IMG/VR virus record: IMGVR_UViG_3300046820_001896
Reading direction: 5' to 3' (one strand)
Length of the DNA: 64,000 bases
Source: a virus
Taxonomy: Duplodnaviria; Heunggongvirae; Uroviricota; Caudoviricetes
In this document: piece by piece, positions 1 through 64,000 of the stretch
How the letters are laid out: each line of letters starts with the position of its first letter
How positions within the stretch are numbered: the stretch's first letter is position 1
Program-made: the position numbers and the translations under genes
The notes under the pieces: model-generated
Databases searched by the model: none
What the model saw: the letters and a program-made list of their open reading frames with translations, nothing else
Told to the model about the DNA's origin: nothing

Positions 1-149
1 GCGAAAAGCAAGTGTGCCAGCACCAGCGAATGTATCGAGTATGATTCTAAATGGTAACGTAGCAAAGAGGCCTTGCACTTTCTTCATACGGAAGCTAACA
101 TTGGTTCGAATCCAATCGTTACCACCAGTTGTTGATATATAATTAGTAC

Positions 150-224
150 GCCGGTTTAGCTCAGTGGTAGAGCAACCGCCTTGTAAGCGGTAGGTCGTCA
201 GTTCAATCCCGACAACCGGCACCA
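150..224 (+). tRNA. tRNA-Thr (anticodon TGT)
   Basis: Cloverleaf built by hand. Acceptor gccggtt/aaccggc, anticodon stem accgc/gcggt with loop cttgtaa, T-loop ttcaatc, 3' CCA encoded. Confidence 0.85.
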
Positions 225-232
225 AAGTTTTT

Positions 233-306
233 GCTCTATTCGTATATTGGTATTATATCGGTTTTGTAGTCCGACGAAGGTGGTTCGATTCCATCATGGA
301 GCACCA
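233..306 (+). tRNA. tRNA-like gene, paralogous scaffold to tRNA-Arg at 1124, probable anticodon TGT (loop tttgtag), degenerate
   Basis: Acceptor gctctat/atggagc pairs with two G-U. T-arm ggtgg-ttcgatt-ccatc is identical to the Arg gene. D-stem has only 3 bp, anticodon stem 4 bp plus one mismatch, variable loop 4 nt. Confidence 0.45.
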
Positions 307-316
307 ATAAATTTAT

Positions 317-393
317 CGGAGTGTAGCGCAGTCTGGTAGCGCACCTGGTTTGGGACCAGGGGGTCCAAGGTTCGAATCCTTGTACTCCGACCA
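317..393 (+). tRNA. tRNA-Pro (anticodon TGG)
   Basis: Acceptor cggagtg/tactccg, anticodon stem cctgg/ccagg with loop tttggga, T-arm caagg-ttcgaat-ccttg, CCA encoded. Confidence 0.85.
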
Positions 394-406
394 TTTAGGA
401 GTTAGT

Positions 407-598
407 ATGAGTGATGGTGGAAAAGGATGTAAACCAAGACCGTTTAGTGTATCACAAGATGAATATGATAAACGATGGGATACAATTTTTCAACGTGATC
501 TTCCAAAAGAAGAAAACGTTGAAGAAGTAAAAGATGAAAAAGAAGTAAAAATTAAAGCAACTATCCCAGATTTAAAAATCAAAGGTAGTGTAGATTAA
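407..598 (+). CDS. hypothetical small acidic protein (64 aa)
   Basis: The listed ORF 350-598 starts inside tRNA-Pro. ATG at 407 follows an RBS taggag. The sequence is Lys/Glu-rich. Confidence 0.45.
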   Translation: MSDGGKGCKPRPFSVSQDEYDKRWDTIFQRDLPKEENVEEVKDEKEVKIKATIPDLKIKGSVD

Positions 599-603
599 TA
601 TAT

Positions 604-679
604 GCGGGATTAGCTCAGTTGGTAGAGCGATACCTTGCCAAGGTATAGGTCGAGAGTTCGAGCCTCTTATCCCGCTCCA
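604..679 (+). tRNA. tRNA-Gly (anticodon GCC)
   Basis: Acceptor gcgggat/atcccgc, anticodon stem atacc/ggtat with loop ttgccaa, T-loop ttcgagc, CCA encoded. Confidence 0.85.
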
Positions 680-685
680 AATAAT

Positions 686-768
686 GCCCCGATGGTGGAA
701 TGGTAGACACGCTGGTCTTAGAAGCCAGTGCCTAGTGCGTGAGAGTTCGAGTCTCTCTTGGGGCACCA
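686..768 (+). tRNA. tRNA-Leu (anticodon TAG), type II with long variable arm
   Basis: Acceptor gccccga/ttggggc, anticodon loop cttagaa, long variable arm tgcctagtgcgtgag, T-arm gagag-ttcgagt-ctctc, CCA encoded. Confidence 0.85.
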
Positions 769-784
769 CATAATATAGGATGAT

Positions 785-1042
785 ATGATAAAGCCATTAC
801 GTAAGAACGTTATAATCGAAGAGATCGCTACTGAAAATGTATCGAGTTCAGGAATTATTCTACAAGGTAAACGCACTGATGTTAAACATTCAAAAGTGTT
901 AGCTATTGGAGATAACGTTACAGAAGTAAAAGTTGATGATGTAGTAGTAGTTGATTGGCAGTATGCATCAAAATCATCATATAAAGATAAAACGTTTTTT
1001 GTAATCGCAGAGGAAAATGTGATTGCAGTTGTAGAAGAATAA
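785..1042 (+). CDS. GroES-like co-chaperonin (functional analogue of T4 gp31)
   Basis: The 85-aa protein follows the GroES pattern (IKPL..V.I.....S.GIIL......H.KV.AIG.....VKV.D.VV). RBS aggatga precedes the start. Confidence 0.7.
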   Translation: MIKPLRKNVIIEEIATENVSSSGIILQGKRTDVKHSKVLAIGDNVTEVKVDDVVVVDWQYASKSSYKDKTFFVIAEENVIAVVEE

Positions 1043-1043
1043 T

Positions 1044-1119
1044 CCCAATTAAGCTAATCTAGTGAAAGCGCTGGTCTGAAAAGCCAGATAGTCTGGAGCG
1101 TAACCAGAAGTTGGGACCA
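1044..1119 (+). tRNA. tRNA-like element (76 nt, anticodon loop ctgaaaa = GAA) with non-canonical T-loop AGCGTAA
   Basis: 7-bp acceptor cccaatt/agttggg plus CCA. Anticodon stem ctggt/gccag. T-stem tctgg/ccaga is perfect but the loop agcgtaa lacks TTC, and the D-arm is atypical. Confidence 0.4.
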
Positions 1120-1123
1120 ATGC

Positions 1124-1198
1124 GCGCGATTAGTATAATGGACAATATTCGAGGCTACGAACTTCGAGATGGTGGTTCGATTCCATCATTGCGCACCA
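1124..1198 (+). tRNA. tRNA-Arg (anticodon ACG)
   Basis: Acceptor gcgcgat/attgcgc, D-stem gtat/atat, anticodon stem cgagg/cttcg with loop ctacgaa, T-arm ggtgg-ttcgatt-ccatc, CCA encoded. Confidence 0.8.
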
Positions 1199-1206
1199 GA
1201 GACAGT

Positions 1207-1301
1207 GCTCCTGTAGTTTAACGGTAAAACTCCAAGCTTATACCTTGGCGATGTCTCTAGATGAGGGAATGATATCGGTTCGAATCCGGTCGGGAGTACC
1301 A
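1207..1301 (+). tRNA. type-II-like tRNA (95 nt) with anticodon TAT and a 25-nt variable region; identity uncertain (Ile-UAU-like or a mutated Leu scaffold)
   Basis: Acceptor gctcctg/cgggagt with two G-U pairs. D-arm gttt-aacggta-aaac. Perfect anticodon stem ccaag/cttgg with loop cttatac. T-arm atcgg-ttcgaat-ccggt. Discriminator is A and CCA is encoded. Confidence 0.55.
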
Positions 1302-1309
1302 AAGTACTA

Positions 1310-1340
1310 CATGTACAAATTGTGTTGAATGTGATATAAT
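1310..1340 (+). promoter_or_regulatory. sigma70-like early promoter, member of reiterated family (cATGTACA -35-like, 17-nt spacer, TGtGaTATAAT extended -10)
   Basis: catgtaca at 1310-1317 and tataat at 1335-1340. The same architecture recurs about 10 times in the window, each time 20-45 nt upstream of a plus-strand ATG. Confidence 0.6.
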
Positions 1341-1365
1341 AGATTATACATTGTAAAGGAATAAT

Positions 1366-1941
1366 ATGCAAATCAATCTTCGTAAAGCAAACGCTATTCA
1401 GTCTGAAATCCGCAAGGCAATCAGCAGCGTAAAGGTAGAAAATAACATCACAGTAAGTGAATTCACTAGTGATGTAGATGCAGCTTTGAGTAAAGGTGCA
1501 TTAGAGTTCAACCAAGCGGTTGAACGTAAAGAAGCGCTTAACGATGCGCTATTCCAAATTCGTGCTGCAGTTGGTCGTGCAAACGCATCTGCAGGTATTA
1601 GCGATCTTTTGGCTGAAGTTGAAAACTTCGATGCGAAGATCAACCTAAAAACAGTTGTTGCAACAAGCACACCACGTAAAGAGATCACAGAGATCAATGC
1701 ACGTATCGTGAAAGCTAAGTCTGCTACTGGCGATAGAATGTCACTGTATGGTGATCGTCTAAGCAACGTAGAAACTGGTGTTGCAACAGAAGAAGCTATT
1801 CGCGTAGCTAAAGAGGAAGTAAAACGCCTTAAGCGCGAAAAGCAAGCATTAAGCGATAAGCTTTTGCAGTTGAATGTCAATACTCTAATTGAGTTGACAG
1901 ATAAAACAAAGGTAACTTTGACTGCAGAAGGCATTATCTAA
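1366..1941 (+). CDS. hypothetical protein (191 aa, predicted alpha-helical)
   Basis: RBS aaagga 8 nt upstream, and the promoter at 1310-1340 precedes it. The overlapping minus ORF 1398-1934 is rejected. Confidence 0.6.
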   Translation: MQINLRKANAIQSEIRKAISSVKVENNITVSEFTSDVDAALSKGALEFNQAVERKEALNDALFQIRAAVGRANASAGISDLLAEVENFDAKINLKTVVATSTPRKEITEINARIVKAKSATGDRMSLYGDRLSNVETGVATEEAIRVAKEEVKRLKREKQALSDKLLQLNVNTLIELTDKTKVTLTAEGII

Positions 1942-1944
1942 AGT

Positions 1945-2205
1945 TTTGAAGATAGTGATGATAGGAGAGCCTTGCATTTTGACAAGCGCACAAAACTATC
2001 CATTACTGGATAGGTTTAAGCCCTGAAAGCTTAATCCGAACAATCGACCAACTTATACATAATTGCTCTCGAATAACATGACTCGAAAAGTCGCTGCTTA
2101 TTGCTCTCGAGAACCAATTGTTTGTGGTCTGCTTATTGCAAATTGCTTAATGCAGATTGCTGAGCGACTTGTCGCAGGTTTGAATTGATTCATTATCTTC
2201 ATCTT
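1945..2205. repeat. non-coding region with short direct repeats (ttgctctcgaRaac x2, cttattgc x3) and hairpin gcgac-ttg-tcgc
   Basis: No ORF with a start and RBS in 260 bp. Repeats seen by eye. It sits between a CDS and tRNA-Trp. Confidence 0.4.
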
Positions 2206-2210
2206 AATAT

Positions 2211-2284
2211 GTCTCGGTGGTGTAATGGCAGCACTGCGGTCTCCAAAACCGTTAGTGGGGGTTCGAGTCCCTCCCGGGATGCCA
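2211..2284 (+). tRNA. tRNA-Trp (anticodon CCA)
   Basis: Acceptor gtctcgg/ccgggat, anticodon stem gcggt/accgt with loop ctccaaa, T-arm ggggg-ttcgagt-ccctc, CCA encoded. Confidence 0.8.
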
Positions 2285-2341
2285 AACAATGGCGTGGGTA
2301 GCAAGGAAAGATAGATTAGATTCTACACCTGCGTCGCCAAT

Positions 2342-2415
2342 GCGGGATTAGTTTAGTGGTAAAACGACATCCTTCCAAGTTGTAGTTGCGAGTTCGATTC
2401 TCGCATCCCGCTCCA
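2342..2415 (+). tRNA. tRNA-Gly (anticodon TCC)
   Basis: Perfect acceptor gcgggat/atcccgc. Anticodon stem acatc/gttgt has one internal mismatch, loop cttccaa. T-arm gcgag-ttcgatt-ctcgc, CCA encoded. Confidence 0.7.
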
Positions 2416-2443
2416 ATAAAGAATTGCTGCTAATTTTTAAAGA

Positions 2444-2677
2444 ATGTTTTATATAATAACTAAAGATGGTTTCACATTGAATGCTAGTCCAACGTTGGAT
2501 GATGCAATGATTTTTGCTAAACATTATGGACGGTTTGTAACCATCAAAGGGAAAGATTTTGAAGCATGTGGTGTATTTGGCGTAGATTCTATTAAAGACG
2601 GAATATGTCCAGATGGCATTGCATATGATTGGAATAAAAAATCACGCATTGGTCGTGTAAAGAAAGAACGTAAATGA
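2444..2677 (+). CDS. hypothetical protein (77 aa)
   Basis: ORF lying between tRNA genes, with a basic C-terminus. Confidence 0.45.
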   Translation: MFYIITKDGFTLNASPTLDDAMIFAKHYGRFVTIKGKDFEACGVFGVDSIKDGICPDGIAYDWNKKSRIGRVKKERK

Positions 2678-2705
2678 AACGAAAACATAAACCTCGAAAA
2701 CCTAT

Positions 2706-2780
2706 GGGGGTATAACTTAACGGCTAAAGTACCTGGCTTTTAACCAGATAATCAGAGTTCGATTCTCTGTGCCCCTACCA
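2706..2780 (+). tRNA. tRNA-Lys (anticodon TTT)
   Basis: Acceptor gggggta/tgcccct, D-stem actt/aagt, anticodon loop cttttaa, T-arm cagag-ttcgatt-ctctg, CCA encoded. Confidence 0.8.
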
Positions 2781-2818
2781 TAAATCAAAGTATATTCACT
2801 GAGTGTATTTCGATCTAT

Positions 2819-2892
2819 GGTGTTAGTAGTGTAGTGGCTGCACGATTGTCTGTGAAACAATAAGAGAGGGTTCGATTCCCCCTTTCACCCCA
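2819..2892 (+). tRNA. tRNA-His (anticodon GTG), with extra 5' G pairing to C73
   Basis: Perfect anticodon stem attgt/acaat with loop ctgtgaa. T-arm gaggg-ttcgatt-ccccc. Acceptor has two internal T-T mismatches and the CCA is only partly encoded. Confidence 0.55.
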
Positions 2893-2900
2893 AAATTTAT

Positions 2901-2974
2901 GCCTCGGTAGTTTAAAAGTAGAACACCCTCCTTACAAGTGGAAGACGGCGGAGCGTTACCGCAACGAGGTACCA
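2901..2974 (+). tRNA. tRNA-like element or pseudo-tRNA with non-canonical T-loop AGCGTTA (same oddity as 1044-1119)
   Basis: Acceptor gcctcgg/acgaggt gives 6 of 7 bp, followed by A-CCA. T-stem ggcgg/ccgca. No good anticodon stem could be formed (candidate loop cttacaa). Confidence 0.3.
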
Positions 2975-3010
2975 AGATAAATAGTTAGAAGAGAAACAAA
3001 TGAGGTAGTT

Positions 3011-3568
3011 ATGAATGTGCTGGCATTAGACGTAGGTGGAATTCCACGTCAATGGTTAAACTTAGAACAAGCTATATTGTATCAAGCTAAAGGCCAAGTT
3101 GCTTGGTCTCTTGGTGATACAATCGCGAAGTTTCGTGGAGGTGTACAGAATGATGGAACAGAATCAATTCTTGAAACACCTTCTATCATCGCCATTAAAG
3201 GTGGTGAAGGTTTTAATCCAGCGAAGTTTGGTACAGTGGTTCTTAGCAATAAGACATTATTTGGTAGAGATCGTCATGTCTGCGCCTACTGCGGTAATCA
3301 TTTTACTTCTAATCATCTTTCCCGTGATCATATCGTTCCTATGTCACGTGGTGGTGAGAATAAGTGGATGAACGTAGTAACATCTTGCAAGAAATGTAAC
3401 TCACAAAAGAGTGACAAATCTTTGAAAGAAGCAGGTTTAGAGTTACTGTACATGCCTTACGAACCAAATCACTACGAACATATTATCCTTCAGAACCGCA
3501 ATATTCTTGCAGATCAAATGGATTATCTTCGGACAGGTGTACCAAAACATTCACGTGTTTTGTCTTAA
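3011..3568 (+). CDS. HNH homing endonuclease
   Basis: HNH motif CAYCG...SRDHIVPMSRGGENKWMNVVTSCKKCNSQK. RBS gaggtag precedes the start. Located in a tRNA cluster, as T4 segB is. Confidence 0.8.
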   Translation: MNVLALDVGGIPRQWLNLEQAILYQAKGQVAWSLGDTIAKFRGGVQNDGTESILETPSIIAIKGGEGFNPAKFGTVVLSNKTLFGRDRHVCAYCGNHFTSNHLSRDHIVPMSRGGENKWMNVVTSCKKCNSQKSDKSLKEAGLELLYMPYEPNHYEHIILQNRNILADQMDYLRTGVPKHSRVLS

Positions 3569-3577
3569 ATCAACGAA

Positions 3578-3602
3578 TGGAGGCTTATGCCTCCATTTTT
3601 TT
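3578..3602 (+). terminator. rho-independent terminator
   Basis: Hairpin tggaggc-ttat-gcctcca followed by TTTTTTT. Confidence 0.75.
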
Positions 3603-3616
3603 GGATATATAATATT

Positions 3617-4162
3617 ATGAAAAGCTATATTTCTGTATTTGATAATGTTCTTGAAGAAGACTTTTGTAAAAATCTTCGAGAGAAATTTGAACGAAGTAAA
3701 GATGTTTGGGTTAGACGTGACGATAAGTTTAAAACATTTAATGAGATCAACTTCGGTCAATATCCAATTTTTGCTGAAGAGCAAAATACTATTCTTTCTA
3801 AAGTTCAGCCATACGTACAAAAGTACTGTGAGCAATGGGATATTAAATTTTTCCCAGAACAAATTGGCTTCGAACAAGTGCGTATGAAAAAATACGAAGT
3901 CGGTGGAAAAGAAGAGTTTCGCCATCACGTTGACGTAGGCGATTATGCATCTGCTCGACGTTTTCTTGTCATGTTTTTTTATCTCAATAATGTTGCTGAA
4001 GGCGGTGAAACTGCTTTCATTGGTATTAATGACGATCAACGGGTTTCACCCAAAACAGGTCGCTTGCTAATGTTTCCACCAATGTGGACACATCCTCATG
4101 CAGGTTTGCCACCTATCACCAATCCAAAATATATCGTAGGTACATACCTGCATTATACCTAA
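3617..4162 (+). CDS. 2OG-Fe(II) oxygenase superfamily protein (prolyl-4-hydroxylase-like)
   Basis: HHVD ... GGETAF ... RLLMFP..H spacing matches the HxD...H iron-binding triad. The listed ORF start 3587 lies inside the terminator, so ATG 3617 is used. Confidence 0.6.
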   Translation: MKSYISVFDNVLEEDFCKNLREKFERSKDVWVRRDDKFKTFNEINFGQYPIFAEEQNTILSKVQPYVQKYCEQWDIKFFPEQIGFEQVRMKKYEVGGKEEFRHHVDVGDYASARRFLVMFFYLNNVAEGGETAFIGINDDQRVSPKTGRLLMFPPMWTHPHAGLPPITNPKYIVGTYLHYT

Positions 4163-4172
4163 AGTACTACAT

Positions 4173-4200
4173 GTACAGCAGGATATTTTTGTGGTATAAT
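4173..4200 (+). promoter_or_regulatory. sigma70-like early promoter of the catgtaca...tgtggtataat family
   Basis: tgtaca at 4173-4178, 16-nt spacer, tgtggtataat with tataat at 4195-4200. The flanking aaagtactacatgtaca is identical to that at 1301-1317. Confidence 0.6.
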
Positions 4201-4224
4201 ATAACCTATACTTAAGGAATAATA

Positions 4225-5157
4225 ATGCGTATTGCAGTAGCCAGTGATGTGCACCTAGAATTTGGTCCACTACTATTAAAAAATGAACAGAATGCAGATG
4301 TGCTTATCTTGAGTGGTGACATCTGCACAGCTAAAGGTCTTGACTATGCTGCAGGAAGCGGCATGTATGGTGATACGTATTCTACTTCTAAAAATCAACG
4401 ATTCATCGACTTCTTCAAAGCAATAACATTTCAATTTCCTCATGTGATCTATGTGTTAGGAAATCACGAGAGCTACAACTTTGATATCAAGTACACAGCT
4501 AAACACATCAAAGAACAGTTGCAACAATTCACAAACTTGTATGTTCTTGATGATGAATGTAAAAAAATTGATGATGTAACTTTCATCGGTGGTACCATGT
4601 GGACTGATATGAATAAAGAAGATCCACTAACATTATTTCATATCAAGAGCAGAATGAATGACTTCCGCGTTATCAAAAATGGTAATCGTGAAGTATTTCG
4701 CACTGTACCAATCTATGAATACAATGAAGATGGTAGCTTAAAGAAAGATGAGAATGGCTACAATATCCCAATTGGTCATAAGAAAAAGGCTGAAGTAGCA
4801 TCATTTAGCCCAGAAGATTCTGTTGAAATGCATAAAAGATTTAAACAGTATGTCGAAGTAGTTACAGATTTTTTAGGTGAGAATCCTAACAAATATGTTG
4901 TATGTACACATCATAGTCCTAGTTTTCAAAGTATGGCTCCATGGTATGCGAACGATCAACTAATGAATGGTGCATATCATAGTAATTTAGAAGAATTGAT
5001 GGAACGTCGTCCATGTATCAAATTGTGGACACATGGACATACACATGAACCATTCGACTATATGGTACACAACACAAGAGTTGTTTGTAATCCACGTGGT
5101 TATATTGGTCATGAACAACGCGCAAGAGATTTTGAATTAAAATACGTGGACGTTTAA
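4225..5157 (+). CDS. calcineurin-like metallophosphoesterase
   Basis: Motifs DVHLE, GDI, GNHE, HH, GHTH. Confidence 0.8.
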   Translation: MRIAVASDVHLEFGPLLLKNEQNADVLILSGDICTAKGLDYAAGSGMYGDTYSTSKNQRFIDFFKAITFQFPHVIYVLGNHESYNFDIKYTAKHIKEQLQQFTNLYVLDDECKKIDDVTFIGGTMWTDMNKEDPLTLFHIKSRMNDFRVIKNGNREVFRTVPIYEYNEDGSLKKDENGYNIPIGHKKKAEVASFSPEDSVEMHKRFKQYVEVVTDFLGENPNKYVVCTHHSPSFQSMAPWYANDQLMNGAYHSNLEELMERRPCIKLWTHGHTHEPFDYMVHNTRVVCNPRGYIGHEQRARDFELKYVDV

Positions 5158-5604
5158 ATGGTAAACAAATCTTGGGTATTAGATGTGCATGAAGGTGAAG
5201 ACGGTGATAAATACATAGTCTTCACCGAAGAAATGCTTGAGGCCTCTGGATTTAAATTAGGTGATGAACTTGATTGGATTAATAATCATGATGGGAGTTG
5301 GACTTTGACTAAGAAACAAGATAAAGTATGGGTAATGGTTGAGTGTGTATCTACATTTCGTATGCGATACATGGTTGAAGCACCAGCAGATCATCCAGAA
5401 TATGCGCTAGATGATGTAACTATGGAAACTGCAAAAGAGTTTTCACAAGAGTTTATCGGTGAACAAATTATGTCTCATCGAGTAGTTACCGAAAAGCAAG
5501 CTTTAGAAATCTGCGATATAGATAACAACTATTGTCAAGATTGGACTAAAGCTCAAAAAATCAAAGCATTCTTTACTAAAGAAGGCGAAAAGAAGGATTA
5601 TTAA
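5158..5604 (+). CDS. hypothetical protein
   Basis: ORF directly adjacent to the stop of the upstream gene. Confidence 0.5.
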   Translation: MVNKSWVLDVHEGEDGDKYIVFTEEMLEASGFKLGDELDWINNHDGSWTLTKKQDKVWVMVECVSTFRMRYMVEAPADHPEYALDDVTMETAKEFSQEFIGEQIMSHRVVTEKQALEICDIDNNYCQDWTKAQKIKAFFTKEGEKKDY

Positions 5605-5825
5605 TGGGTGATATTCTACACGGTGCAATGGGTAACGAAAATGAACGTCGTTATAAACAAGCAGTCGAAAGATTGAGCACAAAAGGATATGAAGAAATTT
5701 ATTTGTTATTAAAAGATATTCAAATGGATGTACAAACTTTGTATTATGATGAACGCCTTTCACTCACAAGAAATCAATGGGCTGCAATTTCTCGAATTCA
5801 TAATATAATGAAAGATTTGACATGA
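5604..5825 (+). CDS. hypothetical protein (73 aa)
   Basis: ORF with a start/stop overlap of the neighbouring gene. Confidence 0.45.
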   Translation: MGDILHGAMGNENERRYKQAVERLSTKGYEEIYLLLKDIQMDVQTLYYDERLSLTRNQWAAISRIHNIMKDLT

Positions 5826-6520
5826 AAGTAAATATTGGTCCATATGTAAATTGGGTTGGACCGTATCAAATCGCTGATAAAATTTTTTTCTGGGTTGAAA
5901 AATATCCAGAGGAAGAACTTGAAAATCGTTGGGATTATAAACTTCATGATAAGTTTGGCACATGGTTAGCTTCTACTTGGGTTGCAGATTTTTGCCAGTG
6001 GGTTCATAATTTCCAAAAACGAAAAGTAAAAGTAAAGATTGATTATTACGATCATTGGTCGTGTGATGCAACACTAGCACCAATCGTTTTACCATTACTT
6101 AAAAGCCTTAAAGAACACAAACATGGATCAGGTTATATTGAATTAGAAGATGTACCTGAAGCTATGCGTTTAACTAGCACAGAAGATTATGATGCTCAAT
6201 CAACATTTGAGTTTTATAATGATCCTGATTTAACGCGTCAAAATATTCAGTGTGATATTCATACTCGTTATGAATGGGTATTAGATGAAATGATTTGGGC
6301 ATTTGAACAGCTCAATGATGATAATTGGGAAGAACAATATTGGATCACACATCCAGAGATTGACTTTACTGAGTATCCAGAAGACGAAGGTAAAACTTCA
6401 AAACCGCTTCGTTGGAAAGTTAAAGGTGAATGTGATTGGGTAGGACGTCAGAAACATCAAGATCGTATCAATAATGGACTGCGTTTATTTGGTAAGTATT
6501 TTCAAACTTTATGGGATTAA
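5822..6520 (+). CDS. hypothetical protein (232 aa, Trp-rich)
   Basis: ORF with ATGA overlap of the upstream gene. Confidence 0.55.
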   Translation: MKVNIGPYVNWVGPYQIADKIFFWVEKYPEEELENRWDYKLHDKFGTWLASTWVADFCQWVHNFQKRKVKVKIDYYDHWSCDATLAPIVLPLLKSLKEHKHGSGYIELEDVPEAMRLTSTEDYDAQSTFEFYNDPDLTRQNIQCDIHTRYEWVLDEMIWAFEQLNDDNWEEQYWITHPEIDFTEYPEDEGKTSKPLRWKVKGECDWVGRQKHQDRINNGLRLFGKYFQTLWD

Positions 6521-6708
6521 TTATGTTAAAACTTTTATTCGTTGTTGCAATTGTTGTTATCATTATTGCATGTGGTCCAATCGCAACTATTCTATCGCTA
6601 AACACACTGTTTAATCTTGCAATTCCTATTACATTTGATACATGGATCTCTGCATTTTGGTTAGCAGCAGTGGTTGGTGGAACAATCAGTTATTCAAAGA
6701 GCAAATAA
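6511..6708 (+). CDS. small membrane protein with 2-3 predicted TM helices, holin candidate
   Basis: 65 aa and hydrophobic. It begins a run of small membrane ORFs upstream of the PAAR and endolysin genes. Confidence 0.35.
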   Translation: MGLIMLKLLFVVAIVVIIIACGPIATILSLNTLFNLAIPITFDTWISAFWLAAVVGGTISYSKSK

Positions 6709-7043
6709 TGGATCTACTAATTGGTATAGTAACAGGAGTTATATTAACTCTTATTGTGTTAAATATTCTTGCTAAAGCTGTTGATGAAATTAGAAATAAA
6801 CAACTCGACAAGAAACTAGAAGAAGGGTTACAAAAGCTTAGAGAAGTTGTAATTCCTAGTCGCATCGAAGTAGTCAATGGCATGTTGTTTTTGTACAACA
6901 AAGAAAATGGCGAATTCATAGCACAAGGTAAAAACTTCATTGAGTTAAACGATAATGCAAAAGCTCGTTATCCTGAGAAACTATTTAATGTACCTCAAAA
7001 CGAGATTGATGCAGTAACTAAAGGAATATCAATAAAGGTATGA
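6708..7043 (+). CDS. N-terminal TM plus coiled-coil protein (i-spanin-like)
   Basis: Internal start MDLLIGIVTG at 6708 overlaps the preceding stop (taATGg). One TM helix followed by a helical periplasmic region. Confidence 0.4.
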   Translation: MDLLIGIVTGVILTLIVLNILAKAVDEIRNKQLDKKLEEGLQKLREVVIPSRIEVVNGMLFLYNKENGEFIAQGKNFIELNDNAKARYPEKLFNVPQNEIDAVTKGISIKV

Positions 7044-7315
7044 TTAACGATAATAAATTTTATACGATAGTTGTAGCTATTACTATTTTACTTGGTGGAT
7101 GCATTGCATGGGGAATTATTTCAAGTAATAATCGTGCAGAAGCTGTTAAGTTGGCTTTAGAAAAAGGTCAAAATCCATTATATGTTAAGTGTTCAATGAA
7201 TACTACAACAACAGAAGAGTGCCAATCTATGATTATGGCTATGTCACTCTCAGGTCAATTTAAGGACGCCTCAGCTCCTATTTCAGTCTCACCAGCAAGT
7301 TACCCTAAAAAGTAA
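7040..7315 (+). CDS. putative lipoprotein (o-spanin candidate)
   Basis: Signal peptide with LLGGC lipobox. Start overlaps the upstream gene (ATGA). Confidence 0.35.
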   Translation: MINDNKFYTIVVAITILLGGCIAWGIISSNNRAEAVKLALEKGQNPLYVKCSMNTTTTEECQSMIMAMSLSGQFKDASAPISVSPASYPKK

Positions 7316-7346
7316 TATAAATACAGATATCTAAAAGGATATCTGT
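7316..7346 (+). promoter_or_regulatory. T4-type late promoter motif TATAAATA (7316-7323) followed by perfect 9-bp inverted repeat acagatatc/gatatctgt that covers the RBS
   Basis: TATAAATA, then hairpin 7323-7346 with a 6-nt loop containing aaagg, then ATG at 7347. Confidence 0.5.
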
Positions 7347-7673
7347 ATGCCAGGAATTGCTAGAGTTGGTGTTGACAAAGCCGGTGGAGTAGTCACCGGT
7401 AATTTAGCTCCCACAGTTTTCGTAAATGGTTCACCTATCGTAGTGATAGGTGCAACTATTGCAGGTCACGGACTTGCTCCTCACGCTTCTCCAACTATGG
7501 TTGAAGGAGCTGTTGACGTGTTTGCGAATGGTATAGGTATATGTAGAACTGGCGATTTGGCATCGTGCGGTCATGCTATTTCAGGTTCAGATAATGTATT
7601 AACAGGATTTTACCCAAATCCGGGACCTACACGATTTGGTATTTCGAAATTTGGTGTGGAGAAACAAGGATAA
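7347..7673 (+). CDS. PAAR-repeat spike-tip protein (gp5.4-like)
   Basis: Repeated ...GSP.V.I.G...A..GD.....C..GH...GS..V. motifs typical of PAAR domains. Confidence 0.75.
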   Translation: MPGIARVGVDKAGGVVTGNLAPTVFVNGSPIVVIGATIAGHGLAPHASPTMVEGAVDVFANGIGICRTGDLASCGHAISGSDNVLTGFYPNPGPTRFGISKFGVEKQG

Positions 7674-7674
7674 T

Positions 7675-8094
7675 ATGGCATTAAAATATGCAGATAACGT
7701 TGGATCACAATTATTTGATCCTATTGGAGAAACAGATACTTTTGTAGTAGTAGAATCTGTTACATCATTTCCAGCAAATATATCACCAACTGATTTTGCT
7801 GTAGCAACTATTGCTAACGATGATAATAGTTTAACAGAATCGATTAAAATTACTTTTATTGATCGTCCTACTAGAACATTGACAATAGAACGAGGATACG
7901 ATGATTCGACACCGCGCAATTGGCCAAAAGGATCTAAATTAGAAATTCGTATTTCATCTGGTTTTTTCAGAGCATTTGAAGAACAGGTAAATACATATAC
8001 CGACGATGCAATTTCTGCATTAGAAACTTCATCGAATACAACAACAGAAGCTAAATCTAAAGCAGCATTTGCAGTTGCTTTTGTATTAAGCTAA
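7675..8094 (+). CDS. hypothetical protein
   Basis: ATG 7675 has RBS aaggataat. The listed ORF start 7636 is an upstream extension. Confidence 0.5.
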   Translation: MALKYADNVGSQLFDPIGETDTFVVVESVTSFPANISPTDFAVATIANDDNSLTESIKITFIDRPTRTLTIERGYDDSTPRNWPKGSKLEIRISSGFFRAFEEQVNTYTDDAISALETSSNTTTEAKSKAAFAVAFVLS

Positions 8095-8103
8095 GGAGAT
8101 TAA

Positions 8104-8733
8104 ATGTCTTTTGATTTTGAATTTACGCAAGAAAAACTTGCACACGTTATTCCTAACGCAAAGTATGGAGTAGAAACATGGCACAAAGAATTGGTAGAAC
8201 TTTTACCAGTTTTTGAAATTACTACAGTTGGTCGTGTTGCTGCATTTGTTGCGCAAACTGCTCATGAATCTGGTGGTTATACAGCACTAAAAGAAAACTT
8301 AAACTATAGTGCTGAAGGTTTGCATAAACTATGGCCAAATCGTTTCCCAACGGTTGAGTCAGCTATGCCTTATAATCGTAATCCGCAAGCTATCGCTAAT
8401 AAAGTTTACTCATCACGTATGGGTAACGGAGATGAACATAGCGGTGAAGGTTGGTTGTATTGCGGTCGTGGTCTACTACAATTGACTGGTAAAGCAAACT
8501 ATTCTGCATTCGCACAATACGCAGGTATGTCAGTAGAAGATGCACCTGAATATATCGAATCTCCACGCGGTGCTGTACACTCAGCATGTTGGTTCTGGTA
8601 TTCAAATGACTTGAATACATACGCAGATGCTGGTGATTTCACTGGTATGACTAAGCGTATCAATGGTGGTACAATCGGTTTAGACGATCGTATCAAACAT
8701 TATAATCACGCTGTAGAGATTTTCTCAGCGTAA
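8104..8733 (+). CDS. glycoside hydrolase family 19 endolysin (resembles Acinetobacter-phage endolysins such as LysAB2)
   Basis: AAFVAQTAHESGG ... NLNYSA ... GRGLLQLTGKANY ... ACWFW ... RINGG motif series, as in GH19 phage lysins. Confidence 0.75.
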   Translation: MSFDFEFTQEKLAHVIPNAKYGVETWHKELVELLPVFEITTVGRVAAFVAQTAHESGGYTALKENLNYSAEGLHKLWPNRFPTVESAMPYNRNPQAIANKVYSSRMGNGDEHSGEGWLYCGRGLLQLTGKANYSAFAQYAGMSVEDAPEYIESPRGAVHSACWFWYSNDLNTYADAGDFTGMTKRINGGTIGLDDRIKHYNHAVEIFSA

Positions 8734-8768
8734 CATAATATACACACTTTAACATAAGGAATGTTACA

Positions 8769-9002
8769 ATGAAAAAATTAATGTTAGCATTAGCGATTAC
8801 GTTTGGTATGACTAGTGTTTATGCTGCTGATCCAAAACCAGCACCGAAATTAGATTGCACAAAACCAGCAAATAAGAGTAAAGGTCCATGTCTTAAAGCA
8901 CCTGAGTCAAAAACAAAGGTAGAGATTAAGAAACCTGAGAAAAAGAAAGCTGCACCTGCTGCAACACAAAAGAAAGCTGCAGAAAATAACGCTAAACAAT
9001 AA
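8769..9002 (+). CDS. small secreted Lys-rich protein (signal peptide, cleavage near VYA-AD)
   Basis: N-terminal signal peptide, followed by a terminator. Confidence 0.5.
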   Translation: MKKLMLALAITFGMTSVYAADPKPAPKLDCTKPANKSKGPCLKAPESKTKVEIKKPEKKKAAPAATQKKAAENNAKQ

Positions 9003-9058
9003 GCGTTGCAGAGAACAAGCTTTTTATAGATATCTCTATAAGGGCCGGGGGAAATAAT

Positions 9059-9085
9059 AAAGGGGACGAAAGTCCCCTTTTTTTA
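9059..9085. terminator. bidirectional rho-independent terminator
   Basis: aggggac-gaaa-gtcccct followed by TTTTTT on the plus strand. It separates convergent plus and minus gene blocks. Confidence 0.75.
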
Positions 9086-9098
9086 TGCTTACTACTAT

Positions 9099-9653
9099 TT
9101 AAATAGTAATCGGTACAACTAACCATATACCTTGTGTTAGTAATAGAAGACCTATTACACCAACACCGAGGCTTGCATAATACATTCGCATATTGACAGC
9201 GATGATAGATGCGGATAATAAAACAATGGCGAGTTGGAATAACATTCCAGAGAATGTCAACCATGGACCATGTTTACGTGCTTCTTCACGTTCAGCTTCG
9301 TATGCTCTTGCTTTAGCTAAAAGTTCTTTCTTACCTTCACCAGATACTGGATCAGATTCGTATCTTTCGATCTTTGCTTTTAGTTTATCGGCTCTCGCAT
9401 GATCGCCTCTGTCTTTAGCTGTTTCGTATTCTGCTTCAGCTAATGATTGTTTCAATGATTTAGCTTGAAAGAATCCATACGTATTAGACGCTTTTAACAA
9501 ATTAGTCATCGCTGATCCGCTAAAGCTATTAGCAAAATATGTGTTTAATGCTAAGAACAATGCCATAATGACAATCACTAAACCAGCTTTGTCTTTAATT
9601 TGTGCTTCACGTTCGCTACGTGTCAATGGTTTCTTTTCTACAACTTCAGTCAT
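9099..9653 (-). CDS. membrane protein, DUF4337-like (N-terminal cytoplasmic, TM, coiled coil, C-terminal TMs)
   Basis: Hydrophobic segments and an architecture recalled for the DUF4337 family. Confidence 0.5.
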   Translation of the reverse strand: MTEVVEKKPLTRSEREAQIKDKAGLVIVIMALFLALNTYFANSFSGSAMTNLLKASNTYGFFQAKSLKQSLAEAEYETAKDRGDHARADKLKAKIERYESDPVSGEGKKELLAKARAYEAEREEARKHGPWLTFSGMLFQLAIVLLSASIIAVNMRMYYASLGVGVIGLLLLTQGIWLVVPITI

Positions 9654-9663
9654 ATAATTTCCT

Positions 9664-10158
9664 TTATTTTCCTGCTAATGGGTTATCCAAAGCTTTCTGA
9701 ATCTTATTATCTATCTCTTTACGTACGTTACGGATTTCACGATCTACTTCTTTTTGAGCTTCTGTTGCTTCACGTGCAGATTGTTTAGCTGAACGTTCTA
9801 CTTGTTCAACAACTCCTTCTAAACGACGGATATCATTCTTAAGATCATTCTTGATATCACGTGTGTAGTCATTTGTCTTTGAGCTGTTTTCTTCGATGAC
9901 AGCTAACTTTTTATGCACTTCAGTCAAATCTGGTGTAACATACTCAGCAATCTTTTTCTTCATGCTTTGATAGTCTTTATATACTTCGAATACGCCGTAT
10001 AAACCACCAAGTGTTGATGATACGATTGTTGCTGCAATCATCAATTTAGCTGGAGTAAATTCATAACCACCAATACTAATTACAGTATTAGCACTCATGT
10101 ATTTTTCTTTAGCATCTGCTAAATCGTCTATCTTTTTGTTTAAGTTTTTATCTGACAT
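9664..10158 (-). CDS. membrane-anchored coiled-coil protein
   Basis: One TM helix (TIVSSTLGGLYGVF) and a charged heptad-rich C-terminus. Confidence 0.55.
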   Translation of the reverse strand: MSDKNLNKKIDDLADAKEKYMSANTVISIGGYEFTPAKLMIAATIVSSTLGGLYGVFEVYKDYQSMKKKIAEYVTPDLTEVHKKLAVIEENSSKTNDYTRDIKNDLKNDIRRLEGVVEQVERSAKQSAREATEAQKEVDREIRNVRKEIDNKIQKALDNPLAGK

Positions 10159-10167
10159 TTTCTTCCC

Positions 10168-10347
10168 TTATTTCCACACTATATGTGTGCTTTTCTTTGT
10201 TGAACTAGATTTAGCAACTGGTTTTACAGGTGCTTTTCGTTTTTGTGGTGATTGAGCCTTAGTACAATTCAATTCGTAAAGCGTATAAAGGGATAGTGCT
10301 AAGGATATCACTGAAATTACATAAGCTACAAATGGCATATAATCCAT
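10168..10347 (-). CDS. small membrane protein (about 60 aa)
   Basis: Internal start MDYMPFVAYVISVISLAL directly follows the stop of the 647-aa gene. Confidence 0.35.
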   Translation of the reverse strand: MDYMPFVAYVISVISLALSLYTLYELNCTKAQSPQKRKAPVKPVAKSSSTKKSTHIVWK

Positions 10348-10348
10348 G

Positions 10349-12292
10349 TCAATCCTTTCTGTTATATTGTGAATCAACCATATCATAGTGCACTTTATCT
10401 GAAGGACCAAATAGTCCCATACTTGCACGACGATTATCAATAGTCTTTTGATTGTTGTATACTGTAAATGGTTTGTAACCTGCCACATCTGGCATTTTTA
10501 CTTGATAAGCATCAAATCCTGGAGTAAAACCCATTGCTTGGATAACTACGTTTTGAATTTGCTTTTGCTGTTCCATATCAGCAGCTTTACCCATGTTTCC
10601 AGCTAAATTTTTACCATCCTCAACTGCTTTAGCTTTTGCTGCTGCTTCACGTCTTGCTTGAAGTTCTTGGCGTGCAGTTGGTTTTGGACTATCTGAAGTT
10701 TTACTATTATTTGTTGATGCAGTTGTTGTAGATCCACCAGAAGATGCTTGTGTATTTGATGGAGCATTTTCTTTAGGTTCTTCTTTTTTGGCTGGTGCAG
10801 GTGCTGTAGCGACTGACGTAACAGAAGTTGGTGAAGATGTGCTCGTAGAACTAACTGAAGGTGTTAAACTAACAGCAGTAGTCGCTGCTGCCGCAGGAGA
10901 CGCAGATGTAGATGTTGATGTAACAACGTTATTAACAACTGGATCTGATATCACCGCTACAGGAGTTGATGATGTATTTGTATTAGATGCTACAACTACA
11001 GTTTCGGCAACAGTAGTTGTTGTCGTAGTAGTAGGTGTGTTTTGTCTTTGTAATGCTTGTTGAGTAGCATACGCTTCACCATAATTTGGGCAACGAGTAG
11101 AATACAAACCGCTTATTGTACATTGTTGACTAAAATATGCTTCTTGATATCCTGGACAATCTGTAGCATATAACGCATTGATAGAACATTGCTGTGCTTT
11201 GTAAGCTTGTTGATAACCACTACACGTTGTAGAATATAATGGATTTAATGAACATTGTAATTCTAAATAAGCTGTCGCATAACCTGGACAGTTCACAGAA
11301 TATAGTGTATTCAATGAACATTGTTGCTCGAAGTATGCTTGTTGATAACCACTACATGTTGTAGAATATAATGGATTAATAGAGCATTGTTGTTGTAAAT
11401 AAGCAGCTTGATAACCTGGACATTGTTGACTATACAATGGATTTGTAGAGCATTGTTGTGTTAAGTGTGCAGCTGCATATCCTGGACAAGATGGATCAAA
11501 TAATGCACTTATTGTACATTGTTGAGCAGTGTAAGCAACTTGATATCCTGGACATGTTGGTGATGATAATGGATTGATGATACACATGTCAACTGGACCT
11601 GTACCATTAGGTGCTTGCCAACTAAAAATACTTGCACTTCCAGGCGTAATGTTTAAACCTCGGCCGTGATAGTATTGATAATACTCACCATTTGCCAAGT
11701 TACCAGACATACCTGAAGTAACTGCATTCCATTGTACCATGGCACCAGCAATTCGTGTATCAACTAAACCAGCAGAGTTGATTTTAATCTCAAAACTATT
11801 ACCGCCTTGTGATGAACAACATTGACTTAAATTATACCAACCATATGTCATACTATTACCTTCACGCAGGTAATATTGGTTTTGGCCATTCCAAGAATAT
11901 AAATCTGTGTGTATACCAAAAATAGAGTAATTGTAACGAGGATCTGTTGTTGTTCTTAAATCAACACCTGTACAACATAATCCATAAGCACCGCTTTGCA
12001 TTGGATCTTGGAACGTTACAACGCCATTAGTCATTGCCCATGAATTATTGAACACTCTACCAAAAAATGGAAAATCAAAACCTAATGGAACATTGCGCCA
12101 ATCGTCATCAGCTGCAGTAATATTAACTGCATTTGGATTTGTGCGAATATTTTGTAAAGGTAAAGCATTAGCGCCTGTTCCAACTGTTATCGACAATCCA
12201 GGAGGAGCACCAGGAATTTGGATCGTAACAAGTTCAGCACGTGCAACAACCGTGCTTACTAATAATAGTAAGGACACAAGTAAGCGCTTCAT
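10349..12292 (-). CDS. secreted modular protein: signal peptide, about 250-aa N-terminal domain, eight tandem repeats of roughly 19-20 aa (QQCSINPLYSxxCPGYQxAY), Thr/Ser-rich linker, C-terminal domain
   Basis: Signal peptide MKRLLVSLLLLVSTVVARA. Tandem two-Cys repeats are visible in both protein and DNA. Poly-Thr/Ser low-complexity region. Confidence 0.7.
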   Translation of the reverse strand: MKRLLVSLLLLVSTVVARAELVTIQIPGAPPGLSITVGTGANALPLQNIRTNPNAVNITAADDDWRNVPLGFDFPFFGRVFNNSWAMTNGVVTFQDPMQSGAYGLCCTGVDLRTTTDPRYNYSIFGIHTDLYSWNGQNQYYLREGNSMTYGWYNLSQCCSSQGGNSFEIKINSAGLVDTRIAGAMVQWNAVTSGMSGNLANGEYYQYYHGRGLNITPGSASIFSWQAPNGTGPVDMCIINPLSSPTCPGYQVAYTAQQCTISALFDPSCPGYAAAHLTQQCSTNPLYSQQCPGYQAAYLQQQCSINPLYSTTCSGYQQAYFEQQCSLNTLYSVNCPGYATAYLELQCSLNPLYSTTCSGYQQAYKAQQCSINALYATDCPGYQEAYFSQQCTISGLYSTRCPNYGEAYATQQALQRQNTPTTTTTTTVAETVVVASNTNTSSTPVAVISDPVVNNVVTSTSTSASPAAAATTAVSLTPSVSSTSTSSPTSVTSVATAPAPAKKEEPKENAPSNTQASSGGSTTTASTNNSKTSDSPKPTARQELQARREAAAKAKAVEDGKNLAGNMGKAADMEQQKQIQNVVIQAMGFTPGFDAYQVKMPDVAGYKPFTVYNNQKTIDNRRASMGLFGPSDKVHYDMVDSQYNRKD

Positions 12293-12294
12293 GC

Positions 12295-12768
12295 TTACTC
12301 TTTACTTTTTACTTTTTGTGGCTTGCGATCTGGATCTGCTTCCCAGATTTGTTTAGCCTGTTCACCGATTTTGCCATCTGCTGGACATGGTGTACCAGCA
12401 TTCATCATAGCTGTGAATACACGTTCATCTTGGCATAAAGTTGATACAGCTGCAACTTTCATACCCATATCGTATAATGAACGAGCTAATTTTAAGCGTT
12501 CGCAGTTCTTATCGGTAACACTACCGCCAAAAGAAATGCCCAACACTTGAGTTTGAGCAGCGCCTGAATATCCTACTGCACAGACGTCACTATTGATAAC
12601 TGTAATTGCTGGTGCAACTGCAGTTGGAGGAGGAGATTTTACTGTTGTTGTGCTATTTGAAGTAGAATCTGTTGTGGATCTACTTGTCGAGTCGGTAACA
12701 ATTGGTTGAGCAATTGTTAATGATGTAGTCATAACAAAAAGCACCGTTGCGGCGATCTTTTTGTACAT
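12295..12768 (-). CDS. secreted Ser/Thr-rich protein with C-terminal Cys-containing domain
   Basis: Start MYKKIAATVLFVMTTSLTIAQP is a signal peptide, with RBS aggaaa 5 nt upstream on the minus strand. Confidence 0.55.
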   Translation of the reverse strand: MYKKIAATVLFVMTTSLTIAQPIVTDSTSRSTTDSTSNSTTTVKSPPPTAVAPAITVINSDVCAVGYSGAAQTQVLGISFGGSVTDKNCERLKLARSLYDMGMKVAAVSTLCQDERVFTAMMNAGTPCPADGKIGEQAKQIWEADPDRKPQKVKSKE

Positions 12769-12853
12769 GGTTTTTCCTGTTTTAGTTATTATAATGAAAC
12801 CAGTGGCATTTTTTGCCACCATGACACTTATTGTTATTTATAAATAAAAGCAT

Positions 12854-13363
12854 ATGAAAACGCACATTTTAGGCAATGGTCCTTCCAATATATTATATGA
12901 ACCAAGCGATGGATACGTAATCGGTTGTAATGTACAAACCCATCCAGTTGATATATCAATTGCTGTTGATATAAAACCATTCCATTTGTACATGGCAAAT
13001 AGGATGATTTTTCAAGGTAAACCTATCATCACTTCTCAATATGCTATGGATGGAATTAAACATAAAGACATTGAGAAAGAACTAGACATCATTTATAAGT
13101 TACCTTTTTTAGAAAAATATATGAGTGCAGGTCATATCGCTGCAAAATGGGCAATTGATAATGGATACACAGAAATTCATCTATGGGGATTTGACTCAAT
13201 TTGGTCAGATAGCCAAGAAACAAAAACTGACATACTAATTCCTAGAGATAGACGGCAACACGACTTACCTATCCATTGGAGAGAAAAATGGCAACAATTT
13301 AAAACATACAACATAATCGTGCATAACACAATAGAAGGCACACAACTGAAAGACTTAATATGA
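12854..13363 (+). CDS. hypothetical protein (169 aa)
   Basis: ORF preceded by the palindromic tatttataaata motif. Confidence 0.5.
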   Translation: MKTHILGNGPSNILYEPSDGYVIGCNVQTHPVDISIAVDIKPFHLYMANRMIFQGKPIITSQYAMDGIKHKDIEKELDIIYKLPFLEKYMSAGHIAAKWAIDNGYTEIHLWGFDSIWSDSQETKTDILIPRDRRQHDLPIHWREKWQQFKTYNIIVHNTIEGTQLKDLI

Positions 13364-13638
13364 ACAAGAACCAAATACAAGAGATTGATTTCGATTTCGG
13401 GTTTACTGCTGTCGATGAGGAAGAACTTGAAGCGGTACAAACAGTCACTGCACAAGTAGAAGCAACAAGCGGGGAAGTAGAGACACTTAAAGAAAAGTTG
13501 AAGACGCTACGTGCATGTATCGAACCACTACTAAAGAATCTGGAAGCAAATCCTGAGAAAGCATACATCCACTGGCCAGATCGTACAAGCAAGGTTAAGG
13601 CATTTAGGAGTAAATTAGACTCGATACAAAAGTTCTAA
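13360..13638 (+). CDS. hypothetical acidic protein
   Basis: ORF with ATGA overlap of the upstream gene. Confidence 0.5.
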   Translation: MNKNQIQEIDFDFGFTAVDEEELEAVQTVTAQVEATSGEVETLKEKLKTLRACIEPLLKNLEANPEKAYIHWPDRTSKVKAFRSKLDSIQKF

Positions 13639-13680
13639 TTTCACCTGGTGAAATGCACCACATCCAAGTCCCTCCGTGCA

Positions 13681-13707
13681 AGCCAATGATTTCATTGGCT
13701 TTTTCTT
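13681..13707 (+). terminator. rho-independent terminator
   Basis: agccaatga-tttc-attggct followed by TTTTCTT. Confidence 0.6.
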
Positions 13708-13742
13708 GCTGAAAAAAAAGTGAAAATATTTCGCCCAGGCTA

Positions 13743-13771
13743 TGTACAAACTGCAGGAAACGCTGTATAAT
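13743..13771 (+). promoter_or_regulatory. sigma70-like promoter of the catgtaca...tgtataat family
   Basis: tgtaca at 13743-13748, 17-nt spacer, tgtataat ending 13771. Confidence 0.55.
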
Positions 13772-13802
13772 GGTTACATAAATTGAAAAAGCGAGGTAAA
13801 TT

Positions 13803-14150
13803 ATGAAATACACATTAGACGAAGGCATCTCAAAAGCTGTACAACTTATGCAAGATAGTTACATTAATTTGTACAAAGCTCGCGCTGATGACAATGCTGC
13901 ACGCAAAGTTTTTGCTGCAGAACAAGTAGAAAAGTTTATCAAAACTACACGTATTGAAAAAGGTCGTAACTATGTAAAAATTGCCGCTGATGGTAGCGTT
14001 AAATTTTTTGTCGTAGCAAAAGCAACAAAAGGTTTTAATGTCGGTGATATTTTGAAAGCTGCATCGTGGCGTGCACCAGCAACAAACTTTGCACGCGGTA
14101 ACGTTATCGATGGAGATTTTAGTCAAATTACATGGACAGGAGCATACTAA
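13803..14150 (+). CDS. hypothetical protein (115 aa)
   Basis: RBS gaggtaaatt precedes the ATG. Confidence 0.55.
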   Translation: MKYTLDEGISKAVQLMQDSYINLYKARADDNAARKVFAAEQVEKFIKTTRIEKGRNYVKIAADGSVKFFVVAKATKGFNVGDILKAASWRAPATNFARGNVIDGDFSQITWTGAY

Positions 14151-14302
14151 TGATTCGAGTAGTAATTGGTTTTCTGATAGTTTTTGGTGCAGTTGGTGGC
14201 ATGGACAGTGGTACTGATGCGCAATTACCTGCACAGATCGCTCTGGCGGTTACAGGATTGGCATTGATGTACTTTGGTACTAAAAAAATAAATGCGAATT
14301 AA
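14150..14302 (+). CDS. small membrane protein (about 50 aa, below the ORF-track cutoff)
   Basis: ATG overlaps the upstream stop (taATGa). Translated by hand as MIRVVIGFLIVFGAVGGMDSG... Confidence 0.35.
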   Translation: MIRVVIGFLIVFGAVGGMDSGTDAQLPAQIALAVTGLALMYFGTKKINAN

Positions 14303-14312
14303 TTCGCAAAAA
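14290..14312. terminator. perfect palindrome tgcgaattaattcgca flanked by A/T runs (bidirectional hairpin)
   Basis: 16-bp palindrome with aaaaa downstream and ttttt on the opposite strand. Confidence 0.4.
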
Positions 14313-14316
14313 GCAT

Positions 14317-14344
14317 GTACAAACAAGAAAAAGTGTGGTATAAT
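14317..14344 (+). promoter_or_regulatory. sigma70-like promoter of the catgtaca...gtgtggtataat family
   Basis: tgtaca at 14317-14322, 16-nt spacer, tataat at 14339-14344, ending 5 nt before ATG 14350. Confidence 0.55.
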
Positions 14345-14349
14345 TAATC

Positions 14350-14508
14350 ATGACAAAACGAAAGGTAACTCGCAAAGCAAATCCGATAGCGAAAGATTTG
14401 CGTACACCGAAGTACCGCATGCGTGTTGTCAAAAGCAAGAAAGCTTACACACGTAAGCAACGTAGTGAAATCATTAACATTGAAATGGAGTTAAATCATG
14501 GGTCGTAA
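14350..14508 (+). CDS. ArfA-like alternative ribosome-rescue factor homolog (52 aa, very basic), possibly translated from a leaderless mRNA
   Basis: Hand-translated MTKRKVTRKANPIAKDLRTPKYRMRVVKSKKAYTRKQRSEIINIEMELNHGS. The core resembles the E. coli ArfA segment [28 protein letters not shown], recalled from memory. The ORF is below the track cutoff. Confidence 0.4.
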   Translation: MTKRKVTRKANPIAKDLRTPKYRMRVVKSKKAYTRKQRSEIINIEMELNHGS

Positions 14509-14983
14509 AGCACGTGTTTATCAAGCAGAATTTGTTCAAAAGTTCGAAGACAAGTTCTATTCAGAATTCCCTCAAGTAAAGAGTGGTGGTACATTCCTTT
14601 GGAAAGATGCAGTTAAAGTCATGCGTCAACTTGGTTTGAATCCACGTAACGGTAACGAATATCCGTTTTACTTCTTTACTAACAAAGTTTCGAAAGGCGT
14701 TTACAAAATGCCAACGAAACCAGCATTGATCGCTGGTACACCTGCAGCAACTGCAGCAAGCATCGTTAAATCGAAGCAACCAAAGGTAGCGAAGACGCCT
14801 AAAGCGACAGTAGCTCGCGTGTCCGCACCGAAAGTCACCACAGCTGTGACACGTATTAAGAAGTCAGATAAGTCCGATTCAGATATCGGCACTGGTGGAT
14901 TCGACAACGATGTATCATTCGATGACGTAGCATCTCTGCGCGGCGAATTTGGTCTCGGCGAATTCCGTAACACACTAGACTAA
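14498..14983 (+). CDS. hypothetical protein (161 aa), Ala/Lys-rich centre
   Basis: RBS ggag precedes the ATG. Confidence 0.55.
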   Translation: MGRKARVYQAEFVQKFEDKFYSEFPQVKSGGTFLWKDAVKVMRQLGLNPRNGNEYPFYFFTNKVSKGVYKMPTKPALIAGTPAATAASIVKSKQPKVAKTPKATVARVSAPKVTTAVTRIKKSDKSDSDIGTGGFDNDVSFDDVASLRGEFGLGEFRNTLD

Positions 14984-15070
14984 GCTCCTTTCCTTTCGCT
15001 TAGACTGACCACCACATTCGGGAGAATCTGGCTATATAGGTCGCCGCATTAGAGTAAGCGGCTCCATTTA

Positions 15071-15259
15071 TTGAAAGGCTATATGATTAGACTTTGGTTG
15101 GCATTTTTCGTAATATTTTTTCTGTTTTATGTTGGTATTCCTACATTCCATAAACTCACTGGTCGTGAGAAGTGGGCTGTAACGAAGATCGCATTGTACA
15201 GTTTTGTGTGCTCTTTGCTTGCAATCGGCGCAATGATTTTGATCGTGATTTTATTTTAA
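15071..15259 (+). CDS. small membrane protein (62 aa)
   Basis: Two hydrophobic helices. Confidence 0.4.
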   Translation: MKGYMIRLWLAFFVIFFLFYVGIPTFHKLTGREKWAVTKIALYSFVCSLLAIGAMILIVILF

Positions 15260-15277
15260 GGATTTATATGAAGACAT

Positions 15278-16065
15278 CTATGAAACTCTTGGCTATCGCA
15301 ATGGCCGTCGCTGCACTCCCAGCATGTACACGTATTGAGACTGGCGAAGTCGGTGTACGAGTTGGTTTCGATAAACAAGTTCAACAAGGCGAACTCTTGC
15401 CTGGTTCGTTCAATCAAGTGTTGATTGGTGATGTGCTTACATTCCCAATCAAAGATGTGAACGTTAAGCTCGAAGATATGACACCTGTTGCAAAAGACAA
15501 TAGCACAATGAAAGACTTCGATGCTGTTGTAATCTATAACATCAATCAAGCACAAGTCGCTGAGCTCTATAGCCAAAAGAGTCAAGCATTCCACGCTCGT
15601 CATAACGGCGACATCTATCTGATGTACAACTATATCGTTCAAACTACTCGTAATGCTATTTACAAAGAAGCACGTAAATACGAAGCATTAGACATGGCTG
15701 ACAATCGTCAAGCAATGGAACAAGCAATCAAAGAACAGATCCAGAAATCACTCGCTGAAGAAAAGCTTGATGGTAGTTTGATGATCGGTCAAGTGTTGAT
15801 TCGTAACATCGTTCCTGCTGATTCAGTCGTTGAGAGTGCAAACGCATTGGTTCGTGCAAAGAACGAACTAAAGCAAAAAGAAGTTGAAGTGCGTACAGCT
15901 AAAATGGAAGCTGAACGTATGCAAGCATTGTCCAATCAAGGTGCAAGTTCTATCGCATACATGAATGCTCAAGCTGCATTGAACATCTCTGAAGGTATTA
16001 AGAACGGTAAAGTGCAAACCATCGTTGTACCTAGCAACATGACTGGCTTGATGATTGGAAAATGA
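15278..16065 (+). CDS. SPFH/band-7 domain lipoprotein
   Basis: Lipobox LPAC after a signal peptide, and an SPFH-like N-terminus ETGEVGVRVGF. The listed ORF start 15172 is an upstream extension. RBS aaggattt. Confidence 0.6.
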
Positions 16066-16310
16066 TGATTATTAATAAAGATACACTCCGCAAAGAACTT
16101 AAAGAAGGTGTGAAAACGATCACCTTCACTAAGACTGATGGCACTCAACGTGTATTGAAGTGCACTCTACAAGAATTTGTGTTGCCACAAGTAGATGCTA
16201 CTAAATTAGTAACTGCCAAAAAGCAGAACGATGAAGCACTTGCAGTGTGGGACATTGAGAACGCAGGGTGGAGATCATTTAGGTATGATTCAATCATCAG
16301 CGTCGTATAA
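16062..16310 (+). CDS. hypothetical protein (82 aa)
   Basis: ORF with ATGA overlap of the upstream gene. Confidence 0.4.
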   Translation: MMIINKDTLRKELKEGVKTITFTKTDGTQRVLKCTLQEFVLPQVDATKLVTAKKQNDEALAVWDIENAGWRSFRYDSIISVV

Positions 16311-17046
16311 AGCTTTTGTCATTCATAAAGAAGATCAAGAGATAAGCAGTAAACTTGCTCAGGCTTGTGTAAACACGGGTAAAAAATTTGGTATACATGT
16401 TGAGAAGGTCAATGGACTATATCAACAAACTGCACAAGAATTTTTAGCTCATCACAACCTAAGACCTTATTTAGAGAATGGCAAAGAGACTCTACTAACA
16501 AAACAATTCCCACGAAAGGGTGTTTTGGCGAGTCATTATATGATGTGGTTGAAGTGTGCAGAGTTGGACGAACCAATCATCATCTTAGAACATGATGCTT
16601 TCTTTGTTCGACCTCTGCCAGAGGTTCATGGAAAGTTTACAGACTTTCTATCGCTTGATCCTCACACGAATGATCCTACTCAAGACACAGCTGAGTCACG
16701 TGCCACTTTCATAATGAATCCTAAATTATATGGAGAAAAAGTTATGAAAGATGGACCACAGACGATCGAACGTTTCTATGGTTATGGTAATTATACAGAT
16801 GAAATTAACTTCGAGCAGTTGAGGAATAGGTTCATTCGTGGTTCTCATGGATATATCATTACACCTGATGCATGTAAAAAACTTTTTAAAGTGATTGAAG
16901 AAATTGGTTATGTTACTAGTGATGTACAACTCAATTCATTATTCATAGAGATGTACATACTACAACCAAACGTAGTGCGAGTTAATGATTTTTTCTGCAA
17001 TACTTTTAATCATCAACGATATTCACATTGTAGTACCACAGTATAA
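16288..17046 (+). CDS. glycosyltransferase family 25-like protein
   Basis: Motif SHYMMWLKCAELDEPIIILEHDAFF resembles the GT25 signature (..SH..W......ILEDD). The start was chosen at the internal ATG carrying RBS ggag. Confidence 0.4.
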   Translation: MQSSASYKAFVIHKEDQEISSKLAQACVNTGKKFGIHVEKVNGLYQQTAQEFLAHHNLRPYLENGKETLLTKQFPRKGVLASHYMMWLKCAELDEPIIILEHDAFFVRPLPEVHGKFTDFLSLDPHTNDPTQDTAESRATFIMNPKLYGEKVMKDGPQTIERFYGYGNYTDEINFEQLRNRFIRGSHGYIITPDACKKLFKVIEEIGYVTSDVQLNSLFIEMYILQPNVVRVNDFFCNTFNHQRYSHCSTTV

Positions 17047-17049
17047 GCA

Positions 17050-17078
17050 TGTACTGCAGGAAATTAATGTGGTATAAT
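17050..17078 (+). promoter_or_regulatory. sigma70-like promoter (catgtact...aatgtggtataat)
   Basis: tgtact at 17050-17055, 17-nt spacer, tataat at 17073-17078. CDS begins at 17098 with RBS gaggag. Confidence 0.55.
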
Positions 17079-17097
17079 AATACAATGAGGAGAAAAT

Positions 17098-18294
17098 ATG
17101 GCAACAGTAAAGATTAATGGTAAGGCTTTCAAGCCACCAAAAAAGCGTATCACAAACCCATTGATGGTTGATGAGAAGTACACTGGAGAGGAACCGATCT
17201 TTGCTGGTGTCGAATTCAAAGACGAGACTCATCGCAAAGTCTCGTTAATGAGAGCTTTTAATTATTACAACTACTTCAATAGCGGTAAACACTTTAAGAA
17301 AGACTTGATTAAATATGCTAAAGACGAACTTAAATTCAGTAAAGACAAGCTTGAATTGTTGGATAGCTCGCCTGATTGGACTGCTGAACTACAATCTGGA
17401 GCTCTTTTGCGTATGCGTAGTCGCGGTCTTGTTCTTCGCGATGCAGAGTTTAAATACATAAACAACGTTCTCGAAAAAATGATGCTTGCGACTACACGCA
17501 AGATCAAAGAAGATGCTGTTGAAGATGCAAAAGATGCAGCAAACGGTCATGTTAAACGTGAAGTCATATCAGTACAAGAACGTCTTCGAATGAAAGTGGA
17601 TGCAACTGTATTAGGCGATCTCGAAGACATGCTCGATCAATGGATTATGGGAGAATCACCATTCATTGATGTATACGAAGCAATGAAAGCAGCCATTTTA
17701 CCTGCAATGGCATCTAAACATATCATTGATTGGTCTCAAAGGCATCTTGTGGAGATTCAAGGTGCTATAAATAAGACAGATCCTCAGTTAGTTGAGGGTT
17801 ATTCTCATCTTACATTAAAACGTAAGAAAGAATTTGCATCATGGTTCGAGGGTATTATTGCAGATGCTCAGCGTTTTGGTACTAACACTAAGACTGTCCG
17901 CAAAGCCCGTACGAAAAAACCTGTATCTCTCGAGAAACAAGTCTCGAAGCTCAAATACTTGAAGGAGTCGCCCGAGCATAAATTAGTTTCGATCAATCCG
18001 TCTCTGATAATCGGTGCCACAGAGTTGTGGACTTACAATGTTAAGTACAAATCTCTAACGCGCTATATCGCTGAGTCAGGTCTTGGGTTTGAAATCAAGG
18101 GCACTTCCCTTATCAAGTTTAATACTTCCGAATCCCAAACACGTACACTACGTAAGCCTGAAGAAACGTTATCAGAGGTGCTGTCGTCTTCAAAAACGAA
18201 AGCAGCCAAACTTTTTGCTTCACTTACTACGAAGCCTAAAGAACCAAATGGACGGATCAACGAAGATACGATCATTTTAAAGGTAACTAAATGA
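17098..18294 (+). CDS. hypothetical protein (398 aa)
   Basis: Strong RBS gaggagaaaat. Confidence 0.6.
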   Translation: MATVKINGKAFKPPKKRITNPLMVDEKYTGEEPIFAGVEFKDETHRKVSLMRAFNYYNYFNSGKHFKKDLIKYAKDELKFSKDKLELLDSSPDWTAELQSGALLRMRSRGLVLRDAEFKYINNVLEKMMLATTRKIKEDAVEDAKDAANGHVKREVISVQERLRMKVDATVLGDLEDMLDQWIMGESPFIDVYEAMKAAILPAMASKHIIDWSQRHLVEIQGAINKTDPQLVEGYSHLTLKRKKEFASWFEGIIADAQRFGTNTKTVRKARTKKPVSLEKQVSKLKYLKESPEHKLVSINPSLIIGATELWTYNVKYKSLTRYIAESGLGFEIKGTSLIKFNTSESQTRTLRKPEETLSEVLSSSKTKAAKLFASLTTKPKEPNGRINEDTIILKVTK

Positions 18295-18821
18295 CAGAAA
18301 TATTAATCGCGATCACTACATGGATATCGGCGTTGGTAAACCCGATTCCATTAAATGAGCAAGATGTATATTGTCTAACACGTAACGCATACTACGAAGC
18401 GAAAGGGGATTCGCAGATGTCACAGATCGCTGTGACACACGTAGTTTTAAATCGCATGAAAGATCCAGGTTTTCCTAAGAGTGCCTGCGATGTAGTCTAT
18501 CAAAAGACTAAACACGAAGCAAAGACTACATGTCAGTTTTCGTGGACATGCGATCGCCGATTAATGGGTCAACTTGCACCGCAAGAATCCGATATTTGGC
18601 AAGATTCTTTAGAATCAGTTCGTCAAGCACTAAAGATGTATTATCATCGCAATGTTGACGTAACACAAGGATCTACATTTTATCATGCGCACTATGTCAA
18701 TCCACAATGGAGAGGCGTAGAACGAGTAACAACAATTGGTAGCCACATATATTATAAGGTAAATGAAAAATGTCAGAACAACCAGAAGGCATGTTCACAA
18801 AAAAGTCGTTCAGCGATTTAG
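18291..18821 (+). CDS. SleB-like cell-wall hydrolase family protein
   Basis: CLTRNAYYEAKGDSQMSQIAVTHVVLNRM ... SACDVVYQ ... QFSW matches the Hydrolase_2 (SleB) pattern. Confidence 0.6.
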   Translation: MTEILIAITTWISALVNPIPLNEQDVYCLTRNAYYEAKGDSQMSQIAVTHVVLNRMKDPGFPKSACDVVYQKTKHEAKTTCQFSWTCDRRLMGQLAPQESDIWQDSLESVRQALKMYYHRNVDVTQGSTFYHAHYVNPQWRGVERVTTIGSHIYYKVNEKCQNNQKACSQKSRSAI

Positions 18822-19006
18822 TTCAAGAACGAGTTAAGAAGGATCGATCAACATACCTCGATGCAATCATGGATATTTGCAAAGAGCGTATGTTAGATCC
18901 AGAAGACGTGGCAAAAATGTTGAGTAATCCTATTAAAGCCAAACTCGAGGCTGAAGGGATGAATCTTGGTTATTTAAAGAAAAAGAATGAGTTACAGTTC
19001 GATTGA
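18770..19006 (+). CDS. hypothetical small protein
   Basis: ORF overlapping the 3' end of the upstream gene. The true start is uncertain. Confidence 0.3.
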   Translation: MSEQPEGMFTKKSFSDLVQERVKKDRSTYLDAIMDICKERMLDPEDVAKMLSNPIKAKLEAEGMNLGYLKKKNELQFD

Positions 19007-19607
19007 TGGCTTCACAGCATACCAAAAGTATATTGCAATTAAGTTGCACTTTGAATCAAAGACGTATGACTATTTCAAATACAATGGTAAATCGAGCGTA
19101 ACTCCTAAATCATTCTTTGCTCGTAGAGATAAGTACTTCTTTGCGAAACTAGTGAGGACGTATGGCATCGACGAGTTACCATACTTTTTTGCTTGTAACT
19201 TTGCACATCATGGTACGAAGTGGGTTGGTGGATTAACTGACGATCAAGCTGATGAGACGTATAAGTCTTATAAAAGTTTGTTAGAAAGTTTCACATATCG
19301 CTTCAAAAATGATATAGATAAAATTATATCGGTGAACGACTTCAAAAGTTTGTTTGTGGTAGAGGATGGACAACATCCTAAACTCGTTAAGATGTTAATT
19401 CAAAACGAGATACCACTCGAGACCTTTGTTGTCCTTAATCGATACATAGACTTCATGCCGAAGTTCGACAAAGAGATAACAGATCCCATCATGTGGCCTG
19501 ATATCTCGCTGAAGATCAGAAAGTATGATAAGTTTATTTCGGTGAATAACAAAAAAGTCGCAGAGGCGTTAAAAGATTGTTTACAATCGAATGCCGTTGT
19601 GGTATAA
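18987..19607 (+). CDS. gp59-like helicase loader
   Basis: RRDKYFFAKL and ETFVVLNRYIDFM correspond to T4 gp59 RRDKYFFQKL and ETFILLDSFLNII. It sits immediately upstream of the gp32-like gene, as in T4. Confidence 0.7.
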   Translation: MSYSSIDGFTAYQKYIAIKLHFESKTYDYFKYNGKSSVTPKSFFARRDKYFFAKLVRTYGIDELPYFFACNFAHHGTKWVGGLTDDQADETYKSYKSLLESFTYRFKNDIDKIISVNDFKSLFVVEDGQHPKLVKMLIQNEIPLETFVVLNRYIDFMPKFDKEITDPIMWPDISLKIRKYDKFISVNNKKVAEALKDCLQSNAVVV

Positions 19608-19608
19608 T
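19581..19608 (+). promoter_or_regulatory. sigma70-like promoter (ttacaa ... ttgtggtataat)
   Basis: ttacaa at 19581-19586, 16-nt spacer, tgtggtataat with tataat at 19603-19608. Confidence 0.5.
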
Positions 19609-19653
19609 AGTTATTCCATACAATGTTAAACACTGCTATATAAGGAACATAAT

Positions 19654-20550
19654 ATGTCATTAGCAAATCTCAAAGCAAATCGCGTTTCAGCGATCAACAA
19701 ACTAGTTGCAGCAGCCGAAAAAGTCGGCGGTGGTCAGCAACAATCTTTCGAAGACAATCGCATGTGGAAACCTGAGGTCGACAAAGCTGGTAACGGTTTT
19801 GCGGTCATTCGTTTCTTGCCAGCACCCGAAGGTGATGATTATCCATGGACTCGTTATTGGGACCACGGTTTTCAAGGTCCTGGTGGTTGGTACATCGAAA
19901 AGTCTTTGACTTCCATCGGTGGTCAAGATCCAGTTTCTGAAATCAACTCTAAACTATGGAATAGTGGTTTAGAATCTGATAAGGATATCGCACGTAAACA
20001 GAAGCGTCGTCTTCACTACGTATCGAACATCCTCGTTGTTTCAGATCCAGCTCATCCCGAAAATGAAGGTAAAGTATTCCTCTTCCAATATGGTAAGAAG
20101 ATCTATGACAAGATGATGGATGTTATGCAACCACAATTCCAAGACGAAACACCGGTTAATCCTTTCGATCTATGGGAAGGTGCAAACTTTAAGTTGAAGA
20201 TTCGCAACGTTGAAGGTTATCGTAACTATGACAAATCAGAGTTCGATAAGCAAAGCGCTGTTGCAAATGGCGATGAAGAAGAACTTGAAGCAATCTATTC
20301 TAAGTGCTACTCACTCAAAGAGTTCACTGATCCTAAGACTTACAAAACTTATGATGAATTGAAAGCAAAGCTCGAGCGTGTATTGGGTGGTTCCGCACCA
20401 CGTACTACTGCTGAGTCCATCACTCTTGATGAATCAGCTACTGCACCATCAGTTGGTAAGACTAAGTTCGCACCAGTTGAAGCATCAGATGACGAAGCAG
20501 GTGACGACGAAACTTTGTCATACTTCTCACGTCTAGCTAAAGAAGCTTAA
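19654..20550 (+). CDS. gp32-like single-stranded DNA-binding protein
   Basis: GNGFAVIRFLP, HGF, WYIE, NILVV.DPA.PENEGKVF....GKKI.DK and PWEGANF all align with T4 gp32 motifs. Acidic C-terminal tail. Confidence 0.85.
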   Translation: MSLANLKANRVSAINKLVAAAEKVGGGQQQSFEDNRMWKPEVDKAGNGFAVIRFLPAPEGDDYPWTRYWDHGFQGPGGWYIEKSLTSIGGQDPVSEINSKLWNSGLESDKDIARKQKRRLHYVSNILVVSDPAHPENEGKVFLFQYGKKIYDKMMDVMQPQFQDETPVNPFDLWEGANFKLKIRNVEGYRNYDKSEFDKQSAVANGDEEELEAIYSKCYSLKEFTDPKTYKTYDELKAKLERVLGGSAPRTTAESITLDESATAPSVGKTKFAPVEASDDEAGDDETLSYFSRLAKEA

Positions 20551-20555
20551 TTGAG

Positions 20556-20586
20556 TTATGGGTGGGGGAAACTCCACCCATTTTAT
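20556..20586 (+). terminator. rho-independent terminator after the gp32-like gene
   Basis: gggtggg-ggaaact-ccaccc followed by attttat. Confidence 0.5.
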
Positions 20587-20589
20587 ACT

Positions 20590-21003
20590 ATGAATGAACA
20601 CGACGAATTTTTCCCCTTCGAAATCAACCACGATATGATTATGCGCGCCGATATGATGACGTGCACACATGACTGTGTCCGTATGATTCAGAAGAACGAA
20701 TACCTAACTGTAGGTGAATACTTACAGAGCATTACAACAAGTCAACTCGACGAGATGCTAGATGTTGCAGAGAATGAAGACAATCCAAAGATGGAGGAAT
20801 TCCTTCTTATTGCAGAGATGCTAGCACGAGCAGAAGGTTTAGAAGGATCAGAGGATTTTGATGTACTTCATAAACGACTAAATATTTTCCTTGCATTGAT
20901 TGCAATTGAGAGTCTCTATCGTAGAGGTATGATTAGAATCTATCGCGAGAATATGTCATTCGGCGATGATATGAATACGAAGAAAATAGCAGAGAAGTTG
21001 TAA
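20590..21003 (+). CDS. hypothetical protein
   Basis: The listed start 20551 lies inside the terminator hairpin. The next in-frame ATG at 20590 is used. Confidence 0.45.
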   Translation: MNEHDEFFPFEINHDMIMRADMMTCTHDCVRMIQKNEYLTVGEYLQSITTSQLDEMLDVAENEDNPKMEEFLLIAEMLARAEGLEGSEDFDVLHKRLNIFLALIAIESLYRRGMIRIYRENMSFGDDMNTKKIAEKL

Positions 21004-21318
21004 ATGGCTGGTGTTTACAAGCAAAAAGAATGTAAGCAGTGCGGAGAGGTTCACAGAAAACGTGGACCTTTTTGCTCTCAAGCTTGTTCTAATTCTTTTC
21101 GTGAAGTAGGCATAAAGACAAAGCTATTGCATTCTCATAATGCTAAAGAATGGAAGAAAACACCCGAAGGTGTAGCGAGTACAAAGAAGTTTGCGCGTGA
21201 TATTGAGACTCATAAGAAGAATGAGGAACGTAGAGCAAACGGTGAATATGTATTACAAGAAGATGATTGGTATGTGCTACCACCATCTGATTATGATGAC
21301 GATGGTATTGAACTATGA
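21004..21318 (+). CDS. zinc-ribbon protein
   Basis: CKQCGEVH...CSQAC provides four Cys. Confidence 0.5.
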   Translation: MAGVYKQKECKQCGEVHRKRGPFCSQACSNSFREVGIKTKLLHSHNAKEWKKTPEGVASTKKFARDIETHKKNEERRANGEYVLQEDDWYVLPPSDYDDDGIEL

Positions 21319-21509
21319 CAAACAGAGATAAACAAAAAGCAAGATGTGAGTTGATGGTTGAAGCATTAGTTGGTAAAGAAATGGCACCAAAATGGTGGGC
21401 ATCTCCAAATAAAGCATTTAAAGATCAAACACCATTCGTTGCTTTTGAATTAAATTCAGATGAAGTGCATGATTATTTGGCATGGCATTGTTACGGAGGA
21501 TTCGCATAA
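21315..21509 (+). CDS. hypothetical small protein
   Basis: ORF with ATGA overlap of the upstream gene. Confidence 0.4.
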   Translation: MTNRDKQKARCELMVEALVGKEMAPKWWASPNKAFKDQTPFVAFELNSDEVHDYLAWHCYGGFA

Positions 21510-21669
21510 TGGTACCATGGATTGATGTGATTAATTTTTTAGGATTTAACATCTCATACGTAAAAAGTGATCGTATGTGGAATTGGGGTTTCCACATAGG
21601 ATGGGCATATAAACGATTTAATATTTCGTTAAATATAAATCCCACAATTAAAGATGATTATGGGTTGTC

Positions 21670-21921
21670 ATGATGTATGTAATAGCAGGAACTTATGAAG
21701 AATATAATAATTTCATAAAAGGTAGAAATTACAACACTAGTGAATATAAGTATGTTACCAACGCAAATAGTTTGCGAGGTGTGACAGATCCCCATGGTTT
21801 TTTTGTGGGAACTTGGGAGAAAAGACTCGATCGTGATGATATTCTCTCTCAATTGTGGATGTGTACACGTACACGAAATCCTTTACTCGACGATATCATC
21901 GAAGAAGTCGATAAAGGTTAA
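21670..21921 (+). CDS. hypothetical small protein
   Basis: ORF only. Confidence 0.35.
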   Translation: MMYVIAGTYEEYNNFIKGRNYNTSEYKYVTNANSLRGVTDPHGFFVGTWEKRLDRDDILSQLWMCTRTRNPLLDDIIEEVDKG

Positions 21922-21936
21922 TTAAAGGAAATAAAA

Positions 21937-22518
21937 ATGAATGTATATATTTTGTTAGATCGTAGTGGCTCAATGCAAACCATGTGGGGAGAAGCATTAG
22001 GTTCAATCAATGGTTATGTTAAGAAGTTAAACAAAAAAGATAAAGTGCACTTAGCCGTATTTGATAGCGTATCGCATGATGTAGTACGTGATTGCACAGT
22101 TGAGAAGTGGAAAGATATCAACACTGAAGAAGTATCTCCAAGAGGTGGTACACCATTATATGACTCATGCGGCAAAGTCATGTCATTGGCTGAAGAAGCA
22201 GACGCACGTAAAACATTAATGGTTGTAATGACTGATGGATTTGAGAACGCATCACATGAGTATACACAAGCAGCGATCAAAGCTAAAGTAGAATCATGGA
22301 CTGATAAGAAATGGGAAGTAGTATTCCTTGGTGCAAACTTTGATGCAGTTGAATCCGTATCGAACTCTATCGGTGTAGTTGGTTCTAAGACATTGAACTA
22401 TGGTGTCGGTAATTTTGCTCGCGGTATGGATACATTGATGGCATCTACTATGGCATACGCTAGTGGTGCATCAATCAACTTTAGCGACGCAGATAAGCAA
22501 GCAGCAGCAGGAAAATAA
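21937..22518 (+). CDS. von Willebrand factor A (vWA) domain protein
   Basis: MIDAS motif LLDRSGSM ... GGTPL ... MTDG. RBS aaaggaaat. Confidence 0.7.
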   Translation: MNVYILLDRSGSMQTMWGEALGSINGYVKKLNKKDKVHLAVFDSVSHDVVRDCTVEKWKDINTEEVSPRGGTPLYDSCGKVMSLAEEADARKTLMVVMTDGFENASHEYTQAAIKAKVESWTDKKWEVVFLGANFDAVESVSNSIGVVGSKTLNYGVGNFARGMDTLMASTMAYASGASINFSDADKQAAAGK

Positions 22519-22538
22519 CTCGCAACGCAATTACATGC

Positions 22539-22563
22539 AGCCACCTTCGGGTGGCTTTTTTAT
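22539..22563 (+). terminator. rho-independent terminator
   Basis: agccacc-ttcg-ggtggct followed by TTTTTTT. Confidence 0.8.
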
Positions 22564-22566
22564 TGG

Positions 22567-22595
22567 TGTACAGCAGAGAATAAATGTGGTATAAT
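22567..22595 (+). promoter_or_regulatory. sigma70-like promoter (tgtaca ... aatgtggtataat)
   Basis: tgtaca at 22567-22572, 17-nt spacer, tataat at 22590-22595. Confidence 0.55.
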
Positions 22596-22626
22596 ATACC
22601 CATAACTGCAATTTTTAAGGATTACA

Positions 22627-22938
22627 ATGAGTGAATATACACCCGATCGATGGGTTTTGGTTGAATTGACTGTCACAGAGACAGGTGAGACACACACGAA
22701 AGTGTTTGCTGGTTGGTACGGCGGATACGGTGGTGCAGACTCATGGAAATTATCTTCGGGTGTTGTGAACACTGAAGATCGTGATGACTATTATGAATTC
22801 ACCAATCATAGTGGATCTGTCTATCGATGCTATAAGAATGCACAAGGAATGGGTGCATATATGAGTAGCGTTTACAGCGGTTTCCAACGTGATGCTGAGA
22901 AGACCGGTAAGTTTACCATGAATGTATTGAACATGTAA
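22627..22938 (+). CDS. hypothetical protein
   Basis: RBS taagga precedes the ATG. Confidence 0.5.
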   Translation: MSEYTPDRWVLVELTVTETGETHTKVFAGWYGGYGGADSWKLSSGVVNTEDRDDYYEFTNHSGSVYRCYKNAQGMGAYMSSVYSGFQRDAEKTGKFTMNVLNM

Positions 22939-22939
22939 T

Positions 22940-23221
22940 ATGTTGACACTATTTAAAACTGTTACAGAAGATGAAGCACGACCAGTGCCTCAAGAATCTC
23001 TTGATGAGATACTCATAGAACTATTAAATTATGGACAACCACGAATTGGTGTCTATGGTAGTGATATGAAATGGCATTGTAACGTTGAAATGAATACTAA
23101 CACAATCGGATCAGATTTTAAAGTACGTTCAGAATGGAATCATGCAACTCCGATTGAAGCAGCAAAAATATGCAGAGATCGTGTAGTGAAAGCAGTAGCA
23201 ATCTATAAGGAAATCAAATGA
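22940..23221 (+). CDS. hypothetical protein
   Basis: Tightly packed ORF. Confidence 0.45.
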   Translation: MLTLFKTVTEDEARPVPQESLDEILIELLNYGQPRIGVYGSDMKWHCNVEMNTNTIGSDFKVRSEWNHATPIEAAKICRDRVVKAVAIYKEIK

Positions 23222-23469
23222 TTTTAGATTATGAGAATCGTATCTATCTGAGCAAGCGCAACTTGCTGACCCTTCTATCCAAACTCGAGCGATTCGAGAA
23301 AGGTGAGGAGACTAAGTGTACGATCATTAAGAATGCCAATCCATTAGATCCATATTGTCAAACCATTGACGAGATCGCAGTCATTGCCATTCCCGATGAA
23401 CACTACTATACAAAGAGAAGTGCTGGACCTATGCACCCATCAGATGAAGCAAACATTAAAGGTAAGTGA
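23218..23469 (+). CDS. hypothetical protein
   Basis: ATGA overlap. Confidence 0.45.
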   Translation: MILDYENRIYLSKRNLLTLLSKLERFEKGEETKCTIIKNANPLDPYCQTIDEIAVIAIPDEHYYTKRSAGPMHPSDEANIKGK

Positions 23470-23813
23470 TGTTACAATACTCTGAAGAATACGATGCGTA
23501 TTATGACGACCAAACCAATGAATGGGTTGATAGTCGGTGTTGTGATCCCGCATGTGAATATTGTAGCAATAGACCAAAGAAACCTATGCATGAGACAAAC
23601 ACTGACAATCCTATTGATTTCCCACCTGTAAAGAATGATCTCGTATATCGGCTAAACAAACGAGCTGAGATTCGCCGTCAAATCACCACACGAAAATCAG
23701 TACAGGAAGGTGCACCTGATAGGATTGCAGACCTATTAGAGGAAGCAGCACAGAGGATCGCCATCCTCGAGAAGAACATTGCTATGATGAAGGAAGAAAA
23801 CAATGGAAAATGA
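23466..23813 (+). CDS. hypothetical protein with CDPACEYC motif
   Basis: ATGA overlap. Confidence 0.45.
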   Translation: MMLQYSEEYDAYYDDQTNEWVDSRCCDPACEYCSNRPKKPMHETNTDNPIDFPPVKNDLVYRLNKRAEIRRQITTRKSVQEGAPDRIADLLEEAAQRIAILEKNIAMMKEENNGK

Positions 23814-24138
23814 ATGTAAGCGCGAATTGAATTGGTGGGAACACTACCCACTACATCAACTATGGTGCAATGATCTGTGCCCACTAGTCCCACGATTCTC
23901 ATATCGACCTAAGGATGAATGGAATGCCGCAGATGTGAGTGTGCATTGGCTTATTTTCCACGTATGGACACTCAGTCATGTAAGCATTCAATTTGACCTT
24001 GAAATCTCCCCATCCTGTATCGGGTTCGGTGCCATCCTTCCGTATCTTCGTGTGTTTGTTGGTCCTCGTCATATGCATGGACCAATCGGCCAGTTTTTCT
24101 ATAAGTACCTCACACGTAAAGGAACCTCAAGATGGTAA
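23803..24138 (+). CDS. hypothetical protein (Trp/His-rich)
   Basis: ORF only. Confidence 0.4.
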   Translation: MENECKRELNWWEHYPLHQLWCNDLCPLVPRFSYRPKDEWNAADVSVHWLIFHVWTLSHVSIQFDLEISPSCIGFGAILPYLRVFVGPRHMHGPIGQFFYKYLTRKGTSRW

Positions 24139-24332
24139 AATCATTCCTTCATACAGAAGACATAGATCGCATCAAGGCACTGATGGAAGCCATTGATTAT
24201 GATGGTAACTTTGAGATCGAGATCGATGAATCCTCAGGCATAGGAAGGACAGTCATTGTACATGTACCATATTCAGTCAATTCATTGCGTGGTACATTTT
24301 CTTATATTATTTCAAATGTGGAGAACTGGTAA
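24132..24332 (+). CDS. hypothetical small protein
   Basis: ORF only. Confidence 0.4.
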   Translation: MVKSFLHTEDIDRIKALMEAIDYDGNFEIEIDESSGIGRTVIVHVPYSVNSLRGTFSYIISNVENW

Positions 24333-24841
24333 TGAGTAACTATGAAAAACATGCATTGATGGAATTCCGTGCTGCAGGATGGATAGATGAGAATGGTAAT
24401 TATATCGATGAGATGCAAGAGATGATTTGTCGTCATGTACTTGCATTACTTGATGTATTCGATGGTGAGGGACATAGTGGATCCTCTGCACCGTATGCTA
24501 TCAATTTATTCTCCAAACTTGCTAAGTTTGATCCTGTTGTGCCATTGACTGGTGAAGATTGGGAATGGACTGAGGTAAGCGAACGAATGGGTAGCAAGTG
24601 TTGGCAAAACAAACGATGCGGTAAGGTGTTCAAGGATGAGGATGGACGAGCATACGATATCGATGGGAAAGTTTTTTGGGAATGGAGTGGTACGAAGGAA
24701 GATCCATATAAGTCGCACTACACATGCCGAGAATCTCGTGTGTATGTCACCTTCCCATATACTCCATCGACTGAGTATGTGTATCGATACTCTGATGCCA
24801 CTCCACCTGCCCCACCACAAACAGAGCAAGGGTTACTATGA
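24332..24841 (+). CDS. hypothetical protein
   Basis: ORF; GC content visibly higher than the window average. Confidence 0.45.
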   Translation: MSNYEKHALMEFRAAGWIDENGNYIDEMQEMICRHVLALLDVFDGEGHSGSSAPYAINLFSKLAKFDPVVPLTGEDWEWTEVSERMGSKCWQNKRCGKVFKDEDGRAYDIDGKVFWEWSGTKEDPYKSHYTCRESRVYVTFPYTPSTEYVYRYSDATPPAPPQTEQGLL

Positions 24842-25294
24842 GCATAAGTTATGTAACCATTATGGTTGTAATATGGATGAACTCCGCGGGCCCTCAGATC
24901 ACAGTCACAGAGGTCAGTTCAGCATCTAATTGTTATGAGGCAAAAATGCAGATCGAGGCCTATGGCAAAAAGTTTAGGAAAGACTGGGATGTCAACGTAT
25001 TATGCATCAAGAAGTAAAGAAGTGGTGTAATCGGTGTCAGAGGTACCACGATGCCAAACCGGTCGATCCACAAAAAATCATAGAACAACATGCCATGGAT
25101 CTTGCCAAACACATAGATCGTATGGTCATAGAGGAACTAAAGAATGAAAAATGACGCAATATTCTATGGATCAATTGTAGCTATGTTTGCATTCATGACA
25201 GGTAGTCCATTCATTGCACTAACGATCTTCCTCCTCTCCCTCTTGGCATCATAATAATAGTCTATCGTTTTGCATGTAATACTATCTTCCTACA

Positions 25295-25322
25295 TGTACA
25301 AACTCACCCATTGTGATAGAAT
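25295..25322 (+). promoter_or_regulatory. sigma70-like promoter (catgtaca ... ttgtgatagaat)
   Basis: tgtaca at 25295-25300, 16-nt spacer, tagaat at 25317-25322. CDS begins at 25356. Confidence 0.45.
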
Positions 25323-25355
25323 AGGTTCTAACAGATTAAGAAAAGGACTAAGAAA

Positions 25356-25541
25356 ATGTACGGATACCTGCAAAGCTCATATGAACAAGACTTGGAAGTA
25401 GTCAAAGCCAAACTCGCCGAGGAAGGCATTCTCCACTACACAACATATAAGGCTAATCACTGTGTTGGTGTAAATTATGGTCGAGTCAGTGCATATTATA
25501 TTGTTCGTAATGGTAAGGTTGTAGATGTCCAAATCGATTGA
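25356..25541 (+). CDS. hypothetical small protein
   Basis: RBS aaaagga. Confidence 0.4.
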   Translation: MYGYLQSSYEQDLEVVKAKLAEEGILHYTTYKANHCVGVNYGRVSAYYIVRNGKVVDVQID

Positions 25542-25607
25542 AAATTTCCTCGCTAAACTCGCCTCTGATAAAGAGATCATGAACGTATTGAAAAGAATGG
25601 CTAATAA

Positions 25608-25850
25608 ATGAATACTAAGACTCGCACCCTCTACTCCCTCGAACTCGACATTTGCTCAGAATACCCAACCTCTGAACTCGATCAGGACATGTCAAACTAT
25701 GGATTAGTAGCTGAACTCATCGATCCAAATGGACCAGGAGGAGGCAATCCAGTCTACAAATTCTCATCATATAATAAGGACGACCTTCTCGCCTTCGCCG
25801 AGGTATGTGGATATGATGATGCAGAGGAATACCTCGAGGAAACAGTATGA
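25608..25850 (+). CDS. hypothetical acidic protein
   Basis: ORF only. Confidence 0.4.
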   Translation: MNTKTRTLYSLELDICSEYPTSELDQDMSNYGLVAELIDPNGPGGGNPVYKFSSYNKDDLLAFAEVCGYDDAEEYLEETV

Positions 25851-26010
25851 ACAAAATAGAATACGATAACACCACCTCTCTTACCCATTTCATGGACCTA
25901 TTCACTATCAATAGATTAGAGAGAACGATCTACTTTGAGGAGAACTGCACTCCCCAAAACACCGAACTCATTAATTCATGTAAAGTAGTAGTAGAACATC
26001 TAAAAGCTGT

Positions 26011-26238
26011 ATGGGGGATCAAGTAATGGATGCAGCACTAAAAGTAGTCTTCGCAGCATTGATCATCACGTTCATTGGCTTCTTCGTGTATGTCATCCCA
26101 TTAGACATGGATAGGACAAAAAGAGCAGAACAATTAGCCACAGAGATGGGATGTACGTATATCGGTAATGCAAGGGATTTAAACTCGGTCAAGTTCTTCC
26201 AGTGCGGTGAGAATATAGTACTAAGGAGAGTGAAATGA
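26011..26238 (+). CDS. small membrane protein
   Basis: One TM helix. Confidence 0.35.
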   Translation: MGDQVMDAALKVVFAALIITFIGFFVYVIPLDMDRTKRAEQLATEMGCTYIGNARDLNSVKFFQCGENIVLRRVK

Positions 26239-26352
26239 CAGACTTCGAACAAGATTGCCTCCATCATTATGGGAAGATCCTCATAGGCAAGTACAAACAT
26301 TATTGCTGTGAATGGGATTTCTTACCCATAGACGAAACATGTCAAGAATTCT

Positions 26353-26556
26353 TTGCATGCACATGCTTTGATGATAAGGAATCTAATGTCAGATAGAAAG
26401 AACAGAGACATAGGCAACAAAAGAGAACATCAAAAGAATAAGCCACAATGTGATTGTTGGTTATGTCGAGAAGGTAAGACAAAAAAGCGTGTCATAAGGG
26501 ATAAGGACATAAGAAAGGAACTCGGTTATGCAAGAATCGGACTCAATAACATATAA
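26353..26556 (+). CDS. small basic protein with CDCWLC motif
   Basis: ORF only. Confidence 0.3.
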   Translation: MHAHALMIRNLMSDRKNRDIGNKREHQKNKPQCDCWLCREGKTKKRVIRDKDIRKELGYARIGLNNI

Positions 26557-26719
26557 GTGTATAGAATGTGGTAATGATGCCACATGGATTAGATCAACAC
26601 AATTTGCAGGGGATCATCCATTTTGTGAGGAACATGCAAAGCAAGAGGAAGGATTTGGTATAAACGACTCATATGAGTATTGGTACCAGATAGAAACAAA
26701 GGTTCTAGGTAGCAACTGA
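26528..26719 (+). CDS. small zinc-ribbon protein (CIECG ... CEEH)
   Basis: ORF with Cys pairs. Confidence 0.35.
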   Translation: MQESDSITYKCIECGNDATWIRSTQFAGDHPFCEEHAKQEEGFGINDSYEYWYQIETKVLGSN

Positions 26720-26854
26720 AGCTCGCTCCCATGCCATCCTGTGAAATAAAGGGATTAAATGAGTAGTCCCCAGAGCCAAGAAGACCCGTGTAAGCCAATG
26801 ATCTGTATAGACAAATAATACTGTACTGAAACGGTAGACTACTCAAATAAACAT

Positions 26855-26882
26855 GTACAAGGGGCTGTGGGTGTGGTATTAT
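26855..26882 (+). promoter_or_regulatory. sigma70-like promoter (catgtaca ... gtgtggtattat)
   Basis: tgtaca at 26855-26860, 16-nt spacer, tattat at 26877-26882. CDS begins at 26916. Confidence 0.5.
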
Positions 26883-26915
26883 CTATCCATAGATTGAATA
26901 ACATAAGGATAGTAA

Positions 26916-27839
26916 ATGACTCAAGTTTCTGTAATGATCGCCTTTGACAAGGCTGCTGGCAAGTTCAAGTGTTCTATTAATGGTCAGAAGTTTACCACGA
27001 CCAAACAGTCTTACATCGAATACATGTTCAAGCAAATCACTGGTCAAAAGCGTACATTCAAAGACATCGAGGCAATGCAAAAAGCCACTGTTGAGAAGTT
27101 TGGCATCAACGAACGATTTGGTTTCGTGGAGAAGATCGTAGGCATGGTCGCCACTGGCATCCAGCCATCTACAGTGATCACCGGTCAAGGTGGTTTGGGC
27201 AAGACATACACTGTCATGAAGACTCTCAAGGCTTCTGGTCTCCAAGACTACAATGAATTAATCCAACGTTTGCCTTCTGGCTCTACGATCCAAATGTCTA
27301 AGGTGTATGTCACTGTCAAAGGTTACTCTACTCCTAAGGGTTTGTACCGTACTCTGTTCGAGAATCAGAATGCAACCATTGTGTTCGATGACTGTGATTC
27401 TATCCTCAAAGACCCTGTTGCCCTTAACTTGCTCAAAGGTGCTTTGGACTCCTATGGCAAGCGCATCATCTCTTGGAATGCAGAGTCCTTTGGCAAGGAC
27501 GACGAGTTGCCACGTAGCTTCGAGTTCAAAGGTCGTGTAGTGTTCATCTCTAACATGGACCAAGACAAGATTGACCAGGCAATCCGTAGTCGTTCTATGA
27601 TGATTGACTTGTCCATGACAGACGATCAGAAAATCGACCGTATGGCTCACATTGCAGACAGCGAAGAATTCATGCCAGAATACGACGCTAAAGTCAAGTC
27701 CGATTCACTTGCTCTGATCCGCGAAGTTAAAGACGATGCTAAAGAAATCAGTCTCCGTACTTTGATCAGTGTTTGTAAGATCCGCGCAGCTAACCCTGTG
27801 GACTACAAAGACCTCGCAACTTACATCTTGACTAACTAA
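26916..27839 (+). CDS. AAA+ / P-loop ATPase (RFC clamp-loader-like core with about 90-aa N-terminal extension)
   Basis: Walker A GQGGLGKT, Walker B IVFDDCD, sensor-1 VVFISN, and SRS at the RFC-box SRC position. Confidence 0.65.
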   Translation: MTQVSVMIAFDKAAGKFKCSINGQKFTTTKQSYIEYMFKQITGQKRTFKDIEAMQKATVEKFGINERFGFVEKIVGMVATGIQPSTVITGQGGLGKTYTVMKTLKASGLQDYNELIQRLPSGSTIQMSKVYVTVKGYSTPKGLYRTLFENQNATIVFDDCDSILKDPVALNLLKGALDSYGKRIISWNAESFGKDDELPRSFEFKGRVVFISNMDQDKIDQAIRSRSMMIDLSMTDDQKIDRMAHIADSEEFMPEYDAKVKSDSLALIREVKDDAKEISLRTLISVCKIRAANPVDYKDLATYILTN

Positions 27840-28000
27840 TTGGGAGTTTTTATGTTGACAGACAAAGAGATATGCGACCTCAGGGATGAGATCCAGATCA
27901 TGATTATTCAGAAGGTCCAGGAGAGACTCGATCCGAACTTGTCTATTGATGAATGTGTCGAGCAGACAGACGAGATCATGGACTTTATTAAGGAGATGAT

Positions 28001-28195
28001 GTGAAGCTGTTCAGGGAGACGACTAAGGATTGGCAGCAGCCTACCCCCAATCATGCCTATGTACTGTCAGATGACAAACAGTGGATGTATGGGTATGTCA
28101 AGGCTGGTACACGGGACCTGATCACCCTCTCCAAGAGGATTAGGTTTGATGCCAGGTACAGGACATTTGTAGCATTAAAGAAAGGACAAATATGA
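28001..28195 (+). CDS. hypothetical small protein
   Basis: ORF that belongs to a chain of 45-65-aa ORFs (27852-28520) coupled through ATGA overlaps. Confidence 0.35.
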   Translation: MKLFRETTKDWQQPTPNHAYVLSDDKQWMYGYVKAGTRDLITLSKRIRFDARYRTFVALKKGQI

Positions 28196-28325
28196 AACTA
28201 TTCAATGCAGTGACAGACATGATCCAGGCACGGATGTACATGTGTCTATTAGGAGTAATCATTGTTGTGGTAGGGATGCTCTCCCCACAATTAGCGCTTA
28301 AGTGTGTACAGACAGGAGTCAACAG

Positions 28326-28520
28326 ATGAAGAAATACACAGCATCCACCAGATGGACACAACCGTATCATTACATCACCGGATGGAGAAAACGTCAGACC
28401 ATCAATAGAGTATTAGATGATCTACATACACAGCAACTAGACTTCATTGATGCAGCAGTAGATCAGTCAGATTTGTCAGATGCAAAGACAATCATTGCTC
28501 ATATCATGCAGAAACAATAG
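28326..28520 (+). CDS. hypothetical small protein
   Basis: Internal ATG 28326 overlaps the preceding stop. Last gene before the terminator. Confidence 0.35.
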   Translation: MKKYTASTRWTQPYHYITGWRKRQTINRVLDDLHTQQLDFIDAAVDQSDLSDAKTIIAHIMQKQ

Positions 28521-28531
28521 TATACAGGCAG

Positions 28532-28565
28532 GGGTACCTATAGGAAACTAAGGTACCCTTTTATT
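28532..28565 (+). terminator. rho-independent terminator
   Basis: gggtacc-(13 nt)-ggtaccc followed by TTTTATT. Confidence 0.55.
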
Positions 28566-28569
28566 AAGG

Positions 28570-28980
28570 TTCCATATTAATAGGAGACCATCTATAAGTT
28601 ACATACTCGGTTAAACCGTTGTCGTCCGTCACAAAGACAAAAAATAAAAAATTCCCCCCATGGGCAGAATATCCCCAGGATGTCAGTCCCTTCCAAGGAT
28701 GAACAGTAACCAATTATCTTTTTCCAGATAATTACAGATAATTCGCCATAGAAAAATTCCCCCCAGGGTTTATCCCTTCTCCTGGGGGTAATACTGTATC
28801 CAAGAGATTAATACTATACAACCTTCACATTGTTCCCCCCTTAGGTTGTTTGTTTCTCATGATACAGAATGTATCCCATTGTATACAGAATACTGCAGTT
28901 TGTATACTATAAGAAACAATATTGTATCATTAATGAGTCCCTAAGCTACTTAATGACTACTATATGATCCATTACAATAC
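28570..28980. repeat. long non-coding region with three ttcccccc motifs, duplicated agataatt and atacagaat units
   Basis: No credible ORF. Repeats seen by eye at 28652, 28757 and 28833. Confidence 0.5.
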
Positions 28981-28982
28981 CA

Positions 28983-29011
28983 TGTACAACAATATATTTC
29001 TATGGTATAAT
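28983..29011 (+). promoter_or_regulatory. sigma70-like promoter (catgtaca ... tatggtataat)
   Basis: tgtaca at 28983-28988, 17-nt spacer, tataat at 29006-29011. Confidence 0.5.
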
Positions 29012-29055
29012 ATAACCATCAGTAAAAAACCGGCGGGAACCCCTTAGCAGGATAT

Positions 29056-29103
29056 ATGTCTGATTTATTAGAGCGTCGTGGGGGTCCTCTGCCTAATTAT
29101 TAA
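29056..29103 (+). CDS. possible 15-codon upstream ORF (MSDLLERRGGPLPNY) duplicating a segment of the downstream gene
   Basis: Hand translation. About 35 nt are near-identical to 29188-29225 inside the next CDS. Confidence 0.25.
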   Translation: MSDLLERRGGPLPNY

Positions 29104-29112
29104 GGAGTGCGC

Positions 29113-29343
29113 GTGGGATATATTACAGTAAACGTAGATGTGGATGTAGATCTATATGACATCGATACAGAAGACTTAAGGGAAGAGTTAGAGCGTCGTG
29201 GGGGCTCTCTGTCTGATAATGATTGGGAGGACGGCGATAATAAGAACTTGCTCAATATCATCTATGAATCTCGAAGATTAGGGAAAGACTATCAAAAAGA
29301 ACTAGATACCTTAATCTTTAGGGTATTAGGGAGAATCATATAA
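29113..29343 (+). CDS. hypothetical acidic protein
   Basis: GTG 29113 lies 6 nt after RBS aaggag. The listed GTG 29107 abuts the RBS. Confidence 0.45.
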   Translation: MGYITVNVDVDVDLYDIDTEDLREELERRGGSLSDNDWEDGDNKNLLNIIYESRRLGKDYQKELDTLIFRVLGRII

Positions 29344-29372
29344 TAAAAAAGGGACCTTTCGGTCCCTTTCTA
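29344..29372. terminator. bidirectional terminator, strong for the minus-strand block (T7 run on minus)
   Basis: gggacc-tttc-ggtccc. On the minus strand it is followed by TTTTTTT. Confidence 0.75.
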
Positions 29373-29433
29373 ATATCCAGGAATATTTTTCCCGTCTGTC
29401 TTTGGTAAGTTATCTAAAAACTTCCTAATCTTC

Positions 29434-31176
29434 TTAACGTGCGCCACGAGCCATTGCATCTTCTGGATCCCATTTAGTTGTACGTGCTGTGAGTGGAACA
29501 ATCTGAGGTTGGCTATACTTACCTCCCTCTGGACGTGCTCTATCAAAGCTTGGGCGGCGACCTTCTGCCATGGCTTGAACGTTTGCCTCAGCTCTTGATA
29601 CCTCAGCAACAGTAGTACCTTGAACGTTCTTACTTTGAACATTACTTAGTTCGGCGGCCGCAGGTGGTTGAGGAGCAGCTATCGGTGCTTTACCTACTGT
29701 AGCACCATTCACCGTCATTTGTCCACCCGCTTGTGCAAAGGCAGTCATTCTAACCCATGGGAATTCATTGATTGCCTTCATACTATCAGGACTAATCGCA
29801 GCAAACTTAGCCATCGCATCAGCAATTCTACTTAGACCTTCAGCAGTTTTTAATAAACCATCACCAGCTCTTGATAACTTTAAAATCTGATCAACAGGAG
29901 AATCTTGACCAATAGTTAATAGGTTAGAGATTAATGTGCCTAAACCTGCTGCTGCTTGACCTACGGCGAATGCAGCCATAGCAGCACCTAATGCACCAAG
30001 TGCACCAGCTGTAGTTAATAATCCTGTTCCATCTACCTTAGCAAGTCTTTCTAGACCAGCTGTAAATGTGTCCATTGTTCCTGCGACTACTTCAAATGCC
30101 TTCGCAGCAATATACAATGCACCAGCAACAGCGATCATGGCCGCAGCACCAAGTAATGCAACAGGTGCAGTTGCGCCTAATAATAACACTGCTGCTACTA
30201 ATCCGCCTAATACTACAACACCTTTAGCTATACCTTCCCAATCAAGAGCAGCAAACTTACCCATTGATTCGCTTAAGATAAACATCGCACCTGCAACAGC
30301 TAAGATTGTTAATGCGCCTGTGGCTCCGTTCATTAGTTTAGTAGCGATAGCCAATGCACCTAATACTACAATACCTTTAGCTACTTCTGACCAATCTAAT
30401 TTACTAAACTGTCTAAATGATTCTGCTAAGATAAGCATAGCACCACCGATTGCTAAGAGTGGTTTCCAACTATCTTTACCGTTTCCTTTACCAATTACAG
30501 CACCAGCAACAGTTAATGCACCAAGGGTTAATAATCCCTTAGACATATCTGACCATGAAAGTTTACTAAAATCACCAAATGCTTTTGCTAAGACCCAAAT
30601 TGCAGCAGCCATAGCAAGTAAACCTTTACCTGCATTGAACATGCCTTCGCCAAGATCTTTCATCATGGAGCCGAAGTTACCCTTCTTAGCATCCTTCTCT
30701 TTATCACCCTTCATAGCTTTTGCTTGAGGAGATTCTTTAGGATTTTGAAGCGCAGCAAGGATAGCTTCGTTATGCTTTGTCTGTTCAGCAGTTAATTCTT
30801 TTTGTTTTAGTCTATCTGCTTCAGCCGCTTCATGCATGGCTTTCATACTTTCTGCAGAGTCAACCATTTCATTGTTGATTTTCTGCAAAGCATAGTTAGA
30901 ACTAGTCGCTAAGTCTAATATTGCGTCTTGATGTTCGCGAATAAATCCAGCTAAAACAACAAGATTATCGTTAAAAGCTTTAGTATTATAAGCAGTAGCC
31001 CAAGTTTCAGATGCTATGGAAGCTATATTTGTTTTTATATCTTCAGCAATACTTTTTAAAGAAGCATTACGCTCATCATCTTTTGGCTGTGCCTCGATCA
31101 TGAGCGCATTGGTTTTTTGCACCTCTTGAATAAGAGCTGCAATATTTTCTTTAGACGTTACGTACTTGGTTGCCAT
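29434..31176 (-). CDS. tail tape-measure / tail-length determinator (T4 gp29-like) with four internal hydrophobic repeats
   Basis: 580 aa, with a helical Ala/Gln-rich N-terminus. Four repeats of roughly 40 aa follow the pattern F..L.W....KG...LGAL..A. Its position next to tube-initiator-like genes resembles the T4 gene 29 context. Confidence 0.55.
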   Translation of the reverse strand: MATKYVTSKENIAALIQEVQKTNALMIEAQPKDDERNASLKSIAEDIKTNIASIASETWATAYNTKAFNDNLVVLAGFIREHQDAILDLATSSNYALQKINNEMVDSAESMKAMHEAAEADRLKQKELTAEQTKHNEAILAALQNPKESPQAKAMKGDKEKDAKKGNFGSMMKDLGEGMFNAGKGLLAMAAAIWVLAKAFGDFSKLSWSDMSKGLLTLGALTVAGAVIGKGNGKDSWKPLLAIGGAMLILAESFRQFSKLDWSEVAKGIVVLGALAIATKLMNGATGALTILAVAGAMFILSESMGKFAALDWEGIAKGVVVLGGLVAAVLLLGATAPVALLGAAAMIAVAGALYIAAKAFEVVAGTMDTFTAGLERLAKVDGTGLLTTAGALGALGAAMAAFAVGQAAAGLGTLISNLLTIGQDSPVDQILKLSRAGDGLLKTAEGLSRIADAMAKFAAISPDSMKAINEFPWVRMTAFAQAGGQMTVNGATVGKAPIAAPQPPAAAELSNVQSKNVQGTTVAEVSRAEANVQAMAEGRRPSFDRARPEGGKYSQPQIVPLTARTTKWDPEDAMARGAR

Positions 31177-31177
31177 A

Positions 31178-31627
31178 TTAACTTACCTTTGGTGGTACTG
31201 CAATAACTGGTGGTGGTTTTGCCACCGCTGGTGCAGCCACTGATGGTACAGCTACAGATGGTACAGACACTGATGGTGCTGGAACTGCAGGTGTTACTGA
31301 TGGAGTTACTGGAGTTGGAACTGCTGCACCACCATTATTAGCACCACCTAATTTTTCTTGTGTACGACCATAAGCTGCGATACCAAGGATTGCACCCATA
31401 GCCATATGGAAAAGTCCTGCGCCTTGTAAAGTAATAGGCGACCATTGTGTTTCAACTTTTCCACCACCAATAACTTGAACTAAAGACCAAAGAATAGGGA
31501 ATAAAACAAAGTCGGCTGTACAAACAACCATGTACATCCATCCCATCATTGGACGCCATTTGCTGTTCATCCAATCTTCTTTTTTCTTTTCGCTTTCGCT
31601 CATTTGTGGTTTGACTTCTTCTGTCAT
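31178..31627 (-). CDS. membrane protein with Pro/Val/Ala-rich C-terminal tail
   Basis: Three hydrophobic helices followed by a PSVSVPSVAVPSVAAPAV low-complexity tail. Confidence 0.5.
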   Translation of the reverse strand: MTEEVKPQMSESEKKKEDWMNSKWRPMMGWMYMVVCTADFVLFPILWSLVQVIGGGKVETQWSPITLQGAGLFHMAMGAILGIAAYGRTQEKLGGANNGGAAVPTPVTPSVTPAVPAPSVSVPSVAVPSVAAPAVAKPPPVIAVPPKVS

Positions 31628-31830
31628 ATTAGTTTCCTACATCTTTCCGTATTTGGAATTTACTTGTTTTATTCTATCATTTTCTTCTTTAACATATTCA
31701 ACTAACATAGCAACGTAAACTTCTCTCTCCCATGGCAACATCTCGTTCAATTCAGTCAAACTATACTTGTGATGTTGCATCATAATGAAATTACCTCGAT
31801 AATGGTTAGCGAGGTCGTCATGTGAGAGAG

Positions 31831-32541
31831 CTATGCGAAAAAATGCTGCAAACCTTCGACAGTGATGTCGTTGTCTGAGCCACATTTCTCACATTTAAAA
31901 CTAACCTGATGGGATAGTTTTGGAATCGATACGAAGAATTCTTGGATCTTAGCAAACTGCTGAGAGTTTAATGAATCAATAAATTCTTCAATATCTTTTT
32001 TCTGCATATCTTTTGCTTGATAAACGTTCTCTGTATCAAAGATTGATTCTACACAAGCAGTAATAATATTAAATGTTGTCTTAATATCACTTGAATCAGA
32101 GGACATAGTCTTAGACACATCTTCTGAGTTTGGATATTTAAGTGTAATACCAACTGTATCTGTCAACATAATCTTTGGATCAACTTTCTCACCAAATTTA
32201 ATCTCAACATCATTCAAGTTGATAGTAACATTATTAGTAGTTTTACATTCTCCGCACTCATAACCAACCGTAGATGTTTCACCTACAGATTTAGCACGAA
32301 GCTTTAAGAATAATAATTCTAATTCAGATGTTGGTAATGCTTTGATGTTTAGTTCACCAAATGTACATGTACCAATAACTTCTTGAATTGTCTTAAGGAT
32401 ATGTTTTTGATCCTTAGACTCTAACGCCATCATTAATAGTTTTTCTTCCTTAACTAAGTAAGGACGATATGAAACCGTTTTCTTTGAAATCGGCAATTCA
32501 ACTTCATATTTCGGTGTGTTTAAAATAATAGGTAAAGACAT
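31831..32541 (-). CDS. putative baseplate hub component with two CxxC pairs (CGECK ... CEKCG)
   Basis: Start MSLPIIL carries RBS ggag on the minus strand. Assignment rests on position within the hub block. Confidence 0.45.
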   Translation of the reverse strand: MSLPIILNTPKYEVELPISKKTVSYRPYLVKEEKLLMMALESKDQKHILKTIQEVIGTCTFGELNIKALPTSELELLFLKLRAKSVGETSTVGYECGECKTTNNVTINLNDVEIKFGEKVDPKIMLTDTVGITLKYPNSEDVSKTMSSDSSDIKTTFNIITACVESIFDTENVYQAKDMQKKDIEEFIDSLNSQQFAKIQEFFVSIPKLSHQVSFKCEKCGSDNDITVEGLQHFFA

Positions 32542-32559
32542 AATATACTCCAATAAAAA

Positions 32560-33210
32560 TTAAAAACCAAATGTTTTTCCAACTGATCCAAGAAGCACTT
32601 TGCCTTTGGATAGAATAGATTCTACAAAACCCTCTTCATACCAATCATCGTACGCTAGGGTAATTTGCATACGTTGTGTTTGATTCTCACCGCTATTAGT
32701 TACTTCATAACCTGCAATAGTAGTAGGAAATGCATTGCGTAATGTACATGTGTAAACAGGAACATCGCGTTGATCCAATTGCTGGATAATAACATCCGTA
32801 GCATATTGAGACTTATATTTAATTGTCATCGAACGACGGTCAACGATCTGATTAAACCACTTTTCGAAATACTTTTTCATAAAGTGGTCATTTGTAATAT
32901 GGAATGAGAATGTAACATCATCATTCATATATGTGTATGGCATCTTTACAGCCAATAAGTTATTCTGTAAATCATTAGTTGCAATTTGGCGACCTGGCAT
33001 TGTCACTGAATCACACAAAATTGATACATCTCGTGGATCATTGATACCCAATAAACCACCACCAGTGTTTGCGCCTTGGTCAAATACTTTTGCAATTAGA
33101 TCTTGTGGATCAAAACTAATTAATGGCAATGCCATGTAGACTGCAAAACGGTTTTGCGGAGCTAGTCCACCGCGTTTGCTAATTACTGATTTAAACTTGT
33201 CGATTTGCAT
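32560..33210 (-). CDS. tail-tube-fold protein (baseplate tube initiator/cap, gp48/gp54-like)
   Basis: C-terminus QITLAYDDWYEE resembles the tube-protein ending TLALDYWE of T4 gp19. Confidence 0.5.
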   Translation of the reverse strand: MQIDKFKSVISKRGGLAPQNRFAVYMALPLISFDPQDLIAKVFDQGANTGGGLLGINDPRDVSILCDSVTMPGRQIATNDLQNNLLAVKMPYTYMNDDVTFSFHITNDHFMKKYFEKWFNQIVDRRSMTIKYKSQYATDVIIQQLDQRDVPVYTCTLRNAFPTTIAGYEVTNSGENQTQRMQITLAYDDWYEEGFVESILSKGKVLLGSVGKTFGF

Positions 33211-33812
33211 TATGCTCTGTATCCTGTAACCATTTGTTTAGATTCTCTCCAAACTTTGGTCTTATTTGCACCAACGAACTTTTCAGTTGGTAAAAAGATG
33301 GCAATTTCCCATTCAGATGAAGGAATTAACATAATCCTAGAATCGACTTGGGAGAACAAGTATTTTTTAAAGCACGGTCTAAACCATCTAAACTTTGCTG
33401 CAGAATTTAAGATATTATAATTAATTTTAAACTTTGTAGTCTCGTCATAATTGTCATTATTATTGGTTAACATTAAATTATCCAATAAACGAGCTCGTGG
33501 TGCTGGAGCAATATAATGTAAATTCATGCCATAGAATCCGCCTTCTGCAGGCGCTACGGCAACGATCAAAGGAAAACGGTCAAAATATGGTAATGTATCT
33601 TTATTCAATGCATCATAAATGAAATGATACATGAAACCTGGTCTGAATTTTGTTTTTCTGATGAAGTGTGGATCTTTTAGGAATTGCAACGAATTGATGT
33701 TGCCCTTAAGACTTTTTACCTTCTCGCCAAACCATTTTTTAGATGCATTAGAACGTTCAGGCACTGTCATGCCTTTGCGCATCTTGTCGAATAAACTTGT
33801 TGTTGTAGCCAT
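33210..33812 (-). CDS. putative baseplate/tube-associated protein
   Basis: ORF positioned inside the hub block. Confidence 0.4.
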   Translation of the reverse strand: MATTTSLFDKMRKGMTVPERSNASKKWFGEKVKSLKGNINSLQFLKDPHFIRKTKFRPGFMYHFIYDALNKDTLPYFDRFPLIVAVAPAEGGFYGMNLHYIAPAPRARLLDNLMLTNNNDNYDETTKFKINYNILNSAAKFRWFRPCFKKYLFSQVDSRIMLIPSSEWEIAIFLPTEKFVGANKTKVWRESKQMVTGYRA

Positions 33813-33820
33813 ACTTCTAT

Positions 33821-34264
33821 TTATGTAAGTAATCTGATGCCCATGGATTTAATTGTGTCTTCAGTCCAAATAACAAATTGCCAATTACGGTCATTTGCGT
33901 AGTCTGTAGCAGCTTTCCATTTGCATTGATTTTTAACGAATGTTCTAGCTTCCTCTAAATACTTTTTGGTTTGTCTAGAAGGTTTCTTTGGAGGTAGTGT
34001 TTGAGACTTTGGTTTAATCTCTACTAGGAATGTGCCTTGGGCAGTAGTGTACTTGACATCAACAAAGTATCGATGCCATTTTTTATCTAGTGGGAGATAA
34101 TAAGGCACAACTATCTCCTCAGAACTCCATTTAAGGACCTGATCATTTGAGTCGCACCATCGAAATACTTGCATCTCCCAATGGGATCTGTAGACGACAT
34201 TCTTAAAATCGCCATCATATTTCGCAGGGTTCTTCACCCTATAAAAACCTTTGTAAGTTGCCAT
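33821..34264 (-). CDS. gp4-like head completion protein with PD-(D/E)xK-like motif
   Basis: FVDV ... EIKPK motif. It is divergent from the baseplate wedge operon, as T4 gene 4 is from gene 53. Confidence 0.45.
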   Translation of the reverse strand: MATYKGFYRVKNPAKYDGDFKNVVYRSHWEMQVFRWCDSNDQVLKWSSEEIVVPYYLPLDKKWHRYFVDVKYTTAQGTFLVEIKPKSQTLPPKKPSRQTKKYLEEARTFVKNQCKWKAATDYANDRNWQFVIWTEDTIKSMGIRLLT

Positions 34265-34271
34265 ATAAATA
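34264..34271 (+). promoter_or_regulatory. T4-type late promoter motif TATAAATA
   Basis: Exact TATAAATA lying 34 nt upstream of ATG 34305 in a divergent intergenic region. Confidence 0.5.
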
Positions 34272-34304
34272 CTAGAAAGAGAAATTTCACCTTATAGGGT
34301 ATCT

Positions 34305-35204
34305 ATGGCAATTCTTACAGATCTAGTTGGCAGTGTAAAGTCAACAATTACTAAAATTTTAGGTGTCGACCTATTCACAAATCCATTTGGAGCTCAGGTA
34401 AGTTACCGATATCCTCTTGGAGACGTGGCAAAATATGAGAACGTTATTAAGTTTTCAGCTTTAGCTCGTGTGAAGAAAAGCAGTGTAGTAGATGTGCGAG
34501 TTCCTAAGCTAGCTGAAAAGCCATTAGGAAGTGTTACACTATACATGCCAGCTGGTGTTTCAGTTAATGATAACTTATCATACGATAATGCTGATACAGG
34601 TCTTGGCGGTATGGCACTTAATGCAGCAGGTTCATCAGCAAACCCTGGTGAATTTATTGATAAAGTAAAAGAAAACGCTAAACCACTTGCTCAAACAGCA
34701 GTTATTGCTGGTCTAAGCAGATTATCCCAAGAAAAAGGTTTAGGCGGTGCAGCTCAACAAGCACAAATTAATGCTGGTGTTGTTGCTAACCCTCACACTC
34801 AAATGTTGTTTAAGACTCCTGCGCTTAGACAGTTTACATATAGTTTTAAGATGATCCCTCGTTCACAAGCAGAAGCTCGTGAAATTATTAAGATTGTACA
34901 ATTTTTCCGTATTGCTGCATATCCAGAACTTGGTGGCGGTGGTGGTGATACTAGTGGAGAAGGTACTCTTGAAATGGCAACGTTCAAGTTCCCAGATATT
35001 TTCGAAATCACTTATTTAAATAGAGGTGTTGAAAACGAAAATATGATTGCTGTTATGAATTCATATCTTACTTCTGTTACTGTAACATATAACACAAATA
35101 GTCCAACATTCCATAAAGATGGTATGCCAGCTGAAGTTGATTTACAGCTTACATTCCAAGAATCTAAAGCACTCAACAGAGCGCTTATCAAAAAAGGTTA
35201 CTAA
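34305..35204 (+). CDS. baseplate structural protein (first gene of late baseplate operon)
   Basis: RBS tagggtatct precedes the ATG. Assignment rests on position at the head of the baseplate operon. Confidence 0.5.
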   Translation: MAILTDLVGSVKSTITKILGVDLFTNPFGAQVSYRYPLGDVAKYENVIKFSALARVKKSSVVDVRVPKLAEKPLGSVTLYMPAGVSVNDNLSYDNADTGLGGMALNAAGSSANPGEFIDKVKENAKPLAQTAVIAGLSRLSQEKGLGGAAQQAQINAGVVANPHTQMLFKTPALRQFTYSFKMIPRSQAEAREIIKIVQFFRIAAYPELGGGGGDTSGEGTLEMATFKFPDIFEITYLNRGVENENMIAVMNSYLTSVTVTYNTNSPTFHKDGMPAEVDLQLTFQESKALNRALIKKGY

Positions 35205-35205
35205 A

Positions 35206-35922
35206 ATGTCAGTGTATTTCCAAGGTTTTCCTACAATTCAATATGACGTCGATGATGATAGACACTTCATCGAAGTCACTGATATTTTTAGAACTGTTAG
35301 ACCAAAGCAATCATTAAAAGATGATCTGTTATTGTATAGCAAATATACAATTAAAGACGGAGAACGTCCAGATCATGTTTCGCAAAAGCTTTATGGTTCT
35401 ATTGATTATTATTGGACATTCTTTATGGTTAACGAGAAGTTAGTTAACTACCACACAGATTGGCCATTATCACGTCAAGAATTAGAAGATCATATTGCAT
35501 TGAAATATGATGGATATGCACTAACAGTTGATAGCGACATATCTACTTTATTCACTAAAAATGAAACAATCCAAGGTTTAGTATCTGGTGCAACTGCAAC
35601 AATAACTCAAAAAGATTGCAATACAGATACTATTCGAATACTTAATGTAGTTGGTCAATTTAGAGCTAATGAATTAATTAGAGGATTGACAAGCAACGAT
35701 ACAGTTCAAATTACGGGTCAAATTCCATTCTATGATGCAACTCATCATTATGAAGGACCGAATTCTACAATTACAGATAAAGCTCATGGAATTCCAATAA
35801 CAAATTCAGAATACGAATTCAACTTGAATGAAGAAAAAACTGAAATTAAAGTTATTCGACCACAATACATAATGCGTGTATCTGAGCAATTCTTCCAACA
35901 AATTAATCCGACAGCAGAATAA
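35206..35922 (+). CDS. hypothetical structural protein
   Basis: ATG follows 1 nt after the upstream stop. The listed ORF 35119 is an upstream extension. Confidence 0.45.
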   Translation: MSVYFQGFPTIQYDVDDDRHFIEVTDIFRTVRPKQSLKDDLLLYSKYTIKDGERPDHVSQKLYGSIDYYWTFFMVNEKLVNYHTDWPLSRQELEDHIALKYDGYALTVDSDISTLFTKNETIQGLVSGATATITQKDCNTDTIRILNVVGQFRANELIRGLTSNDTVQITGQIPFYDATHHYEGPNSTITDKAHGIPITNSEYEFNLNEEKTEIKVIRPQYIMRVSEQFFQQINPTAE

Positions 35923-37181
35923 TGGCAGCATTAGGTAAATTAGACTATTCGATAGATGAAGCAACACTGACTTCGTCTACTGGTGAAGTATTCAAATTTA
36001 AAGATTTGATTAGTGGTATAGACATATATGAATCATTATTATCTCCATATATTAAAGTGGATTTAACAATTGGTGATGCCGCAAACTTATTTGAAACTGC
36101 TCCAATTATTGGACAAGAAAAAGTTGAATTGACTATCACTGAAGGTCCACATAAAATTACTAGAACATTTTATGTTGCTGGTATGTCAAACTTTATCAAA
36201 GGCAATAATCAAGCCACAATGTATGTGTTGAAATTGATTACGCCTGAACAAATGATGAATAGTTTGTTATTGGTTTCGCAATCATTTAGCGGTACTATCG
36301 ATCAATCTATCGAACAAATTGTAAAAGATTATTTAAAAAGTAAAATTGCCAATAAAGAACAATCTGCTGGTAATTACAGCGTTGTCATTCCAAATTGGAA
36401 TCCATTTCAAGCTATCGATTGGTTAGCTCGTAGAGCAATGACTGCAAAGAAAATGCCATTTGCTTTTTATGAAACATGGAAAGATGGTTTTCAGTTTGAA
36501 TCATATGAATCTATGTTCAAAAAGAAAGTGTACAATAAATTTGTTCATAAAGGTGGTACAACTGCAGAGAGTGATGCTGAAAACCAAGCTGCATCATATA
36601 ACGTTGCATTTGAATATGATTTAGCAGACTATGCTAATACGCATAAAAATACATTACGTGGAACGTTTGGTTCTGGTATGTGGGTAATTGATATTGCAAC
36701 TAAGACATATAAGTTTGTTCAATATAATTATGAAAAAGATTTTGATAAAAAAGATCATTTAGATAAAAAAGCTTTCGTTAACCCAGATTTTAAAGTAAAT
36801 GGTAAAAAAATATCTGAATACGATTCTATTCATCATGTAGTTAATAAAAATACAAAAGCATTTGGTGAAAAAGCTACTAATAATTATAACAATGAAGCAG
36901 AATACACAAAACTTGAAGGCGATCCATTCATTTATCAACTAACATTAAACAAAATGAACTTAGCTGTTCGTGGAAGATGTGATTTAAGCCCAGGTAAGAT
37001 TATTGATTTTGCTGTAGATAGAGCTAAACCTTCTGTATATGGTAATACTAAAGATGAGAACGAATATATTTCTGGCAAGTATCTTGTATTAAATACTCAC
37101 CACAAATTAGCATCTGGTAAATTTGTAACTATTTTTGATGCTGTTCGTGATTCTCTTGGTAAGAAAGTGAAAAAAGCATAA
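35922..37181 (+). CDS. baseplate hub protein (gp27-like)
   Basis: Immediately upstream of, and translationally coupled to, the gp5-like spike gene. Confidence 0.45.
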   Translation: MAALGKLDYSIDEATLTSSTGEVFKFKDLISGIDIYESLLSPYIKVDLTIGDAANLFETAPIIGQEKVELTITEGPHKITRTFYVAGMSNFIKGNNQATMYVLKLITPEQMMNSLLLVSQSFSGTIDQSIEQIVKDYLKSKIANKEQSAGNYSVVIPNWNPFQAIDWLARRAMTAKKMPFAFYETWKDGFQFESYESMFKKKVYNKFVHKGGTTAESDAENQAASYNVAFEYDLADYANTHKNTLRGTFGSGMWVIDIATKTYKFVQYNYEKDFDKKDHLDKKAFVNPDFKVNGKKISEYDSIHHVVNKNTKAFGEKATNNYNNEAEYTKLEGDPFIYQLTLNKMNLAVRGRCDLSPGKIIDFAVDRAKPSVYGNTKDENEYISGKYLVLNTHHKLASGKFVTIFDAVRDSLGKKVKKA

Positions 37182-38422
37182 TGAAAAACTATATGAATTG
37201 GTGGACTGGTGTTGTAGAAGATCGCGCAGATCCACAAGAATTGGGTCGTGTGCGTGTTCGTATTTTTGGACATCATACCGATGATATTGATAAAATTAAA
37301 TTAGGTGATTTGCCATGGGCTCATGTGATGATGCCTACTACATCTGCATCTATTTCAGGTTTAGGTTGGTCACCGACAGGTTTAGTTGAAGGTTCATGGG
37401 TTGTTGGTTTCTTCGCTGACGGAGAAAATTGCCAAGATCCTATTGTGTTAGGTTCTATTCATGGATATCCAACTCAACCAGGTGAAGAGAAAAAAGCTTT
37501 TAAGGATTACACAGGTGCATATCCTCGTTGGTTAAATGACACCGATGTATCATATACTGCGCGTGGAAAATGGAAAGAACACCAATCGTATTTTGCAAGA
37601 TATGGTGAAATGGTTAAAGGCATTGAGCAATCAACAAAGCCCACATTAAAAACTGTTGATGCTGATGCAACTGATGAAGCACGTCAAACTTGGGATGAAC
37701 CAGAACCAAGACGTGGAGTTCCAGGAGCATATCCGTTTATTCATACTTACGAATCTGAATCTGGAATTGTCAGAGAAATAGATGATACTAATGCTGCTTC
37801 GCGTATTACTGAATATCATCCAGCTGGCACATTTTATGAAATTTTACCAGATGGCGATAAAGTAACTAAAGTTTCAGGTGATAATTATGAAATTATTATT
37901 GCATCTGATAATATTTTAGTTCGTGGCACTAGAACAACTACTATTGAAGGTGATTGTCGTCATCTTGTAAAAGGTGATTACATCGTCGAAGTAATGGGCG
38001 ATTATAATTTAAAAGTGCATGGTAATAGAAATACTAAAGTTACTTTAAATGATAATATGGAAGTAGTAGGTAATTATAACTTAAACGTTGCTGAAGATTT
38101 TTTAACACGTGTTGGTAAAAACCAAACATTATTAATTGACGTTGATAAAACTGAAAGTATTGGTGGAAAATCTACATTAACTGTAACTGGTACAGTTGAT
38201 TTGGTGCTTTTAGATACGTATAGTATGTTCTCTAATGGAGCACAACAAATATCAACAAATTCTACACAACAATTTTTATCAAAAGATGGATTAAATATTG
38301 GATCTGAAGCTGCAACAGTTGTTAAGTGTAATTCAAATATGACTTATGAAGTTTCTGGAACATTCAATATTAATGCTGGTCCAACATTCCAAGTTTTAGC
38401 AGATAAGATAGAGTTGAACTAA
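37181..38422 (+). CDS. baseplate central spike (T4 gp5-like OB-fold N-terminus plus beta-helix, no lysozyme domain)
   Basis: WWTGVVEDRADPQELGRVRVRIFG ... DLPWAHVMMPTTSASISGLG ... GLVEGSWVVGFF matches T4 gp5 NWFVGVVED...GRVRVRVHG...DLPWMSV..P.TSAAMSGIG. The C-terminus carries VxGxxxxxV repeats. Confidence 0.85.
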   Translation: MKNYMNWWTGVVEDRADPQELGRVRVRIFGHHTDDIDKIKLGDLPWAHVMMPTTSASISGLGWSPTGLVEGSWVVGFFADGENCQDPIVLGSIHGYPTQPGEEKKAFKDYTGAYPRWLNDTDVSYTARGKWKEHQSYFARYGEMVKGIEQSTKPTLKTVDADATDEARQTWDEPEPRRGVPGAYPFIHTYESESGIVREIDDTNAASRITEYHPAGTFYEILPDGDKVTKVSGDNYEIIIASDNILVRGTRTTTIEGDCRHLVKGDYIVEVMGDYNLKVHGNRNTKVTLNDNMEVVGNYNLNVAEDFLTRVGKNQTLLIDVDKTESIGGKSTLTVTGTVDLVLLDTYSMFSNGAQQISTNSTQQFLSKDGLNIGSEAATVVKCNSNMTYEVSGTFNINAGPTFQVLADKIELN

Positions 38423-38423
38423 T

Positions 38424-39713
38424 ATGACAAATAAAGTTTGTGGTGTAAATGCCGCTTTAGATGAAGCAAAAGCAGGAATTAATTCTTTAAAAGATAAAAT
38501 TTCTGGTGGATTAGACTCGATTGGAGATTTAGGTGGTTTAGCAACTACTATTAAAAATAAACTTGCTGAGGTAAATGTACCTCAACTTCCAACAATAAAT
38601 CTTCAAGCAGAATTAGCTAATTTACCTAAATTAACTCCTGAAGAATATGCAGCCAAAGTAGCTGAATTAAAAAAAGCTTTTGGAGATGCAGTTCCAAATT
38701 TAGATAATATTATTTCTAAAATTCCTAAACCAGCAGGCGTGGATGGAGTTGGCCAAAAAGATATTTTTGCAGATTTAAAAGCTTTAGCTGGTGATGTTGG
38801 TGCTGCTGTTAGAAAGGCACAAGAAGAACTCGCAAACTTAAGCATTGATTCTGTTGTTGCTGATGTATGTAAAGAAGTACCAAACGTAGAAGTAGTTACT
38901 ACTACTGAAACTGTTAAAATTGCTGATCCAAAAACTGGTAAAGAAACTAAAGTTGAAGTTCCTGTAACATCTCCACCAGTTGAAAAAGCAAAACCACCTA
39001 CAACACCAAAAGAAAATCCTAAAAAAGAAATACCACCTTCAGAACCTCCTGCAAAAGGTTTTACTTTTAATTTTACAAGAGAAAAATTAATTGCTGCAGG
39101 TGGAAAAGAAGCAGGACCATGGTATGATGCTATGGTAGAAATGTTGCCAAAATATAACATCACAACTCCTGAAAGAGTTGCCGCATTTATTGGTAACGTA
39201 AGAGCTGAATCTACATGGACTAAGTTGTCTGAAAATTTAAATTATGGAGCTAAGTACTTATTTGAAAGATTAAATCCTGGACGTATTCGTTTTCCAACTT
39301 ATGAGGATGCTGTTAAAGTAGAAAGAAAACCAGAACCTATTGCTAACATAATTTATATGGTTGGTCGTAAATTGCTAGATCCACAACCAGGTGATGGTTG
39401 GAAATTTAGAGGGCGTGGATTGATTGGTTTAACCTTTAAAGATGAATATTTAAGAGCTTCTAAAGCAATCTATAATGATGATAGATTGGTACAAAATCCA
39501 GATTTAGTTGCAACTGATAGAACTACAGCAATCTTAACTGCATGTTATTTCTTTAAACGCAATAATATGAATCCATGGGCAGATAAACAAGATTGGGGAA
39601 ATTGTAGAAGTATCGTTAATGCTGGTTCTCCTGGTAAAGATCCTAAAATTATTCACGGATATGAGTCTGGAGTAAAATTTCAACAAGATGCATATAACGT
39701 TCTGAAAGGTTAA
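38424..39713 (+). CDS. baseplate-associated peptidoglycan hydrolase: helical N-terminus, Pro/Lys linker, C-terminal GH19-like lysozyme domain
   Basis: AAFIGNVRAESTW ... NLNYGA ... GRGLIGLT ... ACYFF pattern parallels the endolysin at 8104. Confidence 0.65.
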   Translation: MTNKVCGVNAALDEAKAGINSLKDKISGGLDSIGDLGGLATTIKNKLAEVNVPQLPTINLQAELANLPKLTPEEYAAKVAELKKAFGDAVPNLDNIISKIPKPAGVDGVGQKDIFADLKALAGDVGAAVRKAQEELANLSIDSVVADVCKEVPNVEVVTTTETVKIADPKTGKETKVEVPVTSPPVEKAKPPTTPKENPKKEIPPSEPPAKGFTFNFTREKLIAAGGKEAGPWYDAMVEMLPKYNITTPERVAAFIGNVRAESTWTKLSENLNYGAKYLFERLNPGRIRFPTYEDAVKVERKPEPIANIIYMVGRKLLDPQPGDGWKFRGRGLIGLTFKDEYLRASKAIYNDDRLVQNPDLVATDRTTAILTACYFFKRNNMNPWADKQDWGNCRSIVNAGSPGKDPKIIHGYESGVKFQQDAYNVLKG

Positions 39714-39724
39714 TAAATAGGATC

Positions 39725-40162
39725 ATGCGTACACAACATCCATCAGATTTATTAACACCAAAAGCTTCTATCGTAGCAAAAAGTTATGTTCACACTGATT
39801 TAGATTTGACTTTTACACCAAATCCAGTCACTGGCGATATTAATGCTATTAAAGATATTGAAGCTATTAAGCGTTCTGTTAAAAACTTAATCTTAACTAA
39901 CTTCCAAGAGCGTCCATTTCAACCTGAAATAGGTTCTGGAGTGCGTGGATTGCTATTTGAATTAGCAGATCCAATTACGATGCATGATATTAAGCAAGCA
40001 ATTGCTCGTACTATTAAAAACTTTGAACCAAGAGTTAACTTGATTGATGTATCGGTAAACGATGATTTTGATAATAATTCATATAATGTCGACATAACAT
40101 TTCAAATTATTGCTAATGAATTAATTGGCAATGCAACAATCATACTAGAGAGATTACGATAA
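39725..40162 (+). CDS. gp25-like baseplate wedge protein (GPW/gp25 family)
   Basis: ERPFQPEIGSGVRGLLFE motif. Confidence 0.75.
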   Translation: MRTQHPSDLLTPKASIVAKSYVHTDLDLTFTPNPVTGDINAIKDIEAIKRSVKNLILTNFQERPFQPEIGSGVRGLLFELADPITMHDIKQAIARTIKNFEPRVNLIDVSVNDDFDNNSYNVDITFQIIANELIGNATIILERLR

Positions 40163-42090
40163 TGGCATCTAACCTAAGAGTTACTGAGTTAGATTTTTTC
40201 CAAATTAGAGAAAACTTCAAAACTTATCTAAAAGCTCAACAAGATAAAGGTAAATTCACCGACTATGACTTCGACGGGTCAGGTATGTCTGTGCTTTTAG
40301 ATATTTTAGCATATAATACTCACTACAATGCGGTGAATGCTAATATGGCACTTAATGAAGTGTTCTTAGATACTGCAGAACGTCGCAATAACGTTGTTTC
40401 TCTAGCTAAAATGATTAGTTATGTACCTCGTTCTGTTACAGCACCATTTTCATCAGTTGATATTGTAGTAAATTCTCCAACTGGTGCACCGGTATCATTA
40501 ACGTTAGATCGTGGTACAGTTTTTAATACTACTATTGATGATCAACAATATACGTTTGTTAATTTAGAAGGCATCACAATTACACCACAAGACGAAGTTA
40601 TTACCACAATTAGTGGTCAACAAACTTTGACTACTACGAACTATAACGTTTATCGTTTCCCAGAAGTAAAATTATACGAAGGCACTTTAACTAATATTGA
40701 ATATACTGTTGATTCATTTGATGAAGGATTCTATTTCCAAATTCCAGATGAAAAAGCTGATATCACAACTTTAGTAGTTAAAGTAAAAGCAAATTCTGCT
40801 TCAACAAGACAAGAAGTGTTTACACTGGCAACAGATTTTACTACTATTCGTGAAGACACAGCAGCATATTTCTTACAAGAAGGTCTTGATGGAAAATTTG
40901 AAGTATATTTTGGCGATGGTGTTACTGGTAAAGCATTAGAAGGCGGTAACGTAGTAACTTTAGAATGGTTAAGCACTAATGGTATTGCTGCAAATGGTGC
41001 TTCGGTATTCGTTTTAGCTGATACGATTTCAGGCAATTCAGATGTTGATGTTGCAACAATTAATAAAGCAACTGGCGGTGCTGAAAGAGAAGATCTAGCA
41101 TCTATCAAATTTAATGCTCCTTTATCATATTTGGCACAAAATAGAGTTGTTACAGCTGAAGACTATAAGTCAATGGTTGCTAATAACTATGGTGATGTTG
41201 AAACAGTAACTGTTTGGGGTGGTGAAGAGAATGATCCACCACAATATGGTAAAGCATATATCTGTATCAAACCTAAAACAGCGGCTGCGTTAAATGATGT
41301 TGAGAAAAAATTCATTATTGATAATATTTTAAGAACAAAAAATGTGGTTTCTATCACTCCAGTATTAGTAGATCCGCAATATACGTATTTGTTTTTCAAT
41401 GTTAATTTTAAATATAATCCAAACTTAACAGATTCGACTTCTGGACAATTAAAAACGATCGTAAATGACGTAATTGTCAATTATAATAACACAGATTTGA
41501 AAAAATTCGATGGAGTTTTCCGTCATTCTAAGATGACTCGTTTAATTGACTCGTCCGACGCTGGTATTTTAAGTTCTTCTGTGCGAGTATTCATGCAAAA
41601 GCGCTTACAACCTACTTTGGACGTGAAAAAACGCTATGAAATGCAATTTTCAGCTCCAATTGTGGGCGCAAGAAGCAATCCAAATGAACCTATCTTAAAA
41701 TCTAGCGGTTTTACACACAATGGAGTAACACAATACATCGAAGATCGTGTTTTATTAGCGGGAGAAGTAAATTCTCATGCTGATGAGAATGCAACGCATG
41801 TTTTACAAATGTATCGTATAGTAAACAACCAAAAAGTCATTTCAAACTCAGATGTTGGTTATATTAACGCTGATACAGGTTTAGTTGTATTAACTGGATT
41901 ACAGATTTCAGCTGTGCCAAACACATTTGTTAATTTTACAGCTATCCCAGCTTCTGATGATATTGCTCCTAAGCGTGAACAATTATTAGAAATTGATATT
42001 GCTCTTTGTACTGTAACTCCTACAATTGATACTATCGCAGTTGGTAGTTCAAATGCTGGTATCGGTTATACAACTACTAAGCGTAACTAA
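40162..42090 (+). CDS. gp6-like baseplate wedge protein (Baseplate_J family)
   Basis: 642 aa. N-terminal LRVTELDFFQIRENFKTYL ... SVLLDILAYNTHY resembles the J-like fold. Confidence 0.7.
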   Translation: MASNLRVTELDFFQIRENFKTYLKAQQDKGKFTDYDFDGSGMSVLLDILAYNTHYNAVNANMALNEVFLDTAERRNNVVSLAKMISYVPRSVTAPFSSVDIVVNSPTGAPVSLTLDRGTVFNTTIDDQQYTFVNLEGITITPQDEVITTISGQQTLTTTNYNVYRFPEVKLYEGTLTNIEYTVDSFDEGFYFQIPDEKADITTLVVKVKANSASTRQEVFTLATDFTTIREDTAAYFLQEGLDGKFEVYFGDGVTGKALEGGNVVTLEWLSTNGIAANGASVFVLADTISGNSDVDVATINKATGGAEREDLASIKFNAPLSYLAQNRVVTAEDYKSMVANNYGDVETVTVWGGEENDPPQYGKAYICIKPKTAAALNDVEKKFIIDNILRTKNVVSITPVLVDPQYTYLFFNVNFKYNPNLTDSTSGQLKTIVNDVIVNYNNTDLKKFDGVFRHSKMTRLIDSSDAGILSSSVRVFMQKRLQPTLDVKKRYEMQFSAPIVGARSNPNEPILKSSGFTHNGVTQYIEDRVLLAGEVNSHADENATHVLQMYRIVNNQKVISNSDVGYINADTGLVVLTGLQISAVPNTFVNFTAIPASDDIAPKREQLLEIDIALCTVTPTIDTIAVGSSNAGIGYTTTKRN

Positions 42091-42104
42091 TAAAGGTAAG
42101 AAGT

Positions 42105-43028
42105 ATGGCTGACGTCACTAAAAGAATAAGTCCATCGAATCCAAAGTTTTATTCTTTGGATTCAATTTTACCTGAGCACTTAAAAGAAAATACAAAATTT
42201 ACACAATTTTTACAAGAGTATTTTAATTGGATGCAACTTGATGAGACTTCACCGGTCTCAGTCATCAATACACTTGATAAATTTCGTGATGCAGATTTAA
42301 TTAATGAAAATTTTCTAAAGTATTTAGAGCGTGAACTTGCAATTTCTATTCCTGGTAATTTACCAAATACTGACAAGCGAAAACTTTATAAACAAGTAAA
42401 CGACATCTATCGAGCTAAAGGTTCAATTCCTTCGTTCGAAGCATTGTTCAATTTGTTATACGGCGATGATATTGAACTATATTATCCTCGTATTGACCTG
42501 ATGAAGTTATCTGATGGTAATTGGAGCGAAGATGAAAATCGTTATTTGAATAAAGGTAGCTTTTTATCTGATTATAACTACATTCAAGACAGTTATTACT
42601 ATCAAGATTATTCATATGTTATTAAAACAAGAAAACCATATGAACAATGGCAAGCTGCAGTTAGAAAAATGCTACATCCTTCTGGATTTGCATTATTTGG
42701 TAGAGTAACTATTGTAAGTCAAGCCACTGTTAAAAGATTGAAGTCACCAAAACTTCAACCTGGAAGTAGATTTACAAGTTATGACAGAGTAATTCCAATC
42801 AGATTAGCTGTTGTAAAAGCAACTACTACTGTTGTTGAGATAGATTCATTCTTAGAAACGACATACTTTTCAGTTGGTGCAAAATTTGGGCCATCTTTCA
42901 GTTTATTAGACAAAATTAAGTTTATCATCGATCAACCAATCAATGCTTATATGCAATTTACATTGAAGGATGCTAGAGATGGTAATGGATTCAACGTATT
43001 ACCAGGTTCTGTAATAACGGTATCCTGA
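42105..43028 (+). CDS. baseplate wedge protein (P2 gpI-like)
   Basis: It follows the J-like gene, and KGSIPSFEALFNLLYG resembles the tail protein I motif. Confidence 0.4.
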   Translation: MADVTKRISPSNPKFYSLDSILPEHLKENTKFTQFLQEYFNWMQLDETSPVSVINTLDKFRDADLINENFLKYLERELAISIPGNLPNTDKRKLYKQVNDIYRAKGSIPSFEALFNLLYGDDIELYYPRIDLMKLSDGNWSEDENRYLNKGSFLSDYNYIQDSYYYQDYSYVIKTRKPYEQWQAAVRKMLHPSGFALFGRVTIVSQATVKRLKSPKLQPGSRFTSYDRVIPIRLAVVKATTTVVEIDSFLETTYFSVGAKFGPSFSLLDKIKFIIDQPINAYMQFTLKDARDGNGFNVLPGSVITVS

Positions 43029-43031
43029 GCA

Positions 43032-43039
43032 TATAAATA
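43032..43039 (+). promoter_or_regulatory. T4-type late promoter motif TATAAATA
   Basis: Exact motif lying 27 nt upstream of ATG 43066. Confidence 0.45.
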
Positions 43040-43065
43040 GTTAAAGTACATAATAAGGACATAAA

Positions 43066-44394
43066 ATGTCAGCAATCATCACTACAAAATTTCGTTATCA
43101 AACTGCCGTAAATCTCATCAACGCGATGGGTGGCAATGGTTCTCAAGCCGACGACAAATATTACTTATTCATTGGTCGCACAGAAGAATGGCAAGATGAC
43201 GATAATCCTCCATTACCTGAAGACAGCGTAAGTCAAGAAAATGACGCACGCTTTAATATGCTTTCGCTAAAGCTTATTACTGCACCTAAGATTAGTCACG
43301 TTATTCCACGTTACAACTGGACTTCTGGTCAAACATACACAGAATTTGATGATCAAGATGAAGCTTTAACTACTAAACGTTTCTATGTTTACACTGAAGA
43401 TGATTTAAGCGTTTATAAGTGTATTAAAGCTGGTGCTGGTGCATCAGTTGTCAAACCTAGTGGAACAGATTTAACTATTGGTAATGTATTGTCTGATGGA
43501 TATCAATGGAAATATATGTTCACGTTGACTGGTTCAGCGATTGGAACATTTACTACTTCTCAGTTTATCCCTGTTAAAACTCTTGCTACAGACGATCTAA
43601 CTTATCAATGGGATGTACAACAAGCAGCTATTCCTGGTGCTATTTGGAGAATCAAAGTTACTAATGGCGGTACAGGTTATCAATCAAAGCCAACTGTAAC
43701 AATTGAAGGTAACGGTACAGGTTGTGTTGTACAAGCTGATGACATCACGCTAACTGGTGGTGTTATTACACAAATTTTAGTAAAAGCTGCGAATGTTGGT
43801 CAAGATTATTCACAAGCAAAAGTTGTATTCACAGGCGGTGGTCCAACTTCAACAGCTTCAGCACGTGCAATCATTACACCTAATGGTGGTCATGGTTCAG
43901 ATCCTATCCAAGAACTTGGCGGATATTATGCTATGATTACATCTACTTTAGCTGGTGATGAAGGTACAGGAGACTTTATTATTGATAATGGTTTCCGTCA
44001 AATTGGCATCTTGCGCAATCCTATAGATACTGCTACAGATGAAATTGGCGAAGCTACTACTTACTTAGCATGTACAAAGTTAGAATACTCTAATTTAGTT
44101 GGTGGTACATTTGCAGTAGGTGATACTGTGATTGGTGCAACATCTGGAGCAGAAGCAATTATTGATTCAGTTGGTACTGGATTTATTTTAGTACACCAGA
44201 ATATTGGTACAGGATTTACTGCATTTACTGCAACAGAATCTATTGAAGTTGGTTCAGTAAGCGCAACGTTAGACACAATTACAGAACCAGAAATCGATTT
44301 AAATAGCGGTGAAGTATTGTATATTGAAAACATTTCTCCTGTTACTCGTAACGAAAACCAAACAGAAGATATTAAATTAGTTTTAGAGCTATAA
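43066..44394 (+). CDS. tail/baseplate structural protein
   Basis: RBS taaggacataaa. The central portion is beta-rich and Gly/Thr-rich. Confidence 0.5.
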   Translation: MSAIITTKFRYQTAVNLINAMGGNGSQADDKYYLFIGRTEEWQDDDNPPLPEDSVSQENDARFNMLSLKLITAPKISHVIPRYNWTSGQTYTEFDDQDEALTTKRFYVYTEDDLSVYKCIKAGAGASVVKPSGTDLTIGNVLSDGYQWKYMFTLTGSAIGTFTTSQFIPVKTLATDDLTYQWDVQQAAIPGAIWRIKVTNGGTGYQSKPTVTIEGNGTGCVVQADDITLTGGVITQILVKAANVGQDYSQAKVVFTGGGPTSTASARAIITPNGGHGSDPIQELGGYYAMITSTLAGDEGTGDFIIDNGFRQIGILRNPIDTATDEIGEATTYLACTKLEYSNLVGGTFAVGDTVIGATSGAEAIIDSVGTGFILVHQNIGTGFTAFTATESIEVGSVSATLDTITEPEIDLNSGEVLYIENISPVTRNENQTEDIKLVLEL

Positions 44395-44409
44395 CACAAA
44401 GGCAAAAAC

Positions 44410-47400
44410 ATGTCACTGAAGATTTTTTCACAAGCTCCTTACAACGATGACTACGATGAAACGAAGAAATATCTTCGTATGTTGTTTCGTCCAGGAGTTT
44501 CATTACAGGTACGAGAGTTAAATCAGCTACAAACTTATCTGCAAACTCAAATTCAGCGTTTAGGTTTACATTTATTTAAAGAAGGCTCAATGGTCATTCC
44601 AGGTCAAACTGCGATTGACACAAAAATTGTATATTTAAAAATTCAACCTGAAACAAACGGCGTTGAAATTAGTACTATTCTTGCAGATTTGGTTGGTAAG
44701 ACTATTACCGGTGCTAGCGGTGTACAAGCTCAGGTTCTTACATACGCTGCAGAAGAAGATACAGATCCTATTACATTATTCGTGCGTTATGTTGCATCTT
44801 CTGATGATGAAGAAACAAAAACATTTTCTGCCGAAGAATTATTAACTACTACTATCGATAGTGAAGAATACACATTACAAATTCTTCCATCGACTGATAC
44901 TCCAGTTGGTTTTGGTTCTATTGCATCTATCGAAGCTGGTGTTTATTTTATTAAGAGTCAATTTGTACAAGTTGATTCTGCTACAATCATTCTTTCTAAA
45001 TATAGCAATACACCGACATATCGAGTTGGTTTATTGGCAACAGAAAACATTGTAACATCTAATTCTGATGCTTCACTAAATGACAACGCCAATGGTTCTC
45101 CAAATGAGAATGCTCCTGGTGCTCATCGTTACCAATTATTATTAACATTTGCAAAATTAGCAGTTGATTCAGAATTAGACGAAAACTTTATTGAATTACT
45201 TCGTATTGAAAATGGTGAACTAAAGAGTAAAGTAGAAACATCTACATATTCTGAACTTGCTAAAACATTAGCACGTCGTACATTTGACGAATCTGGTAAC
45301 TATACAGTTCGTCCATTCAAATTAGCAATTCGCGAACATCGTAATAACGATCGCGGGCAATGGCAAGCATTTACTGAATATCGTTTAGGTGACATTGTAA
45401 AGAGCGGTGATAATTATTTCACAGCTATGGAAACTGCTACGTCTGGTAGTATCGAACCAGCTACTACTTTCTCTGAAACAAATCCATATCAAATCTATTC
45501 AGATAATAACATGGATTGGAACTATACTCCACGACCATCGTTTAATCGTGGTTACAAAACACCAGAAAACGGTGGTTCAGAATCTTCATTTGCAGTTGCT
45601 ATTGAACCTGGTAAAGGTTATGTACAAGGTTATGAAATCGAGAAGATTGCTACTGAATTCTTAGAAGTTCCTAAGTCAAGAGAATTTGCACGCATTGATA
45701 GTGATTCAATCGATATCAAGTACGGAAACTATGTTTATGTTTCTAACGTACGTGGTGTACCTGATTGCACAACATATCCAACAATCACTTTATACGATCA
45801 ATTAACTCCATCAACAAATTCTCAAGCTTCTGGTGCAGGTAATGCGATTGGTACCGCTCGTCTTCGTGCATTCGAATATGATTCAGGTACTCCTGGTGCA
45901 TCTGCAGTTTATAAAGCATATTTGTTCGACCTTCAAATGGAAGCTGGTTATACATTTGAACGTGATGTTAAACAATTCTTTTATGATTCAGGAACAACAT
46001 TAAGCAACTTCGTTGCAGATGTTTCACAAATTTATACTACATTAAGCGGTACAGTTAGCGGATCATCTACAACTGTTACAGGCGTTGGTACAAAGTTTAC
46101 AACTGAATTAAAAGTTGGAGATTATATTCGTGTTGAAGATTCTGCTGGAGCATTAGAAGTTCGCAGAGTTACTTCAATCACAAATAACACAACACTTGCT
46201 ATTGCTTCTGCTTTTAGCGGTACAGTTACTGGTAAAACATTTCAACGTGTGATGACACAAGTGCAAGATCCAAGTTTCACTGGATTGATTTTCCCTCTTG
46301 CACAATCATTTATTCGCAAAGTTCGTGGTGGTGAAAATGATGCTACATTTGCAACATCATACACAACTACACAAAAATTCACAGGTTCTACTTCATCAGG
46401 TCAATCAACACTGACAATTTCAGTTGGTGCTGCATCTGGTGCAACAACTCTTGGTACAGAATTTAATCCTTCAGCAAATAAAAATGAATTCGTTGTAATT
46501 AATAGATCAACTGGACGTCCAGTTAATCCAACTGCAATTAATTTATTAAATAATGGCGCGGATGCACAAATTACTGGTTTAAGTCAATCTTCTTCATATA
46601 CTGTATTTGCTCCAGTTCGTAAAGCTGGCACAATTGCACAAGAAAAGAAGAAAACACTTGTAAGCAATGCAGTAAAAGACTTCACTTCTATTGGTGCAGT
46701 TCAACCATTAACATTGTCTCTTGGTAAAGCTGACGGCTATCGCATTGTTGCTATTCGCATGAAGAATAGCGGATTCACTGCATCATCTAATCCAACTGAA
46801 ACTACTGATATTACTGATTGGTACACATTTGATAATGGTCAACGTGAAACACACTATGATGTAGCTACAATCACACGTAAACCTGGATATCCAGTTCCAA
46901 AGGGTGCTGTTCGTGTAATTTTTGATTATTTCGATCACACAGCTGGTACTGCCGGTGACTACTTTACAGTAGACTCATATTCAGATATTCCATTTGAAAA
47001 TATTCCATACTTCACGCCTGCTGGTGGCATGATTGCTCTTGCTGATGTTATGGATTTCCGTCCACGTATTAATGATGTTGGTACAGGTTATAGTAGCACA
47101 GGTGCTTCTCCATCAGAGTTGCCAAAACTTGGATTTGAAACAATTGCAAGTTACTCACACTATCTTGCACGTCGCGATAAATTAGCATTAGATATCGAAG
47201 GCAGATTCTTTACAATTTCTGGTGTAGCAAGTACTGCTCCGCAAGAACCAAAAGATCCAGCTCTTGGAATGATGTTAGCTAAGTTAAATGTTTCTCCATA
47301 CACAGCTTTCCCAAGCGATGGTTCTGTTACAATTGAAACTATCGATACTAAACGTTACACAATGCGTGATATCGGTAAGTTAGATAAGCGTATCGAAAAC

Positions 47401-50400
47401 TTAGAATACTACACAGCGCTTTCATTGTTAGAAAACGAAACAAAATCTCTTGCAATTAAAGACGATGTTGGCTTAGAACGTTTCAAAAATGGTTTCATTG
47501 TCGATAATTTCAAAGGTCAAGACTTAGGTGACGTAGCTTCTATTGACTATCGTTGCTCTATCGATATGACTGCACAAGAATTACGTCCATTTTACACAAT
47601 GGATAACGTAAACCTTGTTGAAGAAAACCAGATTAATGCTGATAGAACTTCTGACGGTTACCAATTGACAGGCGATATCATCACATTGCCATATACACAC
47701 TTTAAGTTTATCACTCAACCATTTGCGTCACGCACTGAGAACGTTAACCCATTTGCGGTGTTTACATTCTTAGGTCAAATGTCATTGAATCCACCATCTG
47801 ATGATTGGTTTGAAACAGATCGTCGTCCAGATATTATTACAAACGTAGAAGGTAACTTCTCTGCTGTACAAACACAACTTGAAAAACAAGGTGTTCTTGG
47901 CACAGTGTGGAATGCATGGCAAACAACATGGACAGGTCAAACACGTAATATTGATCGCTTAGTTGTTTCACGTGGCTTCGATAGTACAAACTATGGTCTT
48001 GGCGCTGGTCGTTGGATGGATCGTCGTACATTTACTGCTGCTGAACTTCGTGCTATTGGTGGTGATGCTCCATCATTTGGTAATGGTGCTGCTGGTGCTC
48101 GTGTATTGACATTCCAAACACAAGCTACAACAATTGGACAATCACGTTCAGGTATCACAACATCTGTTGTTCCTAAGGTAGACTATGAAGTTGTTGGAGA
48201 TAAAGTTCTTCAAACTTCTGTTATTCCTTACATTCGTGCACGTGAATTATTATTTGTTTGCCGTGGTTTAAAACCTAACACTAAATTAAATCCATTCTTT
48301 GATGATGCATCTATTCAAGCATATGTAACTCCTGCTACTCGTCTTCCAATTACTCAAAATGGTTCATTAGAATTCGATACAGAAACTAATGCTGGTGCGG
48401 CAGCAAATGACATTGGTCGTCAAGTTGGTGGTAAACCAGAAGTATCATTCAACAAGGGTGATGTTGTGTATGTTAAAACGCGTGGTGGTACAACATACAA
48501 CTCACAAGTAACATCGCCAGCTCGTGGTGTTGCAGTGTTGAAAGAAAAAACTACTGACACTGGTGCAGAAGCTGTTTATGTTCTAAACGTAACTGGTACT
48601 TTCCAAGGTGGAGACGTTATCAAAGGTTCTCTATCAGGTGCTGAATATATTATTCAAGGATCTGGTTCAATTGCTACTGCAACTCAAGGTTCAAACTTAG
48701 TAACTAACTTTAACGGTAACTTAGCTGGTGTATTCTCAATTCCAAATACAGATAGCATGCGCTTCCGTACAGGTGTTCGTGAATTTAAGTTAAGCGATAG
48801 CGTAACTGGTGGTAACGATTTTACAACACAAGGTCGTGGCACATATCGTGCTCAAGGTACATTAGAAACTAAACAGCGTTCTGTTAATGCTGTGCGTAAC
48901 TCTGAAATTGTTACACGTCCTGCATCAGAAACACGTACACAAGAGATCTTCTCTCCTGAACGTATCGTACGTGATACTGGTTGGTATGACCCTCTTGCCC
49001 AAACTATTATGATTGGTTCTAAGGGCGGTGCATTCTTAACTAAAGTTGATATCTTCTTCTCTACTAAAGATGCAAACATTCCAGTTAACTTACAAATTCG
49101 TGAATCTGTAAACGGTTACCCAGGTCCAGGTATTCTACCTTTCTCTAAGGTTACATTAAACCCAGATCAAATCATAACATCTAATGATGCATCTTTAGCA
49201 ACTACATTTACATTTGAATCTCCAGTTTATGTTCAAGACGAGACTGAATACTGTATCGTTCTTCTATCTGATTCAAACAACTATCGTGTTTGGATTTCAC
49301 AACTTGGTGAAAAAAATATTGGTACAGATCGTTTCATCTCTGAACAACCATACGCAGGTGTATTGTTTAAATCACAAAACGCTTCTACATGGACTGCTAA
49401 CCAAGAACAAGATTTGAAGTTCACAGTATATCGTGCTGAGTTTAATACAAACACAGAAGGCGTGGCTACATTCACTAATGATATCCTTCCTCCTGCTGTA
49501 TTAGATGGAAATCCATTTAAGACAACACTAGATTCGTCTAAGGTTCGTGTATCACATCGTAATCACGGCATGCCAGCAGGTTCAACAGTAATCATTTCTA
49601 ACGTTGCAGATGGAGACTATAACGGTATCGTTACAACATCTACTTCTGGTCTAAACGGTGAATTCATTATTAGCAACCCAGAACCAGATTCATATGTTAT
49701 CGATACTGGTACTGATGCTGATGCAACTGGTTTTGTTGGTGGTACAGATGTGGTTGTTTCTGAGAACGTTCCAATGGATGCTGCTCAGTTAATTACTCAA
49801 TCACAAACATTCTCTGACACAACATTATCATATGAAATGTTGACAACAGATTTATCATATAATCTTGCGACTGAAGCAACTAGCGTAATTCCAAATGAAA
49901 CAGTATACTTTGGCACATCTCAACAAGTTGCTTCTGCTATTAACGAAGAAACTGCTACTCCATTAAATGGTTCAAAGTCATTGAAAGTTATTGCAAGATT
50001 GAATACAGATAATTCTGCATTATCTCCAATCATTGATACTTCACGCTTATCAGTTGCAACAATCAAAAACCGTGTTGATAATTTCACATACGCTACTAAG
50101 AACGTTGCAGGTTTAGATGATATCATCGTAGCAGATGCAATTTCTGGTTTCACTTTCGATTCTGGAAGCCCTGGTACAATCTTTGTTCCAAGTACAGCAA
50201 GATCTGCGGTGCGTTCTATCACAGTTGGAAAATATGTTTCTGTAAGTGGTACAACAAGCAATAACACAACAATTCCTGTGTTAGTCACAGCAGTTGCAGC
50301 AAATGGTTCATCAATCACGACTAATTATGCTGGATTTACAACAGAATCTCCAGCAAATACTACTATCACATTGAAAGATAATTTCATCGATGAAAGTGTA

Positions 50401-50766
50401 CCAATTGGTGGTTCTGCGACATCTAAGTACTTAACTCGTTTAATTAACTTAGAACAACCTTCAACGTTCTTGAAAGTTATGTTCGCAGCAAACATTCCTG
50501 CGGTCACTGATTCAGACATTGAAGTTTGGTACAAGTTAATCCCAACTGGTACAAACGGTGATATCTCTCAACATTCATTTGTGCGTGCTACAACTCCTCT
50601 TAAGAACGTTAAGAGAACATCTAACCCAGACGAGTTCGTAGATGTACAATACGATTTGACAGATCTTCCAGCATTTGATGGTGTTGTTGTTAAGTTAGTA
50701 TTTAAGTCTGGCAATAGTGCTCAACCTCCACGCGTTAAAGAGTTGAGAGTAATTGCTTGTGCATAA
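44410..50766 (+). CDS. giant structural protein (2118 aa), probable baseplate/tail-fibre component
   Basis: Uninterrupted 6.36-kb ORF. Its N-terminus YLRMLFRPGVSLQVRELNQLQ resembles a conserved domain of phage structural proteins (recalled from memory). Ser/Thr/Gly-rich beta composition. Confidence 0.7.
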   Translation: MSLKIFSQAPYNDDYDETKKYLRMLFRPGVSLQVRELNQLQTYLQTQIQRLGLHLFKEGSMVIPGQTAIDTKIVYLKIQPETNGVEISTILADLVGKTITGASGVQAQVLTYAAEEDTDPITLFVRYVASSDDEETKTFSAEELLTTTIDSEEYTLQILPSTDTPVGFGSIASIEAGVYFIKSQFVQVDSATIILSKYSNTPTYRVGLLATENIVTSNSDASLNDNANGSPNENAPGAHRYQLLLTFAKLAVDSELDENFIELLRIENGELKSKVETSTYSELAKTLARRTFDESGNYTVRPFKLAIREHRNNDRGQWQAFTEYRLGDIVKSGDNYFTAMETATSGSIEPATTFSETNPYQIYSDNNMDWNYTPRPSFNRGYKTPENGGSESSFAVAIEPGKGYVQGYEIEKIATEFLEVPKSREFARIDSDSIDIKYGNYVYVSNVRGVPDCTTYPTITLYDQLTPSTNSQASGAGNAIGTARLRAFEYDSGTPGASAVYKAYLFDLQMEAGYTFERDVKQFFYDSGTTLSNFVADVSQIYTTLSGTVSGSSTTVTGVGTKFTTELKVGDYIRVEDSAGALEVRRVTSITNNTTLAIASAFSGTVTGKTFQRVMTQVQDPSFTGLIFPLAQSFIRKVRGGENDATFATSYTTTQKFTGSTSSGQSTLTISVGAASGATTLGTEFNPSANKNEFVVINRSTGRPVNPTAINLLNNGADAQITGLSQSSSYTVFAPVRKAGTIAQEKKKTLVSNAVKDFTSIGAVQPLTLSLGKADGYRIVAIRMKNSGFTASSNPTETTDITDWYTFDNGQRETHYDVATITRKPGYPVPKGAVRVIFDYFDHTAGTAGDYFTVDSYSDIPFENIPYFTPAGGMIALADVMDFRPRINDVGTGYSSTGASPSELPKLGFETIASYSHYLARRDKLALDIEGRFFTISGVASTAPQEPKDPALGMMLAKLNVSPYTAFPSDGSVTIETIDTKRYTMRDIGKLDKRIENLEYYTALSLLENETKSLAIKDDVGLERFKNGFIVDNFKGQDLGDVASIDYRCSIDMTAQELRPFYTMDNVNLVEENQINADRTSDGYQLTGDIITLPYTHFKFITQPFASRTENVNPFAVFTFLGQMSLNPPSDDWFETDRRPDIITNVEGNFSAVQTQLEKQGVLGTVWNAWQTTWTGQTRNIDRLVVSRGFDSTNYGLGAGRWMDRRTFTAAELRAIGGDAPSFGNGAAGARVLTFQTQATTIGQSRSGITTSVVPKVDYEVVGDKVLQTSVIPYIRARELLFVCRGLKPNTKLNPFFDDASIQAYVTPATRLPITQNGSLEFDTETNAGAAANDIGRQVGGKPEVSFNKGDVVYVKTRGGTTYNSQVTSPARGVAVLKEKTTDTGAEAVYVLNVTGTFQGGDVIKGSLSGAEYIIQGSGSIATATQGSNLVTNFNGNLAGVFSIPNTDSMRFRTGVREFKLSDSVTGGNDFTTQGRGTYRAQGTLETKQRSVNAVRNSEIVTRPASETRTQEIFSPERIVRDTGWYDPLAQTIMIGSKGGAFLTKVDIFFSTKDANIPVNLQIRESVNGYPGPGILPFSKVTLNPDQIITSNDASLATTFTFESPVYVQDETEYCIVLLSDSNNYRVWISQLGEKNIGTDRFISEQPYAGVLFKSQNASTWTANQEQDLKFTVYRAEFNTNTEGVATFTNDILPPAVLDGNPFKTTLDSSKVRVSHRNHGMPAGSTVIISNVADGDYNGIVTTSTSGLNGEFIISNPEPDSYVIDTGTDADATGFVGGTDVVVSENVPMDAAQLITQSQTFSDTTLSYEMLTTDLSYNLATEATSVIPNETVYFGTSQQVASAINEETATPLNGSKSLKVIARLNTDNSALSPIIDTSRLSVATIKNRVDNFTYATKNVAGLDDIIVADAISGFTFDSGSPGTIFVPSTARSAVRSITVGKYVSVSGTTSNNTTIPVLVTAVAANGSSITTNYAGFTTESPANTTITLKDNFIDESVPIGGSATSKYLTRLINLEQPSTFLKVMFAANIPAVTDSDIEVWYKLIPTGTNGDISQHSFVRATTPLKNVKRTSNPDEFVDVQYDLTDLPAFDGVVVKLVFKSGNSAQPPRVKELRVIACA

Positions 50767-50992
50767 AGCTGTTAAAGTTGAAAATGAAGTAGGTCTCTAC
50801 CGAGACCTATCTTCTGGTGCTATTGTAAATACAGACGATAGCGGTAGAAATGCATATTTAAAACAGCGCAAAGCATTGCTTAAAGCTAGAGAAGAAACTG
50901 AACAAAACACTAGGGACATTCAAGAGCTTAAAGGGGAAGTTCAAGACATTAAGCAGATGCTAAGTCAGATTTTAGCACATGTCCAAAAATAA
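50753..50992 (+). CDS. small coiled-coil protein
   Basis: Overlaps the end of the giant gene by 14 nt. Confidence 0.35.
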   Translation: MLVHKAVKVENEVGLYRDLSSGAIVNTDDSGRNAYLKQRKALLKAREETEQNTRDIQELKGEVQDIKQMLSQILAHVQK

Positions 50993-51003
50993 GAGAGAAG
51001 TAA

Positions 51004-52095
51004 ATGTCTGTCATAAACGTAAGTTTAGAAGATACATTCGAACAATGGAGAATTAAGACTAATCAGCTTGGTTCTACCATTGGTGATGCAGCTTCTCTTC
51101 AAACAACTTCAACAAATTTAGTTGCAGCAATCAATGAAGTTCGCAGTAATGCGGTCGTTGATGGTATCGTCACGACTTATGGCAATATATTTCAAATTAA
51201 TATTGATGAAGGCGATTCAGCTGAATTAATATTAGATTTGGACGGTAACTTAACATTAGCTGGTGATTTAATTGCTGACGTTACAGGTAACCTAAATGGT
51301 AATGCTAATACAGCAACGAAACTTCGTAATGGTCGTATTATCTCTATTACTGGTGATGCGACATGGGATGTAGTATTTGATGGATCTGCTAATGCAACCG
51401 GTCAATTGCAAATCAATCCAACAGGTGTTGTACCAGGAACATTTACTAAAGTTACTGTTGATGGAGATGGTAGAATATATGAAGGTTTTGATTTAGAAGA
51501 TACTGATGTTATTGCTGCTCTTGGATATACACCAGTAAGTGAAGATGCAGGTTATGATAATCCAAGTTGGCTGACTTCTATTAATGGTAATAAAATTAAT
51601 AGTGCAAGCAATATTACAATTGCTAACTTAACTGTTGGAAGTAGAGTATATCTTGGAAACGGTTCTGCAACTGCTCCAAGTATCGGGTTTTCTTCTGATG
51701 CTGCTCAAGATACTGGAATTTATTGGGGTGGAGATGGTTACACTTTCTTCACCAACAATGGTGTAAAAAGCGGTGAGATTCAACCTGGCGGAAACTTAGT
51801 GATGGTTGGTAACGTTGGTGGTTATTCAGATATTCGTCTTAAAAGGGATATTGAAACTATCAAAGGCGCTCTTGATATTGTTAATCAGTTAAGAGGCATC
51901 TATTATACGTCTATAGATACTAATGAACGTAGCGTTGGTGTTGTAGCTCAAGAAGTACAAAACAAAATTCCAGAATTAATTAGAGTTGGTGAAAATGGAA
52001 TGCTTTCAGTTTCATATGGAAACATGGGAGGTCTTCTTTTACAAGCTATCAATGAATTGACAGAGAGAGTAAAAGCTATCGAAGCTAAATTATGA
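51004..52095 (+). CDS. tail fibre protein with C-terminal intramolecular chaperone (peptidase S74-like) domain
   Basis: C-terminus YSDIRLKRDIETIKGALDIVNQLRGIYY ... GVVAQEV ... LLLQAINELTERVKAIEAKL matches the auto-cleaving chaperone domain of tail fibres. Confidence 0.7.
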   Translation: MSVINVSLEDTFEQWRIKTNQLGSTIGDAASLQTTSTNLVAAINEVRSNAVVDGIVTTYGNIFQINIDEGDSAELILDLDGNLTLAGDLIADVTGNLNGNANTATKLRNGRIISITGDATWDVVFDGSANATGQLQINPTGVVPGTFTKVTVDGDGRIYEGFDLEDTDVIAALGYTPVSEDAGYDNPSWLTSINGNKINSASNITIANLTVGSRVYLGNGSATAPSIGFSSDAAQDTGIYWGGDGYTFFTNNGVKSGEIQPGGNLVMVGNVGGYSDIRLKRDIETIKGALDIVNQLRGIYYTSIDTNERSVGVVAQEVQNKIPELIRVGENGMLSVSYGNMGGLLLQAINELTERVKAIEAKL

Positions 52096-52502
52096 CTTTA
52101 CAAACAACAGGATTAATCACTCTTAGAGATATAGCAAATGAGGCTGGGCAACCAACCTCATTTTCGCCTTCCCTATCGTGGGTTAAATCAATCGTAAAAC
52201 CCGCAAATAGACTTCCAACTAATGAGATTGACGATGTCTATGGATTTGCATATTTCCAAAAAAATTCTGAAGGCAACTGTGCTAACGGAAATTGTACAGC
52301 AAATTGTAATTGTGGAAATATTCAATGTACTAACTGCGCTATTACTGGAACAGTAAATTGTACAAACTGCGATACACAAGCTTGGTTACAACCAAATTGT
52401 AATTGTGCTTGCACATATAATTGTAACCAAACACAAATTAGCTATAACTGTGCGTGTGCTTGTGCATGCGCTTGTGCTTGTGCTGATGGTGGCGGTGGAT
52501 AA
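52092..52502 (+). CDS. Cys/Asn-rich precursor-like protein (about 75-aa leader plus about 60-aa core with 22 Cys, ending CACACACACACADGGGG)
   Basis: ATGA overlap with the tail-fibre stop. The core is built from NC.NC / C.NC repeats. It lies directly upstream of the radical-SAM/SPASM gene. Confidence 0.6.
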   Translation: MTLQTTGLITLRDIANEAGQPTSFSPSLSWVKSIVKPANRLPTNEIDDVYGFAYFQKNSEGNCANGNCTANCNCGNIQCTNCAITGTVNCTNCDTQAWLQPNCNCACTYNCNQTQISYNCACACACACACADGGGG

Positions 52503-52523
52503 ATAGTTATTTGAGGCGATATT

Positions 52524-53957
52524 ATGATATTTGAAATTTTAGCAGAACGCAGTGAAAAAGATAGAAAAACATTTTTTTACGATAATATAAAAAATGTCTT
52601 ATCTTCAGAGGATGGTTTCATATTTAGTGTGGAAAATAAAAAAACACACAATCATATTGCTATACCATTTTCTAAAAAATCCCCATTGAAAAAATCAAAG
52701 AATATTACAAAACTAAAGATCCAAATGGGTCTTTCGTGTAACTATTCTTGCGACTATTGTTCTCAAAAGTTTGTTGGTCGTCCACCAGAAACCAATAAAA
52801 AAGACATTGATGACTTTATGAAAAAGTTAGAGGTGTTAGAATTCACAGAAGAACAAGGTTTATCAGTAGAATTTTGGGGAGGAGAGCCATTCGTTTATTG
52901 GAAAACTATGAAGCCTCTCGCAGAAGCTATTATGGAAAAGTTTTCTCATTGGAAAAATAGACCTAAGTTTTCAGTGATCACAAACGGTTCTATCTTAACA
53001 AGAGACATTTGTGCTTGGTTATATTACATGGGGTTTTATGTTTCAATTAGTCATGACGGTCCAGGGCAAAGTGTCAGAGGTCCTGATCCATTCGAAGACG
53101 AAGAAGCAAAAAAGATCGTATTAGAATTTTACAAAATAATGAAGCCACAAGGTAGAATTAGTTTTAATTCTATGCTTAATTCTAAAAATAAAAATCGGAA
53201 AGCAATTCACGAATGGTTTATCAATTTTACTGGAGATCCCGAAGTTCCTTTAGGAGAAGGTGCTTTAGTTGATGCATATGATTTAGATGGTATGAATAAT
53301 TCACTATCTACTAAAGAAGAACATTTTGAATTTAGAAGAAATTCTTTTAATGATATTAGATCGAATAATGGTTATATTGGATTTGGAACTATATTACAAA
53401 AAATAGATGGTTTTACTAATTCAGTGATGAATCAACTACCAGCTTCTGGATTAGGACAAAAGTGTGGAATGGATGATCAACATGTTTTAGCGATTGATAT
53501 GAAAGGCAATGTATTAACTTGTCAAAATGTATCTGCTGTTGAAACTGCAATGAATGGTGAATCTCATTTAGGCGGAAACTTAGATGACTACGATAATGTA
53601 GAGTTAAAATCTTCTACTCATTGGGCAAATAGAGAAGAGTGTTCAAAGTGCCCAGTTTTGCATCTATGCAAAGGTTCTTGTATGTTTTTAGATGGTCAGT
53701 TTTGGAAAACAACATGCGATAATGCTTATTCTGATAACATTTCACTTTTTGCTTTAGCATTCGAAAAGATGACATCAGGGTATATTCCATTGTACATAAA
53801 TAGTAATGAATTATCCCCAGAAAGAAAAGATATTTGGGGAACAATATTAAGCCATAAAGAAGAACCTACTAAAAAAATTATTCCTATTATTGCTGTAAGC
53901 GAAAAAACAGTATTAAATGATGTAGAAGTCTATACACAAGCAAAGGTAACACAATGA
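52524..53957 (+). CDS. radical SAM enzyme with C-terminal SPASM domain
   Basis: CNYSCDYC (Cx3Cx2C), GGEP and ITNGS motifs. SPASM Cys series CGMDD ... LTC ... CSKCPVLHLCKGSC ... C. Confidence 0.85.
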   Translation: MIFEILAERSEKDRKTFFYDNIKNVLSSEDGFIFSVENKKTHNHIAIPFSKKSPLKKSKNITKLKIQMGLSCNYSCDYCSQKFVGRPPETNKKDIDDFMKKLEVLEFTEEQGLSVEFWGGEPFVYWKTMKPLAEAIMEKFSHWKNRPKFSVITNGSILTRDICAWLYYMGFYVSISHDGPGQSVRGPDPFEDEEAKKIVLEFYKIMKPQGRISFNSMLNSKNKNRKAIHEWFINFTGDPEVPLGEGALVDAYDLDGMNNSLSTKEEHFEFRRNSFNDIRSNNGYIGFGTILQKIDGFTNSVMNQLPASGLGQKCGMDDQHVLAIDMKGNVLTCQNVSAVETAMNGESHLGGNLDDYDNVELKSSTHWANREECSKCPVLHLCKGSCMFLDGQFWKTTCDNAYSDNISLFALAFEKMTSGYIPLYINSNELSPERKDIWGTILSHKEEPTKKIIPIIAVSEKTVLNDVEVYTQAKVTQ

Positions 53958-54274
53958 TATTAATTGATGTAGAAAGTCAAAATTTGCCTGAATTAATTCG
54001 TTTATATAAGACTATTCCTTATGTTGTCCAAATAAGATGCAATAAAATATTAAGACAGCATTATAAAGATTTTGTAGGAGAAGATGGTTTGTATGTTGCA
54101 TGTTTAGTGCAGGTGAAGTCAGGCGAAGACAAATATTTAAAGTTTGAAGATATCTTATCTAAAGAGGTGTGGGATGATCCCATGCAATATCAATATTGTC
54201 TGCAGAATATGAAATTAAAAATAGATGATTACATAGAAAATGATGTTCTTCCAAAAACACCATATAGCGAGTAA
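53954..54274 (+). CDS. small protein, paralog A of tandem pair
   Basis: About 30% identity to the next ORF, including a shared C-terminal IDDYI.ND motif. ATGA overlap. Confidence 0.5.
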   Translation: MILIDVESQNLPELIRLYKTIPYVVQIRCNKILRQHYKDFVGEDGLYVACLVQVKSGEDKYLKFEDILSKEVWDDPMQYQYCLQNMKLKIDDYIENDVLPKTPYSE

Positions 54275-54276
54275 TT

Positions 54277-54573
54277 ATGGAAACACCTAATTTATTAACT
54301 TTAGTAAATCGTCTTAGACAAACTGAACATGTTACGCAAGTTAGATATCACCAAGTTTTAAAACAACGTTTTAGAGATTTAGTTGGAGTAGATGGTATTT
54401 CAATTGTATGTTTACTTACTAATAAAGCTAATCCTGAAAATTTTGTGAAAATTGTAACTATTTTAGAAGCTTCAGTAATTGAGAATTTAGAACGACATGA
54501 TGCTATCATAGAAGATATTAAAACAAGAATCGATGATTATATCATCAGAGATATAAGGCCACCAAAATTCTAA
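54277..54573 (+). CDS. small protein, paralog B of tandem pair
   Basis: Paralogous to the ORF at 53954-54274. Confidence 0.5.
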   Translation: METPNLLTLVNRLRQTEHVTQVRYHQVLKQRFRDLVGVDGISIVCLLTNKANPENFVKIVTILEASVIENLERHDAIIEDIKTRIDDYIIRDIRPPKF

Positions 54574-55307
54574 TGTTAACAGATCAAGAAATTAATGACT
54601 ATTACGATAGTCTTGTGCCAGTTATGCCAAGACCAGAAGATCGTGTCGTAGATATGTCATTTAAAAATACTAATACCAACATTCTAATATCTGCCGGTAG
54701 ATTATTAGCTGTTGCCAATTATTCTGCAAGCGTAAAAGCATTAGCAGAATTTAATAAATCTAATATTTTTACATTTCAATTAGTAGGAATGGAAGAACGT
54801 CCAAATTTATATTTTCAAAAAAATAAATGTTGGAGAATTCGTGTTACTGAAGATGGTAAAGCTTGGCAAGATTCGCCTAATATTGAATCAATCGAACAAT
54901 TATATGATTTTATTTTAATCTCTCAAAAAGCTGCAGTCTTAGATGTTATTCATCGTCGTTTAGATATGAATAGACGTAGAGAAATTAAAGCTGCACAAGG
55001 TCAAAATCACATCTATTTTGCAAAATATTTAGAAGCAAAAGAAATCCTTGAAAAAGGAATTACTGAAGATCCTATTTGTAAATATCCATTTGTTACTGGA
55101 TATGCTGATTTAGTCGGAATGGATATTGTAGAAGCATCTAAGCGCATTAAATTTAAGTATGAAACTCGTGCATCATTTTTAGCAGAAAATGAAACGCTTA
55201 GATTAAAATATACTGCATTCGTTAAACAGCAAACTACTCTGGAAGATTTAGGTGCTGTGTTAGAACAATTTAAAGCTGAAAGCACAAAGTACGGCGATTC
55301 ACTATGA
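54573..55307 (+). CDS. hypothetical protein (244 aa)
   Basis: taATG overlap. Confidence 0.5.
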   Translation: MLTDQEINDYYDSLVPVMPRPEDRVVDMSFKNTNTNILISAGRLLAVANYSASVKALAEFNKSNIFTFQLVGMEERPNLYFQKNKCWRIRVTEDGKAWQDSPNIESIEQLYDFILISQKAAVLDVIHRRLDMNRRREIKAAQGQNHIYFAKYLEAKEILEKGITEDPICKYPFVTGYADLVGMDIVEASKRIKFKYETRASFLAENETLRLKYTAFVKQQTTLEDLGAVLEQFKAESTKYGDSL

Positions 55308-56425
55308 GCACTATATTTTATAATAGTTATGATATCTTCGTAAATGAAGCATATCATGAAAAACGCAATCAAATTCCAGGTGGTCATGCATTTGGTGGTT
55401 ATTTTCAATTATTTTCTAGCAATATTACATCTATTGACAGAACGAATACATTTAGTATACCACTAAAGACTACTGTATTACCTCATCTTCAAATGCCAAA
55501 AATGAGAACATTCACTAAATCATTTAGTGATATTTGTGATGATAGAGCCATTGAATTGATGAATAAAGCTAAGACAGATAATCGTAAGATTGCGGTTATG
55601 TACAGCGGAGGAATTGATTCTACTGTTATTCTGTGTGCTTTATTAAAGAACTGCACAGAACAAGATTTAAAAAACCATGTAATTGTGCTTTTGACAGATC
55701 ATAGTATTTTAGAAAATCCTAATTTTTATAATGACTATATTATCAAAAAGTTTGAATGTGTTTCAAGTTATAGATTTCCATATTTCCTAGGGAATGATGA
55801 TTACATCGTAATTTCTGGTGAAAATGCAGATCAATTGTTTGGTTCACAAGTAGTTGCTAAATTTATTGCATATCGTTCGTTTGATTATTTGTTTACTCCA
55901 TTAGATCAAGCTGCTGGGGATATCATTGATTGGATGACTATGAAATTGCAAGATGAATATAAAAAATATGCGCCTTATTATTGGCAAATGTTTAGACATC
56001 TTTGCAATGCTGCTCCGATTCCTATTGATAACGTATATAAATTTTTCTGGTGGATTAACTTTACAAACAAATGGCAATCAGTATATGTTCGTATTTTACC
56101 ATACGCTAAAAATAGAAGTAATATTAAATTAGAAGATAATTACACTACGTTTTTCTGCCCGCAAGATTTCCAATTGTGGTCATTAAATAATCCAGATAAT
56201 CTAGTAAAAGAATCTTTAGATAATGTAAAATATATCGCAAAAGATTATATTTTAGATTTTAATGGAGATCAATCTTACTATAAAAAACCTAAGATTGGTA
56301 GCTTAACTAATATTGTGAAGCAAAAAGAAATTGTTATGTTATTAAATGATGATATGACATTTACAAATGACTACCCAGATAGTCAACACTGGAATGAAAC
56401 AAACACTTTTTCGGAGATGATGTAA
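55304..56425 (+). CDS. PP-loop ATP pyrophosphatase superfamily protein (QueC / Asn-synthetase-like adenylating enzyme)
   Basis: SGGIDS PP-loop inside IAVMYSGGIDSTVILCALL, near residue 100. Confidence 0.6.
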   Translation: MSTIFYNSYDIFVNEAYHEKRNQIPGGHAFGGYFQLFSSNITSIDRTNTFSIPLKTTVLPHLQMPKMRTFTKSFSDICDDRAIELMNKAKTDNRKIAVMYSGGIDSTVILCALLKNCTEQDLKNHVIVLLTDHSILENPNFYNDYIIKKFECVSSYRFPYFLGNDDYIVISGENADQLFGSQVVAKFIAYRSFDYLFTPLDQAAGDIIDWMTMKLQDEYKKYAPYYWQMFRHLCNAAPIPIDNVYKFFWWINFTNKWQSVYVRILPYAKNRSNIKLEDNYTTFFCPQDFQLWSLNNPDNLVKESLDNVKYIAKDYILDFNGDQSYYKKPKIGSLTNIVKQKEIVMLLNDDMTFTNDYPDSQHWNETNTFSEMM

Positions 56426-57069
56426 TGATTATTGAAAACAAGATTGATGTGCTAGATACGATGTATCCTTGTTATGCTGAAAAAGTAGTAAATGCATTAT
56501 ATCACTCTAAAGCATATTGTACATTATATGGATATATTATGTCAGGAGAAGTTACATTTCCTAATGGAAGTGTAGCTGTAGAAGGGCAATATTTTTGTTA
56601 TTGGACTGGTGAAGGTGATTCTATTAGAACTACTGGTGAAGTTTACATATTCACACGCTTTGGATTCAAAGGACAAAACACCATTGGTGGTCCAATTGAA
56701 GAAAGCGGTCGTTTAGTTTATATAGATTCTTGTTCTGATAGTTTATTGGTGTATCCTCCTAGAATGGGAGATCCATCTTTAAACTTATTACAATTTCCTT
56801 CTGCTGTCAAACAATCGTATCATATCCATCCGAGCATTAGACTTGGAGTAGTTGTAAAAGGTAAAGGATATGCTTGTATCAAAAAAGCATATGAAGAAGA
56901 ACAAATTGAATTAAAGCCAGGTGTTATGTTCTGTATAGAAGAAAGAGAACAACATCGTTTTATGACAACATACGATGAAATGACAGTTATAGCATTCCAT
57001 CCAGACGGTGATTGGGGTCCAACTGATCATAATCACACAATGTTAAACAGAACATATATTACGAAATAA
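56425..57069 (+). CDS. cupin-like protein
   Basis: Loose HIHPS ... G ... EEREQHRF pattern. Weak evidence. Confidence 0.35.
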   Translation: MIIENKIDVLDTMYPCYAEKVVNALYHSKAYCTLYGYIMSGEVTFPNGSVAVEGQYFCYWTGEGDSIRTTGEVYIFTRFGFKGQNTIGGPIEESGRLVYIDSCSDSLLVYPPRMGDPSLNLLQFPSAVKQSYHIHPSIRLGVVVKGKGYACIKKAYEEEQIELKPGVMFCIEEREQHRFMTTYDEMTVIAFHPDGDWGPTDHNHTMLNRTYITK

Positions 57070-57081
57070 TCGGAGAAAAAT

Positions 57082-57441
57082 ATGGCAGCGCCAAATATCG
57101 TTAACGTTTCAAACATTACTGGAAAAACAGCTGTAATGTTTGTTACTACATCTGCGCAAGATCTTATCACAAATCCTGCATCTAGCAATAAAGTTTTAAA
57201 ACTAAATAGTTTGACTATTGCTAACGTTAACGGAACTGCAGCTGCATCTGTGACTGTTAGTATTTTTAGAAGTTCATCAGAGTATAAACTTGCACATACT
57301 GTTTTCGTTCCAGCAAATGCTACTTTAGTTGTAGTATCAAAGGATAGTGGAATTTATTTAGAAGAAGGCGATAGTTTACGCATTGTCGGATCAGCAAATA
57401 ATTATTTGCATGCAGTATGTGGATATGAGAGCATTAGTTAA
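57082..57441 (+). CDS. beta-rich structural protein
   Basis: Strong RBS cggagaaaaat. Confidence 0.45.
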   Translation: MAAPNIVNVSNITGKTAVMFVTTSAQDLITNPASSNKVLKLNSLTIANVNGTAAASVTVSIFRSSSEYKLAHTVFVPANATLVVVSKDSGIYLEEGDSLRIVGSANNYLHAVCGYESIS

Positions 57442-58073
57442 TGTCTTTACGCAACAAAGGTAAAGCTGGTTATATTGGATACGACCGTGTTAGTAGTCCT
57501 GATGTTGGAAGCGGTATATGGAACTTAAACCAACATCACACAGCTGTATCTGATTATAGTTGGGCTGGTCAGTCTGTATACACAAACTATGATGGAAATT
57601 TAAATGGTTTTACTGTTAGCGGAGCTACTACTAGCAGTAATGCCATATATGTTCCAGGAAATAGTTATGCATATAGAGATATGATATCTCCGTTCACTAG
57701 TTTATTATTTAAAACAATGACTTTTGAAGTTTATATTAGCGGCGGAGTATGTGGTGTATTAATTGGAAGTTCTACTGCCGGTAGAGGACCTTTATTAAAA
57801 CTAGATGCACGTGGCGGCAGTAATTATAGCGGTATGATGTTCCAAACTTCTTGGACTGTTAGAGGTGATCCTCCAGTTACCGGTGTGCAATTACCAGCGA
57901 ATTCATGGGTACCTGTGCGACTAGAAGTTAATAATGCGATGCGTATTGACTGGTCTGCAAATAATAGGTATGATCGTCAACCTATTCTTTTATCTGGTCC
58001 ATTTATTACATTCCTTGGATTAGGCGGCGGCGGTTATTTTAGAAATATTAGAGTTTATAATGGTGTATCATAA
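57441..58073 (+). CDS. tail fibre-like protein with N-terminal GIWNLNQ motif
   Basis: It shares the GIW(N/H)L(N/K)Q N-terminal motif with the next gene. Confidence 0.45.
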   Translation: MSLRNKGKAGYIGYDRVSSPDVGSGIWNLNQHHTAVSDYSWAGQSVYTNYDGNLNGFTVSGATTSSNAIYVPGNSYAYRDMISPFTSLLFKTMTFEVYISGGVCGVLIGSSTAGRGPLLKLDARGGSNYSGMMFQTSWTVRGDPPVTGVQLPANSWVPVRLEVNNAMRIDWSANNRYDRQPILLSGPFITFLGLGGGGYFRNIRVYNGVS

Positions 58074-59266
58074 TGTATAACGGCGGAATATTTGGTAAAA
58101 AAAATTATCCAAACGTTTTTAATGCTAATGGTATATGGCATTTAAAACAAGTTGGGGATTTTATACATCGTGGTGAATGGTATTTTGCAAGAAGCGCAAC
58201 TGTTAATGCTACTTCATTTTTAGAAGGTGATACTATCACTGTTACAATTAATGCTCCAAGCTTACCAGACGGTACAAAACTATATTGGACTATTAATACT
58301 GTTTCAGGAACTATTCGTACAGATGATTTCGATAATCGTATTTTGAATGGTCCGCTTTCTATTATTAATGGAAAAGATACGACTAGTAGAAAATTAGAAA
58401 CAAGTAAACAAGGAGATGGTAATAGATCATTTACTATTGCTATTAGAACTGAATCTGTAGAAGGTCCAATTATTGCAACTACTCCTGTTTTAACACTAGA
58501 CGACGTAGCTCGTGGCGGTAATGCCATTTTTGATAGAGGTGGATATCGATATCATAAATTTACTTCTTCTGGTAATTTCCTTTGTAATCGTTCTCTCGGT
58601 TTAACTGTATTTGCAGTTGGCGGAGGCGGTGGCGGTGGCGGTAATGGTGGAGGTGGCGGCGGTGGCGGAGGTATCGTATATACAAATATCTCTGTTGGAG
58701 CTGGAACTTATTTTATTGGAATAGGTGGAGGAGGAAGCGCAGCTCCTAATGGTAGTGTACACGGAGGAAACGGTGGAGCTACCACATTTCAAGGATTTAT
58801 AACTGCTAATGGCGGTGGCGGTGGTGGCTCTCGAGACACAGATCGTAACGGTTATTATGGTGGTTCAGGTGGTGGTGGATCTAGTAATGGTGGAGGAGGT
58901 GGCGGTACTCCTGGCCAAGGTAATAATGGTGGTAATGGTATTATTGCTGGTTCTGGTGAAGTCCAATCTACTGGCGGTGGTGGCGGTGGATATGGCGGTG
59001 GTGGACAAAACGGTGCTGCTAAAGATGCTGGTAATGGTGGACCAGGAGGTGCATTTGATCCAACTGCCGACGGTACTGCAGAATATTATTCTGGCGGCGG
59101 AGGTGGAGGTAGAACTGTTTTCGGTACTACTGGTTCAAATGGTCAAGGGCAAGGTGTCAATAGAGGTGGAGGAGGTAAAGGCGGTTCTGGAGGATCGACT
59201 TCATTTGCTGCTCAAGCTGGAGACACAGGCTATTGTGTAATTCGTTATTTGATTCCGAGTAATTAA
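58073..59266 (+). CDS. glycine-rich tail fibre-like protein (long GGxGG tracts), N-terminal GIWHLKQ motif
   Basis: 397 aa. More than 40% Gly in the C-terminal half, encoded by ggtggcggtgg repeats. Confidence 0.55.
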   Translation: MYNGGIFGKKNYPNVFNANGIWHLKQVGDFIHRGEWYFARSATVNATSFLEGDTITVTINAPSLPDGTKLYWTINTVSGTIRTDDFDNRILNGPLSIINGKDTTSRKLETSKQGDGNRSFTIAIRTESVEGPIIATTPVLTLDDVARGGNAIFDRGGYRYHKFTSSGNFLCNRSLGLTVFAVGGGGGGGGNGGGGGGGGGIVYTNISVGAGTYFIGIGGGGSAAPNGSVHGGNGGATTFQGFITANGGGGGGSRDTDRNGYYGGSGGGGSSNGGGGGGTPGQGNNGGNGIIAGSGEVQSTGGGGGGYGGGGQNGAAKDAGNGGPGGAFDPTADGTAEYYSGGGGGGRTVFGTTGSNGQGQGVNRGGGGKGGSGGSTSFAAQAGDTGYCVIRYLIPSN

Positions 59267-59267
59267 T

Positions 59268-59636
59268 ATGGCAACATACGCTCAAATAGATGAAAATGAT
59301 TTTGTAGTAAATGTTATAGTTGCTGAAGAAGAATTTATTGCTTCTTTACCTAATACTGCTGAATTTATACAAACATCCAGAAATACGTATGGAGGAGTAC
59401 ATGTATTAGGCAAAACTCCGCTTAGAAAAAATTATGCAGCTATTGGTTATTTTTACGATAGAAATAGAGATGCATTTATTCCGCCAAAGCTTTTTGATTC
59501 ATTCGTATTTAATGAAGATACATGTCAATGGGATCCTCCTATTCCATGTCCAAATAAAGATGGATACATGTATAAATGGAATGAAAATACAATCTCATGG
59601 ATAGAGCAATTAATTCCTCCAGATGATTCGGCGTAA
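59268..59636 (+). CDS. hypothetical protein (possible fibre assembly factor)
   Basis: ORF 1 nt after the upstream stop. Confidence 0.4.
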   Translation: MATYAQIDENDFVVNVIVAEEEFIASLPNTAEFIQTSRNTYGGVHVLGKTPLRKNYAAIGYFYDRNRDAFIPPKLFDSFVFNEDTCQWDPPIPCPNKDGYMYKWNENTISWIEQLIPPDDSA

Positions 59637-59647
59637 GCAGTAAATCA

Positions 59648-59655
59648 TATAAATA
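59648..59655 (+). promoter_or_regulatory. T4-type late promoter motif TATAAATA
   Basis: Exact motif lying 34 nt upstream of ATG 59689. Confidence 0.45.
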
Positions 59656-59688
59656 AAGCCAGAATAACAATATTTTGGATTTGCATTA

Positions 59689-60027
59689 ATGTCTCAGTTA
59701 GTTAACCTAGTTATCGACCAAGGATCAGACTTCGTAGCCACGTTGGATATCGAAGATTCCATTGGTACTGCATTGGATTTAGCTCCATACACAGTGCGTG
59801 GTCAAATTAGAAAGACATACACTTCGCTTACAGCAACAGTAATTGGTTGCACAAAAACAGATAACAGAGGCGAAGTAAAATTAACGCTGACAAATGAACA
59901 AACGTCAGCTATGCGTGACGGTCGTTATGTGTATGATATTGAGATTGTCCATTCAATTTTAGGCACAGTAATTCGTGTTGTTGAAGGACAAGTAACAGTA
60001 ACTCCTAGAGCAACTCGACCAGCGTAA
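59689..60027 (+). CDS. hypothetical protein
   Basis: ORF only. Confidence 0.45.
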   Translation: MSQLVNLVIDQGSDFVATLDIEDSIGTALDLAPYTVRGQIRKTYTSLTATVIGCTKTDNRGEVKLTLTNEQTSAMRDGRYVYDIEIVHSILGTVIRVVEGQVTVTPRATRPA

Positions 60028-60036
60028 GAGGCATAA

Positions 60037-60261
60037 ATGACAACATTAAGATCAAGAATTAAACTTGACACACCAGTCACAGTACGTACTTTTGCTCTTG
60101 GTATCACATCGTTAAATTTACTAGATTTAAATGACGTAGATTCCACTGAATTAGAAGATGGTGCGATGATGATATATGATGCTGATACTGCAAAATTCAA
60201 ACTAACAGCTACGATCGATCATCCTCGATCAAAAGTAAAAATCATCGGAGGAAAGTACTAA
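60037..60261 (+). CDS. hypothetical small protein
   Basis: RBS agaggcataa. Confidence 0.4.
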   Translation: MTTLRSRIKLDTPVTVRTFALGITSLNLLDLNDVDSTELEDGAMMIYDADTAKFKLTATIDHPRSKVKIIGGKY

Positions 60262-60264
60262 ACC

Positions 60265-61656
60265 ATGGCAACGATTATTAAAATCAAAAACTCGGGCACA
60301 AGCGGCTCACCAAGTACGCTTGCAACAGGAGAGTTAGCCTATTCATATCTATCACAAGATTCTATTGAAGGTCTTGTTGTTGCCAATGGCGGTGATCGCT
60401 TATATATTGGTACTGGTGACGAAGTTGCTGGTGAAGCAACAAACATCGTACATATTGGCGGTAAGTATTATATGGATATGTTGGATCACCAAAACGGTGT
60501 TCTAACAGTTAATTCTGCAGTAATTACAGATTCTAACAATAAAGTAAATCAATTTAACGTTGATAACTTACGTTTAGATGCTAATACACTTTCTATCACA
60601 GAAACAAACGGTGATTTACGTTTAGCAGCTAATGGTACTGGTAAAATCCGTTTTGACTCTGACTTAGTATTAGACACATCTGCTGTTGATACTATCAGTT
60701 CTTCACGTGAAGATGGTAATATTTTTATTGCCCCAGGTTCTACTGGTTATGTTCAGTTCTCTTCACAAAACGCTATTCGTTTACCAGTAGGTAATACATC
60801 AACACGCGACTCATCACCTTTACAAGGTATGGTACGTTATAACACTACGGATGGTTGGTTTGAAGGTTATGACGGTACAGACTGGATTTCGTTAAATCGT
60901 TTAATTGATTCAGCATCTTCTGGTAATGATACAAAGATTACTGTTGAAAATGCAACAGGTGTAAACAATGATCAAATCCGTATGTGGACTGACGGTGTTG
61001 AACGTCAACGTGTTGAAGCAACTGGTGAAACAAAGTTCTCTGATGATTTAACAGCAGTATCTCCAGTTGGTACACAAATCAAGAACAATAGAATTTCTAC
61101 ATTCGGTTCTGACATTCTTTACCTTGATCCATCAACAGGTGTATCAAATACTGGTTCTGTTGTTATTGAAGGTAACTTAACTATCAAGGGTGTTACAACA
61201 ACAGTTTCAGCTGCATCAGCACAGTCAAATAATCCTACAATGATTTTAGGTTATCAATCTGATGCTGAAGGTGCAGAAACTGCAATGACTGCGCCTGATG
61301 GTCTTGATAAAGGTATTGAATTTAGATGGCACAATGGTACTGCAGCTAAATCAGGTTTCTTTGGTTATGATTCATCTGCAAAGCGCTTCACATTCATTGA
61401 AGATGCTACTAACTCAGACGATGCATTCTCTGGTACACCATCAGATGTACGTTTCGGTAATGCATTACTAACAGAACTATCATTCTCTGTATTCACAGCT
61501 AACTCAGTACCTTGGGTTGATGTGAACGGTGACACATCATTTATTACTGGCGATGATGCTAGCGTATATAATGGTGGTGACACAACTGGTCAAGTTTTAC
61601 AAATGAATTCATCTGGTCTTCCAGTATTCAGCCATATTGATTGTGGCACATATTAA
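60265..61656 (+). CDS. tail fibre protein
   Basis: 463 aa. Beta-rich and Thr/Ser/Gly/Asn-rich, with an N-terminal IKNSGTSG...GELAY. Confidence 0.5.
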   Translation: MATIIKIKNSGTSGSPSTLATGELAYSYLSQDSIEGLVVANGGDRLYIGTGDEVAGEATNIVHIGGKYYMDMLDHQNGVLTVNSAVITDSNNKVNQFNVDNLRLDANTLSITETNGDLRLAANGTGKIRFDSDLVLDTSAVDTISSSREDGNIFIAPGSTGYVQFSSQNAIRLPVGNTSTRDSSPLQGMVRYNTTDGWFEGYDGTDWISLNRLIDSASSGNDTKITVENATGVNNDQIRMWTDGVERQRVEATGETKFSDDLTAVSPVGTQIKNNRISTFGSDILYLDPSTGVSNTGSVVIEGNLTIKGVTTTVSAASAQSNNPTMILGYQSDAEGAETAMTAPDGLDKGIEFRWHNGTAAKSGFFGYDSSAKRFTFIEDATNSDDAFSGTPSDVRFGNALLTELSFSVFTANSVPWVDVNGDTSFITGDDASVYNGGDTTGQVLQMNSSGLPVFSHIDCGTY

Positions 61657-61675
61657 TTAATTATAAGGATATATT

Positions 61676-61879
61676 ATGTCAGCTATTGAAGCGAGTCAAG
61701 ATTTTGTTAATAAGTTTGTAGAGAGACAACAACGAGCTATTGCGGATCTAATGAATAAAGTAATTTTATTAGAAACGCAATTAGCAGTTGCACAAGATAG
61801 AGTTAAAGCTTTAGAAGCTGTAGCTCAAAAAGAAGATAAAAAAGAAGACTTTAAGTCGTCAGAAATTAAAGAAGACTAA
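61676..61879 (+). CDS. small coiled-coil protein
   Basis: RBS aaggatatatt. Confidence 0.4.
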   Translation: MSAIEASQDFVNKFVERQQRAIADLMNKVILLETQLAVAQDRVKALEAVAQKEDKKEDFKSSEIKED

Positions 61880-62349
61880 TGGCAACTAATGGTACAACAG
61901 TAACGCTAAAGAAGAATACTACACATGATGTAGAACCTACTTCTTTATATCAAGCTGAATTAGCAATTAATACAGCTGATGCAAAAATCTTCGCGCAACG
62001 TGATGATGGTGTTATTTTGTCCCAATCTATTGGTACAGTTCAAGCTAATTATTATGTAGCTAGTACTACTACATCAAATCAAGTTATTGATTCATTTGAT
62101 GCAACGATTTATCGTTCTGCAAAATATGTAGTACAGTGTACACATGCAACGCTAGGTTATCAAACAATTGAAATTTTAGTAATGCACGATGGTACAAATG
62201 TTTATATTACTCGTTATGGTTTAATGTTTACTGCTAATGAATTAGCAGAATTTAGTGTAGCTAAAGATGATGATCAAATACAACTCTTAGCAACACCAAC
62301 AAATACCAATACAACGTTTAAATTCACAAGAACCGTTGTTCAGGCATAA
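61879..62349 (+). CDS. hypothetical structural protein
   Basis: taATG overlap. Confidence 0.45.
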   Translation: MATNGTTVTLKKNTTHDVEPTSLYQAELAINTADAKIFAQRDDGVILSQSIGTVQANYYVASTTTSNQVIDSFDATIYRSAKYVVQCTHATLGYQTIEILVMHDGTNVYITRYGLMFTANELAEFSVAKDDDQIQLLATPTNTNTTFKFTRTVVQA

Positions 62350-62364
62350 GTATAAATACAAGAT

Positions 62365-62646
62365 ATGGCAACAATTAATAAAGCATTCATCGTAAAAGAT
62401 AACTTAGTTATTGATCAAGCACCTGGTCGACAATTTGTCATTCCAGTTGGGCTTGACGCCGATAGACCAGGTGTTAATGGTTTACCTGAACCAATTCCTG
62501 GAACTATTCGTCTTAATGAAAATAGAGGCGTTGTAGAAATTTTTAATAGTTCTGAAGAATGGCAATCTGTTGCTTCTGCTGGTGATGCTGTCAACGCTCA
62601 AGGTGCTGAAGAAATTGCTTTAGTACAATCAATTATTTTTGGATAA
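62365..62646 (+). CDS. hypothetical protein
   Basis: TATAAATA sits only 6 nt upstream, so that promoter assignment is doubtful. Confidence 0.4.
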   Translation: MATINKAFIVKDNLVIDQAPGRQFVIPVGLDADRPGVNGLPEPIPGTIRLNENRGVVEIFNSSEEWQSVASAGDAVNAQGAEEIALVQSIIFG

Positions 62647-62649
62647 GAT

Positions 62650-62991
62650 ATGGCATCAGTAAGTAATATCACAAATAAAGTACTTAAGAATTTAGGTAAA
62701 GATGAACAAACATTGATTTCAACATCATCTGTTCAAAAAGGCGCATGCGTTGGTTTAAGTCTTGCTAATTTAACACAACAAGTTGTTAAAGCATCGGTAT
62801 TTGTTACCGATGCGACTGATGTTAAAGGTTACTATATTAAAGATTTAGAGATTGCTCCTAATAGTAGTGCACGAATTATTAACGGTGGTGAAAAGTTATT
62901 GCTAGCACCATCTAATTCTGTAAGCGTTGTATGTGATACGTGGGATGCATTAGATGTTGTATTCTCTCTTGTTGTTATTACATACTCATAA
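62650..62991 (+). CDS. hypothetical protein
   Basis: ORF only. Confidence 0.4.
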   Translation: MASVSNITNKVLKNLGKDEQTLISTSSVQKGACVGLSLANLTQQVVKASVFVTDATDVKGYYIKDLEIAPNSSARIINGGEKLLLAPSNSVSVVCDTWDALDVVFSLVVITYS

Positions 62992-63000
62992 GGTTAATAT

Positions 63001-63798
63001 ATGACAACACCATACGTTTTAGGTCAATCAGTAGGAGATTTTGAAAATTCTCCTGGCGTATATCTTTTTGCTTTGCGCCGCACAGAAGAAGGTGATTTAT
63101 ATCTTCTTAAAGTAAATTTAAATGATCCAAATGATTCAGCACAATTATTTGGTGACGATATGCCTGCAGAATTTGCAGACTATACATTTCCTGGCGACGA
63201 CTATTTCGATGGTCGTGACGAAGCCAGATTATTAGAATATAGTACAGATGATGTAAAATATGAGCAATGGAAATGGGAAGATTCAATTAGATCTTACTAC
63301 ATTGACACGGAAGGTAATTTTGTATTAGTTACTGGTGAAAATATTGAATTGCCAGCAATCGAAGATATACAAATTCCAACTGGTCATGAACAAACGTTTG
63401 ATATTGTTGGAGAAAACTTCAATATTAATTTATACGATAAACTAATTTCAATGGGTTGGAATGGTTTATCTGAAGTAACTGTGAATATTACTGGTAATAT
63501 CGGTTCTACGAATCCAGTAAAACCTGCATTATTGATCACTAAACAATTTAAGAATGGTTTGACGATCATAAATACAGGTAATATCATAGGATGTAACGGC
63601 AATTTACAACACGATCCTGTAGATAATAGATATAATGGCGTTGCTATTGTAGTTGAAACTACAGTTGATTCATTTACAAACAGCGGACTTGTCAAGGCTG
63701 GCTCATTTAATAGAGCTTACGCTAATGTTTTCAGAGGATTTAATAATATTGATTCTTGGCAAAACAACGGTGGATCTTGGATAGGTTACGACGATTAA
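63001..63798 (+). CDS. hypothetical structural protein
   Basis: ORF only. Confidence 0.45.
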   Translation: MTTPYVLGQSVGDFENSPGVYLFALRRTEEGDLYLLKVNLNDPNDSAQLFGDDMPAEFADYTFPGDDYFDGRDEARLLEYSTDDVKYEQWKWEDSIRSYYIDTEGNFVLVTGENIELPAIEDIQIPTGHEQTFDIVGENFNINLYDKLISMGWNGLSEVTVNITGNIGSTNPVKPALLITKQFKNGLTIINTGNIIGCNGNLQHDPVDNRYNGVAIVVETTVDSFTNSGLVKAGSFNRAYANVFRGFNNIDSWQNNGGSWIGYDD

Positions 63799-63839
63799 TT
63801 TTAGAGCACTCAAACTGCAATATCAAAGGGAATAACAAA

Positions 63840-64000
63840 TGGCAGAGTTTAAACTAGGTAGACTTAAATTCGTATGGAAAGGTCAGTGGACTGCTTCTGC
63901 TACGTATGTAAAAGATGACATCGTTCGTCACGGTGGTAAATCTTATGTGTGCGTACAAGGACACGTTGCTGGTGGTACTCTATACTCAGATTCTGCCAAA
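63840..64000 (+). CDS. hypothetical protein, 5' part (runs off window)
   Basis: ATG has RBS agggaataacaa. The ORF is open to the window end. Confidence 0.4.

What the first reader, a model, noticed from the sequence alone, without database searches (positions are those of the whole stretch)
52300..52502. Cys/Asn repeat core and (Cys-Ala)6-Asp-Gly4 tail encoded by a TGTGC microsatellite
The C-terminal 60 aa of ORF 52092-52502 read CANGNCTANCNCGNIQCTNCAITGTVNCTNCDTQAWLQPNCNCACTYNCNQTQISYNCACACACACACADGGGG. Cys and Asn alternate regularly, which resembles ranthipeptide Cx(2-3)[D/N] donor-acceptor motifs. The tail is encoded by the tgtgcgtgtgcttgtgcatgcgcttgtgcttgtgct tract, a slippage-prone repeat that could vary in length between isolates. 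The roughly 75-aa N-terminal part would serve as a leader or docking domain.
Basis: seen in the sequence. Interest (0 to 1): 0.7.

Follow-up and report, generated by a model that had tools for sequence, protein, structure and literature searches.

The report
Radical-SAM-paired cysteine-repeat tail-fibre protein
This small phage protein ends in a run of alternating cysteines, a kind of tail that across hundreds of phage genomes sits at the far tip of tail-fibre proteins and always travels with a dedicated radical-SAM enzyme, which points to an undescribed enzymatic modification of the part of the virus that touches the host.

Summary
ORF 52092-52502 encodes 136 aa, with 18 Cys all in the last 74 residues and a (Cys-Ala)6-Asp-Gly4 end.

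It is not incidental low complexity and not a slippage-variable microsatellite. At least 182 distinct homologues keep the Cys/Asn pattern. Against 97%-identical relatives dN/dS is about 0.02, and the repeat tract shows 5-7 synonymous changes, no replacements and no indels.

The decisive context is the next gene, 52524-53957. It encodes a radical-SAM enzyme with a complete 7-Cys SPASM domain and lies beside the Cys gene in 89 of 89 loci, in either gene order.

Diverged homologues of that enzyme (40-48% identity) lie beside unrelated tail-fibre proteins that share only a C-terminal (Asn/X-Cys)n tail, in 62-68 of 69 loci. In the reverse direction, 34 of 34 C-terminal NCNCNCNC tails with enough flank have such an enzyme downstream. 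Some family members are fused to self-cleaving fibre modules (Peptidase_S74, Hint).

Best reading: a tail-fibre tip protein whose Cys-X tail, and probably its core, is cross-linked by the radical-SAM enzyme. Thioether bonds are my leading guess and are unproven. The ranthipeptide idea is partly right. The free-peptide, leader and microsatellite ideas are not supported. I found no published description.

The parts
52092..52502 (+). Cys/Asn-rich 136-aa protein: putative tail-fibre tip protein and substrate of the radical-SAM enzyme
   Evidence: ORF. Its ATG overlaps the stop of the upstream fibre gene (ATGA). 165 and 121 homologue clusters found. dN/dS about 0.02. No Pfam, NCBIfam, PHROG or PDB family.
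52092..52265 (+). N-terminal domain, aa 1-58 (MTLxxxGxIxxxDxxxExG...)
   Evidence: AlphaFold pLDDT 78-91. A phmmer search of 1.84 billion representatives finds it only in (truncated) family members. No fold match in the PDB.
52266..52448 (+). Cys/Asn core, aa 59-119, with 12 Cys and two CxxC pairs (C79/C82, C90/C93)
   Evidence: Invariant and near-invariant Cys/Asn columns. AlphaFold pLDDT below 50. dN/dS 0.01-0.03.
52449..52484 (+). (Cys-Ala)6 tail encoded by an imperfect TGTGCN hexamer repeat
   Evidence: Tandem Repeats Finder: period 6, 6 copies, 83% matches. Same unit number in L008-L010, L006, L037 and L021. 5-7 synonymous and 0 non-synonymous differences. (Cys-X)n tails are the shared feature of all partners of this radical-SAM clade.
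52485..52502 (+). Asp-Gly4 C-terminus and stop codon
   Evidence: Gly-Gly is the commonest ending of stand-alone family members (44 of 116).
52524..53957 (+). Radical-SAM enzyme with SPASM domain (477 aa), the putative modifying enzyme
   Evidence: PF04055 and TIGR04085 SPASM above cut-off. Invariant CX3CX2C (C72/76/79) plus 7 SPASM Cys. Closest solved structures are 8vpo, CteB and anSME. Adjacent to the Cys gene on the same strand in 89 of 89 loci. A GAGG ribosome-binding site lies in the 21-nt spacer.
53954..54274 (+). Small conserved partner protein, first of two paralogous halves (106 aa)
54277..54573 (+). Second paralogous half (98 aa)
   Evidence: 31% identical to 53954-54274. The two are fused into one ORF in L006 and L021.
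54573..55307 (+). 244-aa protein of unknown function, cassette-associated
   Evidence: Present after the partner protein in L009, L010, L021, L033, L039, L049 and L080. No family match.
55304..56425 (+). PP-loop ATP-pyrophosphatase-like protein (SGGIDS motif), a possible accessory tailoring enzyme
   Evidence: Weak PF01171, TilS and Asn-synthase matches. Found with Gly-terminated tails in 7 loci.
56425..57069 (+). Cupin-fold protein, a possible accessory oxygenase
   Evidence: PF07883 E 4e-6. Syntenic in L006, L021 and L080. 2OG/cupin oxygenases recur next to the radical-SAM gene in unrelated lineages.
51004..52095 (+). Tail-fibre protein with a C-terminal Peptidase_S74 intramolecular chaperone, translationally coupled to the Cys gene
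   Evidence: PF13884 E 3e-11. PHROG distal long-tail-fibre families E 1e-31. The same arrangement occurs in a Paraburkholderia locus.
44410..50766 (+). 2118-aa DUF4815-type protein (I equate it with VrlC) that opens the host-recognition gene cluster; context only
   Evidence: The homologue in L006 carries PF16075 DUF4815. PMC7029224 describes tail fibres and radical-SAM cassettes downstream of VrlC in pelagimyophages.

Best explanation
ORF 52092-52502 encodes a small protein associated with the phage tail fibre and probably sitting at its distal tip. It has a folded 58-aa N-terminal domain, which I infer is the attachment or recognition module. This is followed by a 61-aa Cys/Asn-rich knob and a C-terminal (Cys-Ala)6 tail.

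The co-transcribed gene 52524-53957 encodes a radical-SAM/SPASM enzyme. I propose that its substrate is this protein, and above all the Cys-X repeat tail.

Proposed mechanism, by analogy and not shown: the enzyme reductively cleaves SAM, abstracts a hydrogen atom from a backbone or side-chain carbon near each Cys, and joins the Cys sulfur to that carbon. The result would be multiple thioether staples, within chains and possibly between chains. These would lock the fibre tip in the reducing cytoplasm, where disulfides cannot form, and keep it stable outside the cell.

The window copy is one architecture of a large phage-specific system. In that system Cys-X tails end unrelated trimeric fibre proteins, and they are sometimes exposed by self-cleaving S74 or Hint modules.

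Shown: a conserved gene, obligate pairing with the enzyme, tail-enzyme association in both directions, and tail-fibre context. Inferred: that the protein is the enzyme's substrate, that it is in the virion, and the chemistry.
For: 1. A real, strongly constrained protein. Invariant Cys/Asn columns. dN/dS about 0.02, and in the tail 5-7 synonymous, 0 non-synonymous and 0 indel differences at dS 0.6-0.9.

2. Pairing with the enzyme. A radical-SAM homologue lies within the fetched flanks (mostly adjacent), on the same strand in 85 of 85 loci holding the gene (L003-L087: 80 IMG/VR loci, 5 from protein look-ups) and 4 of 4 GTDB loci, with either gene first.

3. The enzyme is a complete radical-SAM/SPASM protein with CX3CX2C and 7 invariant auxiliary Cys. 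Its nearest families and structures are peptide maturases, most of them thioether-forming: PapB, QhpD, CcpM, SCIFF maturase, CteB.

4. The tail is the common denominator.
   - Radical-SAM homologues at 40-48% identity lie 1.3-6 kb downstream of ORFs ending in (Cys-X)>=3 in 62 of 69 loci. Six of the seven misses have shorter tails, including the RSP15 side-tail-fibre ORF048, which ends NTNCQCGN.
   - None of these ORFs is homologous to the window family.
   - In the reverse direction, 34 of 34 C-terminal NCNCNCNC tails with at least 4 kb of flank have a radical-SAM gene downstream.

5. Fibre identity.
   - The partners match PHROG tail-fibre families at E 1e-70 to 1e-81 and carry collagen repeats.
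   - Achromobacter phage JWF gp028 is a fibre ending NCNCDCNCNCS, followed by a Hint domain, two genes from its radical-SAM gene.
   - 25 family members are fused to the Peptidase_S74 fibre chaperone at a ...CFW|SDDxLK junction, and one to Hint.
   - The window gene overlaps the stop of an S74 fibre gene and lies in the cluster after the giant DUF4815-type protein.

6. The family is essentially phage-specific: 153 confirmed stretches in IMG/VR against 4 in 185,579 species genomes.
Against: - No chemistry was observed. Every enzyme-family score is far below the curated cut-off (for example PapB 74 bits against 340), so the reaction type is a guess.
- AlphaFold cannot model the Cys region (pLDDT below 50).
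- About a fifth of the sampled family members (37 of 182) carry a C-terminal ~170-aa domain with a hydrophobic helix that looks membrane-associated. This is odd for a fibre protein.
- In some phages the pair lies among non-structural genes (L005, L012).
- No virion proteomics was available.
- No RiPP recognition element was found.
- Many loci come from related aquatic T4-like phages, so the counts are not phylogenetically independent. The association does, however, recur in siphovirus (JWF), RSP15 (classified in Ackermannviridae), Paraburkholderia and T4-like backgrounds.
Confidence: 0.55

Rival explanations
1. Metal-thiolate needle. In a trimer, the Cys faces of the (Cys-X)n beta-strands line the three-fold axis and bind metal ions or clusters, as His-x-His motifs bind iron in the T4 gp37 fibre tip. 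The two CxxC pairs of the core form a zinc-ribbon-like site. The radical-SAM enzyme would have another role, or only assist.
For: Alternating Cys puts all thiols on one face of a strand (read directly from the sequence). CX2CX7CX2C at C79-C93 and Cys-x-Cys motifs resemble metallothionein and zinc-ribbon spacing. Fusion to the S74 trimerisation chaperone and collagen-repeat partners imply trimers. The T4 gp37 HxH-Fe precedent is from my own knowledge.
Against: It does not explain the essentially obligate radical-SAM neighbour in both directions (89 of 89; 34 of 34). There is no metallothionein or other Pfam match even at E 10. The invariant Asn, Tyr109 and Trp/Leu/Gln motif are not metal ligands. 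Metal sites in fibres are not known to need a dedicated enzyme.
Confidence: 0.15
2. Phage-encoded free RiPP, either a ranthipeptide/sactipeptide-like toxin or a signal. The N-terminal 58 aa act as a leader, the modified Cys core is released at lysis, and it acts on competing cells or on the host.
For: A maturase-type radical-SAM/SPASM neighbour. Accessory tailoring-type genes vary with the tail type: a Trp halogenase with Trp-containing tails (11 of 14 against 0 of 44), 2OG oxygenases, a PP-loop enzyme. Some tailed ORFs are only 71-110 aa.
Against: No leader protease or exporter in any cassette. The N-terminal domain is folded and conserved. The add-on modules include self-cleaving fibre modules (Peptidase_S74, Hint) and are all at the C-terminus. 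The non-homologous partners are 200-555-aa tail fibres. The gene sits in the host-recognition cluster.
Confidence: 0.12
3. The radical-SAM enzyme changes the cysteines in some other way. It could oxidise them to formylglycine as anSME does, or desulfurise or methylate them. That would give a reactive or otherwise altered tip rather than cross-links.
For: anSME is among the solved relatives (E 1.5e-7). Only the Cys positions are invariant in the tails while X varies, so the chemistry centres on Cys.
Against: anSME is a weaker match than the peptide maturases 8vpo and CteB. There is no C-x-P/A-x-R sulfatase motif. The family has 7, not 8, conserved auxiliary Cys, whereas anSME fully ligates both auxiliary clusters (my own knowledge).
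Confidence: 0.1
4. Incidental low-complexity or contingency microsatellite. The TGTGCN tract is a slippage-prone repeat with no specific protein function.
For: Tandem Repeats Finder detects a period-6 array. Tail length differs across the whole family (3-18 Cys), and one lineage carries a 4-unit CPVDCAC expansion.
Against: Unit number is identical in relatives at dS 0.6-0.9, with 5-7 synonymous and 0 non-synonymous changes. Codon usage inside the tract is mixed. The tails are conserved at the protein level in hundreds of loci.
Confidence: 0.02

Closest known systems
Ranthipeptides and sactipeptides with their radical-SAM/SPASM maturases (PapB/freyrasin, CteB/thermocellin, SCIFF, NxxC peptides)
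   Same: A Cys-rich ribosomal substrate encoded next to a radical-SAM enzyme with a 7-Cys SPASM domain. The repeated Cys motifs suggest several thioether rings. PapB, CcpM, the SCIFF maturase and CteB are among the enzyme's best matches.
   Different: All enzyme scores are far below the family cut-offs. The substrates are 90-555-aa phage proteins that retain their N-terminal parts. There is no leader protease, exporter or RiPP recognition element. The motif is a C-terminal strictly alternating Cys-X run. The system is encoded by phages in tail-fibre clusters.
QhpD-QhpC (quinohemoprotein amine dehydrogenase gamma subunit)
   Same: A radical-SAM/SPASM enzyme that installs several Cys thioether cross-links inside a small structural protein subunit rather than a secreted peptide, in aerobic Proteobacteria. 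QhpD is the third-best NCBIfam match.
   Different: 68 bits against a 453-bit cut-off. QhpC has 4 Cys and Asp/Glu acceptors, carries a quinone cofactor and is exported. There is no similarity between the substrates.
HXS antiphage system (HxsA with His-Xaa-Ser repeats matured by HxsB/HxsC; PMC13128918)
   Same: A protein with a short repeated motif is matured by dedicated radical-SAM enzymes and acts in phage-host entry biology. HxsB is among the matches (E 3e-15).
   Different: HXS is bacterial, defensive and periplasmic. Its repeat is HxS rather than CxC, and it uses two radical-SAM enzymes.
Metal-binding fibre and spike tips (T4 gp37 His-x-His iron needle, P2 gpV and phi92 gp138 apex). From my own knowledge.
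   Same: An alternating ligand-type residue (x-His-x-His against x-Cys-x-Cys) at the extreme distal tip of a trimeric phage fibre.
   Different: Those sites self-assemble with metal and need no enzyme. Here a radical-SAM enzyme is an obligate partner.
C-terminal cystine knot of type III collagen, and Peptidase_S74 intramolecular chaperones of phage fibres. From my own knowledge.
   Same: A short Cys cluster at the C-terminal end of a trimer (collagen repeats in L116 and L132) would staple and register the three chains. S74 and Hint modules expose the tail by self-cleavage.
   Different: The collagen knot is made of disulfides formed in an oxidising compartment. Phage fibres fold in the cytoplasm, which is the rationale for an enzymatic sulfur-carbon link.

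Membership tests
Ranthipeptide / PapB-type system | Adjacent radical-SAM enzyme with CX3CX2C and a SPASM domain | tested here: met
   PF04055 at 36.6 bits (cut-off 29.5). TIGR04085 SPASM at 35.3 bits (cut-off 27). Invariant 3+7 Cys. Adjacent in 89 of 89 loci.
Ranthipeptide / PapB-type system | Maturase scores as a member of a characterised maturase family (PapB, CteB/SCIFF, CcpM) | tested here: not met
   PapB 74.3 bits against 340. SCIFF maturase 44.3 against 425. CcpM 62.6 against 500.
Ranthipeptide / PapB-type system | Short precursor with a cleavable leader, plus a protease and/or exporter or a RiPP recognition element | tested here: not met
   58-aa folded N-terminal domain. No protease or transporter in the cassette. 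The conserved partner protein is not RRE-like.
Ranthipeptide / PapB-type system | Thioether from Cys sulfur to a non-alpha carbon of the acceptor (Asp, Asn, Thr and others) | not testable with these tools
   Needs mass spectrometry or NMR. The free variation of X in the tail argues, by inference, against a fixed side-chain acceptor there.
SCIFF (six cysteines in forty-five residues) | Precursor matches the SCIFF peptide family and pairs with the TIGR03974 maturase | tested here: not met
   No NCBIfam hit for the Cys protein even at E 10. The maturase model scores 44 bits against 425.
Metallothionein | Small protein with about 20-30% Cys in C-x-C and C-x-x-C motifs | tested here: met
   24% Cys in the last 74 aa, with C-x-C and two C-x-x-C motifs.
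Metallothionein | Recognised by a metallothionein family model, with no conserved aromatic residues | tested here: not met
   No Pfam match at E 10. Tyr109 is invariant and Trp98 is the consensus residue in the (W/Y/F)-L-Q motif; Leu99 and Gln100 are near-invariant.
Phage tail fibre with C-terminal intramolecular chaperone (Peptidase_S74) | S74 domain with the Ser-Asp-x-x-Leu-Lys cleavage motif directly after the fibre's C-terminal structural part | tested here: not met
   The window copy ends in Gly4 with no S74 domain. 25 of 182 family members do carry it (junction CFW|SDDxLK), and the upstream window gene 51004-52095 has it.
Phage tail-fibre / host-recognition module | Encoded within the fibre gene cluster and co-oriented with fibre genes | tested here: met
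   Flanked by the DUF4815-type giant protein, an S74 fibre and further structural ORFs. Partners in other lineages are PHROG tail fibres.
Phage tail-fibre / host-recognition module | Protein physically present in the virion | not testable with these tools
   No proteomic data found.
Contingency (slippage) microsatellite | Repeat-number polymorphism between close relatives | tested here: not met
   Same unit number in L008-L010 (97% aa identity) and in L006, L037 and L021. Only synonymous changes in the tract.

The most novel reading that the evidence does not exclude
Phage tail fibres carry a previously unrecognised, enzyme-installed covalent knot. A dedicated radical-SAM/SPASM enzyme would convert C-terminal Cys-X repeat tails, and in this family a whole Cys/Asn knob, into a ladder of sulfur-carbon cross-links, possibly between the three chains. 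That would make the receptor-contacting tip a RiPP-like hyper-cross-linked structure. It would be the first radical-SAM post-translational modification of a virion protein that I know of, and a new substrate class for SPASM enzymes. Lineage-specific extra tailoring is possible, for example halogenation of a terminal Trp.
Probability: 0.4. Interest if true: 0.9.

Novelty: new variant of a known kind. Interest (0 to 1): 0.8.

Why it matters
If the enzyme-substrate relationship holds, radical-SAM "RiPP" chemistry is used by hundreds of phages to build or harden the structure that recognises the host, not to make a secreted peptide. I counted at least 439 and 153 confirmed stretches in IMG/VR for the two enzyme branches.

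That would:
- explain the unexplained "radical SAM cassettes" noted in the host-recognition clusters of marine T4-like phages (PMC7029224);
- give structural virology a new way of stabilising fibre tips;
- give enzymologists a very simple portable recognition tag, a C-terminal (Asn-Cys)n run, for a new SPASM enzyme clade.

It is directly testable in cultured phages. Achromobacter phage JWF (gp028 and gp030) and Ralstonia phage RSP15 (ORF048 and ORF045) both carry the pair.

Tried and rejected
- Megablast and tblastn of the locus and of the Cys protein against 50,697 phage records found nothing. BLAST's low-complexity filter is on, so the negative tblastn result is weak.
- Pfam, NCBIfam, PHROGs, PADLOC and PDB sequence searches with the Cys protein, its core or its N-terminal domain found no family.
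- AlphaFold of the whole protein models only the N-terminal domain. A Foldseek search of the PDB gave no match.
- I tested whether the N-terminal domain occurs without the Cys core, using phmmer on 1.84 billion representatives. It returned only truncated family members and spurious repeat hits.
- I tested homology between the window family and the other Cys-tailed fibre proteins. hhalign probabilities were 44% and 54%, the latter over a 10-residue NCNCGxIxC motif only.
- JWF gp029 against window ORF 54573-55307 shows no similarity.
- The T4 late-promoter motif TATAAATA is not enriched and is absent near the gene.
- Nine literature searches and the papers read found no description of the system.
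- The neighbouring Asp/Asn beta-hydroxylase might modify the Asn-rich core. However, it is reported as a core gene of pelagimyophages, so its synteny is not informative.
Full report
**1. The observation.**
All 18 cysteines lie in the last 74 residues (24% Cys, against 0.7% in 13 other ORFs of the window), and there are 11 Asn-Cys dipeptides. The final tract at 52449-52484 is an imperfect TGTGCN hexamer repeat (period 6, 6 copies, 83% matches). It encodes (Cys-Ala)6 and is followed by Asp-Gly4. Small corrections: the quoted string is 74 aa, not 60, and the Cys-free N-terminal part is about 58-62 aa, not about 75.

**2. It is a conserved protein family, not low complexity.**
- A search of 5.8 billion proteins gave 165 hits. 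A second search, with a fused domain, gave 121 more. IMG/VR holds 153 confirmed stretches.
- In a 60-sequence alignment spanning 47-80% identity, G61 N62 C63 N65 N67 C79 C82 C90 N92 C93 N104 Y109 N110 C111 C120 C122 C124 are invariant, and most other Cys/Asn are at least 90% conserved.
- No Pfam, NCBIfam, PHROG, PADLOC or PDB family matches.
- The family is essentially viral. Only 4 loci turned up in one genome for each of 185,579 prokaryotic species.
- The window itself is an uncultured aquatic T4-like myovirus. Its baseplate wedge protein is 42% identical to that of Methylophilales phage Melnitz and 40% to Pelagibacter phage HTVC008M.

**3. The microsatellite idea fails.**
Three IMG/VR relatives with 97% protein identity (L008-L010) differ from the window at dS 0.6-0.9, yet dN/dS is about 0.02 for the whole gene. 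Inside the tail there are 5-7 synonymous differences, no replacements and no indels. More distant relatives at 64-66% identity also keep six Cys-X units. Tail length does vary over the whole family (3-18 Cys, median 6), and one lineage has a four-unit CPVDCAC expansion. That variation is deep divergence, not isolate-level slippage.

**4. The obligate partner.**
- Twenty-one bases downstream, behind a GAGG ribosome-binding site, lies a 477-aa radical-SAM protein (52524-53957).
- It has CX3CX2C and a full SPASM domain. C72/76/79 and C314/333/373/376/382/386/398 are invariant across 22 homologues down to 42% identity.
- Its best family matches are peptide maturases: PapB ranthipeptide, geopeptide, QhpD, CcpM, HxsB and the SCIFF maturase. 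All are far below the curated cut-offs.
- Its closest solved structures are 8vpo (cited in a paper on radical-SAM cyclopropyl synthases; I take it to be TvgB, which I did not confirm), CteB and anSME.
- A homologue of this enzyme accompanies the Cys gene on the same strand in 85 of 85 loci holding the gene (L003-L087: 80 from IMG/VR, 5 from protein look-ups) and in 4 of 4 GTDB loci. It is almost always adjacent, and either gene can come first.
- When the order is Cys then enzyme, a third small protein follows in 29 loci. In the window it is split into the paralogous ORFs 53954-54274 and 54277-54573. Its predicted fold is a generic alpha/beta sandwich, not a RiPP recognition element.

**5. The tail is what the enzyme clade has in common.**
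- The cultured phages with the closest enzymes are Achromobacter JWF (44% identity) and Ralstonia RSP15 (45%). Both lack the window family.
- JWF gp028 is a tail fibre that ends ...KPRQNCNCDCNCNCS, followed by a Hint self-cleaving domain. RSP15 ORF048, annotated "side tail fiber", ends ...NTNCQCGN.
- I fetched 80 loci around a diverged enzyme branch (40-48% identity to the window enzyme; 439 confirmed stretches in IMG/VR).
- In 62 of the 69 loci with at least 3 kb upstream, an ORF ends in (Cys-X)>=3 within 0-4 residues of its stop. It lies on the same strand, a median of 1.6 kb upstream. Six of the seven exceptions have shorter or variant tails.
- None of these ORFs is a detectable homologue of the window protein.
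- They are tail fibres. They match PHROG tail-fibre families at E 1e-70 to 1e-81, two carry collagen triple-helix repeats, one is a Hint fusion, and one phage has three tandem ~95-aa paralogues each ending NCNCNC(A)CNC.
- The reverse test used an IMG/VR scan for DNA encoding NCNCNCNC, which returned 120 stretches. Of 121 in-frame readings, 57 place the motif within 6 residues of the stop of an ORF of at least 60 aa. All 34 of those with at least 4 kb of downstream flank have a radical-SAM homologue downstream on the same strand. Most of the rest lie in short reading frames with no gene-sized ORF, several on giant-virus contigs; a few are Cys-tailed ORFs with a slightly longer end.

**6. Architectures.**
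Of 182 distinct family sequences, four architectures appear:
- 116 are stand-alone, ending mostly in Gly-Gly or Cys-Trp.
- 25 continue into a Peptidase_S74 intramolecular chaperone at a ...CFW|SDDxLK junction.
- 1 continues into a Hint domain.
- 37 continue into an unknown ~170-aa domain with a hydrophobic helix that occurs only in this fusion.

From my own knowledge (Schulz et al. 2010), S74 chaperones drive trimerisation of fibre and spike proteins and then cut themselves off. In those proteins the mature C-terminus would therefore be the Cys-X tail of a trimer.

In the window the gene's ATG overlaps the stop of an S74-bearing fibre gene (51004-52095), downstream of the 2118-aa DUF4815-type protein. 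I equate that protein with VrlC. The pelagimyophage literature calls the region downstream of VrlC the host-recognition cluster, and has noted unexplained "radical SAM cassettes" there. The same fibre-then-Cys-gene-then-enzyme order occurs in a Paraburkholderia locus.

**7. The N-terminal domain.**
AlphaFold models residues 1-58 confidently (pLDDT 78-91) and the Cys region not at all. Whether it docks the enzyme, attaches to a fibre, or does both cannot be decided here. It is not a classical leader: nothing in the cassette would remove it, and every extra module sits at the other end of the protein.

**8. Mechanism.**
*Shown:* a constrained protein, an obligate radical-SAM/SPASM partner, a two-way tail-enzyme association across non-homologous fibre proteins, and tail-fibre context.

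*Inferred:* the enzyme modifies the cysteines of the tail, and probably of the core. My leading guess is thioether cross-links, for four reasons:
- Several of the enzyme's best family matches (PapB, QhpD, CcpM, SCIFF maturase, among geopeptide, HxsB and others) and one of its two closest solved structures, CteB, are thioether-forming.
- The SPASM region has seven, not eight, invariant Cys. In CteB an open auxiliary-cluster site binds the substrate thiolate (my own knowledge). This is a weak argument.
- Phage fibres fold in the reducing cytoplasm, where 18 thiols could not form disulfides.
- A covalent knot at the C-terminal end of a trimer has a precedent in the cystine knot of collagen III.

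Because X in the tail varies (Ala 391, Asn 219, Asp 138, Gly 52, Trp 44 occurrences), an alpha-carbon acceptor, or inter-chain links, seems more likely than a fixed Asp/Asn beta-carbon.

Rivals are a metal-thiolate needle analogous to the T4 gp37 HxH-iron tip, a free RiPP, and other Cys chemistry such as formylglycine. They are weighed in the rival list. None of them explains the pairing and the fibre context together as well.

**9. Comparison and novelty.**
The system works like ranthipeptide/sactipeptide or QhpD-QhpC systems but fails their membership tests. Maturase scores are sub-threshold, and there is no leader, protease, exporter or recognition element. I found no paper describing Cys-X tails on phage fibres or their radical-SAM partner. 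I therefore rate it a new variant of a known kind. The enzyme superfamily and the pairing logic are known. The substrate class, the motif and the biological setting are new.

**10. Limits.**
- There is no chemical or proteomic evidence.
- Many loci come from related aquatic phages, so the counts are not independent. The association does recur in at least four unrelated phage backgrounds.
- The membrane-like fusion domain, and the loci outside structural modules, do not fit the virion model and remain unexplained.

Noticed in passing
L041, L044, L047, L048, L050, L059, L061, L067-L072, L077, L078, L081 (relatives; not in the window): A flavin-dependent Trp-halogenase-family gene (PF04820, E 4e-97, with GxGxxG and WxWxIP motifs) is present in loci for 11 of 14 distinct tails that contain or end in Trp (for example ...CACACW). 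It is present in 0 of 44 tails without Trp. This suggests halogenation of the terminal Trp. It may reflect a single clade and is not phylogenetically corrected.
   Followed up: partly
L011-L020 and others, for example L012 5206-6108: About 300-aa family members carry a C-terminal ~170-aa domain (junction NCNCACNC|SKIICAKLYEFG) with a hydrophobic, membrane-like helix. The domain has no Pfam or PHROG match and was found only fused to this Cys domain. In these loci the radical-SAM gene lies upstream of the Cys gene.
   Followed up: partly
window 53954-54274 and 54277-54573: Two adjacent small ORFs are 31%-identical paralogues. They correspond to the two halves of a single ~220-aa ORF in relatives (L006 11865-12530). 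So this is either a gene split or a tandem domain, and it always lies directly after the radical-SAM gene.
   Followed up: yes
window 55304-56425 and 56425-57069: A PP-loop ATP-pyrophosphatase-like protein (SGGIDS motif; weak TilS and Asn-synthase matches) and a cupin-fold protein travel with Gly-terminated tails in seven loci. They may be accessory tailoring enzymes. The function was not resolved.
   Followed up: partly
L039 6001-6483 (also P0060, P0100): The tail is expanded by four tandem CPVDCAC(N/D) units, giving 18 Cys in the tail. This is the only clear repeat expansion seen in the family.
   Followed up: no
L186, L238, L254, L194, L280: Very small ORFs (67-82 aa) end ...HTH(I/L/V)F(F/Y)DDY(S/G)T(A/N)CNCNCNC.... 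For L186 and L238, which have enough flank, a distant radical-SAM gene (25-27% identity) lies 5-7 kb downstream. These look more like classical RiPP precursors than fibres.
   Followed up: no
L095 4973-5560, 7309-7947, 9280-10256; L005 12797-14103: 2OG-Fe(II) oxygenase genes (PF13759 / PF13640; L095 7309-7947 and L005 12797-14103 by Pfam, the others my reading of weak or untested matches) flank the radical-SAM gene in lineages unrelated to the window phage. A cupin occupies a similar place in the window. An oxygenase may be a fourth component of the system.
   Followed up: partly
L001 7436-12283 against window 44410-50766: In Ralstonia phage RSP15 the radical-SAM gene sits directly upstream of a 1615-aa homologue of the window's 2118-aa DUF4815-type protein. 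The association with this giant host-recognition protein therefore recurs in a phage classified in Ackermannviridae.
   Followed up: no
window 63001-63798: This 265-aa ORF is syntenic with an L006 gene whose product carries PF05268 (GP38, T-even adhesin family). The region from 51 to 64 kb is therefore bracketed by host-recognition genes.
   Followed up: no

Follow-up and report, generated by a model that had tools for sequence, protein, structure and literature searches.

The hypermodified base of Synechococcus phage S-B43 is built by three phage proteins acting together, CmoA, CmoX, and CmoY (2025; PMC12783734). CmoA is a carboxy-SAM synthase, CmoX is a DNA C5-carboxymethyltransferase, and CmoY is an ATP-dependent asparagine-synthetase homolog that ligates glycine to the carboxymethyl group of 5-carboxymethylcytosine in DNA; it was only recently, with CmoY, that phage asparagine-synthetase homologs proved to be DNA-decorating ligases (PMC12783734). 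A literature search for phage systems that combine an AsnB-type enzyme, a cupin, and a radical SAM (rSAM) enzyme returned nothing relevant besides this report. Other synthetase domains of the AsnB superfamily suited to comparison include those of AsnB (1ct9), β-lactam synthetase (1jgt), carbapenam synthetase CarA (1q15), and the hydroxyamidotransferase TsnB9 (7ylz). Lasso peptide cyclases of the McjC type are likewise AsnB-like adenylating enzymes; they are much larger (about 500-600 aa), and their partners are an RRE protein and a Cys protease.

The locus described here lies in a T4-like myovirus, the genes of which in the window (the whole 64,000-nucleotide stretch of DNA that was analyzed) include gp59, gp32, a T4 baseplate protein, and a gp19-like tube protein. 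No close relative of this phage was found among the GenBank phages, where neither blastn with the cassette nor tblastn with the PP-loop protein and the cupin gave a match. A tightly packed same-strand run of genes ends with a gene for a PP-loop protein and then a cupin gene; these two ORFs of 373 and 214 aa are located on the plus strand exactly where the sequence-only reading had placed them. These two genes and those ahead of them are as follows.

51004..52095, plus strand: tail-fibre-like protein, 363 aa, given for context only (homology to a Peptidase_S74 tail fibre)
52092..52502, plus strand: Cys/Asn-rich protein, 136 aa, candidate substrate
52524..53957, plus strand: rSAM/SPASM peptide-maturase-like enzyme, 477 aa (profile matches)
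53954..54573, plus strand: two tandem paralogous small proteins, 106 aa (53954-54274) and 98 aa (54277-54573)
54573..55307, plus strand: partner protein, 244 aa, a fold-orphan, translationally coupled to the PP-loop gene
55304..56425, plus strand: PP-loop protein, 373 aa, glutaminase-less asparagine-synthetase-type synthetase domain (ORF, motifs, profile alignment, model)
56425..57069, plus strand: cupin, 214 aa (Pfam Cupin_2, conserved His)

The ATG start of the PP-loop gene overlaps the stop codon of the 244-aa gene (ATGA), and the start of the cupin gene overlaps the PP-loop stop codon (TAATG). Promoter-like and terminator-like sequences are not in excess inside the run. PADLOC, Pfam, NCBIfam, and PHROGs assign no function label to the PP-loop protein, the 244-aa protein, or the small proteins.

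The SGGIDS motif that had drawn attention to the 373-aa protein occupies residues 101-106, within a YSGGIDST stretch at 100-107, and is a true family signature: Y100, S101, G102, G103, D105, S106, and T107 are invariant in 36 homologs with identity down to 39%. The same alignment shows invariant G172, E173, and D176 in a second motif, SGENADQLFGS (171-181), which is accompanied by SxxEN (134-138) and WWxNFxxKWQSxYxR (249-263); the C-terminal half of the family is distinct and has invariant WW, KWQ, and K-x-K-x-GSL motifs. A word search matched 487 database clusters, nearly all of them named hypothetical and lacking Pfam annotation, and an exhaustive HMMER search with the 36-sequence profile matched 1,789 clusters (50% identity), of which 715 reach an E-value of 1e-30 or lower, thus the gene is not a chance ORF. 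The listed members are nearly all single-domain proteins of about 360-380 aa without Pfam annotation, and their hosts comprise phages, CPR bacteria, Bdellovibrionales, Bacteroidota, and Proteobacteria.

Curated libraries recognize only the PP-loop itself in this protein, and every score stays below its cut-off: Pfam PF01171 scores 18.7 bits, PF00733 reaches 15.0 bits (cut-off 21), the NCBIfam TilS, LarE, AsnB, and CysD models give E 0.001-0.1, and TIGR01536 scores 14.8 against 267. A profile search of the PDB with the family likewise yielded matches of PP-loop length only. The sequence-only reading had placed the protein among QueC and Asn-synthetase-like enzymes, and profile-profile comparison separates the two: in hhalign, the PP-loop alone aligns with QueC and TilS, whereas with E. 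coli AsnB the SGENADQLFGS motif also pairs with SGEGSDEVFGG (AsnB 343-359). Outside the two motifs, similarity to AsnB falls below the Pfam thresholds. An AlphaFold2 model built on the family alignment (mean pLDDT 92, pTM 0.91) has the AsnB synthetase-domain fold beyond the generic PP-loop Rossmann core, and full-length structural matches in BFVD (TM up to 0.89) are uncultured phage proteins, some of them named asparagine synthase. Judging from the model and the short alignments, E173 and D176 probably correspond to E348 and D351 of AsnB. The protein differs from the AsnB-superfamily enzymes named above in its C-terminal half and in lacking the N-terminal Ntn glutaminase domain; it starts with MSTIF and reaches the PP-loop after about 90 family-specific residues, and the model contains no such domain. 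Thus, the PP-loop protein is not QueC; it belongs to the AsnB fold class as a very divergent member that lacks the glutaminase domain.

The 244-aa partner begins with an alpha/beta part, ends in a helical bundle, and has no recognizable fold or family; PDB profile searches returned nothing for it or for the small proteins, and no Cys or His is invariant in its family. Homologs of the PP-loop protein with 571-575 aa have an N-terminal extension, which proved not to be a fused copy of this partner, and hhalign also rejected the 128-aa third protein of Bacteroidota loci and the 160-aa one of Lewinella as short versions of it. The small proteins occur in related loci in single copy or as a fusion, always between the rSAM gene and the 244-aa gene.

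The 214-aa protein is a cupin, and the pattern that had been called weakly cupin-like in the initial description deserves the name without the adverb: Pfam Cupin_2 matches with E=4e-6 and 26.9 bits, 0.3 bits short of the 27.2 cut-off, at least 686 clusters of homologs exist (mostly at least 55% identical), most of which already carry PF07883, and H133-x-H135 and H177 are invariant in 20 diverse homologs. The canonical metal-binding Glu position, four residues after HxH, is taken by invariant Arg139, therefore the site has three His ligands at most. The barrel with its HxH...H arrangement is common to 3-His cupins, of which cysteine dioxygenase is an example, and to cupin metalloenzymes such as acireductone dioxygenase, BacB, and ectoine synthase, from which the window protein differs by Arg139 in place of Glu, by a long conserved N-terminal extension (GRLxYIDxCSDSLLxYPPRxGDPS), and by a conserved C-terminal HPDGDWGPTDHNH tail; C103 is invariant as well. 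In PDB profile searches it matches acireductone dioxygenase (E 0.011) and BacB weakly, its match to the ectoine synthase profile in Pfam and NCBIfam is weak too, and it passes the threshold of no characterized cupin family.

The 477-aa rSAM enzyme matches the PapB, QhpD, and CcpM models best, with scores that in every case lie far under the equivalog cut-off, and its match to phrog_1802 has an E-value of 1e-63. The Cys-rich proteins encoded ahead of it and in the related loci share MTLxxxGxI at the N-terminus, NCxNCD as an invariant motif, (xC)n repeats toward the C-terminus (x = A, D, or N), and a final Gly or Gly-Gly, the latter in the 136-aa protein; their Asp and C-terminal carboxylates, judged by conservation, are plausible substrates of a ligase. 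The 363-aa protein has an intramolecular-chaperone-like C-terminal end and is homologous to the Peptidase_S74 tail fibre that stands ahead of the same cassette in a Polynucleobacter prophage.

Neighboring ORFs were labeled with iterated HMMs in 69 viral and 79 bacterial loci that carry the PP-loop gene. The 244-aa gene is directly upstream in 51 of the viral and 24 of the bacterial loci (the latter in CPR, Bdellovibrionales, and Burkholderiales), and a cupin gene is found nearby in 37 and 49, respectively. An rSAM gene is near the PP-loop gene in 21 viral loci and in a single bacterial one, which is the Polynucleobacter prophage. On a neighbor-joining tree, every PP-loop gene linked to both an rSAM and a Cys-rich protein falls in the clade of the window enzyme, and every assessable member of this clade has the same gene order, namely Cys-rich, rSAM, (small protein), 244, PP-loop, (cupin). 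In a 171-kb T4-like contig (Ga0480312_0000013) and also in the lambda-like prophage of Polynucleobacter sp. JS-Safj-400b-B2, the cassette stands behind an S74 tail-fibre gene; since the block is kept across morphotypes at 46-60% identity, its genes appear to be co-selected. Family-wide, the rSAM and Cys-rich genes are absent from most PP-loop/cupin loci, and in Ralstonia phage RSP15 and Achromobacter phage JWF homologs of the rSAM gene follow tail-fibre genes without PP-loop or cupin genes. The rSAM cassette and the PP-loop/cupin module are separable, and because each also occurs without the other, their adjacency could be due to hitch-hiking.

We infer the chemistry, the nitrogen donor, the cupin reaction, and the substrate as follows. 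The PP-loop protein would bind ATP at its PP-loop and adenylate a carboxylate, and an amine would then attack the acyl-adenylate to form an amide. With neither a glutaminase domain in the enzyme nor an invariant Cys or His in its 244-aa partner, glutamine would not be the nitrogen donor, which would instead be an amino compound, free ammonia, or an amine within the substrate molecule itself. The cupin would most likely serve as a metal-dependent oxygenase or isomerase on the substrate of the PP-loop enzyme. Together, the 244-aa protein, the PP-loop enzyme, and the cupin form a portable module distributed across many phages and bacteria, which in the clade of the window enzyme has joined a tail-fibre-linked cassette of Cys-rich protein, rSAM/SPASM maturase, and small proteins, and would most likely tailor the Cys-rich protein, e.g., by amidation or ligation at a conserved Asp or at the C-terminal Gly-Gly carboxylate. 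To this reading, in which a portable module of an ATP-dependent carboxylate-amine ligase and a metallo-cupin was recruited to tailor a Cys-rich tail-fibre-associated protein, we assign a probability of about 0.5. Carboxylate adenylation followed by amide formation is the mechanism with the best support, and the tailoring role beside an rSAM enzyme that had been suggested from the sequence is plausible for the window clade.

The main rival, which we consider possible and still rather unlikely, holds that the 244/PP-loop/cupin genes are an independent hypermodification module acting, in the manner of CmoY, on nucleic acid or another non-peptide substrate and merely located beside the rSAM/Cys-rich cassette. 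CmoY provides the precedent (PMC12783734): like the window enzyme, it is a phage-encoded AsnB homolog without a glutaminase domain, and relatives of the window enzyme adjoin genes for CmoA-like carboxy-SAM synthases. Such CmoA-like genes were found within 8 kb of the PP-loop gene at 11 loci (full length relative to E. coli CmoA, phmmer E 1e-13 to 3e-19), and in several of these a second methyltransferase gene adjoins the PP-loop gene. In a Pfam-annotated locus, the order is methyltransferase, CmoA-like, three unknowns, class IV aminotransferase, unknown, 244-like, PP-loop. The phage loci with CmoA-like genes constitute the sister clade of the window clade on the neighbor-joining tree, and at many phage loci the module is surrounded by DNA-metabolism and auxiliary genes (dCMP deaminase, ThyX, MazG-like, PhoH). 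The CmoA-like and methyltransferase links in the sister clade and in several bacterial loci point to a carboxymethylated, possibly nucleic-acid substrate. Several observations weigh against this rival: no CmoA-, CmoB-, or CmoX-like gene is present in the window, none of the CmoA or CmoX type was found within 8 kb to either side of the PP-loop gene at the related loci of its clade, and the rSAM and Cys-rich genes are strictly syntenic across that clade in two phage morphotypes. No CmoX-like gene was found in the 11 CmoA-like loci.

The window enzyme was also considered as CmoY itself and rejected. The CmoY-like protein of phage S-B05 has 271 aa, and the family profile aligns with it over short stretches at the PP-loop and the second motif and nothing longer; moreover, the cupin and 244-aa partners of the window family are unannotated at the S-B05 cmoA-cmoY-cmoX locus. 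The PP-loop family is a branch separate from CmoY, much larger and wholly unannotated, with approximately 1,800 clusters at 50% identity. As an analogy, the CmoY parallel supports the predicted chemistry, in which an amide ligase uses ATP and works on a carboxyl handle.

Two further explanations appear improbable. In the first, the enzyme would be a cyclase resembling lasso cyclases or β-lactam synthetase: it would adenylate a carboxylate of the Cys-rich protein, on a side chain or at the C-terminus, and join it to an amine of the same molecule, with no external amine. A lasso cyclase shares with the window enzyme the AsnB-like adenylating domain and the peptide-maturation role proposed for the window clade; however, no neighbor of the B1/B2 type was detected, as neither the small proteins nor the 244-aa protein matched a lasso-type RRE (PqqD-like) or transglutaminase-like protease in Pfam, NCBIfam, or PDB profiles. 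The missing invariant Cys and His of the 244-aa family and the frequent occurrence of the module at loci that hold no peptide candidate also argue against cyclization. The second explanation, to which we give a similarly small chance, is that of an auxiliary metabolic gene pair acting on a small metabolite, e.g., by ammonia-dependent amidation followed by oxidation or isomerization by the cupin. The Bacteroidota loci agree with it, where the genes for the cupin, the 128-aa protein, and the PP-loop enzyme stand apart as a group of three whose flanks vary, and so do CPR genomes, in which the conserved gene cluster around the 244/PP-loop pair also encodes YcaO and a SagB-like nitroreductase together with a Na:solute symporter and a phosphoribosyltransferase-propeller fusion, as well as the one homolog fused to a GNAT acyltransferase. 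The window, however, has no recognizable pathway context, and the strict Cys-rich/rSAM synteny of its clade also counts against this explanation.

An enzyme of the 7-deazaguanine (queuosine-type) DNA-modification pathway, the alternative raised in the sequence-only reading, is effectively refuted, as fold, length, motifs, and context all count against QueC identity. The PP-loop ATP-pyrophosphatase motif is the only feature in common: the QueC alignment covers just 23-24 PP-loop columns of a protein of about 230 aa, and a weak PHROG match named QueC-like is confined to residues 69-116 (E 9e-4). The window enzyme differs from QueC in size, in fold rank, and in the missing zinc-binding Cys motif; it has no Pfam PF06508 match and no CxxCxxC, and E. 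coli QueC used as a query retrieved nothing from the window. The pathway genes are missing as well, as had been remarked for this stretch: none of the queD, queE, folE, or dpdA type was found among the 39 ORFs of the window scanned with Pfam, and the same check in related phages found no que/dpd-type gene among the precomputed Pfam labels of seven related loci (L001-L007).

The enzyme class is already known, and what is new is the family, its partners, and its contexts; identification of the substrate would give a function to thousands of hypothetical proteins. The window clade could reveal enzymatic tailoring of a tail-fibre-associated Cys-rich protein, a virion chemistry so far undescribed. 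In a more far-reaching version, which we regard as speculative and on balance quite unlikely, the rSAM enzyme, the AsnB-like ligase, and the cupin would carry out a multi-step, RiPP-like post-translational maturation of a protein of the virion tail-fibre tip, in which thioether cross-links come first and the invariant Asp or the C-terminal Gly-Gly is then amidated or ligated at the expense of ATP; the target would thus be a receptor-binding component of the phage. The block would be exchanged between myoviruses and siphoviruses, and the PP-loop, cupin, and 244-aa proteins would represent a new widespread class of carboxylate-tailoring systems, the substrates of which would include peptides at one end and, at the other, molecules carboxymethylated with the help of carboxy-SAM. 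Experiments may be feasible with the prophage of Polynucleobacter sp. JS-Safj-400b-B2, since it is part of the assembly of a named strain. Searches of the window for extra PP-loop paralogs and for further CmoA-, CmoB-, QueC-, TilS-, or AsnB-like genes found none; many other phages hold additional paralogous PP-loop genes, which encode proteins of 285-345 aa.

Several features are common to the Cys-rich proteins encoded upstream of the radical SAM/SPASM maturase-like gene (rSAM): they have the motif MTLxxxGxI at the N-terminus, NCxNCD is invariant, and the sequence finishes with an (xC)n repeat, where x is A, D or N, and Gly-Gly. Some phages have this Cys-rich tail joined onto a Gly-rich protein of ~360 aa. 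The set of Cys-rich and tail-fibre genes that we compared is as follows:

Window, 52092-52502 (+): 136-aa Cys-rich protein, candidate substrate
L001, 6287-7378: locus carrying PP-loop family genes
L005, 7049-7444: further compared locus
L075, 3799-5250: rSAM-homologue locus of phage JWF
L074, 3431-4303: rSAM-homologue locus of phage RSP15

A homologous rSAM adjoins both the tail fibre of Achromobacter phage JWF and the side tail fibre of RSP15. The sequence NCNCDCNCNCSC stands immediately ahead of the Hint domain in the former, and NTNCQCGN forms the C-terminal end of the latter. In the window, a short imperfect DNA repeat at 52440-52480 codes for a CACACACACAC peptide repeat; the terminator scan called a hairpin at this position, but given its place within the coding sequence it is unlikely to act as a terminator.

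Four further window genes are the following:

53954-54274 and 54277-54573: tandem paralogous small proteins, 30% identical to each other
57441-58073: 210-aa protein downstream of the cupin gene, neighbour of the next
58073-59266: 397-aa protein with long poly-Gly tracts, downstream of the cupin gene

Most related loci have one copy of the small-protein gene, and L010 has a 214-aa fusion; family and PDB searches with the two window proteins returned no match. L001 joins the Cys-rich tail to a Gly-rich segment, so a common structural family may include the 397-aa and 210-aa proteins.

A second, shorter PP-loop subfamily (285-345 aa), which often shares loci with the main family, is found at the following positions:

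L001, 11757-12614 and 12607-13470: two copies directly 3' of the cupin gene
L019, 6826-7698
L043/L044 and L025/L026

This shorter subfamily aligns somewhat better than the main family with the 271-aa S-B05 protein, which resembles the phage amide ligase CmoY (hhalign probability 84%, 72 columns). CmoA-like (carboxy-SAM synthase-like) genes occur near PP-loop family genes in L021, L024, L032/L042, L035 and L160, as well as in L077, L083, L088, L143, L148 and L153; several of these loci also contain a second methyltransferase, and in some phage loci the CmoA-like genes are accompanied by a class IV aminotransferase and an alpha/beta hydrolase. Such loci look like an uncharacterised pathway in which carboxymethylation would be followed by amide ligation. 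In addition, the metagenomic family member P0360 (561 aa) carries a GNAT acyltransferase domain fused at its C-terminus, which hints at an amine-bearing substrate.

The enzyme island of a 115-kb viral contig (L040/L041) combines three PP-loop and three radical SAM genes with a cupin, a relative of the 244-aa protein and an NMO/IMPDH-like flavoenzyme; no Cys-rich ORF was found in this island. In CPR/Patescibacteria genomes (L078-L092), the genes for the PP-loop and 244-like proteins belong to a conserved cluster that also encodes YcaO, a SagB-like nitroreductase, a Na:solute symporter and a fusion of a phosphoribosyltransferase with a PQQ-like beta-propeller; in some of these loci there is also a protein of ~400 aa that contains about 20 Cys.

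Elsewhere in the window, the ORF at 24332-24841 strongly matches Pfam PF25185 (E 2.7e-36), the family of Tad3, which inhibits type I Thoeris.
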